A DNA stretch of 64,000 nucleotides, taken from contig NW_027192212.1 in the NCBI RefSeq assembly GCF_041956535.1, positions 409,129-473,128 on the forward strand, in the 5' to 3' direction. Below are positions 1 to 64,000 of this stretch, piece by piece. Position 1 is the stretch's first letter; every line of letters begins with the position of its first letter. The notes under the pieces were generated by a model. That model searched no databases. It was not told where the DNA came from and saw only the letters and a list, made by a program, of their open reading frames with translations. The stretch comes from Calcarisporiella thermophila CBS 279.70 (taxonomy: Eukaryota > Fungi > Calcarisporiellomycota). The translations under genes and the position numbers were made by a program.

Positions 1-866
1 TGACCGATTGCCAGGCCTTCTACCGAGCCGTGCAGCTGCTAATGGCAATTCGGATCTTTCAGGGCACGCTGTCGCGCCAGCCCGGAGACCAGGCCCTGCT
101 CCGGGAGTTGGCCACCATGGGGCGAAACAACGACGACGTGGAGGCAGAGCTCTGGGTGGCTACTTTCCAGCTTGCCGATGCCATCATCACTCATCGCCTC
201 AATGACTCGGAGCCGCTGGTCCTCCGACTCGAAGCGCAGCTGGCCCAGGAGAGAGGACTCAACCGCATAGCGTTGCACGGCGTGCTTGCCGCATACCATG
301 CCCGGATGGGGCGTTTCAACATCACGCAGCGGCATTTCGTGCAGCTTGCCCAGCTCAAGGCCGAAATTGGGGGCTCGTCGAACACCTTCCCCATTTTTGG
401 CCTCAACTTCTGCACCATTGCGCTCTACGACCTGGTGGAGGCGGGTGTCTTCGCCGCGCAGGCAACCGTGAAGCGCCACTTTTTCGACGAATTCGTCGGG
501 TGGATCGTGAAGCTGAACCACATGTTCCAACAGGTCAAGTATTGGCAGTTCACCCAGCCATGCCTGTACCTTGCCCGTGCGCTGCCTTATCTCTCGACCG
601 GCCGCTTTGTGGAGGGCCATCTCGTGCTACACCATGGGCTGCGGGAGATGGACACCTCGCACGAAATCTTCTTTCTCAAGGCATACTATTTTGCAAAACT
701 CGGCCGGTATACCACCTCCCAGTCGGAGCGCGAGGAATGGACCGCACGTGCCAAGACGGAGTTCGAGAGACTGGGCATCGATAGCAACATCTACTGCGCG
801 ACCTTTGCCCCTCCCGCGGCGGAAATTAACGTGCCCGCCCCTAGCTCGCCCCCCTTCTTGTGGTAA
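1..866 (+). CDS. C-terminal part (5'-partial) of a large helical/TPR-like protein, probably a soluble adenylate cyclase type 10 (ADCY10)-like protein
   Basis: The frame is open from the window start to TAA at 866. The segment WQFTQPCLYLARALPYLSTGRFVEGHLVLHHGL...FLKAYYFAKLGRY resembles, from memory, C-termini of Mucoromycota ADCY10-like proteins. Cyclase domains are not in the window. Confidence 0.55.
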   Translation, partial: TDCQAFYRAVQLLMAIRIFQGTLSRQPGDQALLRELATMGRNNDDVEAELWVATFQLADAIITHRLNDSEPLVLRLEAQLAQERGLNRIALHGVLAAYHARMGRFNITQRHFVQLAQLKAEIGGSSNTFPIFGLNFCTIALYDLVEAGVFAAQATVKRHFFDEFVGWIVKLNHMFQQVKYWQFTQPCLYLARALPYLSTGRFVEGHLVLHHGLREMDTSHEIFFLKAYYFAKLGRYTTSQSEREEWTARAKTEFERLGIDSNIYCATFAPPAAEINVPAPSSPPFLW

Positions 867-1422
867 TTACAATAGGAGACACCACCATCCATCCCATTCT
901 GTGAAACCCTATGTTGTAATATTTTCGTGTTATATGCTTCCCTACTCATAAATTTAAAGTATTATTTTATTTAATAGAACCCCTTTCATTCTCTTTCTCC
1001 TATTTTTTTTTTTCAGTATTTGTATATGTATACCTCTTTGATTGGTTTTGTATTTCCTCTACTCCCCATTGTTGCATTTTATATTCTCCTCTCCGCTCGT
1101 GTGCTTTTCTTTTCATTCACTTCCACTTCCGCTTATTTACTAAAATTGTTATTTCGATCGGTCGAATAGTCATCGCCGTGCTCTCCCCACTCATGGTCAT
1201 ATTGGGAAAGCGGTGTCCACCCAATGAAGTGCATCGGACGAAAAATGTTAGGAAAATTAAAGACATATTAATTCATTAGATTACTAGAATAAAATTAAAG
1301 GTGATAGTACGAGAGAAATAGGTTTATAAGCACAAGAAGAGAATGCGAAAAAATAAACAGTGTAAGAGAAAGAGAGAGGAAAAAAAAATGCAAAAATGTT
1401 CCTATGGCCATGTCCCTCGCCC

Positions 1423-4375
1423 CTATCGCCCCAAAGCTTCCTTAATCTTGATCCTGAAGTTGTTGAGCTCCGGGATCGAAGTCCTGTCGAATTGCCTTGA
1501 GATTTGCGACGAGACCCGCGGGACTATGTTGTCCACAACAAATACAATATTCATCACAAGCGTCGAGGATTGATCCCGCGTTAGACTGCGTTGCGATCTG
1601 TCAGAGAGGAGGCGTTGCACATAGTTTTCCATCAAATTCTTTACGGTCGTCACGACCTTGTTATACAACTATGCATCAAAGGAGAGGAGGGAAGACGGGT
1701 TAAACAAGGCAATTGCTGGGAGAGAAAATGTGGGTGTGGGAGTTTACCCGAGGACGGCAGACGTAGCTCACTTCCTTGGCGAACTGGATGGCAATGTTGT
1801 AGAATTTGACCACGCTCGATGAAATTCTGATATCTTGCCCAAACGTTTGGGTTGACACCACCGAATAATCCTCCTTCACAAGGGCTTTTTCAACGCTCTC
1901 TACACTCCCCGCATATTGGATATCGATGACACGCTCAAGATCTGCGAGGATCAGCTGCTCGAGGAGAAATATAAGGTCTAAACCGACAGACCTCAACTAC
2001 CATAGTGATATGGAAGTCAACAACCATTATCCAAGTGACATAGAGGTGGGATCACTCGACTACTTACCCTTGAGCATTCCTTTTCAGCTCGCTCAAGACA
2101 TCTCTGAATAGTCCTTCCGCCCATATCGCCACTCGGAAGAAAAACTTGCTTTCGTAACACTACACAAAACCTCTCCACCTCCTCCTTCGCCCATTTGACA
2201 ATCGGCGAGCTCATTTTCCCATCTCTGAAGAATTCTTTATACCATTCACAAGTGGTTTTCATGAGAGAAAACGCCACCATGGCCATCTCCCCCACATAGT
2301 CCTCCACATCCCCCGTACACATCAGTTGTTTTACCCTCTGACGGATATGCGAACTCCTAGCGGAGAGAAAAGTGTCACGAGCTTCATCGCCAAAGCCGAG
2401 CCGCAATAGCCAGACAATGGTGCTGCGAGCACGTTCACGGGAAAGCGAAAAGATAGAAAGTTGGCGGAGGATCTCACGAGAGAGACGGTGGGTAGGATCT
2501 TCGAGGGAGAGTCGGAGTTCTTCGAGTCCAGGCGATTTCGAGGGAATATTGCCCAGAAGTGTCTTAGCTGCAAGTAAAATACATGCCCAAAATTTCAGTT
2601 ATTTTTTGGAGTAATTTTCACTAGCAATAACACATGGATATTACCATGTTCGATCTGTCCCACTGCCGTCTCGAATTCGTGCTGCCCAATGGCAACTTCT
2701 AAATCATTAAGCATATCGAACCACTCAGTATCGTCTGTGGCGAGATTTCCAGAGGCCACTTTCTGCAGAAGAAAATCATCAATAGAGCTTAACTTTAATA
2801 AATAGTGAGGAAGAGCACCTTCTCCATAGATATTCTCGTTCCACGCGCGAATTTTGAGGTTGCTCTCCCTTCCATCAGGTCATCCGTCGTCCGTTTAACC
2901 ATAACTAGCAAGCCTGCTTTCTCTTCCGGGCGTGTGGCCTGGTACAGAAGGGTGCTTTTTTTCCAAATTATTTTGAAAGCGTTCACTAGATCTGCGAAAG
3001 ACAGGTAGGTAAATGGACTTTTGTCTTTTTTTTTTTAGCAATAAATTTCCACTCACTTGAAGAATCCTTGATATCCTGCACCTCAATCTCACCAAGCGCC
3101 CAGCACTGTTCAGCCACCATCCGATATCTGGTTGTCTTTGCGTGCCTCTTTTTTCGTGCTGCTACAAGCAGACAGTCATTAAGTAAGATCATATGAACAG
3201 CCTGTTTAACTTGCAAAGTAACGGAGTGCAGCTCCAAAAAATTCGGGCTCTCTCGGACAATATGACGGTCCGGATGATATGGCAGCAACTTTTGCGCTCC
3301 TTCAATTGTTTGCCACAGTGCAGCCATCTGTGCCTTCCAAACCGAATGGATATCGGTCGTATTTTTAGTTTTCACTCCCGCTTGCTCGACAATACTCGAT
3401 GGTCCTATAAATTTGATATCAGAAAACGCATACGTATTGCTTAGGTGGACGAAGATTACCAGACAACAGTGATGTTTGGTCGCTATCCTCCTTCAATGCG
3501 TCTGCGGTGCTTTTAATTTCGTCTAGCATGCTTCGTAACGTCAATAGATCGCTCTCCACACGTAAAAAAGGAAAAAGTAGAGTTAAAGATAATCGAACTG
3601 TATCCACCATAGCAGGTATCATATATGTTATAGGGGGAAAATAAAAAAGGATATTTGAAATTTCTTTGGAAATCACTACGAATTCATTGTAGTTTTTATA
3701 TACATTGCGCTGCAAGTCTCCGCCAATCAACTGTTTAGTGTCAGCAAGAGATTTGAAGAACTTCCTTACACCCTCCTCGCTAACGTCCCCAAGGGTTTTA
3801 TGAATATCTATTAGAAAGGAATGTAAATACAAATGGTGGCTAAATTCAAGGTGGGTTATAGCCATACAGTCAACCGGATCGAAATGACGCGATATGAACT
3901 TATTCATATCTAACTTTGGCTCAACCGTTGGACGGGGAGGTGGAGGTTCAGCTTGAATGTGATCTCTTGCCATTGCCGCCTCTGCCACAGGTGCCCTCTC
4001 TCTCCTGGATGCATTCATAGACATTGCGGGAATAGGTGGAGGAGATTGATGTGGGGGCAACCCCTGGAATTTTGTGGTCGCATATGGTTGCGTTTGCAAT
4101 GTGGATATCTGTTGATACTTTGCATTGTTCTTCGCGGGTGCATCGAATTGCTTGTTGCCGTCCAATTGAGGAGAGTTGGAACCCGCTGCTTGTCTTAGTT
4201 TAGCCCACTTTTGACCGGCACGTTTGGCCGAAATTATAGCCGCTGGAGTGAAGTAGCGAGAGGACGAAGAGGTAGAATCGGGAGGAGGATGAGGCTCTGA
4301 AATAGTGGGAGGGGAGACTGGGGCGTCTAGAGGAAGACTTATTTCGCGTGTCTTTTTTGTGCGATTTTGTGACAT
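1423..4375 (-). CDS. EXO84: Exocyst complex component Exo84 (multi-exon)
   Basis: Vps51/Exo84 N-terminal motif LQRNVYKNYNEFVVISKEIS; PH domain (ILLNDCLLVAARKK); helical C-terminus (GFGDEARDTFLSARS, SVGLDLIFLL); GT-AG introns join the ORF pieces. Confidence 0.92.
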
Positions 4376-4907
4376 TAATTGAAATGTTAATAGAGATCAA
4401 TAAAGACTTGACCGATCCGACAAGCGCTGTAATAATACAAATGTAGGTAGTGGATACTAATGGAATGTGAGAAAGAAAGTATATAGGATTAATAAGGATG
4501 CTATAGTAAAATTACGTGACTTAGATAAGGGTTAGTGGACTTTGATTTGTTTTTGTTGCGGCGAACTTGAACAAAGAGACTAACGTCACATCCAGAGTAT
4601 TAATTAGAAGCCGAATTCTCAGTGTAAGACGAAAACGACGCCTTCTCTCTATCTGCTACTGAGAGGGGTATTTATGTTGAAGAATGGAGATATTATGACT
4701 CTAACTTCATAGCTATACACTTTTTTTCATAAATCCTAGTCCTATTTTATCGATCTCTAGTGCCATTCCTCCTAATTTAATCCTTATATCCGAGTGATAG
4801 CCCGCGTATCCAAAATTTATCCTGAACTGAAATTTTTTTATGCGGCGCTTTCTTTCTTTCTTTTTATCATCTTGTAAAATTGATAATTTCGCTACTCTAT
4901 ATTACTA

Positions 4908-5906
4908 ATGTCGGACGCGCAGCCTCAACCTTCTTCTCCCGCTCTCCAACAGTCGGCTTCGAAGCCGATTCAAGTGAAGCTTGTTCTGCTTGGTAGGTTA
5001 AATGCATTTGCTTTGTCGAAATAGGTGCTTTTGTTGCCTCTTGGCACCTTTAGGATGATTTATTGGGTGCTTATTTTTGATAATTATCCGTGTACAGGTG
5101 AAGCTGCTGTCGGAAAATCCAGTCTGGTTCTTCGATTTGTGAACAATGAATTCCAAGAAAATAAGGAGCCCACTATCGGAGGTACTAATAAATCACTTGT
5201 ATATTGGATTTTGTAATCGTTTTCTGATGAGTTTATTCGCAAAAAGCCGCTTTTTTGACCCAGAAATGTCGACTTGAGGATAGAATCTTAAAATTTGAGA
5301 TCTGGGACACTGCAGGCCAAGGTATGCGCTTCACCCCGCAAAGGTGTACTTTCAAGTATTCTGACCTTTAGCCATCATAGAGCGATTCCACTCCCTTGCC
5401 CCTATGTATTACCGCAATGCACAGGCTGCAGTCGTTGTATACGATGTCACCAAAGCAGTAGGTTTTATGCCAGCTTTTCTCTGTCTTAACATAGTCATCT
5501 AATGATTTTTTTACACTAGGCATCTCTGGATCGCGCCAAATCTTGGGTGAAAGAACTACAGCGCCAAGCTAATCCGAATATTGTAATTGCCCTGGTCGGA
5601 AATAAACTTGACTTGGTTGATGCCTCAAATGGAGAGGCACTGGATGTGCGACAGGTTGCGAGCGAGGATGCGCAAGCGTATGCAGAAGAAACCGGCCTCC
5701 TGTTTTTCGAAACGAGCGCAAAAACCGGTCAGGGTGTAATGGACGTATTTACGGAAATTGCAAAGAAAATTCCCCTTGAACACATTCTTTCTAGCTCCCG
5801 TGCGAACCGTGCGACCACTTCTGGCCGTGTGGATTTACTACGCGAAGGGGGTGGATTTGGGCGTGCACGAGGAGAGGCACAGGGTAATAATGCCTGTGCT
5901 TGTTAA
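4908..5906 (+). CDS. VPS21: Rab5-family GTPase (Ypt5/Vps21/Ypt52-like), multi-exon
   Basis: [21 protein letters not shown], effector [37 protein letters not shown]-terminal CAC prenylation motif. Exact Rab5 paralogue is uncertain. Confidence 0.93.
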
Positions 5907-6288
5907 CTAGATTTTATACTGTTGCTTCTCTCTTCCTTTTGATATTTGTGGTTTCTTTTCTGTAAATTTCTTCTATGTATCCCCTCCATTCACATTTCTT
6001 AAAGAAATTTGACTAAATAAGAGATATATATACGAATTAGCCTTTGCCTAAATACAGTAGGCCTATTCTCCCCTCTTCCCTCCTTCCCTTCTCTTCCCCC
6101 TTCTCAATTTTTTTTTTGTCTTTACCTTCCCTTTTCTTTGTTTTCGTTTTATTTTTCATACGAATCGAAATACCGCTCTACTTCAAAACAGCTCTATTAA
6201 AATTTTCCGGCACGTGTGATTTAATGTGTAAAATCTCCGTTAGAGGAAACATAAAATTACATGTTTTTCCAATTACACTCTTTACGAA

Positions 6289-7139
6289 ATGGGTCACTTG
6301 CTGACGGCCAGCCTGGTTGGAAGCACCGTTGCCCTTGTCGCGGGTCTCTCCACCGCAATTCCCACTTATCTTGTACTTACAGGGCAAATCTCCGCTGACA
6401 CCCTTGCCAAGATATGTGGACAAGTTTATAGGCAATATAGTGGGAAAGTAGACGAAGGGAAATGGATTTGGCGGAGCGTAACAAAGAAGTATATATGTGT
6501 TATAATAGGGTAGAATAAGAGAATGTGGGCATGACTAGGCGTTATTACATATAGCCATATGCCTGTAGACGCCTATTGTGCCGGGATGAACAATGGACGT
6601 CGTGTATATGTGGGAAGGTGGACTTTAGTGCTCTTTCTAGTAAATAGATTCAAAGTGAACATTTACATATACTTATGCATTCCGCTGCAATTTAGAGTCG
6701 AGTTTGCGGGCGAAGTATATGTAGGCTCAGTGATGCAAGATAAGGGACTTGCTACAGTGCTAAGAGGTCAAGAAGTCATCCTCACTGATTACGAGGTACT
6801 TTGTGGTGATTACTCGCACTTCCAGTGGATAATATCCCCGAATCTTAAGGCTCATTCACTGATTGAATGTGGGAAAGGAGTAAGTTGCTTACAATGACTT
6901 TTCATAAGACAAGATGATACAATCAAACTTTTGATTCCCATTTCTAGCTCTATATATGCAAAGTTCAATGCCCCCATGCCCTTGAGAAATCCTGGCTACC
7001 AAGGCTAGTTGTCCGGCAACGTAGTATCAAATTTCATATCGGCTGTGTACGTGCAGGTGTGGGGGCAAAATTTTGCTGCCGTGGGAGAGAAACAACCAGC
7101 GATGAATGTGTTGGAGTGCTTTCTTTTAAAAACAGCTGA
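6289..7139 (+). CDS. DM9/DUF3421-repeat protein with N-terminal hydrophobic segment (spliced)
   Basis: Exons encode DAYCAGMNNGRRVYVGR/VEFAGEVYVGSV...EVILTDYEVLCG..FQW and a second unit LYICKV...HIGCVRAGVGAKFCCRGRE, ending at TGA 7137-7139. The pattern matches DM9 repeats. Confidence 0.6.
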
Positions 7140-7303
7140 TAGGTATACCTTGTTATATGTAAGCTCTCTTTTTCTATATATAATTGCTTCATTTACTCAG
7201 ATGATCATTTGAAAGCGAAATTTTTGAATTAACGAATTCGATGTATATATACACGAGTAAATATATTCTAAAATCACCAAAGTACAACGAAACACTTTTG
7301 CCA

Positions 7304-7634
7304 TTACTTATTCTTGGTTTGACGGTATGTGAAGCGCTTCCGGGTAGGCGCAAATTCTCCCAACTTGTGACCTACCATTTCTTCCGATATCTCAACTGGC
7401 AGATAATCGCGGCCATTATGAACCAAAAACTTGAGGCCGACGAATGAAGGCAAGATCGTACATGCTCTTGCTGTAGTAATAATTAAATAAATAAATAAAA
7501 AATGACATGGAAAAGACAAAATTATAGAAAATAAGAATTATACCTTGAGTGGCTATGGGAGTACTATTTTTGATGGCTTCTTTAAGGCCGGGAAACTGCA
7601 CAAAAAATGGCCCTTTCCAAGCAGCTCGTGGCAT
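7304..7634 (-). CDS. RSM19: Mitochondrial ribosomal protein uS19m, one intron
   Basis: [11 protein letters not shown].../[45 protein letters not shown] is the S19 signature. Confidence 0.95.
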
Positions 7635-8348
7635 CTTGTGTAAATCTTGAATCCGTCTTTGATGACAGTCGAAAATAATTGTTTTGTTTTAAAAAATGTC
7701 ACAGAGCAGTCACATTAGCAGTGATCATTGATTCCAACTGACAAATATTTTACTACATTAAAACAGTATTTTAACAGAAAACTAGTTGAATGCTTGCCTT
7801 TACTCCTTTAGTGTATATATCCCCTTAATGTATATATTTACATATTTTTTTTCTTGAAACACCTTGAACGGAGATATTTCTTATCATCTACATTTATCAG
7901 TCCCATTGGGCGATATTAGAGTAAAATAAGTCAAAATCTGTACTAAGATTGAGATTAAAGTATTGTTTGTCATCGACTTAATTAGTCGCAAACATGGATA
8001 CAATATTACAATGTAAATTGATGAGAGTAATCTTAAAGTTAAGGACAGGTTCATAAAACTTTTTTATACAAAGTTACATTATGCGATTCCACTATTAACA
8101 ACAAATCCCTGCGCATAATCCACATGGCATCAGCTTTGCTATAAGAATATGTTCATCGCCACAGGCGCCATTATCATACAATGTTGGATCGAATTCCATC
8201 TGCCGCTCAGATAAGATGGTTTCCTGTGGAATTCTGGTTCGATGTAGTATCTCTACACTTTCTCTTCCGTATATACACAAGCTGAATCCCGAGCGAGACA
8301 CTCTTAGGTTCACCACCTCCCATACAGCATGTATCCACTATTACTAGT

Positions 8349-9038
8349 CTAAGATCTGATAGTTATCGCCCCCGTGTTTTTTTCATGGGACTCTGATGGA
8401 TGATAAGAGATCGTTGATCCAGTTTCCATTTGTGAAGGCTTGTGTACTCCGTGATGTTCAATTTCGTAACTTAAGGCAAGTGAACAAGCTTCGCTCAAAG
8501 TACTCGGTGACTTCATTCGAACTTGGAACCGGCAGTGGTGTTTCAAGCCATCAATGAAACGCTCTAGTGCGGCATCCTCAGTAAGTTGGAGGCGGTGAGT
8601 AAGATCCTGGAACTGCTCAATATATTCATTAACTGAATGATCCTGACGAAGCATTTTTAAGCGCTGGCGCAGAATCTGTTGACATTCCGTGTCGAAAGAT
8701 GGTTCGAAATGTTCCTCAGCCGAACTCGTGCTTGATGTTTCCTGAATATCATCTAATGGAGTTGCGAGTTTGCAAGGTGAGACATTGGAAAGGGTCTCTT
8801 TGAGATCGCTAGAAGGATTGGGTGAGATGTCCTGGTTTCCCAAGGAGTTGATCTGGGCACAGGATGCCACCGCTTTACTTTTTACCACTGCTGGTGATCT
8901 TATTCTTTTGCCTAGGTCATGGGATTTTCCAGCACGACTTACAAGAGTTGTGTTACAAGGCTGTTTTCTCAACTCTTGTTTATGCCGAATAAGCCTAGAG
9001 AATGCTAAGATGAATTGAGAAATTGAGATTGGATCCAT
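8349..9038 (-). CDS. Orphan Ty3/gypsy Gag capsid-domain ORF (relic or domesticated)
   Basis: LRQDHSVNEYIEQFQDLTHRLQLTEDAALERFIDGLK...PSTLSEACSLA matches the retrotransposon Gag major homology region and capsid CTD, followed by PSQMET (PxPME-like). No pol or LTRs seen. Confidence 0.75.
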   Translation of the reverse strand: MDPISISQFILAFSRLIRHKQELRKQPCNTTLVSRAGKSHDLGKRIRSPAVVKSKAVASCAQINSLGNQDISPNPSSDLKETLSNVSPCKLATPLDDIQETSSTSSAEEHFEPSFDTECQQILRQRLKMLRQDHSVNEYIEQFQDLTHRLQLTEDAALERFIDGLKHHCRFQVRMKSPSTLSEACSLALSYEIEHHGVHKPSQMETGSTISYHPSESHEKNTGAITIRS

Positions 9039-9937
9039 TGAGTTATGTGAAGGATATGTTGATACTGCAGCATGAAATCAATACATATTTCAATTGATGT
9101 TATGGGTTTCCACGATTTATTCAGGGTTTTCCGGGGTTTTAGTTTTAAATTGTTTTAATCTAGAATTTGATTCATACGCGCTTATTCGATCGAAACTGCC
9201 AACTCCGATACTATGTAATTATTAAGATCCACCAGAATTACTACTCCGATTGAGGGGTGGTCAAAACTTCTTCAGCAATATCAGCTTCCATTTTATAGTA
9301 CAATAGACAATACTTCCATCTATTCCATTAACTCTTTATTATTTTCAGGCATATGACAGGATAGCTTAGTATTAGTTTAATATTATTAAGTTATGGAATA
9401 GATAAGTGGAATTTTCCATATTAAATACAAAATAATCACAAATCAAAAATTTTCGAAATTAATTGAACATAACCCCTTGAATACTATGAAAAGAAAAAAA
9501 ACATAAATCGCTACATCTATATATTTGCGAGAATATAAGTAGCATATTATAACCCGTGTTGTTTTCGAGTTTAAATGATTTATACTGAATATACTATATT
9601 GGAGTAATCTTTACCTAATATTTTATGTGTCCAAGTAAATTATATAACATAATACAATAGTATTAAATGTCCTTTTGTCGCAAACTCGATCAGAAGAAAT
9701 GCAAAGATAATTCATTAGGCACCATTAACTTTGTCTTTTGCAAATTCCTTATAATAAGGGAGTATAGTGAATATGAAAGAACCATTTACTTAATAAATAT
9801 TGTAGAATAGCTTGAATAGAATACAAGGTAAAAGTCTGTTTGAGCTCTTTGTATTAAAATGTTTTCATTTTTTGAAAATAATGTAAAAATTCTTTGTATA
9901 TAATCTTGTCAATTTCGATTATTTCAACAAGCTGAGC

Positions 9938-10009
9938 GGACGGCTAGCTCAACGGTAGAGCGTGAGACTGCAGATCTTAAGGTTTCGGGTTCAAATCCCG
10001 AGTCGTCCT
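9938..10009 (+). tRNA. tRNA-Cys(GCA)
   Basis: Cloverleaf: acceptor GGACGGC/GTCGTCC, D arm GCTC/GAGC, anticodon loop CTGCAGA, T arm TCGGG-TTCAAAT-CCCGA, U73 discriminator, followed by a T8 Pol III terminator. Confidence 0.96.
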
Positions 10010-11017
10010 ATTTTTTTTAACCAGTTTAGAGGAAATGGGACGAGAAGTCAATTCCTTCAATCTTGTGTGGATATGATGACCTTTACAAAATAGCATTTAA
10101 TTTCTAACGATAAAACTGGAGGGTATTCTCTGGATATTATTTTTTTTTTCAATTACAAGCCCGCAGTTTTGACTGTTTCAAAATATAAAAAGGACGAATG
10201 TTCCATTGACAGTTGTACTGGACACAAACATTTAAACTGAATCGATCGTAAAAAGAGCTCCATGGTACATATTAGCGAGAAAATATATATTGGAAATGTG
10301 TTGAAAAGGCTTGATATTCCTAATCTTTAATAAGAAAGCTATTTTGCCCACGAATGTTTCAAGATCTTTGCTAATGCAAGTAAATGATTGAAATGACGAT
10401 ATTCAGCTGCCTTTCTTAAAACCTGTTTATTACAAAATGGCTTTTAAAACACGAGCTCAAGCGGATTAGAAGATGAAGATTGAGTCATAAGATATTGTGT
10501 GGCTTACACTTTACTTCCTTTGTAATTTGCAATATGGTATATTATACGGGGGAAAAAACAAAATCCCGACTAACGACTGAATAGCCAATGGTATTTTGAT
10601 TAGTATAGTGAGCTTTCTCTACAACTTACTTGCTGACTTAGCTAGTATACTTACTCTCAAATAACTGAATTATGCCTTTTATTCATCCATCCATTCATGG
10701 ACGTTTCAAGAGTCAATTGACTCCATATTTCTACGTGCCATTGCTCTATTTATCGAATCTCACGCTTTGAGGGTGCGATCTCAGTTGCTAATTGGTGACT
10801 CAAGAAACAATGCTGTGGAAAGTGCGATTGGCCTATTGGGAATTGCAATGTTTTTATATCGTTGATGAAGATCGGTCAGTGTATAAGTTTTTCCGTATTA
10901 AGGTTTTTGTTATCCTCTCTAATATCGGTTTGTGTTAATACTCACAACATTAGTAAGCGCAAACTGATATATATTTGTATCTCCCTGATTTTTAGCGCAT
11001 TAAATACTCTTGGCTGA

Positions 11018-12879
11018 ATGCATGTGCGAAATACTTCACCCTCGGATGCCCCTGTATCCAAATCCCAGGAGGCATCTAGAATTGATGTTGAAGAGAACGG
11101 AAATTTGGCCATAAAAGAAGGGAGGAAGAGCGAATGTAAGAAGTTAGATATAGCGGGTTATAAATTGGAGCAAAAATCATCGCATGATGCTGAAAAGCCG
11201 GATAATGATCTAGACAACAAGTGTGTTGTTGACTTGGGAAATGTACCGAGTTACTCGTCTGAGGATACTGCTAAGAACAACAAGTTGGATGAGGAGGATG
11301 CAATTTTACCGTTTGACCACCCGCGTGGGTGGTTTGTAGTGCTCTCTTCTTTTCTCGTCAATTTCTATTGTTTCGGAACAACTTACTCCTGGGGAGTATA
11401 TCAAGAATATGACCTGAGCACCTTTTTCGCAAACCGATACACAACCCTGCAGCTTTCATTTATTGGATCACTGAGCAATGGCCTAATGATATCCCTAGGA
11501 ATTTTTGTCGATATTTTAATGCGACATATTGGATATCGGAAAACCATGCTCATTGGTTGTGCATGCACTACGGGAGCTTTTATTTTGGCCAGTTTCTCAA
11601 CAGAGGTAAGTCGTTGATGAGCCAACCCGCTTCTATATATCTGCTATATGTGTATACGCCTTCATAGCTTTGGCAACTCTACCTTACCCAGGGGATATTA
11701 AATGGGATTGGCACATCCTTGTGTTTCTTTTCTTCTATCACGCTGCCTGCTCAATATTTCCTCAAGCGAAGAGGACTCGCGACTGGACTCGCGGTTTCTA
11801 GCGGAGGTATTGGAGGTTTAGCCCTATCGCCAATGGTGCGCACGCTAATCGACAAAGTCGGGTATCAATGGTCGCTTCGCGTACTGGCTTTCATAGGATT
11901 GGGGTTGCTTCCTATTGCGTCCATCTTCGTGCGTCCTCGACTCAGGACAGCGAGACCAAAATCTAATAAGAAGGCGAAGTTGGTGGACTTCTCCTTCATG
12001 ACCCCACGCCTAGTCCTACTTGTTGGGTGCGGCTTTTTCATCAGTTTTGGATTTTTCACTCCCTTCTTTTATGTCAATACCTTTGCACTTCATATCGGCG
12101 TGGATCGTACTTTGGCCGCTACACTTACAGGTAGATTTTGACATGAGAGAAGCATGATGAAATACCGATTTATATCCACATTCTTTAATAGGGGTGATGT
12201 CCGGAGTCAATAGCTTGGCGCGGGTAGTTATTGGACTTTCTGCCGATTATTTGTAGTGTATTTGTAAATGTTCTTCAAACATGTGCTCACTAATAACTTG
12301 TTGCACGACTTTACTATATTCTGGTTCTCTAGTGGACGAGTCAACACAATGCTCTGGAGCACCATGGTTTCCGGGTTGGCCGTAATGATAGTATGGCCAT
12401 TTGCCAATTGCCTAGGGATTCTTGTAGTCCTCACCATATTATATGGATGGTTTGGAGGTGAGAGTTAGCTTATCTTTTTAACAGTTCTGCAATATCAAAA
12501 AATACGCGGACTAAACAATTATCATCGACTTCTTGCGACCCCCCTTAATAGGAGCATTTATTTCATTGTATTCTGTAATCATCGCTGATCTTGTCCCTCC
12601 TTACGCTATCAACACTGCCGTCAGCCTAATCTACACCGTTTTTATTTTTGGATATGTATTCGGTAAGTGAATAGTATTGCTCTGAATATTCAAACTCTGA
12701 CTTTTCACCTGTTTTCAACGCTACCAGGTCCCCCTATATCTGGTGCATTATTAGACATGACCGGAAGACAAAATTATATTCCACTTGCGGAATTTGCGGG
12801 AGCAGTAACCGTGGTAGCCTCACTCTTCATTCTTGCGCTTCGGTTCTCTCTTGACCGGAATTTGTTCAAGAAATTCTGA
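11018..12879 (+). CDS. MFS monocarboxylate-transporter family (MCH/SLC16-like), copy 1, multi-exon
   Basis: PFDHPRGWFVVLSSFLVNF, AQYFLKRRGLATGLAVSSGGIGG, GPPISGALLD; hydrophobic exons joined by GT-AG introns. Confidence 0.92.
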
Positions 12880-13437
12880 TCAAATACGGACCAACCTCTC
12901 CTCCGAGATTTTCATCAGTGTCTTGCTTCAACGGATTAATGAAAATTATAATTGTATTGTATTTATATTTATTTACATTTCCCCACATTTTTCTAATAAA
13001 AAATACCACCAAATATCCCAACTCGGAAATCCCTGTTGGGGATAACCATAGCACCAACCTCCCACGTGATAACTTTGAACTATAGAGAAAATCCGCACTA
13101 GACTTAGTAGGAGGGTTTCGGTCTGTGAAACCCGTCTGTACATGAGAAAAAGTAACTGGCAAACACAAACTAATCGCAAAATTCGCGGCAGCACAGATGC
13201 TAAGAAAAATGATTTATTTAGTCCATTGAATCAACAAGTATACAGAACAGATTTCGGCCAATTACCGACTACTCTTGAAAAGGTTTTGTATTTAAATTTC
13301 GTGCTCACTTAATTAAGTTAACAATACAAACCTTTAAAACCTTTCATGTATACACCTTTCTATTATCTGTCTACTACTGCTGAACTAACTAAAGGGTATA
13401 ATCAGTGTAGAGCCAACCCCATCCAATTATATGGAAA

Positions 13438-15335
13438 ATGCAACCATCGAAGGCTCTTATTATTCCGGTGCAAACAGAAGGCATCACTGAAAAGGCACCA
13501 GGTGGAGCGGATATAGGGGAAGCAGCAAAAGACTCGAGTGTATTCACAGATGTGAAACCGTTGGGCTCTAATGAAGGCTCTGGCATAAGAGAGAAGAGTG
13601 CTAACGATAAGAGTTATTGTGGGAGACAGAGCCAAGTCAACATGGATGCCTCCTGTCCCCCCTTGGACAGTAGAATCGGATGGCTGGGAGTAGTTAGTTC
13701 TTTTCTTGTGTAGGCAACAGAACTAATACCATTCATTAATTAGAGACGATTTCACTTTGTATATATATAATTTTACAACAGAAACGCTTACTGCTTTGGC
13801 GTAACATTCTCCTGGAGTATATACCAGACGGAATACCTTAGCAATGTTTTTGCTGGCGAATACACTACACTCCAAGTAGCTTTTGTAGGCTCACTTACGC
13901 AGGCAACTCTGACTTTCTTTGGCGTGTTCAGTGATGTTTTTATCCGGAATTTTGGCTATCGTAAGACAATGATTGTTGGCACTTTCTTCTGCGTCGCCTC
14001 GCATATTGTTGCAAGCTTTGCAACAAAGGCAGTATTTGTTACAGCCTGGTTGAGAAGCGTGGCCTAATATCTCTATTATTCCTCCGATATACATAGCTCT
14101 GGCACATATTTCTTACCCAAGGCTTTCTGTTTGGACTTGGCATTTCACTAGTGTAGAGTATATTTTGAGGAAATTGTGGTCGAGACAATTGTTCCAGCTC
14201 TTTACTTTTCAATAGCTATTTTCCCTCAATCTCTCTCCCGGCTCAACACTTCGAGAAAAAACGCGGCGTCGCAATGGGGGTCGCACTTTCTGGAAGCGGA
14301 TTAGGAGGGTTGGCCTTTTCACCCTTGGTGCGGTTTCTCATAGACCGTGCTGGCCTTCAATGGTCTCTTCGTGCGCTTGCTTTGCTTGGCCTTATCTTTC
14401 TGCCCATAGCCGTGTTTCTCGCCCGTCCTCGTGTTACGTCGACTTCTCGACGCAGCGCTAACGGACGATATATTAATATCGATTTCCATGTCATTAATAC
14501 CAAATTAGTTTTGCTACTGTGTTGCACGTTTTTCAATAGCTTCGGCTATAATACACCCTATTTCATGTTGAACGGGTACGCGCGATTTATTGGGATGAAC
14601 GCGGATATGGCTGCAATATTAACTGGTAGTGCACCAAACTCTTTTCTTTTCATATGAAAAGTGCATTGAAGATTTATTTTTCTCTTGTAGGAATTATGCC
14701 CGGAATTAACTCAGTAGGACGGGTTGTCTTAGGACTCGCGTCAGATTATTTGTATGCTCTCACGATTCTTTCCTCTTAAAATAAGAGCCTTATTCTCTGT
14801 GTAATTAGTGGTTGCGTGAATACACTCTTTTTGAGCCTTTTCCTCACTGGAGCAATGGCTATGATTCTGTGGCCGTTTGCGAGCACATCGGGAATACTTA
14901 TCGTCTTCGCAGTCACATATGGCTTTTTTGGAGGTTATATGAAAATTTTGTTTTACAGTCACTTAGAATATCGACCAGTTGCCGTTATCAGTATTTGAAT
15001 AACCTTGAACTATATAGGTGGCTACATGACCGTTTTCCCAACTGCCATCGCGCGCTTTGCCGCAGCAAAAGATCTCAATTCGGCTATGGGACTAATATAT
15101 TCGATAAACACTTTCGGCTATCTTCTTGGTAATATTAGCCCGGTTGATTGCTACCTGAATTTGCACTAACAGCAAAATACTAGGCCCACCTATTGCTGGG
15201 TTTCTCTTTGATATGACCCATAGTACAAGCTACCTCCCTCTCTCCGAGTTCACCGGTGCCATGATTATGTTGGCGGCGTCCTTTGTTCTTGCTTTACGGT
15301 TCAAAGTCAACAAGAACTTCATTGACAGGGTTTAA
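13438..15335 (+). CDS. MFS monocarboxylate-transporter family (MCH/SLC16-like), copy 2, tandem paralogue
   Basis: PPLDSRIGWLGVVSSFLV, QHFEKKRGVAMGVALSGSGLGG, GPPIAGFLFD; shares several intron positions with copy 1; stop TAA 15333-15335. Confidence 0.9.
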
Positions 15336-16472
15336 AGAGATCCTGTATGTGCCTTTTTGGATATCGGGCTATATTCCCTGATTCCAATATTGCCAACCTG
15401 AGGCGGTAGTTCTGACATATGTACTTTATAATTGGTCGGCGAGACTATTTTTGACACCACTATATCTATTAGAAATACTGATTTTATTACACCTAACTGA
15501 GTCTTAACAAAGCATTAAATGAACATTAATTCGGTTTGTATGCGACAAAACCGATGGGTATAAATATTTTTCTCTCTATACTTGCAAACAATCTTTAGAG
15601 TTCATATTATATCGGCATTCCTCTCGTTCCCTAAACTCATTTGATATTTTAAAGTAAAAAGACTCGACTTCTGTGGTCGGCAACATTTGCTGAATTTGAT
15701 ACTTTCGGGTAAAATTTTGGTGAATATTCTAGTTTATGCTTACATCGATTCGGTATTCTCCATAGGCGAGCCTATTGTAGATTCTCACGGAAAAAAGCAA
15801 CTCAGTGCACTTCATAGAGTTTAAATATGTAGCATCAGGAAACACGTTCGCACCTATAATATGCCACAAGAAGAAGTTTTTCTTTCAAAAAAGAGTGTAT
15901 TTCTTGAAGAGTTAAGGTTCCTGTACCTTAAAAAAACATCGGGCGTATACGCATTTGTCTTAAAAGATATGCAAAGAGCTAGCTTGGAAACTGAAACAAC
16001 TGACGACAGAGAGGTCTACGTCACTCTAATTTTTCAAATCAAATCCACGCGAGACTAGATAATTCTTTTTGCCGCTTTGTTAGGTTTTGCTATCCTCCAC
16101 ACCCTGGATATTATTCTGCTGTAAAACTTTCCACGTTAGATCTGTGGAGAATTGAACACGCAATTCTGGGGCAACAGAAAGAAGGGCTGCTAACGAGGTG
16201 TGCGGTCTCAGCAATCCTCTAAATCATTATTGCGATCTTGCCACCACTGCGTGGCAGCTAAAAAATCTCTGTGAATTGATCGACTTGTCATTGGTCATAA
16301 CCGTTATTTTGAAGAGTGAGTATTTTAATTACTCTTGTTTAATCCCATGCTTGATTCCCGATCCCGATTCTTCTTTCCATGTTCTCACACCGTTCTCCCA
16401 ATTTTGTTCTAGATCTTCATTCAAACTCATCTTCGCATCGGATCTATTCTATAAAGTGAAATTCTGCCAATC

Positions 16473-19301
16473 ATGTCGACCACCGAACAAGAATTATCGC
16501 AGGAGCTGCATAAACACGACCCTAATGGAATTTCTGATTCACTCGAGTCCCAATCACATCCCAATTCATCTTCAGATCCTAGAGTAACCGAACCCTCAGA
16601 CATGACAATCCCTCCCCCAGCAATTGTTGAGCCTGACCTTGCATCTCCACCGCTCCCCGAAGAAGCAAGCAACGCTGCTCCAGCCTCTTCTGCTGGTCCT
16701 GAAGAAAATTTGGGTGGAGACAAGCGAAAATCTTTGAGCAGTGGCAAGGAGCAGATATTTAAGGCAACCTATTCAGGCGTGCCAGTCTACGTTATGACCG
16801 CCCGTGGAGTGTCGGTCATGCGCCGGAAGGAGGACTCATTCCTAAATGCGACTCAAATCTTGAAGGTTGCGGAATTTGACAAACCACAGCGTACTCGAAT
16901 CCTAGAGCGCGAAGTACACACAGGAGCACATGAAAAAGTTCAGGGCGGATACGGAAAATACCAAGGGACATGGGTGCCGTTGGATCGAGCGGTTTCGCTT
17001 GCGACACAATACGGCGTCCTTGATATACTCAGACCTCTATTGGAGTATGTTCCAACATCACAAAGCCCTCCACTCGCCCCTAAGCATGCGCGCGCAGGCC
17101 ATAGAGGGAAACCGCGTGGCGCTCGAGGCGGAAGAGGCCGCGGTGGGGGACGCGGTAGAAAACGCCTGGACGTGGTAGGAGGTATATCACGCGGTGCATC
17201 AGGGATATCTCTTGAGGATGATGTTATCTCGGAATTATCGGTGTCGGATTTTGATGTGGGCAGCGAGGCAGCGCTCGAGCCCGATGTGGAAAGTGACGCT
17301 GGAATGGCCTCAGATGACCTGCGGGCCTCCTCACGACTTGCTCCCGGCTCTCCTTCGATGGGTAGTGTGCATTCCGCGTCCATGGCAGGTGACTCCGACG
17401 ATCATGGAGATGGAAGTATGTCACTGCGTAAGCGGCGAAGACGCCGACCGCCGGTCAGAGAGTTGCCTACAGGGGCTAAACAACAGCAACAGCAACAGCA
17501 GCAATCGCAGCCGCGGAAAAAACGTGGTCGTCCTCCGAAACGTATCAAACCTATTCCAGAGCGGGTGCGGGAGGATGAGATGGAGTCAGACGGGGTGGTC
17601 GAAGCGGAAGAGAATGAAATGGATTATGAGTCAGAGGAAGGCTACGAGTTTGATGGACATTTCAGCGATGACTCAGCTAATCGCTACGCGGAAATCCTCT
17701 TCGACTACTTCGTCTCGGACTCCCAAGAGGTGCCAGCAATCCTCGCACATCCCCCAAGCGATTTCGACCCCGACGTCATCATCGACGAGGAGGGCCACAC
17801 CTGTTTGCATTGGGCTGCCGCCATGGCGCGGATCAAGGTTGTGCGGATACTGGTCAATCACGCTAGGGCGGACATTCGGCGTGTCAATTATCTGGGCGAG
17901 ACGCCCCTGATGCGCAGCGTTCTCTTCACCAATAATTTCGATATGCGCTCGTTCCCGGAGCTCGTGGAGCTGCTGCACGAGAATATCCGCATGCTGGACA
18001 AAAACGACCGGACCGTGTTCCATCACATTGCCGCCACTGCGGGCAGCAAAGGCAAGATGAATGCATCGCGGTACTACATGGAGTGCCTCATCAAGGAGCT
18101 GTCGGCCGACCCGGAGGAGCTGAGCGGGATACTCAACATGCGGGATGTGATGGGGGATACGGCTCTGCATCTTGCGGCGCGGATCCCCAACAAACGACTA
18201 GTGAAGCTCTTGCTCGATGCGGGGGCGGATCTTAGGGTACAGAACGACGTTGGCAAGACCCCCGAAGACTACATTGTGGAGGCCGACCGTCTGGTGAGGA
18301 TACGGGGAGGGCTGCCGCGTAGCCAGAGCCCGCAGCCCACCACCCCCGTGAGCTTGGGGCGGAGCGCCCGTTCCTTCGCCTCGGCAGGGGCCGTGGAGGC
18401 TGCGCTGCTGGATTCGGACGGAGAGAGTCCGCCTCACGACGCTTTGGATCCCGTGGTGCGCAAGGCCATGTCCGACGTGACCCGGCTCTTCGACGAGCTC
18501 TCCTCTGCCCACCAGCAGGAGCTCCGAAATAAAAATCGCGACCTCCAAGAGGCGCGCTCTCTCTTACACAGCATCCAAATGCAGATTCAAGAGTCGAGGC
18601 GGCTGCTGGACGGGAACACGGTGCGCGCCGAACAAATCCCCATTGCAAAAAAACGGGTGGAGGAGTTGGAGCGCCACCTACGAAAGGGGCTGAATCGGGG
18701 GCTGCGAGAACGCCTGGCTGCGGCCATCAGCAGCAACCGTCGGGATCCATCCGGCGTGCACGCGAATGGCGAGAATATCAGAGCAGGGGGGGGTGGGCTG
18801 GACGCGAGTGGGTTTTTGCCTTCAGCTGGAGTCGCGGGGGCAAAGATGCTACAGGTCGACAACATTCCTGCCCCCCATCTCTCCGCCCCCGCCCCCCTCT
18901 CCTCGGCCCAGATGGAGGCAACGTTGTCTGCGCCCGGGGAGTTGGAGCGGAAGCTGCCCACCCCACCGCGTGAATCCCACTCCACCCCCACCTCCCCCCC
19001 GTCCCAGCCCGTCCCCAACTCCGCCATCCCCAACCTCTCCGAAAAGCAGCTCTCTCCCGCCGAGCGAGAGCAGTACCTGCGTGAACGCACCGCTGTGTTG
19101 CGAGAGCGCCTCACCGGCCTGCAAAAGTCTCGAAGTCGGCTGGTGGAGGACGTGGTACGTCTGCGTGGCTTCGCCAACCCCCGACAGCAAGAGTACCGCC
19201 GGCTGATCTCCATCTGTTGCAATGTCCCTGTAGAGCAGGTGGATGAGCTCTTGGTGCCCTTACTGGAGGCGATGGACGTCGAACAATCCTACCTGGGTTA
19301 A
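16473..19301 (+). CDS. MBP1: MBF/SBF DNA-binding subunit (APSES/KilA-N + ankyrin repeats; Mbp1/Swi4/Res1-Res2 type)
   Basis: SVMRRKEDSFLNATQILKVA...HEKVQGGYGKYQGTWVP (APSES), ankyrin repeats (GHTCLHWAAAMA, GDTALHLAAR), coiled coil and YRRLISICC C-terminus; 942-aa intronless ORF. Confidence 0.93.
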   Translation: MSTTEQELSQELHKHDPNGISDSLESQSHPNSSSDPRVTEPSDMTIPPPAIVEPDLASPPLPEEASNAAPASSAGPEENLGGDKRKSLSSGKEQIFKATYSGVPVYVMTARGVSVMRRKEDSFLNATQILKVAEFDKPQRTRILEREVHTGAHEKVQGGYGKYQGTWVPLDRAVSLATQYGVLDILRPLLEYVPTSQSPPLAPKHARAGHRGKPRGARGGRGRGGGRGRKRLDVVGGISRGASGISLEDDVISELSVSDFDVGSEAALEPDVESDAGMASDDLRASSRLAPGSPSMGSVHSASMAGDSDDHGDGSMSLRKRRRRRPPVRELPTGAKQQQQQQQQSQPRKKRGRPPKRIKPIPERVREDEMESDGVVEAEENEMDYESEEGYEFDGHFSDDSANRYAEILFDYFVSDSQEVPAILAHPPSDFDPDVIIDEEGHTCLHWAAAMARIKVVRILVNHARADIRRVNYLGETPLMRSVLFTNNFDMRSFPELVELLHENIRMLDKNDRTVFHHIAATAGSKGKMNASRYYMECLIKELSADPEELSGILNMRDVMGDTALHLAARIPNKRLVKLLLDAGADLRVQNDVGKTPEDYIVEADRLVRIRGGLPRSQSPQPTTPVSLGRSARSFASAGAVEAALLDSDGESPPHDALDPVVRKAMSDVTRLFDELSSAHQQELRNKNRDLQEARSLLHSIQMQIQESRRLLDGNTVRAEQIPIAKKRVEELERHLRKGLNRGLRERLAAAISSNRRDPSGVHANGENIRAGGGGLDASGFLPSAGVAGAKMLQVDNIPAPHLSAPAPLSSAQMEATLSAPGELERKLPTPPRESHSTPTSPPSQPVPNSAIPNLSEKQLSPAEREQYLRERTAVLRERLTGLQKSRSRLVEDVVRLRGFANPRQQEYRRLISICCNVPVEQVDELLVPLLEAMDVEQSYLG

Positions 19302-19823
19302 GTGATGTGTGGTTTTTTTTTTACATATAATTTTATTGTTTCCGTTTTATTTTTATTTTTCCATTGCTATTTTTATTTTTATTTTTTCCTTCTCCCCTCT
19401 TTTCCTTTATTGTATATAGTTCTTTTACGTTTAATAATTGCAGATTGATGTTACTTTTTGTTATTTTATTTTATCGAATTTTTTTTTCTTTTTCGTGATC
19501 TAGATTTGCCCTATGCATCCGTATCACTAGGCAGAAAGGAAAAAAACAACACAAAATAAAGAAGAGACAGCGTATCACGGCTTTCCTATTATATAATTAT
19601 ATATACATACATACATACACACACCTATATATATGTATATAATATTTTATTGTTTTTTTATGAATGGGAGGAAGAGTATATGTATAAAAAAACAGGCAAG
19701 AAAAAAAAAAGGAATAAAGAGAAAATAAAATCCAAGTAGACGTGACAACCAAATCAGCTTAATCCAGCCGTGCCGTAGCTCTTTTAATTTTTATAATAAT
19801 AATATTATTATTTCTCCACCTCT

Positions 19824-20924
19824 TTACGACGAGGACTTGGCCCACTCCACATGCAAAATGAGATTGTCGTAGCCATAGCCGTCGAGGGTTTGTTGTGCCT
19901 TGGCGGCGTCCTCGCGCAGGACGAAGCTGACAAACGCAAAGCCCTTGCAGATGTTCGTCTCGCGATCGCGAGCAAGATACACACGCCCGATCTGGCCGAA
20001 CCGGCGGAACAGGTCGTAGAGATCGGCCTCAGTCGTCTCCTCCGACAGATTTGTGACACGCAGGGTGGCGGTATCGTCGCGCTTCTCGCGAGGGGAGTCT
20101 CCCGTACGGTCTCCCTTGCGATCGCCGCGTAGATGCGGGGCGACGTATTTGCCGCCCGAAGAGGGCTGCTCCGCACTTGGAGCGGGCTCCGGCTCCTTGG
20201 CGCCGGAGGCAGCGGCCGTTGCCGCTCCGCTCTCTCCTGCCCCGGCAGATGCACCGAGACTGGCGGTGATCTCGTCGAGGGGAGCAAGAGTGTCCTTGAA
20301 CGGGCACTTTGTGGTAAAGTGATCGCCCTTGCAGATACGGCACAGAATCTTCTTCCCCTTGAGGGCAGCCTTCACCTTGGCGTCCTGATCTGCCTCCGTC
20401 TCCACGGCATGCTTGCTCGATGCCCATGACAGCTTGAGGGCAATGTTCTCTCCAACGGTGGTAGTGCTGAGATCGGGACCGGGCTGCTTGCCGGCCTCCT
20501 GGCCAAATTTGGCCCATTTCTTGCGCTCTGCAACCGCGCGATTCACGTGCTCCTGCACCAGCTTGGTGCGGATTTTGCGTGTGATTTTCACCTTCTTGCC
20601 GTCGTCATTTATCCGGTACTCGATGACGGTTTTGAGGCCATTTTCATCGGTGAATATTTGGGGCTGGAATTGATCTGTACAGAAATCGGGAATCAGACAT
20701 ATGATCTCGATTAGCCAATGCTTTCAAAGCAAATTAGCAGGAAAATTAAATGCAGCGAACATCTTTACCTAGCTCCTCGCCGACTTCATCTGCCCAGCTT
20801 GCTTTTGGGACTGACCCTCTAGAAATGGATAGATTCATATTAGAAACTTCACATCAACAAAGACATTCGGATTCTTTGACGGCGTTGCTTCCCCTCTGAT
20901 GATGACTTACAATTCAACTGCCAT
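19824..20924 (-). CDS. TIF35: Translation initiation factor eIF3 subunit g
   Basis: Short 5' exons (MAVEL/GSVPKASWADEV), AVAERKKWAKFG, Zn knuckle CRICKGDHFTTKCP, RRM (LRVTNLSE, KGFAFVSF). Confidence 0.96.
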
Positions 20925-21173
20925 TTTTTTGTTATTAATTCCTCAATAGTTGGACACGATCTCTGCCCATAAGAAATTTTTTATTTTACGATTTGAATGG
21001 CTTAGCTCAAGTGTAAACAGAAATTTGCTTTAATGTTTGTTCCTTTACATAGAATTTATATATGTACAGCAAGAATCCAATGCGCATAAATAAACGTATT
21101 AGATATGGGAGCGGAAAGAGATAGACGAAAATAAAAACAGAAGCCGTCTCGGGTTAACATTTCAATCACGCTG

Positions 21174-22369
21174 CTATGGAATGGTATCGAAGTCCTCCGA
21201 TATACCAAACTCTTTGTTGAACCTTGATCGCTCCATATTGAACTTGTTGAAACAATACGACTGAAGCGTCCACACATTTTCTATGTGTTGCGATAGAAAA
21301 ACAAATGCAATACCAGAGTATTAAAGATGGAGTGTGTGGGTTCTTTGAGGCTGGCTCATCCACTTTTACCTGTCCAACGATTAGCTCCCTCTTTGGCAAT
21401 TTGCGCCGCTTTCTCTATATTACGGGATACAACAGTCAACTAACCAACATAGTGGCATTAAGAAAAACAGCCGAAAGTACCCTTCGCCTCCCACAATGTT
21501 GGATCATTGTCTTTATATTCTTTTAGCTCATCCAGATTGCGCCTGCGAAGACTCTCTGCTTGAGCGAGCTCCTCCAGCTTTTGAACCCTATCCTCCTGTT
21601 GTGGGAGATATTAGCATTCAAAAGAACCGGGTCTTTCTGCTGATGAGCTATGACTATCTTACAGATTCCTCTCTTCCTTGTGTTGCCTTTTCTATTGTCT
21701 CTTGTAACTCTTTGCTTCTCAACTGCTCTCTCTCCAGCTCTTGCTTCAGCTGCTCGATCTTTACCTTTCGCTAGTGCAGAAGATAGAGAGGGGAGAATAA
21801 CGTCAATAGATGATCTCCACAACAGATACATGCAAATCACAAATGGAAATCACTCACCGTTTGCAGGGCAGTACTTGGAAAGGACCAGTAGTAGTTCGAT
21901 GTTCCGATCTTCTCACAGGTAATAAGATCGTCGTCGACCAAACTTTGGAGAACATCCTTTACCGACTGCGAAACTATCGAATGTATGCGAGTAAAGATGG
22001 AGGAACTTGTGGCATTCTATTAACGCCATCGTTTTACCTATTCCTTTCATTTTGGGAGCGATTCTTTCCAGCTCTTTCAGCTGATAGAATTCTTTCTAAT
22101 TTCAATGGAGTAGCGTTAAAACAGTGAGTTAAACTCAACAGATCACGGATCAGAATAGGTTTGTAGATCAATGGATTCAAAAAGCTTACAGTTTCGTGGA
22201 ATATATCCTCCATCCTTTTTCTTTTTTCCTCGGCAGAGAGTTTTTTTGCCTAAAGATCATTGGGAATGGAAGGTGATTAACGATTTTTAGACATTCATGA
22301 CAGTGATCTCCAGAGAATATATAATAAACAGGACAAGTGATTCATGATAATCATATGTATATTTACCAT
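21174..22369 (-). CDS. MND1: Meiotic nuclear division protein Mnd1 (multi-exon; first coding exon is ATG only)
   Basis: Hand-spliced M|AKKLSAEEKRKRMEDIFHET|KEFYQLKELERIAPKMKGI|VSQSVKDVLQSLVDDDLITCEKIGTSNYYWSFPS ... FNKEFGISEDFDTIP*. Not captured by the ORF track. Confidence 0.93.
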
Positions 22370-22439
22370 GTTGTCACAATGCTTTATCTAAGAAGGGCCT
22401 GATTTCCACTGATCTGACCTTGGGACGATAGGGATAAAA

Positions 22440-22451
22440 ACGCGTTCGCGA
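22440..22451. promoter_or_regulatory. MCB element (ACGCGT) plus adjacent TCGCGA upstream of MND1
   Basis: ACGCGTTCGCGA about 70 bp upstream of the MND1 ATG. Confidence 0.5.
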
Positions 22452-23528
22452 TTGATTTAAGAAAAGAATGAAATCAGATTTCAGATTCAAGCAATTATTA
22501 ATTAAAAATTAGACAATAAATTAGTCGATGAAGAATAGGGAAGCGGTCTACGATTCCGCTTCAGATTCGCACGCTTGTGTAGTGGGCTTTGCCGGGGTGC
22601 AGATTTGATGTCATGAATACCTTCTAAGTATATACACACAGCCATAAGTTTCCAAATGAACGGATCCTGCTGTCTTAACAAGCCTATAGCAACATGATGA
22701 TATAATCTGCAATGACAACAAATAGCTTTGATGACATTGAAACCGAGTGGGTTAAAGATACTCTAAAATAAAGGGATAAAATGGATTGGATCCACCGTGC
22801 GTGATATCTATATTAAAAAGGAGAGTGGGGGAGGGGGGAGGAAATAAGGCAATAAGCTATTAGCGCCTACTGTAAATATGGAAAATAAATCAATTTCAAA
22901 CCAAATGGTGATCTGTCAATTTTCTTCCCCGTGCGCAGGCAATTAAAATGCGAAAATGGAAAGTCCGTGATGTGCGATTAAGGGGGAATAATACACTCCT
23001 AATTTTGCGATCAGCCAGAGCTTCATTACTTCCCTCTATTGCATTGATTTTCATAAGGTTTGGTAGGAGGGAGGGGGGGGGGGGGAAGATGTCAAAGCGC
23101 GCTCGAAACAATACACGCACGTCTTTGCTTTCGTCTCCTTTCTTCTTTTCGGAGCCTTACGCATCCTCCTCCAGCTGTGCGAATGAACCCTTTAAATAGA
23201 CACTCTCCTCCCACGAATTTTCATTTTCATTTTTTTTCTTCTTCATCCAGGCCTTATTGTTCTCGCATCCTCACATCATATCACTCTCCTTCATTGACAT
23301 TTCTCCCCGCCACTCCAAGGCATACTTTGTTTGCACTCTTGTACCATACCGCCTCATTCTCACTTAGCACCTCACTCTCTGCTCAATTCTCGCCTCCATT
23401 TTCACTCCCACCCCCACCTCACTTCACTCTAGACCATTTCACTTCAATTCATTCCACGTCTACAGTAGCTCCATCACACCCATCCATCTCTACTGCCCAG
23501 TAACCCCTCCCAGCATTTACAGTTTACG

Positions 23529-24134
23529 ATGGTCTGCAAGCTTTCGCTCCGTACCCTGCTCACCATCCTCTTTACCCTCCTCCTCTTGGTGCATATTGTG
23601 GTGGCTAGGGAACAGGACGACGAGGATGATGAGGACGAGGAGATGGACATCGAAGAGTTCTTGGAGGCGGAGCGGAATCAGTCCGCGTTCTATGTGGCCG
23701 AGCGCTGCGCTCTCTACCATAACTGCGGCGACAACATGGAATGCTTGGCCCGGTGTGCCGGGGTGCCTGCCCCTAACCGGGAGATGGTGACCAGGACGAA
23801 CGAGTGTGTGGCCGGGTGCTACAGTGCCCAGCAGGACCAGCAGCAGCAGCCGCCCAGCACGATTTCCCAGTGTGTGCAGAATTGCATTCAGACCAACTTC
23901 CTCTATACACCATATGAGGACGCCGCGGTCACTCCCACTACCACCATCACCACGATACCTACCAATGGCATGTTGATCACCGTCACCGCCGCCAATGGGG
24001 TTGTCACCACGACCCGGGTCATGACGAACACCACGAGCACCGGATCTTACTCTACCACATCAGGCATGGGCTGGATATGGCTCGGCACCTTGCTCTTCGC
24101 CAGCTTGACCTCGCTTCTCATGGTGGTGTTCTAA
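23529..24134 (+). CDS. Secreted, probably GPI-anchored Cys-rich / Thr-rich cell-surface protein
   Basis: Signal peptide, acidic linker, Cys-rich domain (CLARCAGVPAPNREMVTRTNECVAGC), Thr-rich stalk, hydrophobic C-terminal tail. Confidence 0.8.
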   Translation: MVCKLSLRTLLTILFTLLLLVHIVVAREQDDEDDEDEEMDIEEFLEAERNQSAFYVAERCALYHNCGDNMECLARCAGVPAPNREMVTRTNECVAGCYSAQQDQQQQPPSTISQCVQNCIQTNFLYTPYEDAAVTPTTTITTIPTNGMLITVTAANGVVTTTRVMTNTTSTGSYSTTSGMGWIWLGTLLFASLTSLLMVVF

Positions 24135-24838
24135 GACAAACAAAAAAGAAAAGGCAAAACAATAGAAAACGGCGCCTTATTTACCACTCTTCTAATCATA
24201 TAGTTTTACTAATCATAAGCTTTGCACCTTCTTTCCCCCTCCCCCCCTCCACTCTTCTCTTATTTCAGGTGCTTTGCCATTTAATGTGAATTAATTAATA
24301 TTTTAACCATTTGTTTTTTTCCAAGTGCTCTGTTGGAGTCCACCCTTATCCATCAACGCATAGGGCAATATGTTGTGATTTCCCTCTAATGTAATCTTCT
24401 GTTTGTTTGATAAAGCATATAGACCTTGGTTTTTTACATGTGGAATAAGTGCCCCATCAAAATAGCCGGGGGCATTCGAGGTCTTTCCTCGCTCCTGTTA
24501 AACCATCTCTTCTCCAACCACAAACCTTATCATCCGCTAATGAGTCTGCCAAACAAATCCCTGCGCACTGTATAAATGGGGCTTCAATGGACTAAAATTG
24601 GAATGGCCATTGTCCGAGTAGGACGCAAACTCCGTTTGGGATAGAGCTGGATTCAGGGACTGTTTACCATCTTGGATAAGCCAATCGTTTATTTATAACA
24701 TTAGAGAGAAATATGCAATAGGAAGAGGAACGGAAATAATGCTATATGAGTTCTATGTGCCATTAATTTTTTTTTTCATAAACATGCAATAGTAAATATA
24801 AGAGATGGATGATGTCGTGGACCGGGTGTTTCTCTCGC

Positions 24839-25003
24839 TTAAATAGCAATGCGAAGAGAGTAATAGGAGAGGCGCGGAGGCTTATTGCGAGCTACGTTTT
24901 TTGTGTTGTTCTGTTCGATTTCTTGACTGCGCACGGACGAAGCGGTGCTTGAGGCAAGCGACTTGTTAGCGCGAAACTTCTTGAATGAAAAGAGATTGGC
25001 CAT
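24839..25003 (-). CDS. Putative 54-aa microprotein MANLFSFKKFRANKSLASSTASSVRSQEIEQNNTKNVARNKPPRLSYYSLRIAI
   Basis: TATATAAA at 25117-25110, C/A-rich leader with no upstream AUG, strong start context ACCATGG. Below the ORF-track length cutoff. Confidence 0.55.
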   Translation of the reverse strand: MANLFSFKKFRANKSLASSTASSVRSQEIEQNNTKNVARNKPPRLSYYSLRIAI

Positions 25004-27892
25004 GGTATTGATGGTGGGTTGAGATGTGGTAAAGATGCGGTTGTGGGGGAGGATGTTTTGAGTATTGAACAGAGAATGATGGAGGAGCTATGCTTGCCGT
25101 TCTTCGCTGTTTATATACAAATGGGAGAACAGGGATGAGTCGGTAGGAGTGACGAAAGGCGAAGTTGTTATTGGTCCTTTACGCGCGACATTTCTCGGCT
25201 TCCTTCTTTGCTAATATTAAGGTTTTTTTCTAATTATATCGCCGATATCCCTCCCGAAACCCTAATTTTGCTTTGTCCTATTGCAGCCAAAGGGGTCCGC
25301 GTCAGCATCGGGTCCGCGGTCGTCTAACATTCTAGATCTCTCAGATATTGCAAACCTTCCCCATTGTTCCTTCTCCTCCCGCATTTGTGGTATGAGATGA
25401 TCCAAAGCGGCTCTTGCTTGAAGAAGTTATCTCGTCCTTCTTAATATTGTCCAAACTTACGAATATTCCCGGAGCTCCCCCGCCTACCCCACCCCAATAG
25501 GCGCCGGAGCGAGATTCTCTCTAGAATACAGCTACGAGTCTCTTGGATATCTTCCGCGCCATCGCTCATAATCAGAGCAGGGCAAACTAGGCGGGCGCAT
25601 CTATTCGAGAGCAGCTCGATGATTGTTCCAATGTCCATGGGGAGGGGAGTGGGGGGCTATTCAAGAGGGCTTCTCCTAACCCCCAACCACGACCGTCTGG
25701 GATCAGATAGGTTTTCCAACTTTGAGGATGAGGATTGACACGGCTCGAAATGTGCAACCTCAAGGTCCGAATGCTTCGGAGTTGCGTTGATTTCCCATTC
25801 AGCCAAAGTGGTTCATCTATCTAGGTTGACTGTGAATTCTCAGAAATATTCCCACAGGCTGCACTCCCGTTGGTCCAATTTCGCGCCCGGGTGGGGAAGG
25901 GGGACGTCTTCCGTATTCCTCCAGAGCAACGACGCGATTTAAGGCGTGGGCCGATTCTCGAAGAAGACACGGCGCAACCGCCCCTCTCCCGCAACTCAGC
26001 TCTTGTGACTGGCTTTGGCGGGGATACTCGGGGGCCGTGCTATTAGAGTTGTTTATAGAATGTGTTTGTTCTTTCATTAGCGCCTCTTTCCGCCTTCATT
26101 TTTGCCTTAGACAGCGAGACGTCAATGTGGCCACAGAATTATCGGGTTCGTGTTTGACAGCCATTGCGGTCGCAAAGCTGAAGAAGGTTGAGATTGCAAT
26201 GAATCTCAACCTTGTTCTCCAGCATTGAGTTTATGCCGGGCAGAAGCAAATAAATTCGGGAGGAAAGAAGGCGATCCGGACTCCCCACTACGCTGTGTAG
26301 GGAATCGAGTTTTGGGTTGCTATGCAGAAGCCTGAAAGCCAGCCACCACAAAGGCTCGAACTCTTCCCCTCCAAGGGAAATGGGTGCCAGGGTCTTCGTC
26401 ACCACAGAGTGCTTGCATAGGAGTGCGCCCCAAAAACTCAAGATTCTTGTTGAAATGGGGCCATCAACCCTATCGCTCCCATCTACCACACTATGCAGCC
26501 CAGGCGATAGACAGATATGCAGCGGCCCTCCATGTGGCCGATAAAGATGTTTCCGGTTCGACCCTCGTAAGATGGGTTTGACAGCCCAATCACCGCCTGG
26601 GCATTATTCCTAGTCGAGGAGATGATTTTATTCGAAAGAACTGCCAACAGAGATGCATCCATATACAAACAATATCTGCGTCATTCAACAGCAGCAGCAA
26701 CAAGAGATACTGGCGCCCTGCAGAGTATGGCTAGGCCGCCTTCATACGCACCCGACTCGGTGAGTATGGAAAAGGAGAGACGACCAAGCAAGCAAAGCCG
26801 TTCCCTGTTATTTTTCCCAGGACGTGCTATGCTATATACATGTATGGACTAGTCATGGGGATCACTGGCGCACGCTTGAATGTCGCCAGAGTATCTCCAC
26901 CCACAGCGAAAATTCCATGCTAACTATATCTACCTGGCTTCAAAAAAAAAAACTACATAATCACTGTATAATAAGTTGATAAAAAAAAATAACATCGAAC
27001 TACGGAACTGTCAAGTCTCAGGGCTTAGCCAAATCGAATGTCTTCGTTGGGCTCCAAAAATTCTGCGAAAAAGATTCCGGCCGATGCGCCCGTGACATTG
27101 ATGGAGGAGCGCCTGCGACGGTGGCGCAATTGAGCCGCGGTTTGAGAATCTCGGCGAGCGGTCTGGGATGAGGCGATCCGCCGTCGATCCTCCTGGAGCC
27201 GATCGGGATGGGGTGGGGAGGATTTCTGGGGAGAGATTGGGTGCTCTGACTGCGGTGGCAGTGGCATGGCTCGCAGGGCTTTTCTTGGAGAGAAAGCGTG
27301 GGTTAATTTTAGACTGTGTTGTTGGGGGCAACAAACGAGGTGCATGTGCACCAACTCTGGCGGTGTCCAATTTCAGCCGAGAGTCGGGCGGGTTCTGCCA
27401 TTTTCCCCCGGGCTTGGATTGTCAATGCACTCTCGACTCGACCGAGGACAATTCGAGCAATGAGGAGAGCGGCAGTGGAAGGAGTGGAAATCCCTTGACG
27501 TTGCATAAATTGAAAAAGGCCGCTTGCAAACAAGGAGCTTGCATAATCGCAGACAGGCATTCCGGCCGGGCCTCCCGCCGCGCGGCTGGCCCTGCGACCC
27601 CTCATCTCCACTCAAAAGCACGGCAGTGCAGGCGGATGGCTTACTGATTGGGTTCCCCGCTTGAATTTTGCAGGTTTAGTGCAGGGGGGAGGAGCGCACA
27701 ATTAAACCTGTAAGCTCTGGCCGGGAGCAACGCTCCGTAATCAAAAGCCTAACCAAGGCTCTCCAGCAATGCGCATTATTTGCGCGAGGAGGGCAGAGAA
27801 AAAAAAACGGGATTTTCAGTTATTTCTGTCAGGAGAGGCTTCAACGTCGAGCTGGCGTGAGCAAAAAGAAAACAGTGGAGATAAGCGAAGCT

Positions 27893-27899
27893 TATATAA
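27893..27899 (+). promoter_or_regulatory. TATA box upstream of the 28000-28170 microprotein gene
   Basis: TATATAA about 100 bp upstream of the ATG, followed by a pyrimidine-rich leader. Confidence 0.55.
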
Positions 27900-27999
27900 G
27901 GGCTTATCTGGGCCCGCTTTCTCCCCATTCCCGCTCACCAACCCTCGCGCTGTCTAGAGGCCCACTCCGCCGGTTCAACTCTTTAATCCTCTCCAAACC

Positions 28000-28170
28000 A
28001 TGTATCTTCGCCAGAACTTCGTCGCCTGCCCTCACGTCAGCAGCCGCAACCCCTGGCCTCCTGCCCGCCCAAACACTCCCAATACAGGTTGCCACAGCCA
28101 GGGCCCGTGGCCCCCCGCTCGTCCGAGCACTCCTAATGGGAATCGCCCTGATTTCAATGTGGATGTCTAA
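28000..28170 (+). CDS. Putative 56-aa microprotein with a duplicated PWPPARPxTPN motif
   Basis: MYLRQNFVACPHVSSRNPWPPARPNTPNTGCHSQGPWPPARPSTPNGNRPDFNVDV*. The two 11-codon repeats differ at 7 synonymous and 1 non-synonymous site. TATA box and AAACCATG start context. Confidence 0.72.
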   Translation: MYLRQNFVACPHVSSRNPWPPARPNTPNTGCHSQGPWPPARPSTPNGNRPDFNVDV

Positions 28171-28754
28171 CCCCCTTGCGCCGGCTCATTTTACCTAATC
28201 TAATTATCCCCCAAAACTGAATATACAACCCCCATTATTACGCTTGTGAGGCCAATCTCTCCTCACCAAAATTCTAATCTTTCAATTGTTAAATAGCGCA
28301 TTCGTTTTATTTTCCCTCTACATAATTTTTCTTGGTTATTTTTATAATTCACTATGCACTGTTTCAAAACATTTCTTCTTCATTCAGGGCTCTTTCATAC
28401 ATTTCTCTTAACTGAAGCATTATAATACCATGGCCATTTGACAAAAATTTTTTTTTTTGTAACCGTCCCTCTATAGATATTCTACTAGGTTTATTTTGGG
28501 TAACTTCTAGGCGTCCTTCCGCTGGAAATAAAACTCTTTTCAACACCATTTTCTTGTTCCTTCATTTTACCATCTCACCAAGCCACCCCTTCTTTTTCCC
28601 AAGTCCCAAGAAATCGAGGCCGCTCATGAAATCCTAAAAAAAAAGAGATCGAAGTGCCATGGATAAAAGAGGTAAAGGTCTATTGATTCCACCCGTGTCT
28701 TCTCTTCGAACCCGTTTGGAAGAAAGGAAGGAATGATGGATTAATTGTTCCATA

Positions 28755-29233
28755 ATGTCTTCAGAGCCCAAACCAGGTGTCATCGACGATTTCGACACGG
28801 GCACTTTTGTTACGGTGGTGAGTTGGGATGTTTCTCTTGGCATTTTGGCCCGCTTTACCTGAAACCCCCTTTCCCAACCTATTCTCAGGCTATCTTCGTC
28901 CTCATCGTGTCCATCGGCCTCATCCTGTGTTACCGTCGTGCACAGCGACTTATACCCAACGGATCCGTCTTCGCATTACGCCCCACCCGCAGAGGTACCC
29001 TGCTCCGGCTGGACGATAGTGATGTTGGATTGCTTCATGACGAAGAGGAAGACGATGATCCCGCCGATGACGACGACAGGGTGTTTCATTCGGGTGATGA
29101 GCGTGACGAGAGAGAAATTCGCGTTCAGGTGGACGAGGATGATGAGGAATTATTGGAAGATGATGAAGTGGAGGCGAGTGCAGAGGCCAATGGGGATGAC
29201 GGTGACAGAAAAAGGTTAGCCCGGAATTCATAG
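28755..29233 (+). CDS. Small single-pass membrane protein with acidic tail (one intron; start uncertain)
   Basis: MSSEPKPGVIDDFDTGTFVTV|AIFVLIVSIGLILCYRR, then a D/E-rich tail; GTGAGT...CAG intron. Confidence 0.65.
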
Positions 29234-29902
29234 TAGATAAAGGCATGGCCTCAAAGGGTTTCGTCTTGTCCCACTTTTGCCTCTCCTCTCCTATTGTATA
29301 GTATACAGCCACTATGTTTCTATTCCTATCTCGAAAGGATTTCTTTTTCATTTGACAAATGGTGAGCGCTTAGTGCTCCGACCGTTTTTCCCTCTCTCTC
29401 TCCCACCCCCCCCCCCCTCGACACGGCTCGATTGTTGGGCTTGTATGATATAAAAGAAACAATAAAAATAAGGCAATCCAAACTCCTTTCAGCGCTGAGG
29501 GGGGGGCCAAAATCCAATTTACAAACAAAGGTTGAAGTTTAATTTCATTATTAAAGTAATCGATCTTGTCGGACGCAATTTAACACCACTTTGTGCACAC
29601 AGTGAAACCGCGCCAAATAGTGGTGCTGGTTTCGTGCACAATGTTCATTTTCCTTTATTATCTCATTACACATTTCAAAACTTGGTTATTGCTCGTGCCC
29701 TCTCCTCTTTTCGTTTCCCTTTTTTGATTTCTTTCTCGCTTTCTACGCTCCTTTTTTCATTATCCCTTTTCAATTCTTCCTCCCCCTCCCCCTTCCCCTC
29801 TGACCTTCTCTTTCTTTTCCTTGCTTGCTGCTCACTCGCCTTACTCTCACCCTCACCCGCACTCTCGCTTGCTCGCTCGCTTTCTATTTCTCTAGCCAGC
29901 TA

Positions 29903-31264
29903 ATGATGATGGCTGTCCCGACCCTAAGCCCTCCCCTCTCCTCGCTTTCTGAGGAAACTCTCGACGACTCTCCTCTCTACCATGGGCTGGCGGTCAAAGT
30001 CCTTGGGCATAAGTACCTCAACCCCTCCGATGAACCTCTCTTCATCCTCCAGGTTCACTCTTTTCACTCTGCTTCCTACAAAATCTATCGCAAGTATGAC
30101 GACTTTCTGCATCTCTGCCGCATCCTCACCCGGGAATTCGTCTCCTACTCGAGAAGGACTCTGGGGGATGTGGAGGAATTTTTGGGTGCCACCGAGATCA
30201 TGAAGCATACCAGAGGCATGCGCGCCAAGCTCTACTCCATGCTTCCGAAGGACAAAGACATTGCCAAGAAACAGGTGGGAATCCGCATCTTCGCCGAACG
30301 AATTTGTATGGTGGACATGGCGGTGCGGCACCCGGCGTTCACCGAGTTCATTCGGCGCAAGCCGTCGGACGTGGAGGTGGAGCGGTTCATGAGCGCGGCC
30401 GGTGATCTGTTTATGGGGGGGAGCGGAAGGGCGAGGAGGGGCGAGGGGGAAAGTACCTACAGCACGAGCAAACGAAGCCACTCCTCCATAGGCTTCAGTT
30501 CCGGGAGCGGAAGAAGCAGCATCTTGAGTGATAGCGATAGCTTCTTCGCCAAGGCCCCCTCCACCATCTCCTCCTCCCATACCCTCACCTCCTCCAAGAA
30601 TCCCCCCTCCCACCACGAGCTGCTTTCTCCAACGAGCATGGCCTCCAACCGGAGATCCATCGCGAGCGACTACCCCGTCAAGTACAACTCGCGCCTCAAC
30701 GGAATCGGCTACGACTTGGAATCGAAGCGCTTCAGCAGGCTAATGAGCAAAAGTTCGCCAATGCTGGAGCTGCCGTTTGCCGAACAGTTTGCCGCCGAGT
30801 ACTCCTCCATTTCCTCCCATAGCTCCGGCCACAAAACGATGAGCGACCACGGCAGAGAACCGAAGCAGAGCTGGCCTGGGCTCCTTCAACCTCCGCCCCG
30901 CCACCCGATGTCCTCATCGGCACCCTCCGAGGGCAAGCGTTTCTCGCCATTCCCAAAACTGACCCCCGTTCCTCCCCCCTCATATACGCCGCCTGTGGTG
31001 CCGAAAATTCTGCTCACCGTCTTGCGCGACCCCTCCACCAGCGTCACCAGCCTCATATCTAGAGATTGCTCTTGGGAGATCCTAAAGTGCCGGATATGCA
31101 TGGAGTTTGCTGCGATGGGCCTGCGAGTGGAGGAGGGGTTTGCCCTTGGTGCCGCCGAAATGGTCCGGGGCCGACCCGCCCTAAGAAGGATCGATGGGGA
31201 CGAGGAGTGGAAGAGATGGGGCAGAAGATGTGAAGATAAGGCAACCCTCCTTCTATTATCCTAA
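29903..31264 (+). CDS. PX-domain protein with Ser/Pro-rich linker and possible C-terminal PB1-like domain
   Basis: N-terminal YKIYRKYDDFLHLCRILTREF...HPAFTEFI fits PX. C-terminal ubiquitin-fold-like segment ends RRIDGDEEW. Confidence 0.7.
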   Translation: MMMAVPTLSPPLSSLSEETLDDSPLYHGLAVKVLGHKYLNPSDEPLFILQVHSFHSASYKIYRKYDDFLHLCRILTREFVSYSRRTLGDVEEFLGATEIMKHTRGMRAKLYSMLPKDKDIAKKQVGIRIFAERICMVDMAVRHPAFTEFIRRKPSDVEVERFMSAAGDLFMGGSGRARRGEGESTYSTSKRSHSSIGFSSGSGRSSILSDSDSFFAKAPSTISSSHTLTSSKNPPSHHELLSPTSMASNRRSIASDYPVKYNSRLNGIGYDLESKRFSRLMSKSSPMLELPFAEQFAAEYSSISSHSSGHKTMSDHGREPKQSWPGLLQPPPRHPMSSSAPSEGKRFSPFPKLTPVPPPSYTPPVVPKILLTVLRDPSTSVTSLISRDCSWEILKCRICMEFAAMGLRVEEGFALGAAEMVRGRPALRRIDGDEEWKRWGRRCEDKATLLLLS

Positions 31265-31660
31265 AACACATCGTTCTCTTCACCCTTCCCCTTCCTCCTC
31301 CATTTCCCTCCCCATGCAGATGCTCCCTCCTTGTTTATTTTTTGCTTGATTGCTCGTGTGTTCGTGTGTTTCCATTTCCTTGTCTAATTCCCATAGTCAA
31401 TTTGTAATGCTGTCTTTCCCGCGTTCCCTCCTTTCTCCTCCCCTTTCTTCTTCTACCCGTCTTAGAGTCTCTAATGTGTTCCCATAAATCTTTGTATCAT
31501 CGTTCGTTCCTTCAGTGCCTGCGGCATGGTTAGTGGATTCAAATACATACAACAAAAAAGAAGATAAATTATATTTATATATTTGTTGGGATATCCTAGC
31601 CACTTGGCTCGTGGATGGCAGCTAGAGTTAGCCTTACTATAACTCTCGTCAAAGTTGGCC

Positions 31661-33616
31661 TTAACCATCAGGATACCTTGCCCTCAGTTCTGCACTTGGA
31701 ATATAGCGGAAAGTGTCGGGATCAAACCTTTCAAAGTAGGCCCCAATTTCCTCTTGTGCATACAACGGCCCGTCTTCTCCCGGCCGATTGCCTAAACCAT
31801 AATCGTCGTGGGCTTGGGTTGCTGACCCCAACGGGTAAGTTGGTGACCCCTGAGTTTCTGCGTCGTTGCAGAAGCGTACCACGATATTATCATGGGCCAC
31901 GTACCGAGAAGAGCCATCCTCGACAAACACGTTGTAAAAAGGTTGGTGGCGTCCGCGGGCAAGGGAAGTGTCCACTTGCATTTGTAAAATCCACTGTTCA
32001 GACGCACTACACTCTATAGGCAGAATCGAAGATAAGTAAATGTCGAGAGAGAGGGGGGGAGGGGGGCGGGAGGATAGGGGAGCTAGTCTTCCCATTGTGT
32101 TCAAAGATGACATTCTTACCTTCGTCCCATCCGTAGATCACAGCTGTATAGCCATACCGCCGATGGTCAAATATAGTGCCCACGCTATACAATTCACTCT
32201 TCTCTCGGCGTCTCTTTGCAACGATCTCTGGCTCACTCGAGTCCTCCTCAAGCACCCTTTCCAGCTCGTAAATTAGTATCCGCTCCTCTGGTCTATCCTC
32301 ACTCACATTGAGCTCTCGCATCCGCTCAAGCACATATTCCGCGTCTTCCGGGAAGCACTGCGAAGTCGCCACTACCCACGTTCTCAGTCGACCAAGGGGC
32401 GGGTTGTCCATTATGGCAAAGAGCTGCGTGAGCGCAGCATGCAGTGTGGTCGCCGGTAGGCCCAGGTTGGCATCCGGCAGCACTGCATTGTAGAGATTAA
32501 TAAGGCAGCGGTAGAAGATGGCGCGTGGCTCTGCCACGACAAAGTGATTTTGAGTAGTGGCAAGACCCATATCCCGCAGCATTTGCTGGCATTCGGCCAA
32601 GGTGTAGCAAATGCCACCCTGGAACACGTCTAGGAAACCGTTCTGGCGGTATCGCAAGAGAAAATGCTGAGGAAAATTGATGGCATCCACGTGCACCCCC
32701 ACTCGCTCCGCAATGGCCTGAAACAATATCGAGAGGGTGAGCGGCAGGCCAGTGTGGGACTTGAGGACTTGATCGATGTAGTTGTTGGCCACAGCATAGT
32801 AGTTCGCCACATTTCCTCGGAAGCCCTTCTTCTCGCAAAAATATCGCACAAGTGCATTAAATCGCGCATCCTCTTCCACGGTATCCACCTCCTCCTCACG
32901 GAATTCTTTTGCGAGCTCCTCAATCCTCTCGTCCACTTGGTGGGTTGTGCACTCGATGTTCCCGAATGACGCAATGAGCGCCATGCCATACCACACGGCT
33001 ATTTCTCTCTCGCCCTTTCTAAATGCTATCCACTGCTCTCTCACCTGTCTTCGCCTCATGTACCGGAGCGTTTTTCTCGCCCAGTACCGCTGCGAGAGTG
33101 GCGACTTGCTCCGGATGATTGTTTTGAGAATGTCTTCGGCCTCCAGTCCGAAATCACCAATTAGTTTGATATTGTGGTTGCGATGCAGCGAGGTACGTTC
33201 GATCTCCCGGAGGAGACAGAGAATGTCGCGGTCGATTTTTAAACGTCTGATAAAAACAGACTTGTATGAGGTTGAAGAAGTGTCCGGAAATTTAGTATTC
33301 CAAATTTTCCATCTAATATCGTAAGAAGAGAGCAATATAACTACTAAGAGGGAGAAGCCTATTATGCTGACGAAAATGATACACAGACCTCTTCTCGCAG
33401 AATCGCTTCCACAAGATATTCGAGTTACACTGCACTGACCATTCGCGAGAAACTCTGGAGAAGCGAGCAAGATCCAGGGGATCGTCGACGTGACGAAGAA
33501 TTTCTATTCATTCCAATTCACCAGTCAACCCACCCACTTGGAAATTAGAACAATGCCACCTAAACAAGAAGTACAAAAAGGTGACACGTACCGTATATAC
33601 AATCCGCTGGAAGCAT
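31661..33616 (-). CDS. FBXO21-like protein: F-box + transglutaminase-like (SirB1) + YccV/HspQ-like domain
   Basis: Spliced F-box MLPADCIY|EILRHVDDPLDLARFSRVSREW; GLPLTLSILF...INFPQHFLL; YccV domain YSVGTIFDHRRYGYTAVIYGWD / HQPFYNVFVEDGSSRYVAHDNI. Confidence 0.88.
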
Positions 33617-34082
33617 ACTGCGTTTCACTAGAATGCAGCTATTTGAGTTTGTTCGAATCTCGAATGTCATACACGCCAATGAAGGCCAAATGAAAGGAGT
33701 GCCGAAAAAATAAAATTCTCTATATATTGCATTTTGCCACATCCGCGATTACTACAGTTGGCCTTTTGCTGCGCCATCGTGACGTTCGCATTTTTTTTGT
33801 TTTGCGCGACGCGTTGATGAAGGATATATTGGGAAGAGTTTTTTATTATTTTTTGACAGGAGCAAAAAGGACAGGAATAAGTAGGGCAAAGAGAACGTCG
33901 ATCCGACCATCATTTGTTTACCATCTATTTCTTGCTATATCCATCATTATTTTCTATTGATAATACACTAGCTATTCCTTAATAATTGTTATTGTTATTC
34001 ACATTGCCAATGTTATATAATTCAATATCATTCATCGTTTCTATATAGTCCTTTGAGGCATCTTTAACTTATTTTTCATTCC

Positions 34083-37000
34083 ATGATTCCAAACTCATAC
34101 GAATCCACCACGCAGCGCATCTCCACACCCGATCCCTCCGAGACCTCATCTCCCACCACAGAGCGGCGTGATGGAAGTCCTCGCACTCCCAAACGGCAAA
34201 TCTGGACGGAGGCCCACAACTTGCGAACACGGCCTGCAACCTCAAATGCCGGACTAACCAAGACACAGCGTTTGATGTTGTTAGCTATGGGAGGAGGGGA
34301 GAGAAGTGAGGAGGAGGAAACCAAAGACGTCGAGGATTACATACGGTATATATCTATGATTCAGTGTGCGTAAGCTGATTTCTTAGCTTCATAATTTTTT
34401 TGCCACTTTTTCCAGGATGCGCGCACAATCGATGCCAAACAATCCCATGCATCCCACCCACACCGTCAATAAATTGGAGTCCATCTCGCGGCTTACCGTA
34501 ATGCGCTCCACCAGTGCTCCAATTGAAGAAGAATCCGGATACCCTAATGGCACTAATAGTAATGGAAAGCAGGAGCGAGCTCTTCCGCCGCCACTTCGGC
34601 GGGCTAATTCGCTCATTTCACAACGTACCGATCGCAGAGAGCTGGTAGCGCTGGCACGAGTGTTGGGATGGCCGGAGCCGCAGCCGGTGCCGCTCTGGGA
34701 AAGGAAAAGCATGTTCTTTGACTCGCTGGACGAGTCGATAAGGCAGGGAAGAGAGGGCACATCGGCTTTGATGAAGGAGAAGGAGTCAGCAGTGCAAGGG
34801 GAGCTGATATCGAGGCCGGCATCGGCCGCGAGTGGAGAGTTGGGCTGGGTTCTGCCCCCGCTCCCCGCCGACATATCCAAGTTTGACGAGGCCGATCTGT
34901 TTCGGTCAAACGTTTCGACCACTTCGGTGACCTCGGGAGTTTCCGCGTCATTGCCGGTCGAGGAGGAGAAAGCACCAACCTCAAAGGAGGCACCACCGCC
35001 TCTTCTCTTCTGTGACTACGATCCATCCATCTTCAACTACTTGAGCTCGGATGAGGATGAGCGGATCATCATCTGGGGGACGGTGGCGGGAGATGGTGTG
35101 TCTGCTTCTCCCATGCCGGGAGACGGCGTAGGTAAAGAGCAGACATCCGAGAAGGCGGAGGATGAGACAAGGAAACGAAAATCTCGCCACCGACGGAGCA
35201 TGATCGAAACGCTTACACGAGCAACCCAGCTGCTCTCCCTTGACAGATCCAAATCACGCCCTACTTCCCCTGAGCCATCCCCGGCCCCTTCCCCAGCGCC
35301 TTTTCACGCCCCAGCGGCCCAGCCAAAAAACTCGACGGAAGTGTCGCAGCGAGTGATCATGGCCGCCACTGTCGAGAAACTGGTGGAAAAACTCACCAGC
35401 AGCATCGACTACGCCTTCCTGACGGATTTCTTCTTGACCTACCGAACCTTTATTTCATCGGTTCAGCTGTGTAAACTGCTGATCCTGAGATTCCGATGGG
35501 CGCTCTTGGAGGATACCGAGGATCGAATGATTGCTCGTATACGGTATGTATTGATGCTTCTCCCCCCCTTATATTACGTGTTGCTCACCACGATGGGTGA
35601 ATAGTATTTTCGTTACTTTCCGCCACTGGCTGCTCAACTATTTTGTGCACGACTATATACCCTGCCGCGCATTGCGTCACACCCTCGTTGCCTACCTCAA
35701 CTCCATTGACTCGCACCCCTCCATTGCTCGCTCTCCACGTGACCAACGCATTGTCAAGAGTCTTCGCCGCATTCTCCGGCGGCTCAAAAAGATGTACTGC
35801 CGGCAACTGCCGCTTATGCCTGACACAGGGGAAAGTGGGGAGACGAGAAAGACCCTTTATGGCTCTCCGGGATTGCTGGCGCGAACTCCGACCGGCTCGG
35901 TGGGATCCAGCTCTCGTTCACACCTCCCCTCGTTACTCTACTCTGAGGGAAGCAGAAATAAGGGGGCTGTGGATAGCTCGTCCCCGGAGTCCGCCTTCAC
36001 CGGCCAAACTAGTGTCCTGACTGACGCGACTAAACTGACTAAATTAACGCCCACCTCCAACGAGGACCCTGGTATGGAGAGAAAAGAGGGTTTTTACGGC
36101 GGAGTGAGCGATGATGACTTGTCCGCGGGCGAATCGAGCGAGGACAATGAGGAGGACACGGACAGAGGGGAGCGAGTGGCAGGAGTAAGAAGAAAACGGG
36201 TTCTTGCGAGGCCGAGGCTTGCCACCGTGGAGCAATCCCCTCCCAACGAACCGTTCTGCAACCCTAGTGATGATCCGTTTGCGCCTCTGCCTAAGCTCTC
36301 CGCTAATGCCCCCGGTGTGAATAAGGAAGCGCTTGAAATGGAGGATCCAGCGCAACCCACTGTGAAACTTCGCCGGCGTGAAAAAGGGCCAGCTGATACT
36401 GGGCTGGAGCGCGATGAGGGTGCTGCGGGCGAGGCACAGCCTCCAAGACGTGGAAGGGCGCGCCCTCCCTTGCCAACCGAATTCTTCTCCTCTCCTACGC
36501 AATCGAAAGCCGACGAAACAGAAGAGTCACCCGGTGGGAGCGATGGCCAAGGCACCGTCTCCGATATTGGAGGGAGTGTTGACATGGGCCTCACGCCCTC
36601 ACCCCCCGCCAATACTAAGTTGAATTCGGGCCATGATCCTTTTGGGTTCCTATCGGACTCGGGTGTCGCGAACGGAGCCGGCTATCAACGACGCCGAGCA
36701 GCAGCCCAGCGACAACGAAGACGGAATCAGCACCACAAGCGGCCCCCGCTGCCCGCATTTAGTCCAGTGCAAACCAGAAACCCTGTTGGGGGAAGAGACG
36801 CCGGCAGAATATCCCTCCGGCAATCATCAGGCGGGAACGGTGGCGTGAAGGAGGAAGAATCGAATGGACTATTCGGGAATGCCCATTTCGCGCCCGAACT
36901 TTCCCCCTCTGCCCTCGAAGCGCAGCGGCACTGCCTTGCGCAGAGGGGGAGGGAGAGGAATACCGACCCTGATGATATCTTTGGGGAAGATGCGGCGACC

Positions 37001-38749
37001 ACCGTGTGCTCCAAGAGTTCCGGCTTCACTTTTCGAACGCGGGAGGAGTCGGATAAAGAGGAGCACGTCAGGAGTACAGACGAAACTCGGTCGTTGAACC
37101 AGCAAGAGCGGCCCAGCTCCACGGAGCAACAGTTGGAGCCGGCGACCATCCGACGGGCATCGACCTCAGCGGCATCCACCGGCGACGGAATCCAGTCCCT
37201 TCGCCGGCTGCCCAATGGCAGGGATTTGAGAAAAGCCAGGTCGATTCGCGATCTCATGCCCGCCCGTCGGAAGCGAGACTCGTATCACACCATTGATGGA
37301 GAGATGGAGTCCTTGTCCCTCTCTTCAAACCAACAGGCACAGAGTAGAACTGAGAACGAGGCGTCAATGAAGAATCGGAGACGGGGGAGTTTAAGAACTT
37401 TCAGGCGGAGCATGGTCGCCATGGTGACTGCGGTGGGTGGAGGAGGAGGAGGAGGAGGAGGAGGAGGAGGAGGTGGTGGTGGTGGTGGTGGTGGTGGTGG
37501 AACAACGGGTCAAGATCGCCCGAGTATGGACACATCTTCTGCGGCTTACTCCACGCGGTCAAAACCCGATGGGTCTCTTGCGGACTCTTCCTCCACATCC
37601 GTGAATGCCACCTACTCGACCGCAACCACCCCGCCTATCTCTGCCATGGCTTCGCCCGCGCACCGCTCGTTTATCCTCTTCTACCGCTCCGAGGCAATAG
37701 CCCAACAACTTTGCTTGATCGAGAGGGACGTGTTGTTGGAGGTGGAGTGGGAAGAGCTCGTTAACGTGGAGTGGACCAAGAAGAACGCGCACCAGCAGTC
37801 GTCCGTGAATGGGGACGATAGAGAGCGCACCCCTTCCAAGATGGGGACCTACCGGAAGCGGGATCGCCGCGGCGTGGAGCGGGTCATCGAGCGGTTCAAC
37901 TTGGCCTGCCAGTGGGTCGCGACGGAAATCGTGTGCACCCGCGCGCTTGAGGACCGGGTTCGTGTGGTGGAGAAATTCATTCGGATTGCGCAAAAGTGCC
38001 GCCTCTACTCGAACTTCTCCACCCTCACACAGATCCTGCTTGGGCTGCAGTCGCCGGCGGTGAGCCGACTGAAGAAGACGTGGGCCCAGGTGGGCGGGGC
38101 GGAGATGCGCGTGCTCAAGGAGTTGTCGGAATTCACCTCCCCGTTTCGAAACTGGAAGCACATGCGCGACTGCATGACCATGGTGGTCAACGAGTTCGGC
38201 GGCGCGTCGGCGGATGTTGAGATTCGGCTGCCGGGGGACAAGAGCTTGGCCAGAGGCAGCTCAGGCGGGCTGTTGGGCTGGATGTCGCCGCGCGCGCGAT
38301 CCGGAAGCCGTGCCGCGTTTGGCGGCTGTGTCCCGTTCCTAGGGCTTTACCTGTCCGATCTGGTGTTCAACTCGGAGCTTCCCGTGTACCTCGCCCCCAA
38401 ACAGCCCACCTCTCCCCACGCCGTCTCCCGGCCCCCACTGCCCCCCTCTCAACCTCGCCAGAAGAGGGGCCTGCTGCAGTCTCGGGCCCAAGCGGAGGCC
38501 CAGCTCGAGAACATTCTTAAGAGCGAGGCGGAGAGTGCCGAGGTGGGGCGATTGCTCCGGCAGCAGCCCCTCGTCAACTTCCACAAGCACCGTACCACCG
38601 CCACCATTATCAAGCGCGTGCTGACCTTTCAGAACTTGGCGCGGCGGTATCCCTTTGCCATCGAGCCCGGCCTTCACACCAGATGCGTCTATCTGAGGGC
38701 GTTCGACAAGGCGGAGATCGCGCGGATAAGTCGGACCATAGAAGATTAG
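34083..38749 (+). CDS. Ras-family GEF (REM/RasGEF_N + CDC25 domain), Lte1-like
   Basis: IMAATVEKLVEKLT...FLTDFFLTYRTF; FRHWLLNYF; CDC25 domain AIAQQLCLIE, NFSTLTQILLGLQSPAVSRLKKTW, GCVPFLGLYLSDL; two introns. Confidence 0.9.
37436..37501 (+). repeat. Compound microsatellite GGT(GGA)11(GGT)9GGA encoding Gly22
   Basis: Directly visible, in frame within the RasGEF. Confidence 0.95.
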
Positions 38750-39486
38750 ACTGCCAGGAACCCCTTGGTCATCTTCATCCCCCCCCCCCCCTCCTCCATC
38801 CCCCCTCCATTTTTCCGCTATTAATTTATGATTGCTCTCTTTTCTCTTCCTGGTATTCCATTCATATTTGCTTTATTTCTTCATTCGCCGTATTTTTTTC
38901 TTACCTCTAGTACTTTTCTCCCCCAATCTTAACCTTAGCCACATCCCTCTTACTCTCTCCTCTTCCCTTTTACCCTACTTGATTTTTGTGTGTCTTTTCT
39001 CTGAATTTCATTTAAGTTGGCTCTTCCTTTTTATAAAAAAAATAGAGAAGCCGCCCTCGTTTTCTATATTTTCATCCGTTGTTCTTTAAAGATAATCATG
39101 ATCAATATAGTATGTTTTATGAAGTCTAATCCACTCTATCGGATTTGTCGCTAATTCAAATACGGCGCCTTCCGTCAGAATATAGGCCTTGCTCCCCCAC
39201 CCGGCAAAATCTGGGTTGCTACCGCTTCTCTCATTGAGCTCTGTATGGACGAGACAAGTGCCAATGACACTAATACTCTAACGGTGATACAAAAGAAGAG
39301 ACAGGCACTTGTGCATTTTAATGAATAGGCAAAAGAATAAGAAGGACAAAAGCAGTCAAATAAAGAATGAGTGAATCTAGAAAAAGCAGAACAGCTACAA
39401 AAGATAAATTGAATTCCCTATATGGCATGACCGAGGTATATTTCCTTAAACAAACTCTAGACAATAGGATTTCTTATTATCCTGAA

Positions 39487-40695
39487 CTATGCATGACTCG
39501 AGGGTATTGGTAGATAGGAAGATGTCCGAGTGCTACGTCCTTTGCGGAGATGTCGCGCACAACACCTGATCAGCAATATCCCGAACAGGACGAGCACGAG
39601 GAGGCTTAACGTGAGCAGCCAGGCGAGACTTTGCTCGAGAACCGACTGCATGGAGCTCTGAAGGAAGTGAGATCGGTGCATATTGCGCTTGATGGCGACG
39701 ATGTATGAAAAGGTGGAGAAGCCGTTTCCAATGAACGTGTCCACATGCGCAAGTAGTTCGTTCTCAATCAGAGACAGACCATGCGCGCGCATCCATGACT
39801 CACGCGAGGCATTGGCAAATAAAGAGGGATTGTTGAGGCAAGCGTCGGAGCGGAGCAGCTCCTCGGCGTCGATAGTGTAGATTTGCGTTGGATAGCGCTT
39901 CTTCAGGTTGAGCACGGTCTCGTGGTCTCGATTGTCGGTGGCAATCAGAATCGGGGGATGCTTGCCGGCGGTGACGCGTTGGATGTGCTCGACGACGAGG
40001 TCGTAGGTCATGTCGCAGCGCCAGAGCGCCTTTAGTGGGCTGTGTCCGTGGATGGTCTCGCACTCCTTCGACTCCACCAAGGACACGTCTCTATTCCATG
40101 TGCGGAGATGGATCCCAATGCTCTCGTCGATCGGCCATGTCTTGCGCGCATGCTCCACACAGGCGCTGATCGGCTCCTTGTACACGAAAGAGGACAAGAT
40201 GTCGTGGGCATATTGCTGGAAGCGGCCCCCGATGATGAATACAAAGACTACGAGGCGAGGAAAGGTGTATTGCCAAAAGGCCTCGTGGGGAGTGTTGAGT
40301 ATCCGGATGGTCGAAGCCTCGTTGTTCCGGTTGGTAGCGTACGCCTCAGCGAGAGTCGAGACATCGATGGTTGCGTTTGGGGTCCCATCCAACATAAAGT
40401 CCATGGGCTCGAACAACTGCGACAGCCGCTGGTGATTAGGCTGCTGGCCGAAAATCGGTGGAAAGACAATACCGGGCGAGATGAGCTGTCGATGAGGAAG
40501 TGGGTTGAACATGGCCGCACCCACATGCAGGACCAGCTGGTTGTTGATATAGGCGAATGCAGGAATCTCCCATGTCAAGAGTCCTCCGGCGGGCGCCTGA
40601 CTGGAAAGAAGTAGCCGCACGGACAAGCCGGCAATGATAATAGTGGCAAAGACGATGGGAATAAAGAAGGTGACGAAGTGTGCCTTCCGAACCAT
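39487..40695 (-). CDS. GDP-fucose-dependent O-fucosyltransferase-like glycosyltransferase, copy 1
   Basis: Motifs IGIHLR, ILIATD and AHVDTFIGNGFSTFS are typical of the O-FucT/GT68/GT65/GT11-type clan. N- and C-terminal hydrophobic helices; intronless, 402 aa. Confidence 0.8.
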   Translation of the reverse strand: MVRKAHFVTFFIPIVFATIIIAGLSVRLLLSSQAPAGGLLTWEIPAFAYINNQLVLHVGAAMFNPLPHRQLISPGIVFPPIFGQQPNHQRLSQLFEPMDFMLDGTPNATIDVSTLAEAYATNRNNEASTIRILNTPHEAFWQYTFPRLVVFVFIIGGRFQQYAHDILSSFVYKEPISACVEHARKTWPIDESIGIHLRTWNRDVSLVESKECETIHGHSPLKALWRCDMTYDLVVEHIQRVTAGKHPPILIATDNRDHETVLNLKKRYPTQIYTIDAEELLRSDACLNNPSLFANASRESWMRAHGLSLIENELLAHVDTFIGNGFSTFSYIVAIKRNMHRSHFLQSSMQSVLEQSLAWLLTLSLLVLVLFGILLIRCCARHLRKGRSTRTSSYLPIPSSHA

Positions 40696-41334
40696 GGTAT
40701 AGAATGAGCAGAGGAATGAAGAAGCTGGGTTGAAATAAACATAATTTTAGCTCCACGAGAGATGACCTCAGTCCAAACTACCGGGTCTGCGAGGGAATCA
40801 CGAGACATGAAGAGGGAGGGGAGGGCAGACCAGCCAAAATCAACATACTTGTTATAATGAATGCAGTCTTGATACTCCGCTCCCAATCGCCCCCCTTCGC
40901 GGCGTAATATTTAATTTCAATCTTTCAAGTGTATTGCTCTGTTGCACCACACGATTGCACCTTTGGCTCGCTTGTGTCCCATTGCGAGGGTAGTGCTAGC
41001 CTTTAGGACGGCTGCAATACCGGGCTAGAAGCAAGACCCTTCGAATAGGATTCTGGAAAGGCCGAGCTGAGCTTGGCCAATGCCAAGTAGTTCTTTAATT
41101 GTTCTTTTTTCCATCATCCATTATGCATGCTCTCTTGGCAGCTTAGCTCGTTTCGATCAGCCATCTTGCAAAGAATGAGCCAGATTCCATAGAGAATCCA
41201 CAGGAGTTTTGATTGTTATTTTTGGGGGTCAAACAATACGCAACCGTTCAGCTTCTCATCCTTCAGAACATTCGTCGGAAACCCACTCAGAATTCTGCTT
41301 TAATCCAGAATGTGTCTGGCAATGTACATTTAGG

Positions 41335-41635
41335 GTAAGACCTGGATTTAGATGAAACACATGAAAAGCAGTCACGGCCCATCCGCGTGCAACCTAAATT
41401 CTAGTCTCCAGCTCCGTCGGCAGTGACCCTACGTCCTCAGCCGTTGAGTCCTACTACCGCCCACTTGAACCCTTTGCGACTGCCCTCACCGAATTTACCA
41501 CGTTTCTCCACAGTCGCATCCTCGGTCGCACCACTCACCACATCGACCCTTCCATCTCCACCAATTTCTCGGCCGCGCGGCAGAAAGTAGAGCAAATCGG
41601 GCCACATTAAATCTAGCTTCGAAGGCATTCGTGAG
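41335..41635 (-). pseudogene. Degenerate duplicate of the MSH3 last exon and its splice acceptor (copy A)
   Basis: Colinear with 45255-45582 (atgaaaagcagtc, cagtcgcatcctc, gccacattaa, cattcgt); contains in-frame stops. Confidence 0.8.
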
Positions 41636-41831
41636 CCTTTTGTTATTTAACTGAAAAGAGAGCGAGATGGGGTATTAATTGTTAAGCAGAAGCACACAGA
41701 CGAAGACGAAAAATCAAAGAATTGACTAATTTAGAACTATCAGGACAGCTTAATAAAAATAGAACGAAAACCCTATTTGGCATGACCGCGGTATATTTCC
41801 ATAAAGGAGCTCAAGGTAATAGGACTGAATA

Positions 41832-42306
41832 TTAGCCTGAGCTAAAACCCGATGGTGTTGGTAGATAGAGAGAGTTCCGAGCGTCAAAACCTTTGCGGAG
41901 ACGTCGCATAAACCGCCTGAATAGCAATGTTCCCGATAGGACGAGCACGAGGAGGCTTAGCGGGAGCAGCAAGGCAAGACTTTGCTCGAGAACCAATTGG
42001 GTGTAGCTCTGCAGGAAGTAAGATCGGTGCATATTGTGCTTGATGGCGACGATGTATGAAATGGTGGAGAAGCCGTTTCCAACGAATGTGTTCACGTGCG
42101 CAAGCAACCCGTTCTCTACCAGCGAAAGACCGTGCACGTGCGTCCACGACTCACGCGAGGCATTGGCAAATAAAGAAGGGTCGTTGAGGCAAGCGTCGGA
42201 GCGGGGTAGCTCTTCGGCGTCGATGGTGAAGACTTGCGTTGGATAGCGCTTCTTCAGGTTAGCACGGTCTCGTGGTCTCGATTGTCGGTGGCAATCAGAA
42301 TCGGGT
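41832..42306 (-). pseudogene. Fucosyltransferase-like pseudogene, copy 2 (3' portion only)
   Basis: Homologous to the 3' ~40% of copies 1 and 3. A large deletion removes the start and N-terminal part, and there is a 1-bp deletion near 42260. Confidence 0.88.
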
Positions 42307-42884
42307 GCTGATGAAGAAAGAGCGGGGGAATGGAGAAGCTAGATTGCACTGGAGAGGCTAGTGGCCCAACCAGGGGACATCACAGTGCGAGCGGTTGGAC
42401 CAGCGAGAGAGGCACGTGGGCAACAAAGCAAAGAGATGCTCAGCCGAAAACGATGAACCGTTTCTAATGAAATAATGAAAGAGATTTGGGTTGGCACTCC
42501 GCTCCCAATCTCATATTGTGTCAATAAATTCAACTTTGAGTATATTGCTCTGTCGCCCCCACCAGCCTCTCAACTCAACCGTTGCATGCTTGTGTTCCTC
42601 TGCCAAAAGAAGTGTGAGCCTGTTGGACGGTTACATCAAAGCACGGGACTCGAACTAAGGCCATTCGGATGGGACCATGGAGAGTGCAGCTGAGCTTGAC
42701 TTTTTTCTATCTTCCATTGTGCCTGCTCTATTGGCAGCTTAGCTAGCTTCGATCAACCATCTTGCACGGGGGACCAACGTGCACATTGAATCCGCAAGCT
42801 TTCCTGCGTTTTATTTTTGCTATCGATCCAAACGTTCGTCAAAACCCTATTTAATTCAGCTTATGTATAGAAATTTTCATAGAG

Positions 42885-43208
42885 TCAGCCCCACATTGGA
42901 CAAAACTATTGAAGAGCAGTCCCACCCGATCCTTGTGTAGCCTGACCTCCTTTACCGTCATCCAACTCCGTCGGCCTCGCCCTCCCGTCCTCAACCGCTG
43001 AAGTCTGCTGCACTCCACTCGAGCCCTCTGCGACCGCCTTCGTCGAATTTACCACGTCTCTCCACAGTCGCATCCTCGGCCGCACCGCCTACTCATTGCA
43101 CATCGACCCTTCCACTTCTAACTATTTCTCGGCAGCCTTCTCCTACTGCAGAGCGGGAAGAAGTGCAAATCGAGCCACATTAAACCTAACCTTGAGAGCA
43201 TTCGTGAG
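42885..43208 (-). pseudogene. Degenerate duplicate of the MSH3 last exon and its splice acceptor (copy B)
   Basis: Reads AG|GFNVARFALLPALQ* versus MSH3 AG|[15 protein letters not shown]; colinear through to the 3' flank. Confidence 0.82.
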
Positions 43209-43412
43209 TTTTTTTTATTTAAAAGAAAAGACAGAGGCATGGGGGTATTAATTATTAGACAGAAGCACAAAGGCAAAGACGAACAGTTAGAATTAACAAA
43301 TCAAGAGCTATCAAGACAGCTTAATAAAATTAGAACGAATTCCCTATTTGGCATGACCGCGGTATATTTCCATAAACAAACTCTAGACAATAGGATTTCT
43401 TATTATCCTGAA

Positions 43413-44621
43413 CTATGCATGATTCAAGGGTATTGGTAGATAGGAAGATGTCCGAGTGCTACGTCCTTTGCGGAGATGTCGCGCACAACACCTGATCAGC
43501 AATATCCCTGACAGGATGAGCACAAGAAGACCTAGCGGGAGCAGCAAGGCTAGATTATGCTCGAGAACCGACTGCATGTAGCTCTGCAGGAAGTGAGATC
43601 GATGCATATTGCGCTTGATGGCGACGATGTATGAAAAGGTGGAGAAGCCGTTTCCAATGAACGTGTCCACATGCGCAAGCAGTTCGTTCTCAATCAGAGA
43701 CAGACCATGCGCGCGCATCCATGACTCACGCGAGGCATTGGCAAATAAAGAAGGGTTGTTGAGGCAAGCGTCGGAGCGGAGCAGCTCCTCGGCGTCGATA
43801 GTGTAGATTTGCGTTGGATAGCGCTTCTTCAGGTTGAGCACGGTCTCGTGGTCTCGATTGTCGGTGGCAATCAGAATCGGGGGATGCTTGCCGGCGGTGA
43901 CGCGTTGGATGTGCTCGACGACGAGGTCGTAGGTCATGTCGCAGCGCCAGAGCGCCTTTAGCGGGCTGTATCCATGGATGGTCTCACACACCTTCGACAC
44001 CGCCAAAGACACGTCTTTATTCCATGTGCGGAGATGGATCCCAATGCTCTCGTCGATCGGCCATGTCTTGCGCGCATGCTCCACACAGGCGCTGATCGGC
44101 TTCTTGTACACGAAAGAGGACAAGATGTCGTGGGCATATTGCCGGAAGCGGCCCCCGATGATGAATACAAAGACTACGAGGCGAGGAAAGATGAATTGCC
44201 AAAAGGCCTCGTGGGGAGTGTTGAGTATCCGGATGGTCGAAGCCTCGTTGTTCCGGTTGGCAGCGTACGCCTCAGCGAGAGTCGAGACATCGATGGTTGC
44301 GTTTGGGGTCCCATCCAACATAAAGTCCATGGGCTCGAACAACTGCGACAGCCGCTGGTGATTAGGCTGCTGGCCGAAAATCGGCGGAAAGACAATACCG
44401 GGCGAGATGAGCTGTCGATGAGGAAGTGGGTTGAACATGGCCGCACCCACATGCAGGACCAGCTGGTTGTTGATATAGGCGAATGCAGGAATCTCCCATG
44501 TCAAGAGTCCTCCGGCGGGCGCCTGACCGGAAAGAAGCAGGCGCACATACAAACCATCGATGATAATAGTGGCAAAGACAATGGTGATAAAGAAGACGGC
44601 GAAGCGTGCCTTTGGAATCAT
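43413..44621 (-). CDS. GDP-fucose-dependent O-fucosyltransferase-like glycosyltransferase, copy 3
   Basis: Near-identical to copy 1. ATG 44621 (MIPKARF) gives the same 402-aa length. Confidence 0.8.
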   Translation of the reverse strand: MIPKARFAVFFITIVFATIIIDGLYVRLLLSGQAPAGGLLTWEIPAFAYINNQLVLHVGAAMFNPLPHRQLISPGIVFPPIFGQQPNHQRLSQLFEPMDFMLDGTPNATIDVSTLAEAYAANRNNEASTIRILNTPHEAFWQFIFPRLVVFVFIIGGRFRQYAHDILSSFVYKKPISACVEHARKTWPIDESIGIHLRTWNKDVSLAVSKVCETIHGYSPLKALWRCDMTYDLVVEHIQRVTAGKHPPILIATDNRDHETVLNLKKRYPTQIYTIDAEELLRSDACLNNPSLFANASRESWMRAHGLSLIENELLAHVDTFIGNGFSTFSYIVAIKRNMHRSHFLQSYMQSVLEHNLALLLPLGLLVLILSGILLIRCCARHLRKGRSTRTSSYLPIPLNHA

Positions 44622-45314
44622 GGTGCAGGATGCGCGGGGGAAAGGAGAGGCCGGATTGAAATGGAGAGAGTAGTGGCCCGACAAGGGATCATCCCTGTGC
44701 AAACAGTTTGGCCTGCGACAGAAGCATCGGGACATCCAAGGGGAAAGTAGGCCCTCCGAATTTGACGAACCGGTTCTAATAAAGAGTTGAGTTGACACTC
44801 CGCTCCCAATCGTTCCTTTTCATGGCGTTTCAACCTTTAGTGTATTGTAATTGCAACCTTAAGTGTTTTGCTCTGTCGCGCCTCACAGCCTCTCACCTCA
44901 GCCGGTGCTTGCTTGTGCTCCTTTGCAGACGGAAGGCTAACCTTTAGTGCGGTTGCAACCGAGCACAGGACTCGAACCACGGCCATTCGAATGCGGCCCT
45001 GGAAACCCGAGCTGAGCTTGTCCTTTTTCCTCTTCTCCTCTCCATGGTGCCTGATCTCTTGGCAGTCAAGCTAGCTTCGATTGACCACCTTGCAGAGAAG
45101 CCAGAGTCCACACAGAAGCTGCAGATTTTTCTGCGTTTTATTTTGGGTGTCGATCCAAACACAACCGCACCGCTTATCAAAACAAGAATGTACGTCAAAA
45201 GGACCCAATTAGGGCCCTATTTAATTCCCCTTGTGTATGGAAATCCCCATACAGGGTAAGCCCCGATTTGGACAAAACAAAATGAAAAGCAGTCCCGCCC
45301 TACCCACGTGCAGC

Positions 45315-48300
45315 CTAATCTCCTTCCCCGTCCTCCAACTCCGTCACCAGCGCTCTCATGTTCTCAACCGCCGCGGCCAGCTGCTCCCCACCCGAGCCCC
45401 CCCCCGGCCGCCCTCAGCCAATGTTCCATGGCGCTCCGCAGTCGCGTCCTCAGCCGCACCGCCCGCTTTTGCCTCATCGACTCCTCCATCTCCGCCGATT
45501 TCTCGGCGGCCCTCTCCAGCAGCGCCGCAGGGAGATGAGCAAGTCGAGCCACATTAAGCCTAGCCTCGAAACCATTCGTAAGTATCCATTTCTGAAAAAA
45601 TACAGCGAAAAACAGAGAGGGATTACCCGTAGCTGCGCATGGCAACCCCCTGGGTTAACTTGTAGAGGAACACGACCCCCATGGATCCGTCCTCATTCTC
45701 CGTCTCCATGAAACCCATGTGGGCATTCTGCACCCCCGTGAAGCTCTGAGCTATCTTCGCCAGGGAGGGGTAGTGCGTCACAAAGAGCGTGATGGCCCTC
45801 ACCCTTTCCACAAAGTATTTCAGCACCGCATGCGCAATGGCCACGCCATCGTGCGTGCTTGTTCCCCGGCCCAATTCGTCGAGAATGACGAGCGATCGGG
45901 GCGTCGCCTGCTTCATGATGTCGCTCGTTTCGTGCAGCTCCACCATGAAGGTCGACTCGCCCTGCAGCATGTTATCGAAGGCGCCCATCCTATGGCCACC
46001 AGCGCGAGTTAGAAAGGGGGGTCCCTGCGGTGTGCGGTGAAATCAGCCATACCTTGTGTACACGGCATCCAGCATCCCTAGTTCGGCCTCCTCGGCCGGC
46101 ACATAGCTTCCAACCTGGCCCATGATACTGATGAGCGCCACCTGTCGGATGTAGGAGCTCTTCCCCCCCATGTTCGGCCCCGTGAGAATCATGGTGCGAC
46201 ACCGCTCGGGGTCGAAGTCCTCGTCATTCGGCACGAATCGGCCGCCCAACACCTGCTCCACCATCGGGTGCCGCCCTTGCTTGACGTGGATCCGGGTGCC
46301 CTCGACAAACTTGGGGCGCACATACCCCGGCTGACAGGCCACCGTCGCCAGCGAGAACAGGCAATCCGCCACCGCCAGCTTCTGCACCACATCCCGCAGC
46401 ACCTCGTAGCTCTCTGCAATCTCCCCCAAGAACCGGCGGAACGCCTCGTCGCACGCCCGGCTCAGCCGCTCCTTCCCCTGGTCTCGCTCCCTCAGCAGCG
46501 CAATGACCTCCGGGGTGTGGAACCGGCTCACCTGCTTTGTCCCGCTGATCTTGACCCAGCCCTTGGGCACCTGCTTGGCCTCGGCGTTCTTCACCTCGAT
46601 CAGGTAGTCGACCTGCGCCACCGTGCAGTACTCCAGCTTCGGCTTCTTCAGCAGCCTCCTCACCTCGAGCAAATGCTCGTCGAACCGTCGCTCCACCCCG
46701 GCAATCTCCTCCTTGTGCACCCCGATGTCGGGGTATTTGTCCTCGTCCGCGAAGAGCGTGTGCTTGTCGCCGCGTTCGGCCGCTTTCGCATTGAGGGCCC
46801 TGCGAAAGCCCGCCACCCTCTCCCGGATAAGGGGAAGATGGGCGAGGATATCGTTGAGGAGCGGGGAGGCGAGCCCGACGGCCTCGGGCGTTGCCCACCC
46901 CGGAAATCGGGTGGCAATCTCGTGGAGGGCGTTGAGAATTTGAAGGAGTTCAGCGGAGGAACACTATTCACAAAAAGCAGGAGGAGAGAGGGAAAAAAAG
47001 CGTGGATGAGACCCCCACCCATATGGAATTTTTTGTGTGCACTGGATATCTTCTAGGAAGCCACACCCATACCTTCCCATAGTGGATCCGGCAGAGACCT
47101 CGTTCTAGGTCGGGCAGCTTTCGTAACAGCTCCCGCAGATCGCCCAAGAGGGGAGACTCGCCCCTCAGAATCTCCTCCACGGCATCCATGCGCTCATTGA
47201 GCTGCTGGATATCCACGAGCGGCCGGCCCACCCACCGCCTCATCAACCTGCGTCCAAAACTAGTGCGTGTATGGTCGAGCACCCAAAACAGGCTGCCTTT
47301 CTCGGAAAAGTCGGTCTGGTTGCGGTAGATTTCCAGGTTCGCAAGGGTATTCCCGTTGAGCAGCATGTGCATGCGCGTCGAGAAGGGGTGGAAGTATTTT
47401 GTGAGACTAAACACGTGCTCCAGGCCGAAATCACGCAAATGCGAAATGAGGGCCGCAAGACAGACAATGACGTTGCGGGGAAACCGCATGATCTCGGAGA
47501 ATTGCACGCCCTCTTTGGCCTCCCCCATCTCGCGGCGGGGCTCCTTCTCCTCCTCCTCCTCCATGGGGTCCCCCATGGAATTCTCCCCCATCTTGCGGGA
47601 ATAAAATTCCTGCACAACGGTGAACGCATCATTGTACCCCAGAAATGCGTCGGTCAGCCGTTCGACCCGCACCGCGTCCCCCCCCGAGGTCAGATGGTGA
47701 GCGGAGAGATGCTTCACGAGGTTCTCCGTTGGCTTGCTCAGCTGAGCGGGCAGAAGCATTTCACACGGTTGGATGTGCAATAGGCGGGTCTCGAGCTCAG
47801 AACGCATGTAGCCGTCCTCGAAGTTATCGTAGATGATATCCCCAGTGGATGGATGGACCGCCTGGAGGAGAGGAACCGGGGGCGAGGAAACAAACAAACA
47901 GCGTTCAAAGTCAAACGTTGCCAAACACAAAACTCAAATGACAGCCATCACTTACGACAAGGCCAAGGTGGACATATTCGTCTCTCCCACTTCCACCTCT
48001 CACTTCTTCGTACAAGCACATCAGGTAGCCTCCCCCTGCCGTGGTCTCGTCGTCCATGGTATTCATGTCATCGACAAACGTTCCCTTGGTATACAAGTGA
48101 GTGAGTTTGCGTTCGAACGGGGCATTACGGTTATCGCCCGCGGCCTTGAGGGCCGCGGTTTCCGTTTGCTGCACAACCCCGACCTTATGTCCTGCATACA
48201 CAAGCCTAGCGAAGGAGAGACCGTGTATTCCCAGCGTTAATAAAATGCCTCAATCCCTTTGAATAGAGGAAATAAAGCAGAGCCAGAAAAAAGGCAGCGC

Positions 48301-49149
48301 CTAATCTTACCTGCGCACATGGACATGGAGTCGATGGGTGGGTATCGAGGCGGTATAGAAGTTGTGATCCAAAAAGCAAGCAATGCCAAGCTCCTTCGAG
48401 GCAACCTGTTCGCAAAAATGACATTATCAGCATCCACCCACTTTGAGCCGCATCCGTTCTCGCCGGCTTACCTGTGCGTCTTCCCCAAAAAACCGATACT
48501 TGTAGCCCACCTCCACCATCAAGAGCGTATCGGGATTCTGCCTCTTGATTTCCATGAATTGCTTTTCCAGGGGGGTGTACTTTTTACTTTCCTGCGCTTT
48601 CTTTGTTGCGGCTTTGGCCGATGATATATTCGACTTTGCATCCGATGGGCATGCGAATTGAGTCCGCAAGCGCTTCATCGGCCTATACTCCTCCTCCTCC
48701 TCCTCCTCCTCTCTCTCCTCGCCTTCCTCTCTTAGGGTCTCCTCCGCCGACGCCTCCTCATTCACCTCCTCTCCATTCTCCTTCTCCTTTCTCCCTTGGT
48801 TGTGGTTCCTCTTTGCGAGCCTCTCATTGGCGGGTGCCCCAAATTTTCTAAGGAATTCCTCTCGCCGCTTGGTGGATGCATGGGAGAGATCAGGCGACTC
48901 ATCAGTGCGATTATTTTGAAATTTATATTTCTCCGCTATGACCGATTCTTTTTCGCCGCCTCGACTGCGCGCCGCATCCGTGCGCGGTTTCTTAGCGGGC
49001 GGAGAAAGGGGCAAATCGGAAGAAACTGATTGTGAAGATTTCGATGGAGAAGAGGCAGAGGAATCGGTGTCCTCCGAGGAGGTGCGTTTGGATCGTTCGG
49101 AGAGCGGTTTGAAAAAGCCAAGAAGGGTGGCCTGTTTTTTACTCGACAT
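45315..49149 (-). CDS. MSH3: DNA mismatch repair protein Msh3 (multi-exon; stop at 45364 as read, 45315 if the G9 run is G8)
   Basis: N-terminal PIP box QATLLGFF; Msh3-type YTPLEKQF...[17 protein letters not shown]; Walker [13 protein letters not shown]; [12 protein letters not shown]; SYG/LNVARLA. Confidence 0.95.
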
Positions 49150-49481
49150 GGCTCGATGGATTGGCGATCGCGAACACTTTGATCGCGCGAAACGTGGTTG
49201 AGAAATTTGGATACGCGATTTTTTTTTAATCAACGAAGCAGGCTCAGTCAAATCAAATTGGCTATCCACGCCCTGAAAAGATTGCAGTTGTGTACGATAT
49301 ATTTGAAATATCCATCTTCGAAAGAAATCAGAACAAAAAGAGAAAGGCAAAGGATAACAACCGCGTAATACAGAAGCGAAGTCGTATATAGGCCAAAAAG
49401 GGTTTCTTGGATCAAAATCTATTCACGCACACCAACAAAAAGACAATCCACACCGTGGTCTGTCCTTTTATTGCCTTCAAA

Positions 49482-49929
49482 TCACTTGGTCGTTGCGGTG
49501 GTGGCGCCATAGCTGGGAGGTTGTGCTACAGGCGCATGATGGGCGGTAGAATCAGCAGCAACTGGGTAATAAGCTAATCATTTAACGTTTATAATAAAAA
49601 TAAGTGGGGCGTTGAAGTCTTGGCATGTTCCATCAAGGTCATTACCATGGGCGGGGACGCGATTATCCCGGTGCATGTGTATAATGTAGAAGGCATGGAT
49701 TATTCCCGGTCTAAAAATATATAAAAGAAGGGTGCTTCAGTTTCATAATGAAGAAAAACTGGCCCAAGTCGGATCCTAATCTTTACATGTGGCCAAGGAT
49801 CGAGAGGGCAACATTGATCAACAAGTCCACCGAGCAGCCCGTTTTGAAGAACACCGACAGGTAGGGGAAGAATAGGGCGAGGATAAAGAGGCCAAAATCT
49901 TTCCCAGAGTAATCTAGCGAGTCAGCCAT
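49482..49929 (-). CDS. Pmp3/Sna (UPF0057) proteolipid with C-terminal PPSY motif (two introns)
   Basis: Spliced LFILALFFPYLSVFFKTGCSVDLLINVALSILGHI|PGIIHAFYII ... QPPSYGATTATTK*. Absent from the ORF track. Confidence 0.88.
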
Positions 49930-50316
49930 TTGGAGAGCTTTGAATTCAGCGACGATGGTTCAGGTGGCAACGAGGCCGAGTTAATATAGGAGAAAGAGGG
50001 CGTGCGGAAATTGCCATTTTTTTATGATTTTCTCCGCGATAATTTTGGTAATCCTTGTGGCTGCAACCGTGACATTGGGCCTCATCACCAGCAATGACGT
50101 CTGCTATGCAAAGTTTATTCAAATAAGAAGTAGAGGAATCCTCTGTATAACATGAACATATGTCAAGAAAACCGTAAAAGACTATAAATATACTGCGTGT
50201 TTGAGGACATATAGAAAAAAATGTTGGTAGTCGAGACGGGGCATTGCATGCAAAGTCCCGTCCTTCTCCTCCCTCCCTCTCCCCCTCACTTCTATCCCAC
50301 TTGAGCTCGTCTCCCC

Positions 50317-50571
50317 CTAACAGCGACAGATTTGCCTACAGTCGCACCCTATTCCAGACGCCTGGCACGCGCAGTTCTGGCTGTGTGGCCAAAACTGGCG
50401 CTGCCCGTCCACAAAGTCGGGAGAGCAAGGCTGCTCCACCGGGTTTGAATTCGTGATGGTAAAGGGTGACTCGGAGATGGATGCCTGCGAAGGGCGCCGT
50501 GCTTTGGGAATGGTCTTGATAGTCGGGATGGGTTTCGAGCGTGGTTGTTGATTGACAGAAAGAGTTGACAT
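50317..50571 (-). CDS. Putative 84-aa protein with Cys-rich C-terminus
   Basis: ATG-initiated, RRPS motif, ends HSQNCACQASGIGCDCRQICRC*, followed by a purine-rich 3' flank. Confidence 0.55.
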   Translation of the reverse strand: MSTLSVNQQPRSKPIPTIKTIPKARRPSQASISESPFTITNSNPVEQPCSPDFVDGQRQFWPHSQNCACQASGIGCDCRQICRC

Positions 50572-52595
50572 CGTCTTGCTAAATCGCCAGAGAATGAAGC
50601 AGCACGATAACTAATTAGTAGCTTCAGAGATGAGAAGGAACCAAATTAGATAATGAAAAAAGAAAGAGGCCGAGGAAAAAAAAAAGTAGGGATGGAGACT
50701 TTTGGGTGGAGGAGATAAGAAAGATCACGAGAACCAAATTCAACGATCGGCCCAATATTTGTGACACGTCACGAATGGGTATTCTGAAAACCCGAAATCC
50801 CTTTTGTCACGAAAGTAGACGAAATAAGCTACATTGCCCTTTTCGGCTGAGAATGCGTAAGGGAGAGCTTCATGCCAGGATGTGTGTTGCGACTCTACCT
50901 CGCGGATGACCCTTGAAGCGGTGTTCCTTGATTGCGTCAGAGGACAGGCTGCGGGTGGCCCAGCACGCACTAGTCAAAGTCTGGAAGAACCAGCCATTTC
51001 CAGCAAACCTCTGTTAGGGAATATTCGTACGAGACCACGCGCCGCTATTGGCCCCACGGCCATTGGGCGACCAACCCTTCATATGCGCCCATATGGACAG
51101 GGGAGGAGAAGGGGCCTTCTTGCTTTTTGGCTAGGCAAGGACTGGGTGAGGTTTGAGCAGCAAGTCCCGTTACTTGCTGTGTGTAGGAGTCTTGGCCAAG
51201 CTGCACGAGTGGCCCTAGCAAACATGGCCGTGCTATTAGACTGCGTCAATAAAGCCACATTTAAGCACTCTCAAGTGTGTATTTAATATGGCTGCACTTA
51301 GTTAGATAAACAATTTGCTCGTGAAGGAAGACAGGTTTTATGAGCGTCTGCATGGCTACTAGGCACCTTCAACGACTGCTTGCCAACAGACAAGAATTCG
51401 AGCTTGGTACATCAACATATAGGCTGGAAACATAAAGAGACCGAAAAAGACCTCCATCAACCTTGATTAGGCTTCAAAACCATATCGCCAAGCCTGGCCG
51501 TCTCTGTCAATGCGGAATCTCAAGCGTGCTCTGCGATCCAAATTATCTGCAGAAACCCACTCTGTTTGGATGGGAGTTGGCACCCTATTCTTGTCGGCGC
51601 TGGCTGTAGACTGAGTCGAACACCGTCTCTACTATACACAATGTGTGGCATCGTATCAATTATGTCGTATATCATGATTTTGTGGTTGTCGGCTCTCCCG
51701 TTTTTATTGGCAATAGCCTAAAGGCGAGAGCAAGACGCTCCTCCGTCTAAACTGCAGCTCCCTTTTTCACTTTCTGGAATAAAATGGGTATGTAAGGCTC
51801 CCTTCAAGATCAATAGAGTATCCTGGGATTAGGCTTCTGAATCGGTACTAAAAGAAGGCTATGATCGGCCAATCGCATTGCATGACGTAGATGACCATTT
51901 CCTACAAAGTTAAATTTCTCAACAAGACAGAAATGGCAGCCCATCTTTTTTGGTAGTATTTGGCTAGCCCATTGCATCCATTTCCTTCGATTGGCAAAGC
52001 GGCCGCGACAGAATCCGAGCTCCAGGGTCATAGAAGAAAAACCTTTATTCACTCTAAACTATCCCGATGAACCCGTTGATATAAACCCAAATCTATTCGA
52101 AGCAAGTTGAATCTAACAAGCGCATATTGCATTCATGCCTGTGTGTGCATATATATATAGATAGAGATAGATGGCTATGTATATATAGAGAGAAGCAAAA
52201 CAAGAATGGGTGACAAGCGGAAAACAAGACATCATTAAGTTATAGAAAGCCCATAAGATAACCACGAGAAAACAAGAAAATAAAAAACAAACGGAGGCAA
52301 AGGAACGCAGCACCAAGTTTCCTTATTTTTTTAGAAGAAAAAAAAAAAGCAACTGTACAAACAACGGTGCTGAAATTTGACAACCTCCAGTTTGTGGCGG
52401 AAAAGTCTAGCATAACATAACAAAACAAGGGAGGAGGAAAAGAAAAAAAATAGGAGGATCATAGTATAATTTCATAAAGAAACAAACTACAAGATCGTCA
52501 TTCTAAGAAGGAATGAGCGATAATATACAAGTCTATCGAGGGGTGTTTTTTTTTTTCCGGAAGAGGGCCAAGAGGAGCTCGAGGTTTCAATTGGC

Positions 52596-54022
52596 TTATT
52601 GCAGCAGCATGTTCTCGGTGCAGGTGTACACGACCCTGCTCTTTCGGAATCCGTTAAAGGTCGAAGCGGCGGTGATCGTGTACGCACCCATGTTGTCGTA
52701 GCACATCCAGTCGCCCACCTCGAGCAGCGGCAGCTGGCCCCGGGGGGTAACGCAATCGATGGAGTCGCAGGTCGGGCCCCACACGCTGCAGCCGGAGGCC
52801 TCCTGCGCCAGCTCCTTCTCCAGCGGCGTGTCGTACACGAACAGGCTGTCGCGCTGCAGCACGCGCGGGTGCACGACCTGGTGGTCGAACATGGTGCAGT
52901 TGAAACTGCCGTAGACGCCGTCGTTGATATAGTACATGTGGCGCACGTCCTCGTCGCCGGTGGTGCGGCGAGCGATCACCGACGTGGCCAGGACAAACGC
53001 CGACGCAACGTAGAATCGTCCCGGCTCGGCAATCACCCGGATGTGCGGGGGGAATAGCTCGTCGACCGCGCCTCGCAAAACTTCCACCACTAAATCGAAC
53101 GTGATGCCTTGCGTGACGTTCGCCCCGGGGAAGCCACCCCCAACGTCAAGCAAGGTCATCGCGAAACCAAGGGCCTCAGCCTGGTCGAACACGCCGCGCG
53201 CCCGCCTGACAGCATCGCCAAACGCGTTGGCATCGAAGCACCCACTCCCCACGTGGAAGCTGATGCCGATCACGTTCAGCCCCAGCTGCTTTGCGGTCTC
53301 GAGCAACGACTGGGTCGTGTGCAGCGGCGCGCCAAACTTCAGCCCGAGCTTGCACAACGATTTGGAGTCATCCGTGAGGATGCGCAAGACGAGCTCGGCC
53401 TCGGGATAGTAGCGCGCAATCTTGTGCAGCTCCTCGGCGTTGTCAAATGTCATCTTGCGCACGCCCACCTTGGCAGCGTAGCGGATGTAGGAGGGCTGCT
53501 TGCAAGGGTTCGCGTAGATGATTCTCGAGGGGTCCACCCCCAGCGCGAGCACCTGTTGGATCTCTCCTTTGCTGGCGCAGTCGAAGCCGTTCCCGAGCGC
53601 AGCCAAGAGCCGGAGCACCATCGGGTCTGGATTGCATTTGACGGCTACCAAGGGGGGATGGACATCAAACGGGGGGAGGATCAACATCTTTTGTCTTGCC
53701 TTAGCAACGGGGGGATGCAATAGAGTTCAAATAGATTACCGTAGAATGGTTCGATACGCGGCAGACTCTCCTTCCACCTTCTGTCCTGGCGATACACCTC
53801 GCCAAGATCGGCGACAAAGAAGGCATTTTCACCGTCCATTTCTCCCACTTCCATACCCACGCTCTCCACCTGCTGCTTCATAATCTCGGCGACAGGGAGG
53901 TCCAAAACCTCTGGCTGGGTGTCGAGGGACTCCACTGCATCGGGGGCGATACCAGAAAACTCTTTAGCCGCTAACGACTCAAAATGGGCAACGGGAAACA
54001 AGGGCTCAGCAATTGACATCAT
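52596..54022 (-). CDS. SPE1: Ornithine decarboxylase (one intron)
   Basis: AFFVADLGEV, PFY|AVKCN (PLP lysine), FHVGSG, LDVGGGF, IAEPGRF, WGPTCDSID, NMGAYT. Confidence 0.97.
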
Positions 54023-54768
54023 GGTTGCGATAGAAGAAACGGATGTCGTATTTTTTTTTTGGATGGAGAAAGGGAAGGGCACAAATAGTGGAGTAATAAA
54101 AAAAAAACCTAGGAGGGTAGGGAAAAAAAAAATAGACGAGGCTAGTAGCGATTGGGGGGAGCTGCTAGAATACTAATGTTGTCTTGTTCCCGGGGGAAGT
54201 TGGCAGGCCGTTCTGGACGGGAGATGTGGGTGGGGAGATGGGAAAAGAGACGGAGGGAATCGAGCAGAAAACAGCGAGGAAAAGCTGCGCGAGAAAGGGA
54301 GGAAGATACCGAGGTTTCGAGCTAGTGTTCTAATGCGAGATGTTCAGGTGAGAAAAACAGAAGAGAAAAAATAAACAGAAAAAATTTATTTAAAATATCT
54401 TCCAATTTGCGCACGCGCAGCCAATCCAAATCGAGTAAAAATCATGCATTTTTACCGTTATTAAACATTTTGCGCGAAATATCAAAAATCGCTCATTAAA
54501 TTTGGGAGATCAGTCGTTGTTTTGTTTTCGATAATTTTTGCGTTCCCATCCTCTCCCCCCCTCCTGCATCTCGGATGACCGTGTGAGTATAAAAATTTTC
54601 GTGTATGACTAATGGAGCTATCCACCGACTCGTCTGGACCCAGAGGAAAATAAACAGACTAAAACTGTGTATTATCAATTAACCCAAATTACAAAAGTTC
54701 TAAAAAAAATAAAATATGAAATATCACGAAAGCCTACGATCTGATTGTCAACTCCAGCCTCTTTTTCA

Positions 54769-57700
54769 TTAGCGCTTGCGCTTACCATTGGAAGGCTTTG
54801 CGGCTGCTTTCTATAATAGTAAAAATGTCGTGGTGAAAAAATTATACCCATAAGGATAGCCATTAGTGCACATCATACCTTTGAGCCCCCTCCCCCTGAC
54901 CGCGCCTTCGGCTTTTGCTCCTCCTCTTCAGCCTGCTCTTTTAACAGCAAATCAATCAGGGTGCGACAACGCCGAGCTATTTCCGCCGAAGTGCGCGATT
55001 TAAGGAACCAATCAAAGCGGAACATGGGAGAGCGCCGAATATCCTCGCGAATGCGATCATACGCGTCCTGCACACCATAGCCATGTCGCTCAAGCATTAC
55101 AATCAAAAAGCGATCCTCATCCTCCGTGTAATTTTTGCCACGAGCCCCGGGGTTGTATGGGATACGTAGTTGCTGCAGAGGCATGCGATACGCACTCACC
55201 ACATTTTGCAAAAGCGATTGCACCTCATTCTGCTTATCCCGCTCGCTTTCGCCGCGCTCAATTTTTGCAATGATCCTTTCCCAATCTGCAGCAATTTTTT
55301 AGGGGAGGGGAGAGGGATATATTAAACCACATTTTAATCTAACCAAACCAATGAAGAAGCAGCACAAACTTACCCTCAATCTCCTGATATCTATCCCAAA
55401 ACACCTTGGAGTATTTTTTGATATCCGCCACGGATTTATCGGGTAGATCGGAGGCAATGCCTTCGTATTGTTTTCTTCCGTGACGTGCACATGCACTCAC
55501 AAAGAGTTGGAAGTCCCGCTTGCTCCACTCAGAGAAACCCTGCGTTTCTAGCTCCTTCATTTCCTCGATCTCCTCCTCCGTCAGCGGTTCAGCTAAAAAC
55601 ATAAATTAAAAGGCGATTAGGGTTAGGCCCCGAGCTTGTGTATGCATTTGGAATAGACTTGTCAAAGTAAAAAATAAAAAATCCTATTTGAAATTACCGT
55701 TGTCGATTCGGGCCTGTTCCTCCAAGCGTACCTTCTCTCGCTCCTCCTCATCCTCCTCTTCAATCTCGATGGAGTTGGGCGGAACCTTGTAGCCGATGGA
55801 TTTCTAATCCCAAAAAGAATCAAGCTTTAATTCTCTACAAGGCACATGTGGACGGCCACTACTCACTCTAAAGTAGTAAATTTCCTTCTCCTGCAGCTCT
55901 GCAAGTCTCGGCGGGAAAAACTGGAAGTCATAGATCTTCACTTGTTTTGGAGGGCGTGGGGCGGTAGGTTCCGCCTCGCGCGGCTTTCCTTTGAGCACGT
56001 CACGATAGTAGTTGTCGATCGAATAGCCTCCAGCTTTGCGCTCGCGTTTCGCGGGTTGAATCCAGTTGAAGCCGATCTCAGCTTTGCGCTTGTTGCTAAA
56101 GTCCTCCCCCTGCCATTCATAAGCACTCGCCTCGGATGTAAAGTTGGTCAGGTCTTGCAATCCAAGGCTCTGGAACTTGCCGTGAAGTTCAGCAGTACGC
56201 TCCTCTCCTTGTTTCATGATCTCTTCAATGTCGTCAGAAATGTGATCATTGCTACCCAGAAAGCAATCATGAGCCTCCTACAGCGATTAAAATGGAAGTA
56301 ATCAAATTCACCTTTCATCTGTGTTAAAGATCATCTCGGCTCCATGCTGGATCATTTCCAACAACTCTTTCTGTGATGCAGCTGTAAATAAAGAAAACAA
56401 ATAAAATAGCACGCTATAAGTTGTGTATCTAATGATTCTTAAAGAATTCTCTTGCACCTTTTTGCTGCTGTGCTGCGCGACCTTGCTGGACCACCAATTG
56501 ATCAATCCGCAATTTTCGCATTGCTTGTTCAATCATGCGCTCCTCAAAGGAATGCTAAGTACGAGATTGAATTTGTAGCTTGACCATAAAGAACTGCAAA
56601 TAAATCGAGCTACCCACCTCCGTAACCAGCCGGAAAACATATACCTGCTTCTTTTGTCCAATACGGTGCGCACGGTCTTGAGCCTGGAGATCCACTTGAG
56701 GGTTCCTAATTTTCAACAATACATCAAAGATGCATAAACAAGGCTAATGGATACATTGGACAGCGTCGTCACCCACCAATCACTATCATATAAAATTACA
56801 ATGTCTGCAGTAGTCAGGTTGATACCCAAACCGCCAGCGCGTGTAGTGAGGAGGAAAATGAACTTTGTGCTATCAGGTTTATTGTACTCGTCGATTGACG
56901 CAATACGATCCTCATGACTCGTCTGGCCATCGATGCGGCAGTATTCTACCAGATTGGAAAGGCAGCAATGTGGTATATTATCCAACAAACTATTGAAACC
57001 AAATTCTACGATCAGATGCAACACGTACCATATCCTTTCCACCAGCAATAATCTTCCAATATATCCAAGACGCGGCTCATTTGGCTGAACAATAGCACTC
57101 GAGAGCCGCGCTCTTTCATCCTCATGAGTAACTTGTCAAGGATGATCATCTTTCCACAATTGTCTACTATATGCTGGTCAGTTGTATAGGGAGGTCCAGG
57201 CTCCTAAATGAAGACCGAAATACAAAACACATCAGTGGGAGGGAGGCTCAACCAAGGTTCATCATCAGATAACACTAACAGCCCCTTCGAATAAGTATGG
57301 ATGATTACAGCATTTGCGAAGTTGCATTGCGATGTTGAGTAAACGCATTTTCCCCTCTTTTTTACTTCCAGTTACACCTATAAAGCGAAAATAGAAATGA
57401 ATATCACTTCGTTTGCGAAACCAACCAAAAATAAACTACCGTTGACTGCATCAATGTCTTTCTCCAAGATCTTGCGGTACCACTGTCGCTGCATTTCACT
57501 CATACCCGCATAAATGTTGATTTCTTTCTTTGGCAACAACGATTTTTCCACATCCGATTTGATACGACGTAGCAAGAAAGGCCGCAGCACCATGTGTAGC
57601 TGTCTCACAACCTCATCCTGATCATTTTGTCGGTGAATCCACGCATCAAAATCCTCCGCTGAGCTGAACACATCAGGAAGTAAGAAATTCAAGAGTGCCT

Positions 57701-59317
57701 AAAATTAATTAGAGTGGTTATTGATGTAATACAACAAGCTACTCTAAGAGTCAATTAGGAAAGGCTACCCATAGTTCATGCAAGTCATTTTGTAAAGGAG
57801 TGCCAGTGATTAACATCCTGTTCCTTGAATTCACAAGACGCACAATTTGTGAAAGTCGCGATTTCTCATTTTTTATGCGGTGAGCCTCGTCAATGATGAT
57901 ATAGCGCCACTCGAATTTTTTGAAATGGGCCTTTTCAATCAAGCAAATCTCATAGGATGTGATGCATACTTCGAAATCTTGAGGAAGGAGACGATCTTTA
58001 ATCAGCTTTGCCTGAGTGATAAACAATGAAGAATTAGTCATAAAATTGTGGCCAGGTGAGGATTGATAATAGAAAATACCCTTTCTTCTTTGTTACCCTG
58101 AAGCAAAAGAACTCGAAAATCTGGAATCCAGCGTGCAAATTCACTTGCCCAGTTGTGAAGAGTCGACTTTGGTACTACGACAAGGTGGGGTCCCGGCACT
58201 TGGCGGAAAAACTTGAGGTAACCGAGGAAAGAGATTGTTTGTAAAGTTTTGCCAAGTCCCTATATAAAAACAGTATTACAATCTTATCACAAATAGAGCA
58301 ATAAAACCAAGTTTACCATTTCATCGGCAAGAATACCATTAATTTCATTCTCGTAGAGGGAAATCATCCAATTTAAGCCCTGTAGCTGATAATCTCTCAT
58401 TATGCCATTTTGGATGTCTATAAACAAATTCGAATCAAATGATCAGGTATGCCACGAAATTAAACGTCAATGTTGGTACTAACAGCTTGGTGATTCCGTG
58501 AATGTAGTGGGGGCCTCGTGAACCTCGGTTTCATCGTGTAGTAACTCTTCGTCCTCTTCCTTCTCTGTACGTCTACGCCTCCTAGACCTTTAGAGAGGGA
58601 AGCAAAAATTGAATTTTAGCATAAACCCGAATCCATAATGATTAAATTTATTGGTGTAACTACCCATCGTCATCTTTGGTGTTGTTTTTACCCTTGTTAA
58701 CTTTGTAAGCTTCTTCCAAAACAGCCTTGAAATCTTCGTCTCGGGCGACTTTGATGTTTAAAAAATACTCGAAAATTTCTGTATGGCCGAGGAGAAATGC
58801 GAATCGCTTTACGGTGGTCTTCAACTAGAGTGTTGAAAAAAACGAGATCAATTCCCAAATAGCCATAGAGTTTTGAAATGAAATACAAAACCTTTTCTTT
58901 ATCAACCTTGGATTTGAACCGCGAGCCGGCATCAGACGCAGTATCCTAGTTCAACACAAAAAACGTCCAGATTAAATCCAAACAGAATCCTGAGGAGAAC
59001 CACTTACTTCGGTAGCAAATTCTGAATCATCTTCTGTAATGGCTGCTGGAGTAGACACAGAGGTCGATGGAGGCTAATTCGAGGAAAATTTCAGAGAATA
59101 AAAAATGAAAATATAATCGTGGACTTCAATTGGGAGTGCCTAGGGCGTAGAATCATACCTGACTCTCATAATGCTCAGAAACGGCGGATGCGTCATAATC
59201 TTGTTCCACTTCCATGTGATCAGACTGGTAGATGAATAGAACAGTGAAAAATAAACTTAGATCGGAAAAGATCATATCTGTAAATTAGGAACATTTACTG
59301 ACCTCAGAGACAGCCAT
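54769..59317 (-). CDS. ISWI: ISWI-family chromatin-remodelling ATPase (many introns)
   Basis: [49 protein letters not shown]; HAND-SANT-SLIDE ([31 protein letters not shown]). Confidence 0.95.
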
Positions 59318-59918
59318 TATGATATGAAAGCGTAATAATCTTATTCACAATGATCTCTAAGATTTTGGCGATTTCTTAGAGAATTATCCAAAGAGTTAAT
59401 ATTTAATCAAATGTTTAGTTAACGCGAAAGTGATAAAGTATATTGTGGATATGAAAACATAAAACGCGAAATTCTGCGCCATACATAAAATAATAATTTA
59501 TTCCTTGTAAATCTCGATTTTGGTAAGCTTCGAGAACAGCAATAGCTTAGTATAATTCACGTTTGTGCTGCAGTTCATACGGCGAAGACGTATCGTACTT
59601 GAGTTATTGCCTCATGACTACCTTTTGAAAGCAACCTTATATTGTCTTATTTTTAAAAAACATTCGGCTGTTTTTTATCGCTAGATGGTCTACTGCGCCA
59701 ACTCTCAACATTATTTCCTGAAGAAAAATCAGAGCTTTGTTCTATTAATCGGGGTCATAATACTATTTATATTTGAACTTTTTTTAAATCATTTGAAATG
59801 TACACGATTAGTATATCTATTAATTTGTTAGCTGGCTAAACATCGACAGATTGGCTCATATGCCAGAATACAAAGTCAAAAGTTGAATAGCTTTTTTTCA
59901 CTTTTTGGGTGCGAGTAC

Positions 59919-62079
59919 TTTTTTTTTTGTTAGGAGTATCTTTATTAAAAAGTATCCTTTTGTGTACTTGATAAAAGAGATTAATAAACATCAGAGCACA
60001 AGAAATCCATGTAAGAGATTTGGGATATGAGGAGAGCGAATACCTTTCCTATTTTTTCAAGGATAGAGAAAAGTAGTACACGAGAGGGAGAAGGAAAAAA
60101 AAACAAAATAGAATACGGATGGTAGGATATACGGTAAAGTCGTATTGGAGTTAAGAGTTTTATGATGAAAGATATTTCATCCTAGACCTCCGTTTGCACC
60201 TCACGATTTTTTGCATTTCGTTTCCCAGTTGTTTAGCGAGCGCTATTTCGCCTGGTTGGGCGTTATCCGTTATTATCGAAAATCTGAACGATAGATGATC
60301 CAGATTACTGCATTATGGACCGTTGACACTACTTCCCGTTGGTAGCCCATGGTTTTGTGGTCTGTTCCAAATAGTCTGTCTTCCTTGGTTGATTCGTGGG
60401 CTCTCACTCAAAGAATGCGGCGGACGTAACTGTCTACTATTTATCATAGTTGATTTATGGCCGGGCATTCCAGGTAAGCATGAATAATGGTTTCCACTGC
60501 GTTGGTTGTGCACTACTTGCAAATATTATGTTGTCCTGTCCACTTACTAGTGATGATACCTCTCACCCATCTGTGTTTCAAGAGTCTCCATCTTCGTGCC
60601 CTATGCTTGGGTTCACTCGGCCGCTTTTTCCAGTACATCCAAGCTATCTCCCATCTGATGGAGTCGCTTGAGGTCTCTTCCCATTCTGGAGTGATACCCT
60701 CTCCTTTGCTTGTGCCTGACGTCCCGGGGCGAAGCCGCATTGGTCAGGATGGATGATCGACGTGATTACTCTCTGTATTCTCTACGCGAGTATTCTCGTT
60801 AGGAGTTTAATGTCCACGTTTAAGAGAGATATCGGTCGCCAGTTGCTCAGTGATTCGGCATCTCCTTTCCTCTTGTAGATTAGGACTATCGTTGCTTTCT
60901 TCAAGAAATCCATAGGGTTATCCAACATGAGGGCCTCATTAAAGAGCTGCTGAAGCATGAGGGCGAAATCATCTTCGAAGGCTCGATAGAATTCCGCCGT
61001 TAGTCCATCCGGGCCGGGCGACTTATTCTTTGGGGCCAGTCGAATGGCTTCCTCACCTCTTCTTCACTGATGGGTTCTTCCAGTTTTCCGCGCTTTTCGG
61101 CAGATAGAGTCTTGTCTACGTAATTGAGGATGATGTCTTGGTCGGTTGTACTTGTTGGCTCTCCAGTATAAAGTTCTGTGTAGAAATGGGCGGCCATTCT
61201 GGCTATTTCGCTAGGGTTCAGTGCGTGTTCCATCCGTTCTTTTCAGAGAAGTCATTGCGCTGACTGCTCTCCTCCCCGCAATGCGGCGGTGGAAGAATGC
61301 TGTGGATTTCTCGCCCTGGTCTGTCCAATTCAGGCGAGATCGGATACGTAGTGCTTCGGCCCTTCTATCAACATGGGCAGCTAGTTGGTTGCGGATTTTT
61401 TCTAGTTGGGCATATGATTCTCTGGTCCATGGGCCATCTTGGGATCTCTTGAGAGCCCTGGTTAGTTGTATTTCCTCTGCTCTAAAACAGCGTTGTCTCT
61501 GTGCCGCCTATGCGGTAGTGAGTGAACGAAATTGCTGTTTTGCAGCGTTCCAGAAAAGGCCAGTGGTCCTGAAAGATTCGCGGGTTGTGAGTAGATGATG
61601 CCGGTGAGCCTAAAGAGTGGTAGCGTAAGCTTCGTCATTTGCAAGGCTAGAGTTAAATCGCCATTGGCCATAACCAGATTTAGGAGCTGCAGTGTTCCTT
61701 ATTTCTATCTGAATAGCCATGTGGTCATATGTAGATCCGGGGGGGGTCCAGTAGAGTTACATCCGCTGTTTTTGATATTGGTGCCGTGCTGACTCAAAAT
61801 AGATCCAGTCGCGACCTTATTAGAGAGCTTCTGTGTGAGTACGTGAACTGATTGCCTTTAGATGAAAAGTGCCTGTGGACGTCAGTGAGGGAGGCCGCAG
61901 ACGTGATCATCCGAAGTCGATGTGAGGAGCCTCTGCGGTTTGGGAGTTATGTCCTCCATTCTGTCACTTTCCATCCCGTCGTCATCCATTACTTCCACGT
62001 CGTTTACAGTTCCTTCCTTGGGGTCGATGGGGTTCTCTGGCTCTATGATCTCGTTTTCTTCCAGCCATGGGTTATGCTG
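59919..62079 (-). mobile_element. Degenerate, internally deleted non-LTR retrotransposon (L1/Tx1-type LINE)
   Basis: APE remnant LTDVHRHF...FTYSH...SRLDLF; linker RSRLNWTDQGEKSTAFFHR; RT start KSPGPDGLTAEFY, NWRPISLLNVDIKLL, HPDQCGFAPGR; then deletion to the C-terminal region; AATAAA and poly(A) at 59919-59946; stops and frameshifts. Confidence 0.92.
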
Positions 62080-62096
62080 ACTGGCTGAGGACAGCG

Positions 62097-62187
62097 TTTT
62101 TTTTTTTCAACAAAGAAAACCTTTTATTGAAAAGTCTCCTGTACAGTTAAAACGGTAGGGTAACTTCTACGTCAAAATCACCAGGGT
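62097..62187 (-). mobile_element. 91-bp 5'-truncated retroposed insertion (AATAAA + A11), 17-bp TSD ACTGGCTGAGGACAGCG
   Basis: TSD copies at 62080-62096 and 62188-62204. Confidence 0.85.
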
Positions 62188-62210
62188 ACTGGCTGAGGAC
62201 AGCGGCGAAA

Positions 62211-62654
62211 TTTTTTTTTGATCAAAAGTGAATCTTTATTGTTTAAGAAGACTCAAAGTACAATTGTTACATTATTAAAAGTAATAAAATGAGAGAAAAG
62301 CTAGATATTAACGCGGTATTGCAATTCGGGGTAAGTTGATTATAACAAATTTTCTCCTCAAACGGTTAGATGAGTAATAAAACTCAATTAACTGCGGGTA
62401 TTAGGGAACGACTTGATAAGTGATATGGAGAGAGAGATATGAAGAAAGAGGTGGGGTAGTAGTAGGGACTACTGCATCAATCCAGTTCTAGAGCCGCTCC
62501 ATTAGCTCCTTTCACCGCGCCCATTTTACACCACCTGCTTCGATACTCTTCAATTTGTCGCTTTTTTCAGGCTCTTGTTAGTTCGGCTCCTATAGCCTCC
62601 TCAATATCCAGCTTGGCTCGATTGATGATGATTTCGGATGAGGCTTGAGTCCAA
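62211..62654 (-). mobile_element. 5'-truncated LINE tail (ORF2 C-terminus + 3'UTR + poly(A)), 14-bp TSD AGGACAGCGGCGAA
   Basis: TSD copies at 62196-62209 and 62655-62668. Encodes ASSEIIINRAKLDIEEAIGAELTRA*KKRQIEEYRSRWCKMG. Confidence 0.88.
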
Positions 62655-62668
62655 AGGACAGCGGCGAA

Positions 62669-63154
62669 TTTTTTTTTTTGATCAATGCCGAGTCTTTATT
62701 GTATAGGAAGACTCTAAAATACAACTGTTACATTATTATAAGCAATAAAGTGAAAGGGAAGCCAAAGTTAAAGCTTTGGGTGATATCGTAGATCGAAATG
62801 ATATGTTGGTCATATTGACTTTCAGCTCAAATAGGTAAGGGAATGGTGAAACTCAACTAACTGTGGATATCAAAGGATAGCATGAGAAGTGGGGTGGGGA
62901 GTAAACAAATGGAAGCAGAGGATAGGAAGGGGATAAGGTAGGGATTACTGCGTTATCCCAGTATCAGTGCCGCTCCGATCGCTCCTTCTCTAACCGCACC
63001 CAGCTTGCACCATCTTCTTCGAAACTGTTCGATTTGCCGGTTTTTTCGTGCTCGGATTAGTTCGGCTCCTATCACTTCCTCAATATCTAGTTTGGCCCGG
63101 TTGATGATTATTTCGGGTGAGGCTCGGGTGCTTTCGAAATGAAAGGCGATCCGA
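62669..63154 (-). mobile_element. 5'-truncated LINE tail, same family as the previous one but diverged, 12-bp TSD GACAGCGGCGAA
   Basis: TSD copies at 62657-62668 and 63155-63166. Encodes RIAFHFESTRASPEIIINRAKLDIEEVIGAELIRARKNRQIEQFRRRWCKLGAVREGAIGAALILG*. Confidence 0.88.
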
Positions 63155-63579
63155 GACAGCGGCGAAAAATGATCATAATTTTCAAAAATTTCATTTTAAT
63201 ATTTTTACATAAAAACATATTCTGTTGCGTCGAATAATAGACTAATAAGGTCTATCCTGACAATCCTCTAGCTATCCCTAAGCTCTTGATTGTCCTTCCG
63301 TAAACACTTCAGAAGGCCAATAAACGACACAGAGTGGATTGTAAAGTAATCCGGTTCTATCCCAAAACAAAAATAGCACTCTTTTATTGTAAACAAAGAT
63401 GTTTCCCTTTTATACTAAAGATAACGTACCACAAACATAAATGTAAACAAGATAATAAAAATATAATGAGGTAATCAAGGAAAAATATGTTAACCGTAAC
63501 CGTAAGCTAATAAATATACTAATAAAACCATCCCAAGAACTTAAAGAAGTGTAAAAGAAAAATAAGCCGCCAAAGCCAC

Positions 63580-63919
63580 TTGTTTTTTTTGATCAATCAA
63601 TGGAAACTTTTATTTAATTTCCATATATTACATGAAGTTAATGTCAATGGACTTAACATAACGAGATATAGATCCTTGATCGATAGACTTTCAATCGATA
63701 TGCGTGTATCGTAGTTGTCGTGAATAGCATGTACGTGAAACCGATGTAATCTTTTGTACTTATCGTAAGGGCGATCTTATCAATAATCAAGACTCAGCTT
63801 CTGATCAAGTGGATAGCAGTCACAAGCTAAGAGTAAGTGCTGGTGGGGGAAGTGGGATTCGAACCCACGCCGTTCTCATCGGCATCCCAGGGATAGTCCA
63901 CTACACTAACCCTCCCCCA
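63580..63919 (-). mobile_element. Full-length tRNA-derived SINE with 16-bp TSD AAGCCGCCAAAGCCAC
   Basis: TSD copies at 63564-63579 and 63920-63935. tRNA-like head 63918-63841 (A box TAGTGTAGTGG, B box GGTTCGAATCC, encoded CCA); ~250-bp body; AATAAA; TTGATC(A)8 tail. Confidence 0.85.
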
Positions 63920-64000
63920 AAGCCGCCAAAGCCACCTTTCCTCCTACTGCGCCATAATTCCATATTATGCCAAATCTCCTTACAACAATTCAACCAGCTT

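Follow-up and report, generated by a model that had tools for sequence, protein, structure and literature searches.

Stacked LINE tails in Calcarisporiella thermophila: probable insertion at a fixed distance upstream of tRNA genes

A stack of three LINE tails in the fungus Calcarisporiella thermophila CBS 279.70 is most probably the work of L1-like LINEs which, together with a tRNA-derived SINE, place their insertions a set distance (~60-78 nt) upstream of tRNA genes. The stack lies in a stretch of 64,000 nt (positions 409,129 to 473,128 of the forward strand of contig NW_027192212.1, assembly GCF_041956535.1), which we refer to as ‘the window’ and in whose coordinates all positions are given. 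Elsewhere in the genome, insertions of these elements occupy the same narrow interval in a single orientation, the younger element nearer the gene, and their flanks have no sequence motif in common. The gene beside the window's own stack is a prediction, made from the distances at which three kinds of element have come to rest.

The three tails, designated here ins1, ins2 and ins3, are 5'-truncated, polyadenylated copies that lie head to tail on the minus strand, and their TSDs are nested. With their neighbours, they are arranged as follows:

59919-60350, minus strand: tail of a different LINE family, with poly(A) at 59919-59928, in place of the lost 3' part of the older LINE
60711-62089, minus strand: older LINE copy with APE and RT-start remnants, the oldest layer of the stack
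62080-62096 and 62188-62204: 17-bp TSD of ins1, ACTGGCTGAGGACAGCG; the tRNA-distal copy, 62080-62096, includes ~10 nt of the 5' end of the older LINE
62097-62187, minus strand: ins1, a tail of 91 nt that has AATAAA and poly(A) and comes from a separate family
62188-62209: overlapping TSD copies of ins1 (62188-62204) and ins2 (62196-62209)
62196-62209 and 62655-62668: 14-bp TSD of ins2, AGGACAGCGGCGAA
62210-62654, minus strand: ins2, a LINE tail of 445 nt: the degenerate C-terminal end of ORF2, in which there is an in-frame stop, then 3' UTR and poly(A)
62657-62668 and 63155-63166: 12-bp TSD of ins3, GACAGCGGCGAA; the first copy is contained in the ins2 TSD copy at 62655-62668, and the tRNA-proximal copy, 63155-63166, places the first-strand nick at 63166|63167
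62669-63154, minus strand: ins3, a 486-nt LINE tail
63167-63222: unique spacer of 56 nt, the last 4 nt of which (ATTC) are a TSD copy of the solo LTR
63219-63222 and 63988-63991: 4-bp TSD of the solo LTR, ATTC
63223-63987, minus strand: Ty3-like solo LTR with the ends TGTTG...CAACA, 409 bp net, interrupted by a SINE
63564-63579 and 63920-63935: 16-bp TSD of the SINE, with the nick at 63935|63936
63580-63919, minus strand: tRNA-derived SINE of 340 bp, inside the solo LTR
63988-64000: last 13 nt of the window; a Pol III (tRNA) gene is predicted on the plus strand, no more than ~10 nt past 64000

Each of the three tails carries an AATAAA-like signal and poly(A), seen as poly(T) on the plus strand, and their first-strand nicks span no more than 6 bp. 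The primer ends at the stack (..GCGAA, ..GCG) are not T-rich. In these particulars the initial annotation, which had described three separately duplicated and polyadenylated tails at one site, hit three times within 6 bp in the same orientation, proves accurate. It was also right that the tail of ins1 is different: this belongs to a family of at least 41 copies that are up to 96% identical. The family of ins2 and ins3 numbers at least 46 copies, with 3' flanks that are all different. Within it, the 3' end of a 5.1-kb LINE (locus L073, contig C3) matches ins3 at 98.3% identity, and no other copy exceeds 91% identity to ins2. The two are indeed diverged relatives, as had been claimed, but the further statement that their protein is more conserved than their DNA is loose: in the short coding part identity is ~80% for DNA and ~73% for protein, and in the 3' UTR it is ~62% (alignments counted by eye).

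Because ins2 and ins3 are only 71% identical, begin at different 5' truncation points, and have their closest relatives elsewhere, ins1, ins2 and ins3 are three independent insertion events rather than the tandem duplication that had been named as a possible undoing of the first reading. Repeats that are alike and lie head to tail could, in principle, also come from an assembly error, or from a chimera assembled by template switching among several RNAs. This we consider scarcely credible. Each insert has its own exact TSD, whereas chimeras of the U6-L1 type consist of parts joined directly, with one TSD around the whole; ins2 and ins3 are each nearest to copies elsewhere; and stacks built alike are found at 11 loci on different contigs.

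The older LINE at the base of the stack is truncated at the end of ORF1 and has an internal deletion of 556 bp at about 61949. Its counterpart in the 5.1-kb LINE of L073 is positions 566-700 and 1257-2497, at 84-87% identity. We looked for its TSD and found none; its 3' part is lost, and in its place stands the tail at 59919-60350, the 5' start of which resembles the 531-nt downstream element of locus L073. The 5 kb around the stack are crowded with transposon remnants, including the LTR, the SINE and degraded LINE sequence. Identity to the nearest relative rises toward the predicted gene, apart from ins1: it is 90% for the older LINE, 96% for ins1, 91% for ins2, 98.3% for ins3, 97.7% for the solo LTR and 99% for the SINE. 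The departure of ins1 from a monotonic gradient of age concerns an element only 91 nt long. The SINE belongs to a family with 170 first-look candidates, other copies of which are 96-99% identical.

What these LINEs encode is best seen in the 5.1-kb copy. Its ORF2 contains the Pfam domains Exo_endo_phos, the start of RVT_1, and a C-terminal zf-RVT, and the best match among solved structures is human LINE-1 ORF2p, with which it is collinear over the EN, the linker and the RT start (residues 7-572, E 4e-53). By this domain order it is assigned to the L1-like, APE type of LINE. ORF1 had no match in the Pfam search, and the Protein Atlas yielded nothing more specific than generic APE/RT clusters. 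The LINE families and the SINE have a common end, ...ATTGATC(A)n. Human LINE-1 differs in its choice of sites, favouring TTTT/AA and T-rich priming; the elements described here prime from GC-rich ends, and the starts of their TSDs are not rich in A.

The landmark to which these insertions refer is apparent from other copies. Of 27 loci picked solely by their homology to ins2, 13 contain tRNA genes according to ARAGORN, and 10 of those 13 fit a head-to-head arrangement of element and gene. The other three have a different geometry, which clustered neighbouring tRNA genes may explain. Fifteen insertion events could be placed at nine tRNA genes (Lys twice, Ser, Arg, Ile, Leu, Gln, Pro and Thr), and their nicks, taken as the TSD start measured from the mature tRNA 5' end, all fall between -60 and -78. 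In every one of the 15, the 5' end of the element faces the 5' end of the tRNA. The SINE behaves in the same way. Set against the best 63 of 1459 tRNA candidates, the 40 full-length SINE copies that were listed include six that begin 88-94 nt away from a tRNA, head-to-head; less the TSD and 7 unaligned nt, that interval puts the nick at about -65 to -72. Chance alone, by a rough estimate, would supply on the order of 0.0003 such pairs. A seventh copy pairs with a tRNA-Pro found by ARAGORN. Both the narrow, fixed window upstream of tRNA genes and the fixed orientation opposite to them are therefore seen twice, in the 15 events and in the six coordinate pairs. The LTR elements keep to the same genes at closer range: the solo LTR family of the window also lies 8 nt upstream of tRNA-Met in locus L042, and LTRs of related families have their starts 7-16 nt ahead of other tRNA genes. 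Locus L042 thus offers a visible analogue of the arrangement predicted for the window, comprising tRNA-Met, 8 nt, an LTR of the same family, a 71-nt spacer, and a LINE.

Piles of elements beside tRNA genes need not, on the face of it, signify active targeting. Insertion might be random, with the survivors accumulating in harmless, gene-poor DNA near tRNAs as in a graveyard, and the many remnants in the 5 kb surrounding the stack are what such a process would leave. Selection, however, cannot yield the re-use of a site to within a few bp or a single orientation, nor can it yield a sharp window of -60 to -78 at nine tRNA genes, and young SINE copies (96-99% identical) already display the pattern. 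We regard undirected insertion as highly improbable, and targeting to tRNA genes as the better account.

Stacking is common. In ~336 kb of loci, a sample biased towards element-rich DNA, there are 11 independent head-to-tail stacks with shared or nested TSD starts. One of these, L023, is a second triple stack, made up of a SINE, then an ins2-like tail, then an ins1-like tail. Stacks also reveal the order in which their members arrived. At L023, L007, L017 and L032, the upstream element has duplicated 2-5 nt of its downstream neighbour's 5' end as part of its TSD, and so the upstream, tRNA-proximal element is the later arrival, regardless of the sequence there. L030 is the extreme case: the TSD of its ins3-like element is 16 nt long and comes entirely from an earlier LINE, and the 9-nt TSD of its SINE consists of that copy of earlier-LINE sequence plus 3 nt of the ins3-like element. 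Since later TSDs copy the first nucleotides of earlier elements, it is distance, and not local sequence, that sets the site; the L030 TSDs, the four other stacks and the lack of a motif all show a site that is independent of the sequence around it.

This bears directly on what the initial annotation had proposed, namely that a sequence-specific endonuclease of the Tx1 kind recognizes the insertion point, or that insertion takes place at the 5' ends of resident elements. Such recognition, familiar from Tx1, R1 and Keno, would read either a local sequence like GAGGACAGCGGCGAAA or the 5' terminus of a resident LINE. There are observations in its favour. Three or four events in one orientation lie no more than 6 bp apart; some flanks are similar (GCCGCTGTC in the window, GCCGCTATC in L002 and TTTGCCGCC in L007); and CGAGAG appears in 6-7 flanks. 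But the 16-mer target GAGGACAGCGGCGAAA occurs once in the 28-Mb genome, and with up to two mismatches a genome search gives 31 matches, compared with 21 for a control pattern, so near-matches occur at the control rate and a conserved multicopy target sequence is not found. The flanks of 62 other distinct tails, from all families, are unrelated and contain at most 0.14 bits of information per TSD-start position, position 1 being exempt from this maximum because A is excluded there by construction. The TSDs at L030, which are largely or wholly earlier-element sequence, are likewise at odds with it. Where CGAGAG flanks were traced, in L023 and L077, they proved to be part of a recurrent stretch found ~65-70 nt upstream of tRNA genes. 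On the strength of the unique 16-mer and the flat logo of the 62 tails, we reject a sequence-specific target.

Resident LINE 5' ends fare no better as a target. The site does not adjoin the true 5' end of the older LINE, as had been thought, but a truncation point within the end of ORF1; other copies of that LINE run on upstream past the junction, through ORF1, which rules out its 5' terminus as the target. Truncation points vary among stacks, moreover, and leave no common 5' end to recognize. That resident LINE 5' ends lie at the hot spot at all is owed to the earlier insertions, each of which restored the same position. Recognition of sequence at the point of insertion has, then, already been largely refuted, and we consider it very unlikely. 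What survives of the earlier proposal is the orientation-specific hot spot, its safe-haven logic, and a landmark that is a multicopy class of gene; what falls is recognition of sequence at the insertion point. The insertion site is set by distance from the gene, and probably not by any recognized local sequence.

A second motif, CAGTCAC(A), is found upstream of several nicks. It is enriched (28 seen and ~10 expected), and those copies that were examined belong to a recurrent stretch that lies 55-63 nt upstream of tRNA genes. Insertion does not require it, since it is absent at other sites, the window included.

The distances in the window itself converge on a single point. With the LTR and the SINE removed, the nicks of ins3 and ins2 lie 65 nt from the window end, and that of ins1 70 nt. 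From the window end it is also 65 nt to the nick of the SINE itself, and 9 nt to the LTR TSD. Because the distances of the hot site, the SINE and the LTR fit one landmark, we infer a tRNA gene or other Pol III gene, on the plus strand, starting ~0-10 nt after base 64000. Searched with ARAGORN and with Rfam (at E up to 1), positions 58000-64000 yield no Pol III gene but the head of the SINE, and none of the best 63 of the 1459 tRNA candidates adjoins the window end. Targeting could be real and the landmark here something other than a tRNA gene, such as another Pol III unit (5S, U6 or SINE-like) or a chromatin boundary. The landmark of this stack is itself only predicted, the two coinciding distances of 65 nt require merely that some fixed landmark exist, and TRE5-A of Dictyostelium uses 5S genes as well (PMC5911963). 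Yet all nine of the landmarks resolved in the genome are tRNA genes, and related solo LTRs with a resolved landmark sit 7-16 nt from tRNA genes. A landmark of another sort is thus unlikely, and a tRNA gene remains our expectation.

How might such a stack be built? At the resolved loci, the first-strand nick is on the tRNA-sense strand, ~60-78 nt ahead of where the mature tRNA begins; the element enters between the nick and the gene, and comes to lie head-to-head with the latter. The position being gauged from the gene, each event regenerates it for the next, which strikes the same place to within a few bp, enters between the tRNA and the previous insert, and pushes the older ones outward. On this model, the older LINE would have come first in the window, followed by ins1, ins2 and ins3, so that ins3 would be the youngest of the three, an order drawn from the model. 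A Ty3-like LTR element would have integrated next, a few bp upstream of the gene, and later collapsed to a solo LTR; the SINE would have come last, again ~65 nt from the landmark, a position that by then would have lain within the LTR. The solo LTR and the SINE would then have displaced the stack from its landmark. That the stack preceded the LTR is demanded by this model and is not settled by divergence (98.3% for ins3, 97.7% for the LTR). By analogy with TRE5-A, the LINE ribonucleoprotein may dock on the Pol III initiation complex and use TFIIIB/TFIIIC as its ruler; recruitment through these factors is what the parallel suggests.

Elements of the TRE5 type confine their insertions to a short interval upstream of tRNA genes, with the opposite direction of transcription and without regard to local sequence (PMC5911963, PMC5006619), and the ORF1 protein of TRE5-A binds TFIIIB (PMC5911963). 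Documented non-LTR elements that target tRNA genes are confined to dictyostelids, and comprise TRE5, TRE3 and NLTR-A/B (PMC5911963 Table 1; PMC5006619); our literature search found no fungal or Calcarisporiella case. TRE5-A of Dictyostelium discoideum (formerly DRE), other TRE5 elements and NLTR-B of Polysphondylium are likewise APE-type non-LTR elements of the L1 group, with an ORF1 and an ORF2 of APE, RT and zinc finger. TRE5 elements, too, coexist with Ty3-like LTR elements (DGLT-A) that integrate nearer to the same genes. They differ in host, which is a fungus here and belongs to the Amoebozoa there; in ruler, which is -60 to -78 here, -44 to -54 for TRE5 and -39 to -64 for NLTR-B; and in their partners, a tRNA-derived SINE being co-targeted here. 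The behaviour is also common to several LINE tail families in C. thermophila, and the likeness drawn here is one of behaviour.

Other systems resemble this one in part. Ty3 of Saccharomyces and DGLT-A of Dictyostelium are directed to Pol III start sites, as the LTRs here appear to be, at 7-16 nt upstream of tRNA genes, and these LTRs may be viewed as a second layer of the same safe-haven strategy. They differ in being inserted by an integrase, with a 4-bp TSD, and not by target-primed reverse transcription, and at the window they merely displaced the stack. The Tx1 group (Tx1L, Keno and Mutsu) and R1 are also APE LINEs that use one site in one orientation, regenerate their target, and form head-to-tail arrays. 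Their target is a conserved sequence in a multicopy repeat, whereas the specificity here is positional, with a unique site and unrelated flanks.

On balance, we think it likely that C. thermophila, an early-diverging fungus, harbours an active system of retroelements directed to Pol III genes, in which several L1-like LINE families and a young tRNA-derived SINE insert at -60 to -78, and Ty3-like LTR elements at about -5 to -16. It would probably be independent of the dictyostelid TRE elements, and would be the first tRNA-targeted non-LTR system outside the Amoebozoa, with stacks that hold a built-in chronology of insertion. If so, it would be a new, convergent case of safe-haven targeting, in a compact fungal genome of 28 Mb, with a different ruler and a co-targeted SINE, and it would provide a second, independent system for asking how target-primed reverse transcription reads the position of TFIIIB/TFIIIC. 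It also holds a caution, that repeated TSDs need not mean a sequence-specific endonuclease. For C. thermophila itself, it would explain the many retroelement stacks in the genome, and supply a rule for dating their layers: the one nearest the tRNA is the youngest.

Near-identical 5′ truncation points recur among the LINE tails. At L015, L018 and L019, three of the numbered loci fetched from this genome, they fall at positions 157–159 of ins2, the middle one of the three minus-strand tails stacked in the window, and in ins2 itself and the element at L010 they fall at positions 1–6. The insertions concerned are independent, and their TSDs differ; the near-identity therefore suggests preferred stop sites for the RT, or defined 5′ ends of the RNA. 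At L013 (1484–1530), a tail like that of ins3, a neighbor of ins2 in the stack, is followed directly by a 5′-truncated, ins2-like element; a unique TSD does not separate the two. This junction, whose upstream side is masked, is probably a case of the kind found at L030, in which the TSD is composed of sequence from the earlier element. Masking as N also covers the RT cores of LINE and LTR elements at L073 (4853–6476), L074 (5823–6715), L075, L076 and L077, together with the DNA immediately beyond base 64000 of the window (L001); it gives rise to spurious long ORFs in every reading frame.

The window also contains an older LINE and a SINE:

59919–62089, minus strand: older LINE, condensed copy; the span includes a tail of a different family
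63580–63919, minus strand: tRNA-derived SINE, complete, 340 bp; TSDs at 63564–63579 and 63920–63935

Compared with the C3 copy, a 5.1-kb LINE in L073, the older LINE has lost 556 bp by deletion; it is also 5′-truncated in ORF1 and lacks both the RT core and a 3′ end of its own. The tail of a different family stands in place of its 3′ part, and no TSD matching the older LINE with this replacing tail was found. The SINE family (170 first-look candidates in the genome) is young, because the 40 copies scored are 96–99% identical. Its tail terminates in ...ATTGATC(A)n, as do the LINE tails, which suggests that the SINE is mobilized by the same LINEs that carry this end.

Occupancy of tRNA genes by retroelements is not universal, as one gene in the window illustrates:

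9938–10009, plus strand: tRNA-Cys gene; no retroelement in the 900 nt upstream

Upstream of many tRNA genes, starting 9–15 nt from the gene, lies a recurrent stretch of ~65 nt. It begins TGTTAC..., contains CAGTCA(C), the CAGTCAC motif being at about −55 to −63, and ends in some copies with an A-run. It may be a piece of an LTR or a retrocopy; it may also be a promoter element.

L003/L076 (tRNA-Pro), L012 (Asn), L037 (His), L075 (Asp): ~65-nt stretch
L023, L010, L076 (Lys), L049, L077: related stretches

One solo LTR family, with TGTTG...CAACA ends, a length of ~409 bp and a 4-bp TSD, has copies that are 97.5–97.8% identical:

Window 63223–63987, minus strand: solo LTR
L042 870–1283: solo LTR, same family
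L075 4450–4814: solo LTR, same family
L051: solo LTR, same family

Several other LTR families start 7–16 nt upstream of tRNA genes, and these starts constitute a second, Ty3-like targeting window near the genes.

Follow-up and report, generated by a model that had tools for sequence, protein, structure and literature searches.

Near the end of the 64,000-nucleotide stretch of Calcarisporiella thermophila DNA analyzed here (hereafter the window) lies a 340-bp unit that raises three linked questions: what kind of element it is, which enzyme moved it, and why it came to rest where it did. An initial annotation, made from the letters of the window, had described it as a complete tRNA-derived SINE that shares its 3′ tail with a neighboring LINE family. 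We examined the unit itself, its relatives in the same genome, the LINEs that could have mobilized it, and the sites that it occupies.

Anatomy of the SINE copy

The unit is read on the minus strand. It opens with an extra 5′ T, after which come the tRNA-like head, the unique body, the LINE-like tail, and A8CAA.

63580-63919, minus strand: complete SINE copy, 340 bp
63564-63579: TSD copy adjoining the SINE 3′ end, perfect 16-bp direct repeat AAGCCGCCAAAGCCAC
63920-63935: TSD copy adjoining the SINE 5′ end, perfect 16-bp direct repeat AAGCCGCCAAAGCCAC
63842-63918, minus strand: tRNA-like head, 77 nt, starting after one extra T
63908-63898, minus strand: A box of the head, TAGTGTAGTGG
63865-63855, minus strand: B box of the head, GGTTCGAATCC
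about 63843-63841, minus strand: encoded CCA after the acceptor stem of the head
63583-63649, minus strand: LINE-like 3′ tail made up of a hairpin, UUGAUUGAUC, and A8; about 67 nt of it can be aligned with LINE lineage B
63624-63600, minus strand: tail hairpin with AAUAAA in its loop
63614-63609, minus strand: AATAAA within the tail hairpin
63594-63583, minus strand: GATC and A8, then CAA, forming the SINE 3′ terminus

The outline drawn in the initial annotation holds: a perfect 16-bp direct repeat bounds the unit, with 340 bp between its two copies, and a tRNA-like head with A and B boxes lies on the minus strand. The head is composed of a 7-bp acceptor stem, a D stem, a T arm, a discriminator A, and an encoded CCA, and its anticodon region is degenerate, with a long-arm-like hairpin. 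The A box fits its consensus at 10 of 11 positions and the B box fits it throughout; 32 nt separate the two within the cloverleaf-like head. The body has a G+C content of 40% and, as had been claimed, carries no TTTT on the sense strand. The 3′ end, previously read as AATAAA...TTGATC(A)8, runs in the order AATAAA hairpin, TTGATTGATC, A8, and CAA.

ARAGORN did not call a tRNA in the SINE region, and an Rfam search with the head gave only a match at the level of the tRNA clan, at 29 bits and below threshold. Because the first program is silent and the second match falls short, the head is, as judged from its sequence, a remodeled tRNA mimic and not a working tRNA gene. When the head was compared with real tRNAs sampled from the same genome, the best identity was about 57 of 77 positions, and none of these sampled tRNAs could be recognized as the tRNA of origin. 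The CCA is encoded after the discriminator base (window 63841-63849), which suggests that a mature tRNA transcript, and not a gene, served as the template for the head.

A dispersed SINE family

The genome searched is the window's own, comprising 28.16 Mb in 116 contigs. A 25-nt pattern taken from the SINE head occurs 103 times genome-wide, as against 0 times for the reversed control, and all 40 of the candidates that were scored, from a total of 183, are full-length copies at 95–100% identity, a recurrence well beyond what chance would give. Among 37 non-redundant full copies, divergence from the family consensus ranges from 1.2 to 5.2%, with one copy at 12.8%. Every copy at the 30 loci read starts with the same GGGGGAGGG and terminates in GATC followed by 6–15 A. 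The TSDs of the non-redundant copies that were checked measure 12–20 bp (mode 16) and differ at each locus, and a comparison of 26 of them did not reveal a shared motif; a common AGCSGCSAAA core at the target likewise finds no support in them. Furthermore, the TSD sequence is present once, and the SINE is absent, in the LTR paralogues at loci L058 and L034, which constitute paralogous empty sites.

The window element is thus one copy of a tRNA-derived SINE family of about 100 members in C. thermophila, and the combination of a fixed 5′ end, a variable A-tail, and locus-specific TSDs bears the marks of target-primed reverse transcription (TPRT). Dispersed copies with one 5′ end and different TSDs, which the initial annotation had expected a genome search to return, exclude a single-copy or segmental-duplication reading, and the identification of a complete tRNA-derived SINE with its own TSD is confirmed by these relatives. 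The further claim that the insertion is recent holds in a relative sense only: BLAST aligns the window copy with the family consensus over 336 nt at 98.8% identity, the two differ at 5 of 329 aligned columns, and none of the 37 copies compared is identical to the consensus. Since no copy matches the consensus exactly, the family may be extinct. An older subfamily is probably represented at L013:2341-2624 by a second SINE-like copy, whose identity to the family is only 80% over query positions 15–312.

The probable LINE partner of the SINE

LINE-type and other retroelement fragments precede the SINE in the window and are listed here from the nearest outward.

62670-63154, minus strand: 5′-truncated 3′ end of an L1-like LINE of lineage A, 483 nt and an A-tail
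62211-62656, minus strand: 5′-truncated 3′ end of a diverged lineage-A sister, 71% identical over 62212-62645 and likewise ending in TGATC(A)n
62097-62187, minus strand: 91-nt retro-fragment with a third tail type, AATAAAAGG...TTGTTG(A)12
62080-62096 and 62188-62204: 17-bp TSD of the 91-nt retro-fragment
60456-62084, minus strand (alternatively delimited as 60711-62084): LINE remnant, internally deleted and 5′-truncated, containing the ORF1 end, EN, RT start, and zf-RVT

The lineage-A fragment at window 62672-63154 shares 98.3% identity with the terminal 483 nt of a full-length copy elsewhere in the genome (G000:C3:773404-778486). That copy spans 5,083 bp, is flanked by a 17-bp TSD, ends in an A8 tail, and encodes a 184-aa ORF1 and a 1372-aa open frame across the RT. 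A CCHC knuckle was seen in ORF1 by eye only, and a Pfam search with this ORF1 gave no match. The LINE ORF2 matches human L1 ORF2p with an E value of 1e-78 and contains RVT_1 and zf-RVT domains together with a weak match to an APE endonuclease. The best matches of one LINE protein from the genome are annotated C. thermophila proteins, one of which, VTP21DRAFT_1804, maps to contig 12 at 99–100% identity.

The window contains no copy of a second lineage, B, which is abundant beside SINE copies in other parts of the genome. The SINE tail can be aligned with lineage B over approximately 70 nt, with 84% identity over the last 60 nt: the lineage-B 3′ end reads ...ACGGAAAC-TAATAAAA-GTCTCCGT-TGATTGATC(A)n, and the SINE 3′ end aligned to it reads ...ATGGAAAT-TAAATAAAA-GTTTCCAT-TGATTGATC(A)n. 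Both tails are predicted to form the same hairpin with AAUAAA in the loop, in which a U-A to C-G change preserves pairing; the z-scores of the hairpins (−2.5 and −2.4) are modest. Upstream, the lineage-B 3′ fragments continue into an ORF2 C-terminus that is 69% identical to that of an RT- and zf-RVT-containing LINE, and RT sequence of the VTP21DRAFT_1804 type directly adjoins them. Among the lineage-B copies read none is intact, each being 5′-truncated, inverted or rearranged at the 5′ end, or interrupted by in-frame stops. Two lineage-B copies (L080:5853-6700 and L081:842-1432) carry an inverted duplicate of an ORF2-distal segment with the same joining point, and these duplicates may reflect a twin-priming-type 5′ inversion or a recurrent rearrangement.

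Comparison of the tails indicates that lineage B is most likely the partner of the SINE, in preference to lineage A, because the SINE tail aligns with it for about 70 nt and shares only terminal motifs with lineage A. The initial annotation had assigned the shared tail, and the mobilization, to the LINE family adjacent to the SINE. T-runs that lead into GATCAA are indeed found at 62211 and 62670, and the tail ends are similar, but what the SINE and lineage A have in common is limited to AATAAA, TGATC(A)n, and an analogous hairpin, whereas the longer match is to a lineage that the window does not contain.

Mobilization by the adjacent lineage A (tails at 62211 and 62670) nonetheless deserves consideration, as it would suffice that the enzyme recognizes just a hairpin, UGAUC, and poly(A), and lineage A has the same terminal TGATC(A)n and AAUAAA-bearing hairpin as the SINE. 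It is also the sole lineage with a full-length copy and a long open ORF2 among the copies read, the near identity of the window fragment to that copy implies recent lineage-A activity, and its tRNA-upstream position and TSD length (see below) are the same as those of the SINE. On the other hand, the tails of lineage A and the SINE do not align beyond AATAAA and TGATC(A)n, and the match to lineage B includes the duplicated TTGATTGATC. We therefore regard lineage A as a possible but doubtful source of the machinery and retain lineage B as the preferred partner. Given that the two lineages are related, the enzymes of both may be able to mobilize the SINE.

Integration at a fixed distance upstream of tRNA genes

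A feature that the initial annotation did not describe is the constant spacing between tRNA genes and the SINE and LINE insertions upstream of them. In the sample of loci read, the distance from the SINE 5′ end to the first base of a tRNA gene is 76–97 bp, mostly 79–85 bp, at 18 of 21 readable loci. Other loci were left out as uninformative, either because they lie at contig ends with at most 81 nt upstream, because they fall in masked stretches, or because the SINE sits behind a stacked retroelement. The SINE and the tRNA gene are arranged head-to-head on opposite strands in all 18 cases, and the tRNA-proximal edge of the TSD is situated 59–71 bp upstream of the tRNA, except at one locus, where the figure is 79 bp. 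The neighboring genes represent 13 amino-acid types, including Ala, Arg, Asn, Cys, Gln, His, Leu, Lys, Met, Ser, and Thr, and 17 anticodons. A comparison of coordinates adds four SINE-tRNA cases on contigs 8, 9, 10, and 45, at 80–87 bp. At the three remaining readable loci (L004, L005, and L017), neither a tRNA nor another Rfam Pol III gene was found nearby.

The LINEs occupy equivalent positions. The full-length lineage-A copy on contig C3 is located 84 bp from a tRNA-Gln gene, head-to-head, and truncated lineage-B copies are located 83 and 93 bp from tRNA-Ile and tRNA-Asp genes. Integration of both the SINE and the LINEs is position-specific and not sequence-specific, since the target sequences are unrelated and the distance to the tRNA is fixed. 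The sole tRNA gene visible in the window, tRNA-Cys(GCA) at 9938-10009, has no LINE, SINE, or LTR fragment upstream and represents an unoccupied target.

The genome is compact (28 Mb) and a few SINE copies lie away from any tRNA gene, so one could envisage that insertion is random or weakly biased and that the tRNA-upstream pattern merely records survival, with copies elsewhere having been purged. Selection, however, cannot account for a distance window 20 bp wide, for a head-to-head orientation without exception, or for the repeated reuse of the same nick positions that yields identical TSDs in stacked insertions (see below), and we consider this account very improbable. Position-specific integration remains the reading on which the following sections build.

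The insertion stack, the solo LTR, and a predicted tRNA gene

The SINE is the last arrival in a series of insertions near the end of the window.

62198-63167: insertion stack sharing one target, the 13-bp GACAGCGGCGAA(A/T) at 62198-62210, 62657-62669, and 63155-63167
63223-63987, plus strand: solo LTR hosting the SINE insertion, TGTTG...CAACA, with TSD ATTC at 63219-63222 and 63988-63991

Between 62080 and 63167, three LINE tails and the 91-nt fragment are arranged head-to-tail, and the 13-bp target duplication and the overlapping 17-bp one have been reused. Stacks with a shared TSD also occur at L011, L018, and L042. Positional targeting leads to such stacks when each new nick falls inside the previous tRNA-proximal copy of the TSD, and a nick made at the same distance from the tRNA each time places the youngest element nearest to the tRNA gene. 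The stack in the window fits repeated position-specific hits directed from one tRNA gene, and not a sequence-specific hotspot.

Read along the minus strand from old to young, the order of events in the window is LINE remnant, 91-nt fragment, sister-A tail, lineage-A tail, solo LTR, and SINE. The remnant at 60456-62084 is the oldest member of the stack, and the SINE, which landed inside the solo LTR, is the youngest. The 17-bp TSD at 62080-62096 ends in CCAGT, matching the truncation point of the LINE remnant (62084) and leaving a 5-nt microhomology at the 5′ junction. Such microhomology is typical of 5′-truncated TPRT products.

With the LTR removed, the 5′ end of the lineage-A fragment is 77 nt from the end of the window, and the SINE 5′ end is 81 nt from it. 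Because both distances fit, a plus-strand tRNA gene is predicted to start within about 16 bp after base 64000. The host genes of the window encode a KilA-N/ankyrin APSES factor, a RasGEF, and an ornithine decarboxylase.

Elsewhere in the genome, the solo LTR is found 9–10 nt upstream of a tRNA-Lys gene and of a Ser/Leu-type tRNA gene (L006 and L058). It exists in a short form of about 125 bp and a long form of about 420 bp, with a 4–5-bp TSD (L006:1430-1500 and 1850-1896; L058:672-1093), and has the appearance of a Ty3-like LTR element for which tRNA genes are likewise the target. The sequence ACTGCGCCATAA upstream of the SINE was considered as a conserved tRNA-upstream promoter element and rejected, as it belongs to the solo LTR. 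At L034:~1030-1075 (minus strand), another retroelement, with the tail ...CAATAAAGATCC(A)11, occupies nearly the same position in a solo-LTR paralogue as the SINE does in the window.

That the unit is no SINE at all and is instead a segmental duplication, a tRNA gene (or pseudogene) whose flank has been duplicated, or an LTR element or TRIM of the Helenus type bearing tRNA-like sequence is scarcely credible: its head is tRNA-like, LTRs stand beside tRNA genes in the same genome, and Helenus-type TRIMs exist in fungi (PMC10886601), but no tRNA is called on the head, the flanks differ at every locus, and the unit has a poly(A) tail, TSDs of 15–17 bp as against 4–5 bp, and no TG...CA ends. Helenus TRIMs were accordingly considered and rejected as relatives of the SINE (PMC10886601).

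A model for SINE mobilization

The best explanation overall, which we hold to be highly probable, is that the element belongs to a tRNA-derived SINE family that is moved by TPRT, depends on a LINE, and homes to sites upstream of tRNA genes. Pol III would initiate at the SINE head and read through the body, which offers no T4 terminator. The hairpin-UGAUC-poly(A) module of the RNA could then be recognized in trans by an L1-like ORF2 protein (APE endonuclease, RT, and zf-RVT), most likely that of lineage B, which would nick the target and reverse-transcribe the SINE RNA in place. From the TSD edges, the first nick is expected on the tRNA-sense strand, about 59–71 bp ahead of the tRNA, and the second about 16 bp further out. 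By analogy with TRE5-A of Dictyostelium, the LINE proteins may dock on the Pol III complex (TFIIIB/TFIIIC), in which case the SINE would inherit the targeting of the LINE in trans. Repeated hits at one spot would pile up elements that use the same TSD again, the youngest of them lying closest to the tRNA.

The pairing of a SINE with a LINE and homing to tRNA genes are each known, and their combination is not reported in the literature searched. We think it fairly probable, with some reserve, that this is the first position-specific SINE, a putatively Pol III-transcribed tRNA mimic in an early-diverging fungal phylum that borrows both the RT and the tRNA-gene homing of an L1-like LINE. It would represent a convergent safe-haven strategy of the TRE5 type outside Amoebozoa, operating beside a Ty3-like LTR element that homes to a point about 10 bp upstream of the same genes. 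The fungal system would then offer another, independent example in which to ask how target-primed elements recognize the Pol III transcription complex, and its assets include a compact 5-kb LINE, a 340-bp rider, a sharply defined landing site, and a cultivable thermophilic host. There are also consequences for annotation, as about 100 tRNA-like heads and stacked retro-fragments adjoin the tRNA genes of this genome, and the stacks offer a built-in relative chronology of insertions.

Comparison with known systems

Reviews of 2016 and 2018 list tRNA-targeted non-LTR elements in dictyostelids only, and fungi with LTR elements only (PMC5911963, PMC5006619). In the literature searched, we found neither newer reports of tRNA-targeted non-LTR elements beyond dictyostelids nor any work on the transposable elements of Calcarisporiellomycota or C. 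thermophila. The closest counterparts are TRE5-A of Dictyostelium discoideum and the dictyostelid NLTR-A and NLTR-B elements, which, like the C. thermophila LINEs, are of L1 type with an ORF1 and an APE- and RT-containing ORF2 (PMC5911963, PMC5006619). The likeness to TRE5-A extends to the near-fixed distance upstream of tRNA genes, the 5′ end that faces the gene, and the irrelevance of the target sequence (PMC5911963, PMC5006619), and in TRE5-A the ORF1 protein contacts TFIIIB (PMC5911963). The spacing differs, being 40–54 bp for TRE5 as opposed to about 76–97 bp from tRNA gene to element, and about 59–71 bp to the predicted first nick, in C. thermophila. Moreover, the host here is a fungus and not an amoebozoan, the ORF2 carries a zf-RVT domain, and the system includes a riding tRNA-derived SINE that is presumably driven by Pol III. 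We take the targeting in C. thermophila and that of the dictyostelid TREs to be convergent as a default assumption.

Pairs of a tRNA-derived SINE and a LINE with a shared 3′ tail are well known, those of the stringent type being exemplified by eel UnaSINE1/UnaL2. The SINEs of such pairs share the layout of the C. thermophila SINE: A and B boxes lie in a tRNA-like head, the body is unique, the 3′ end, terminal hairpin included, derives from the LINE, and TSDs are present. They differ in that their insertion is not known to depend on Pol III genes, whereas both C. thermophila partners are position-specific, and in that a fixed UGAUC followed by a true poly(A) closes the C. thermophila tail. Among fungi, SINEs with tRNA-related heads and lengths of a few hundred bp include MgSINE/Ch-SINE, Foxy, and EGH24/Eg-R1, and we know of no report of tRNA gene targeting by any of these or by AfuSINE2. 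AfuSINE2 of Aspergillus fumigatus is likewise a fungal element of a few hundred bp with a tRNA-related head; it is present at low copy number, is flanked by TSDs of 4–14 bp, and has one member that ends in ACT repeats (PMC5063351). The AfuSINE elements of Aspergillus were rejected as relatives of the present family, as they are different elements (PMC5063351).

The use of tRNA genes as safe havens by way of the Pol III machinery is also characteristic of the LTR elements Ty3 of S. cerevisiae and Tj1 of S. japonicus. The LTR into which the SINE inserted resembles these elements in its position about 10 nt upstream of tRNA genes and in its 4–5-bp TSD. Ty3 and Tj1 are driven by an integrase and insert at the transcription start site, in contrast to the C. 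thermophila SINE and LINEs, which bear the marks of TPRT and lie approximately 65–85 bp upstream.
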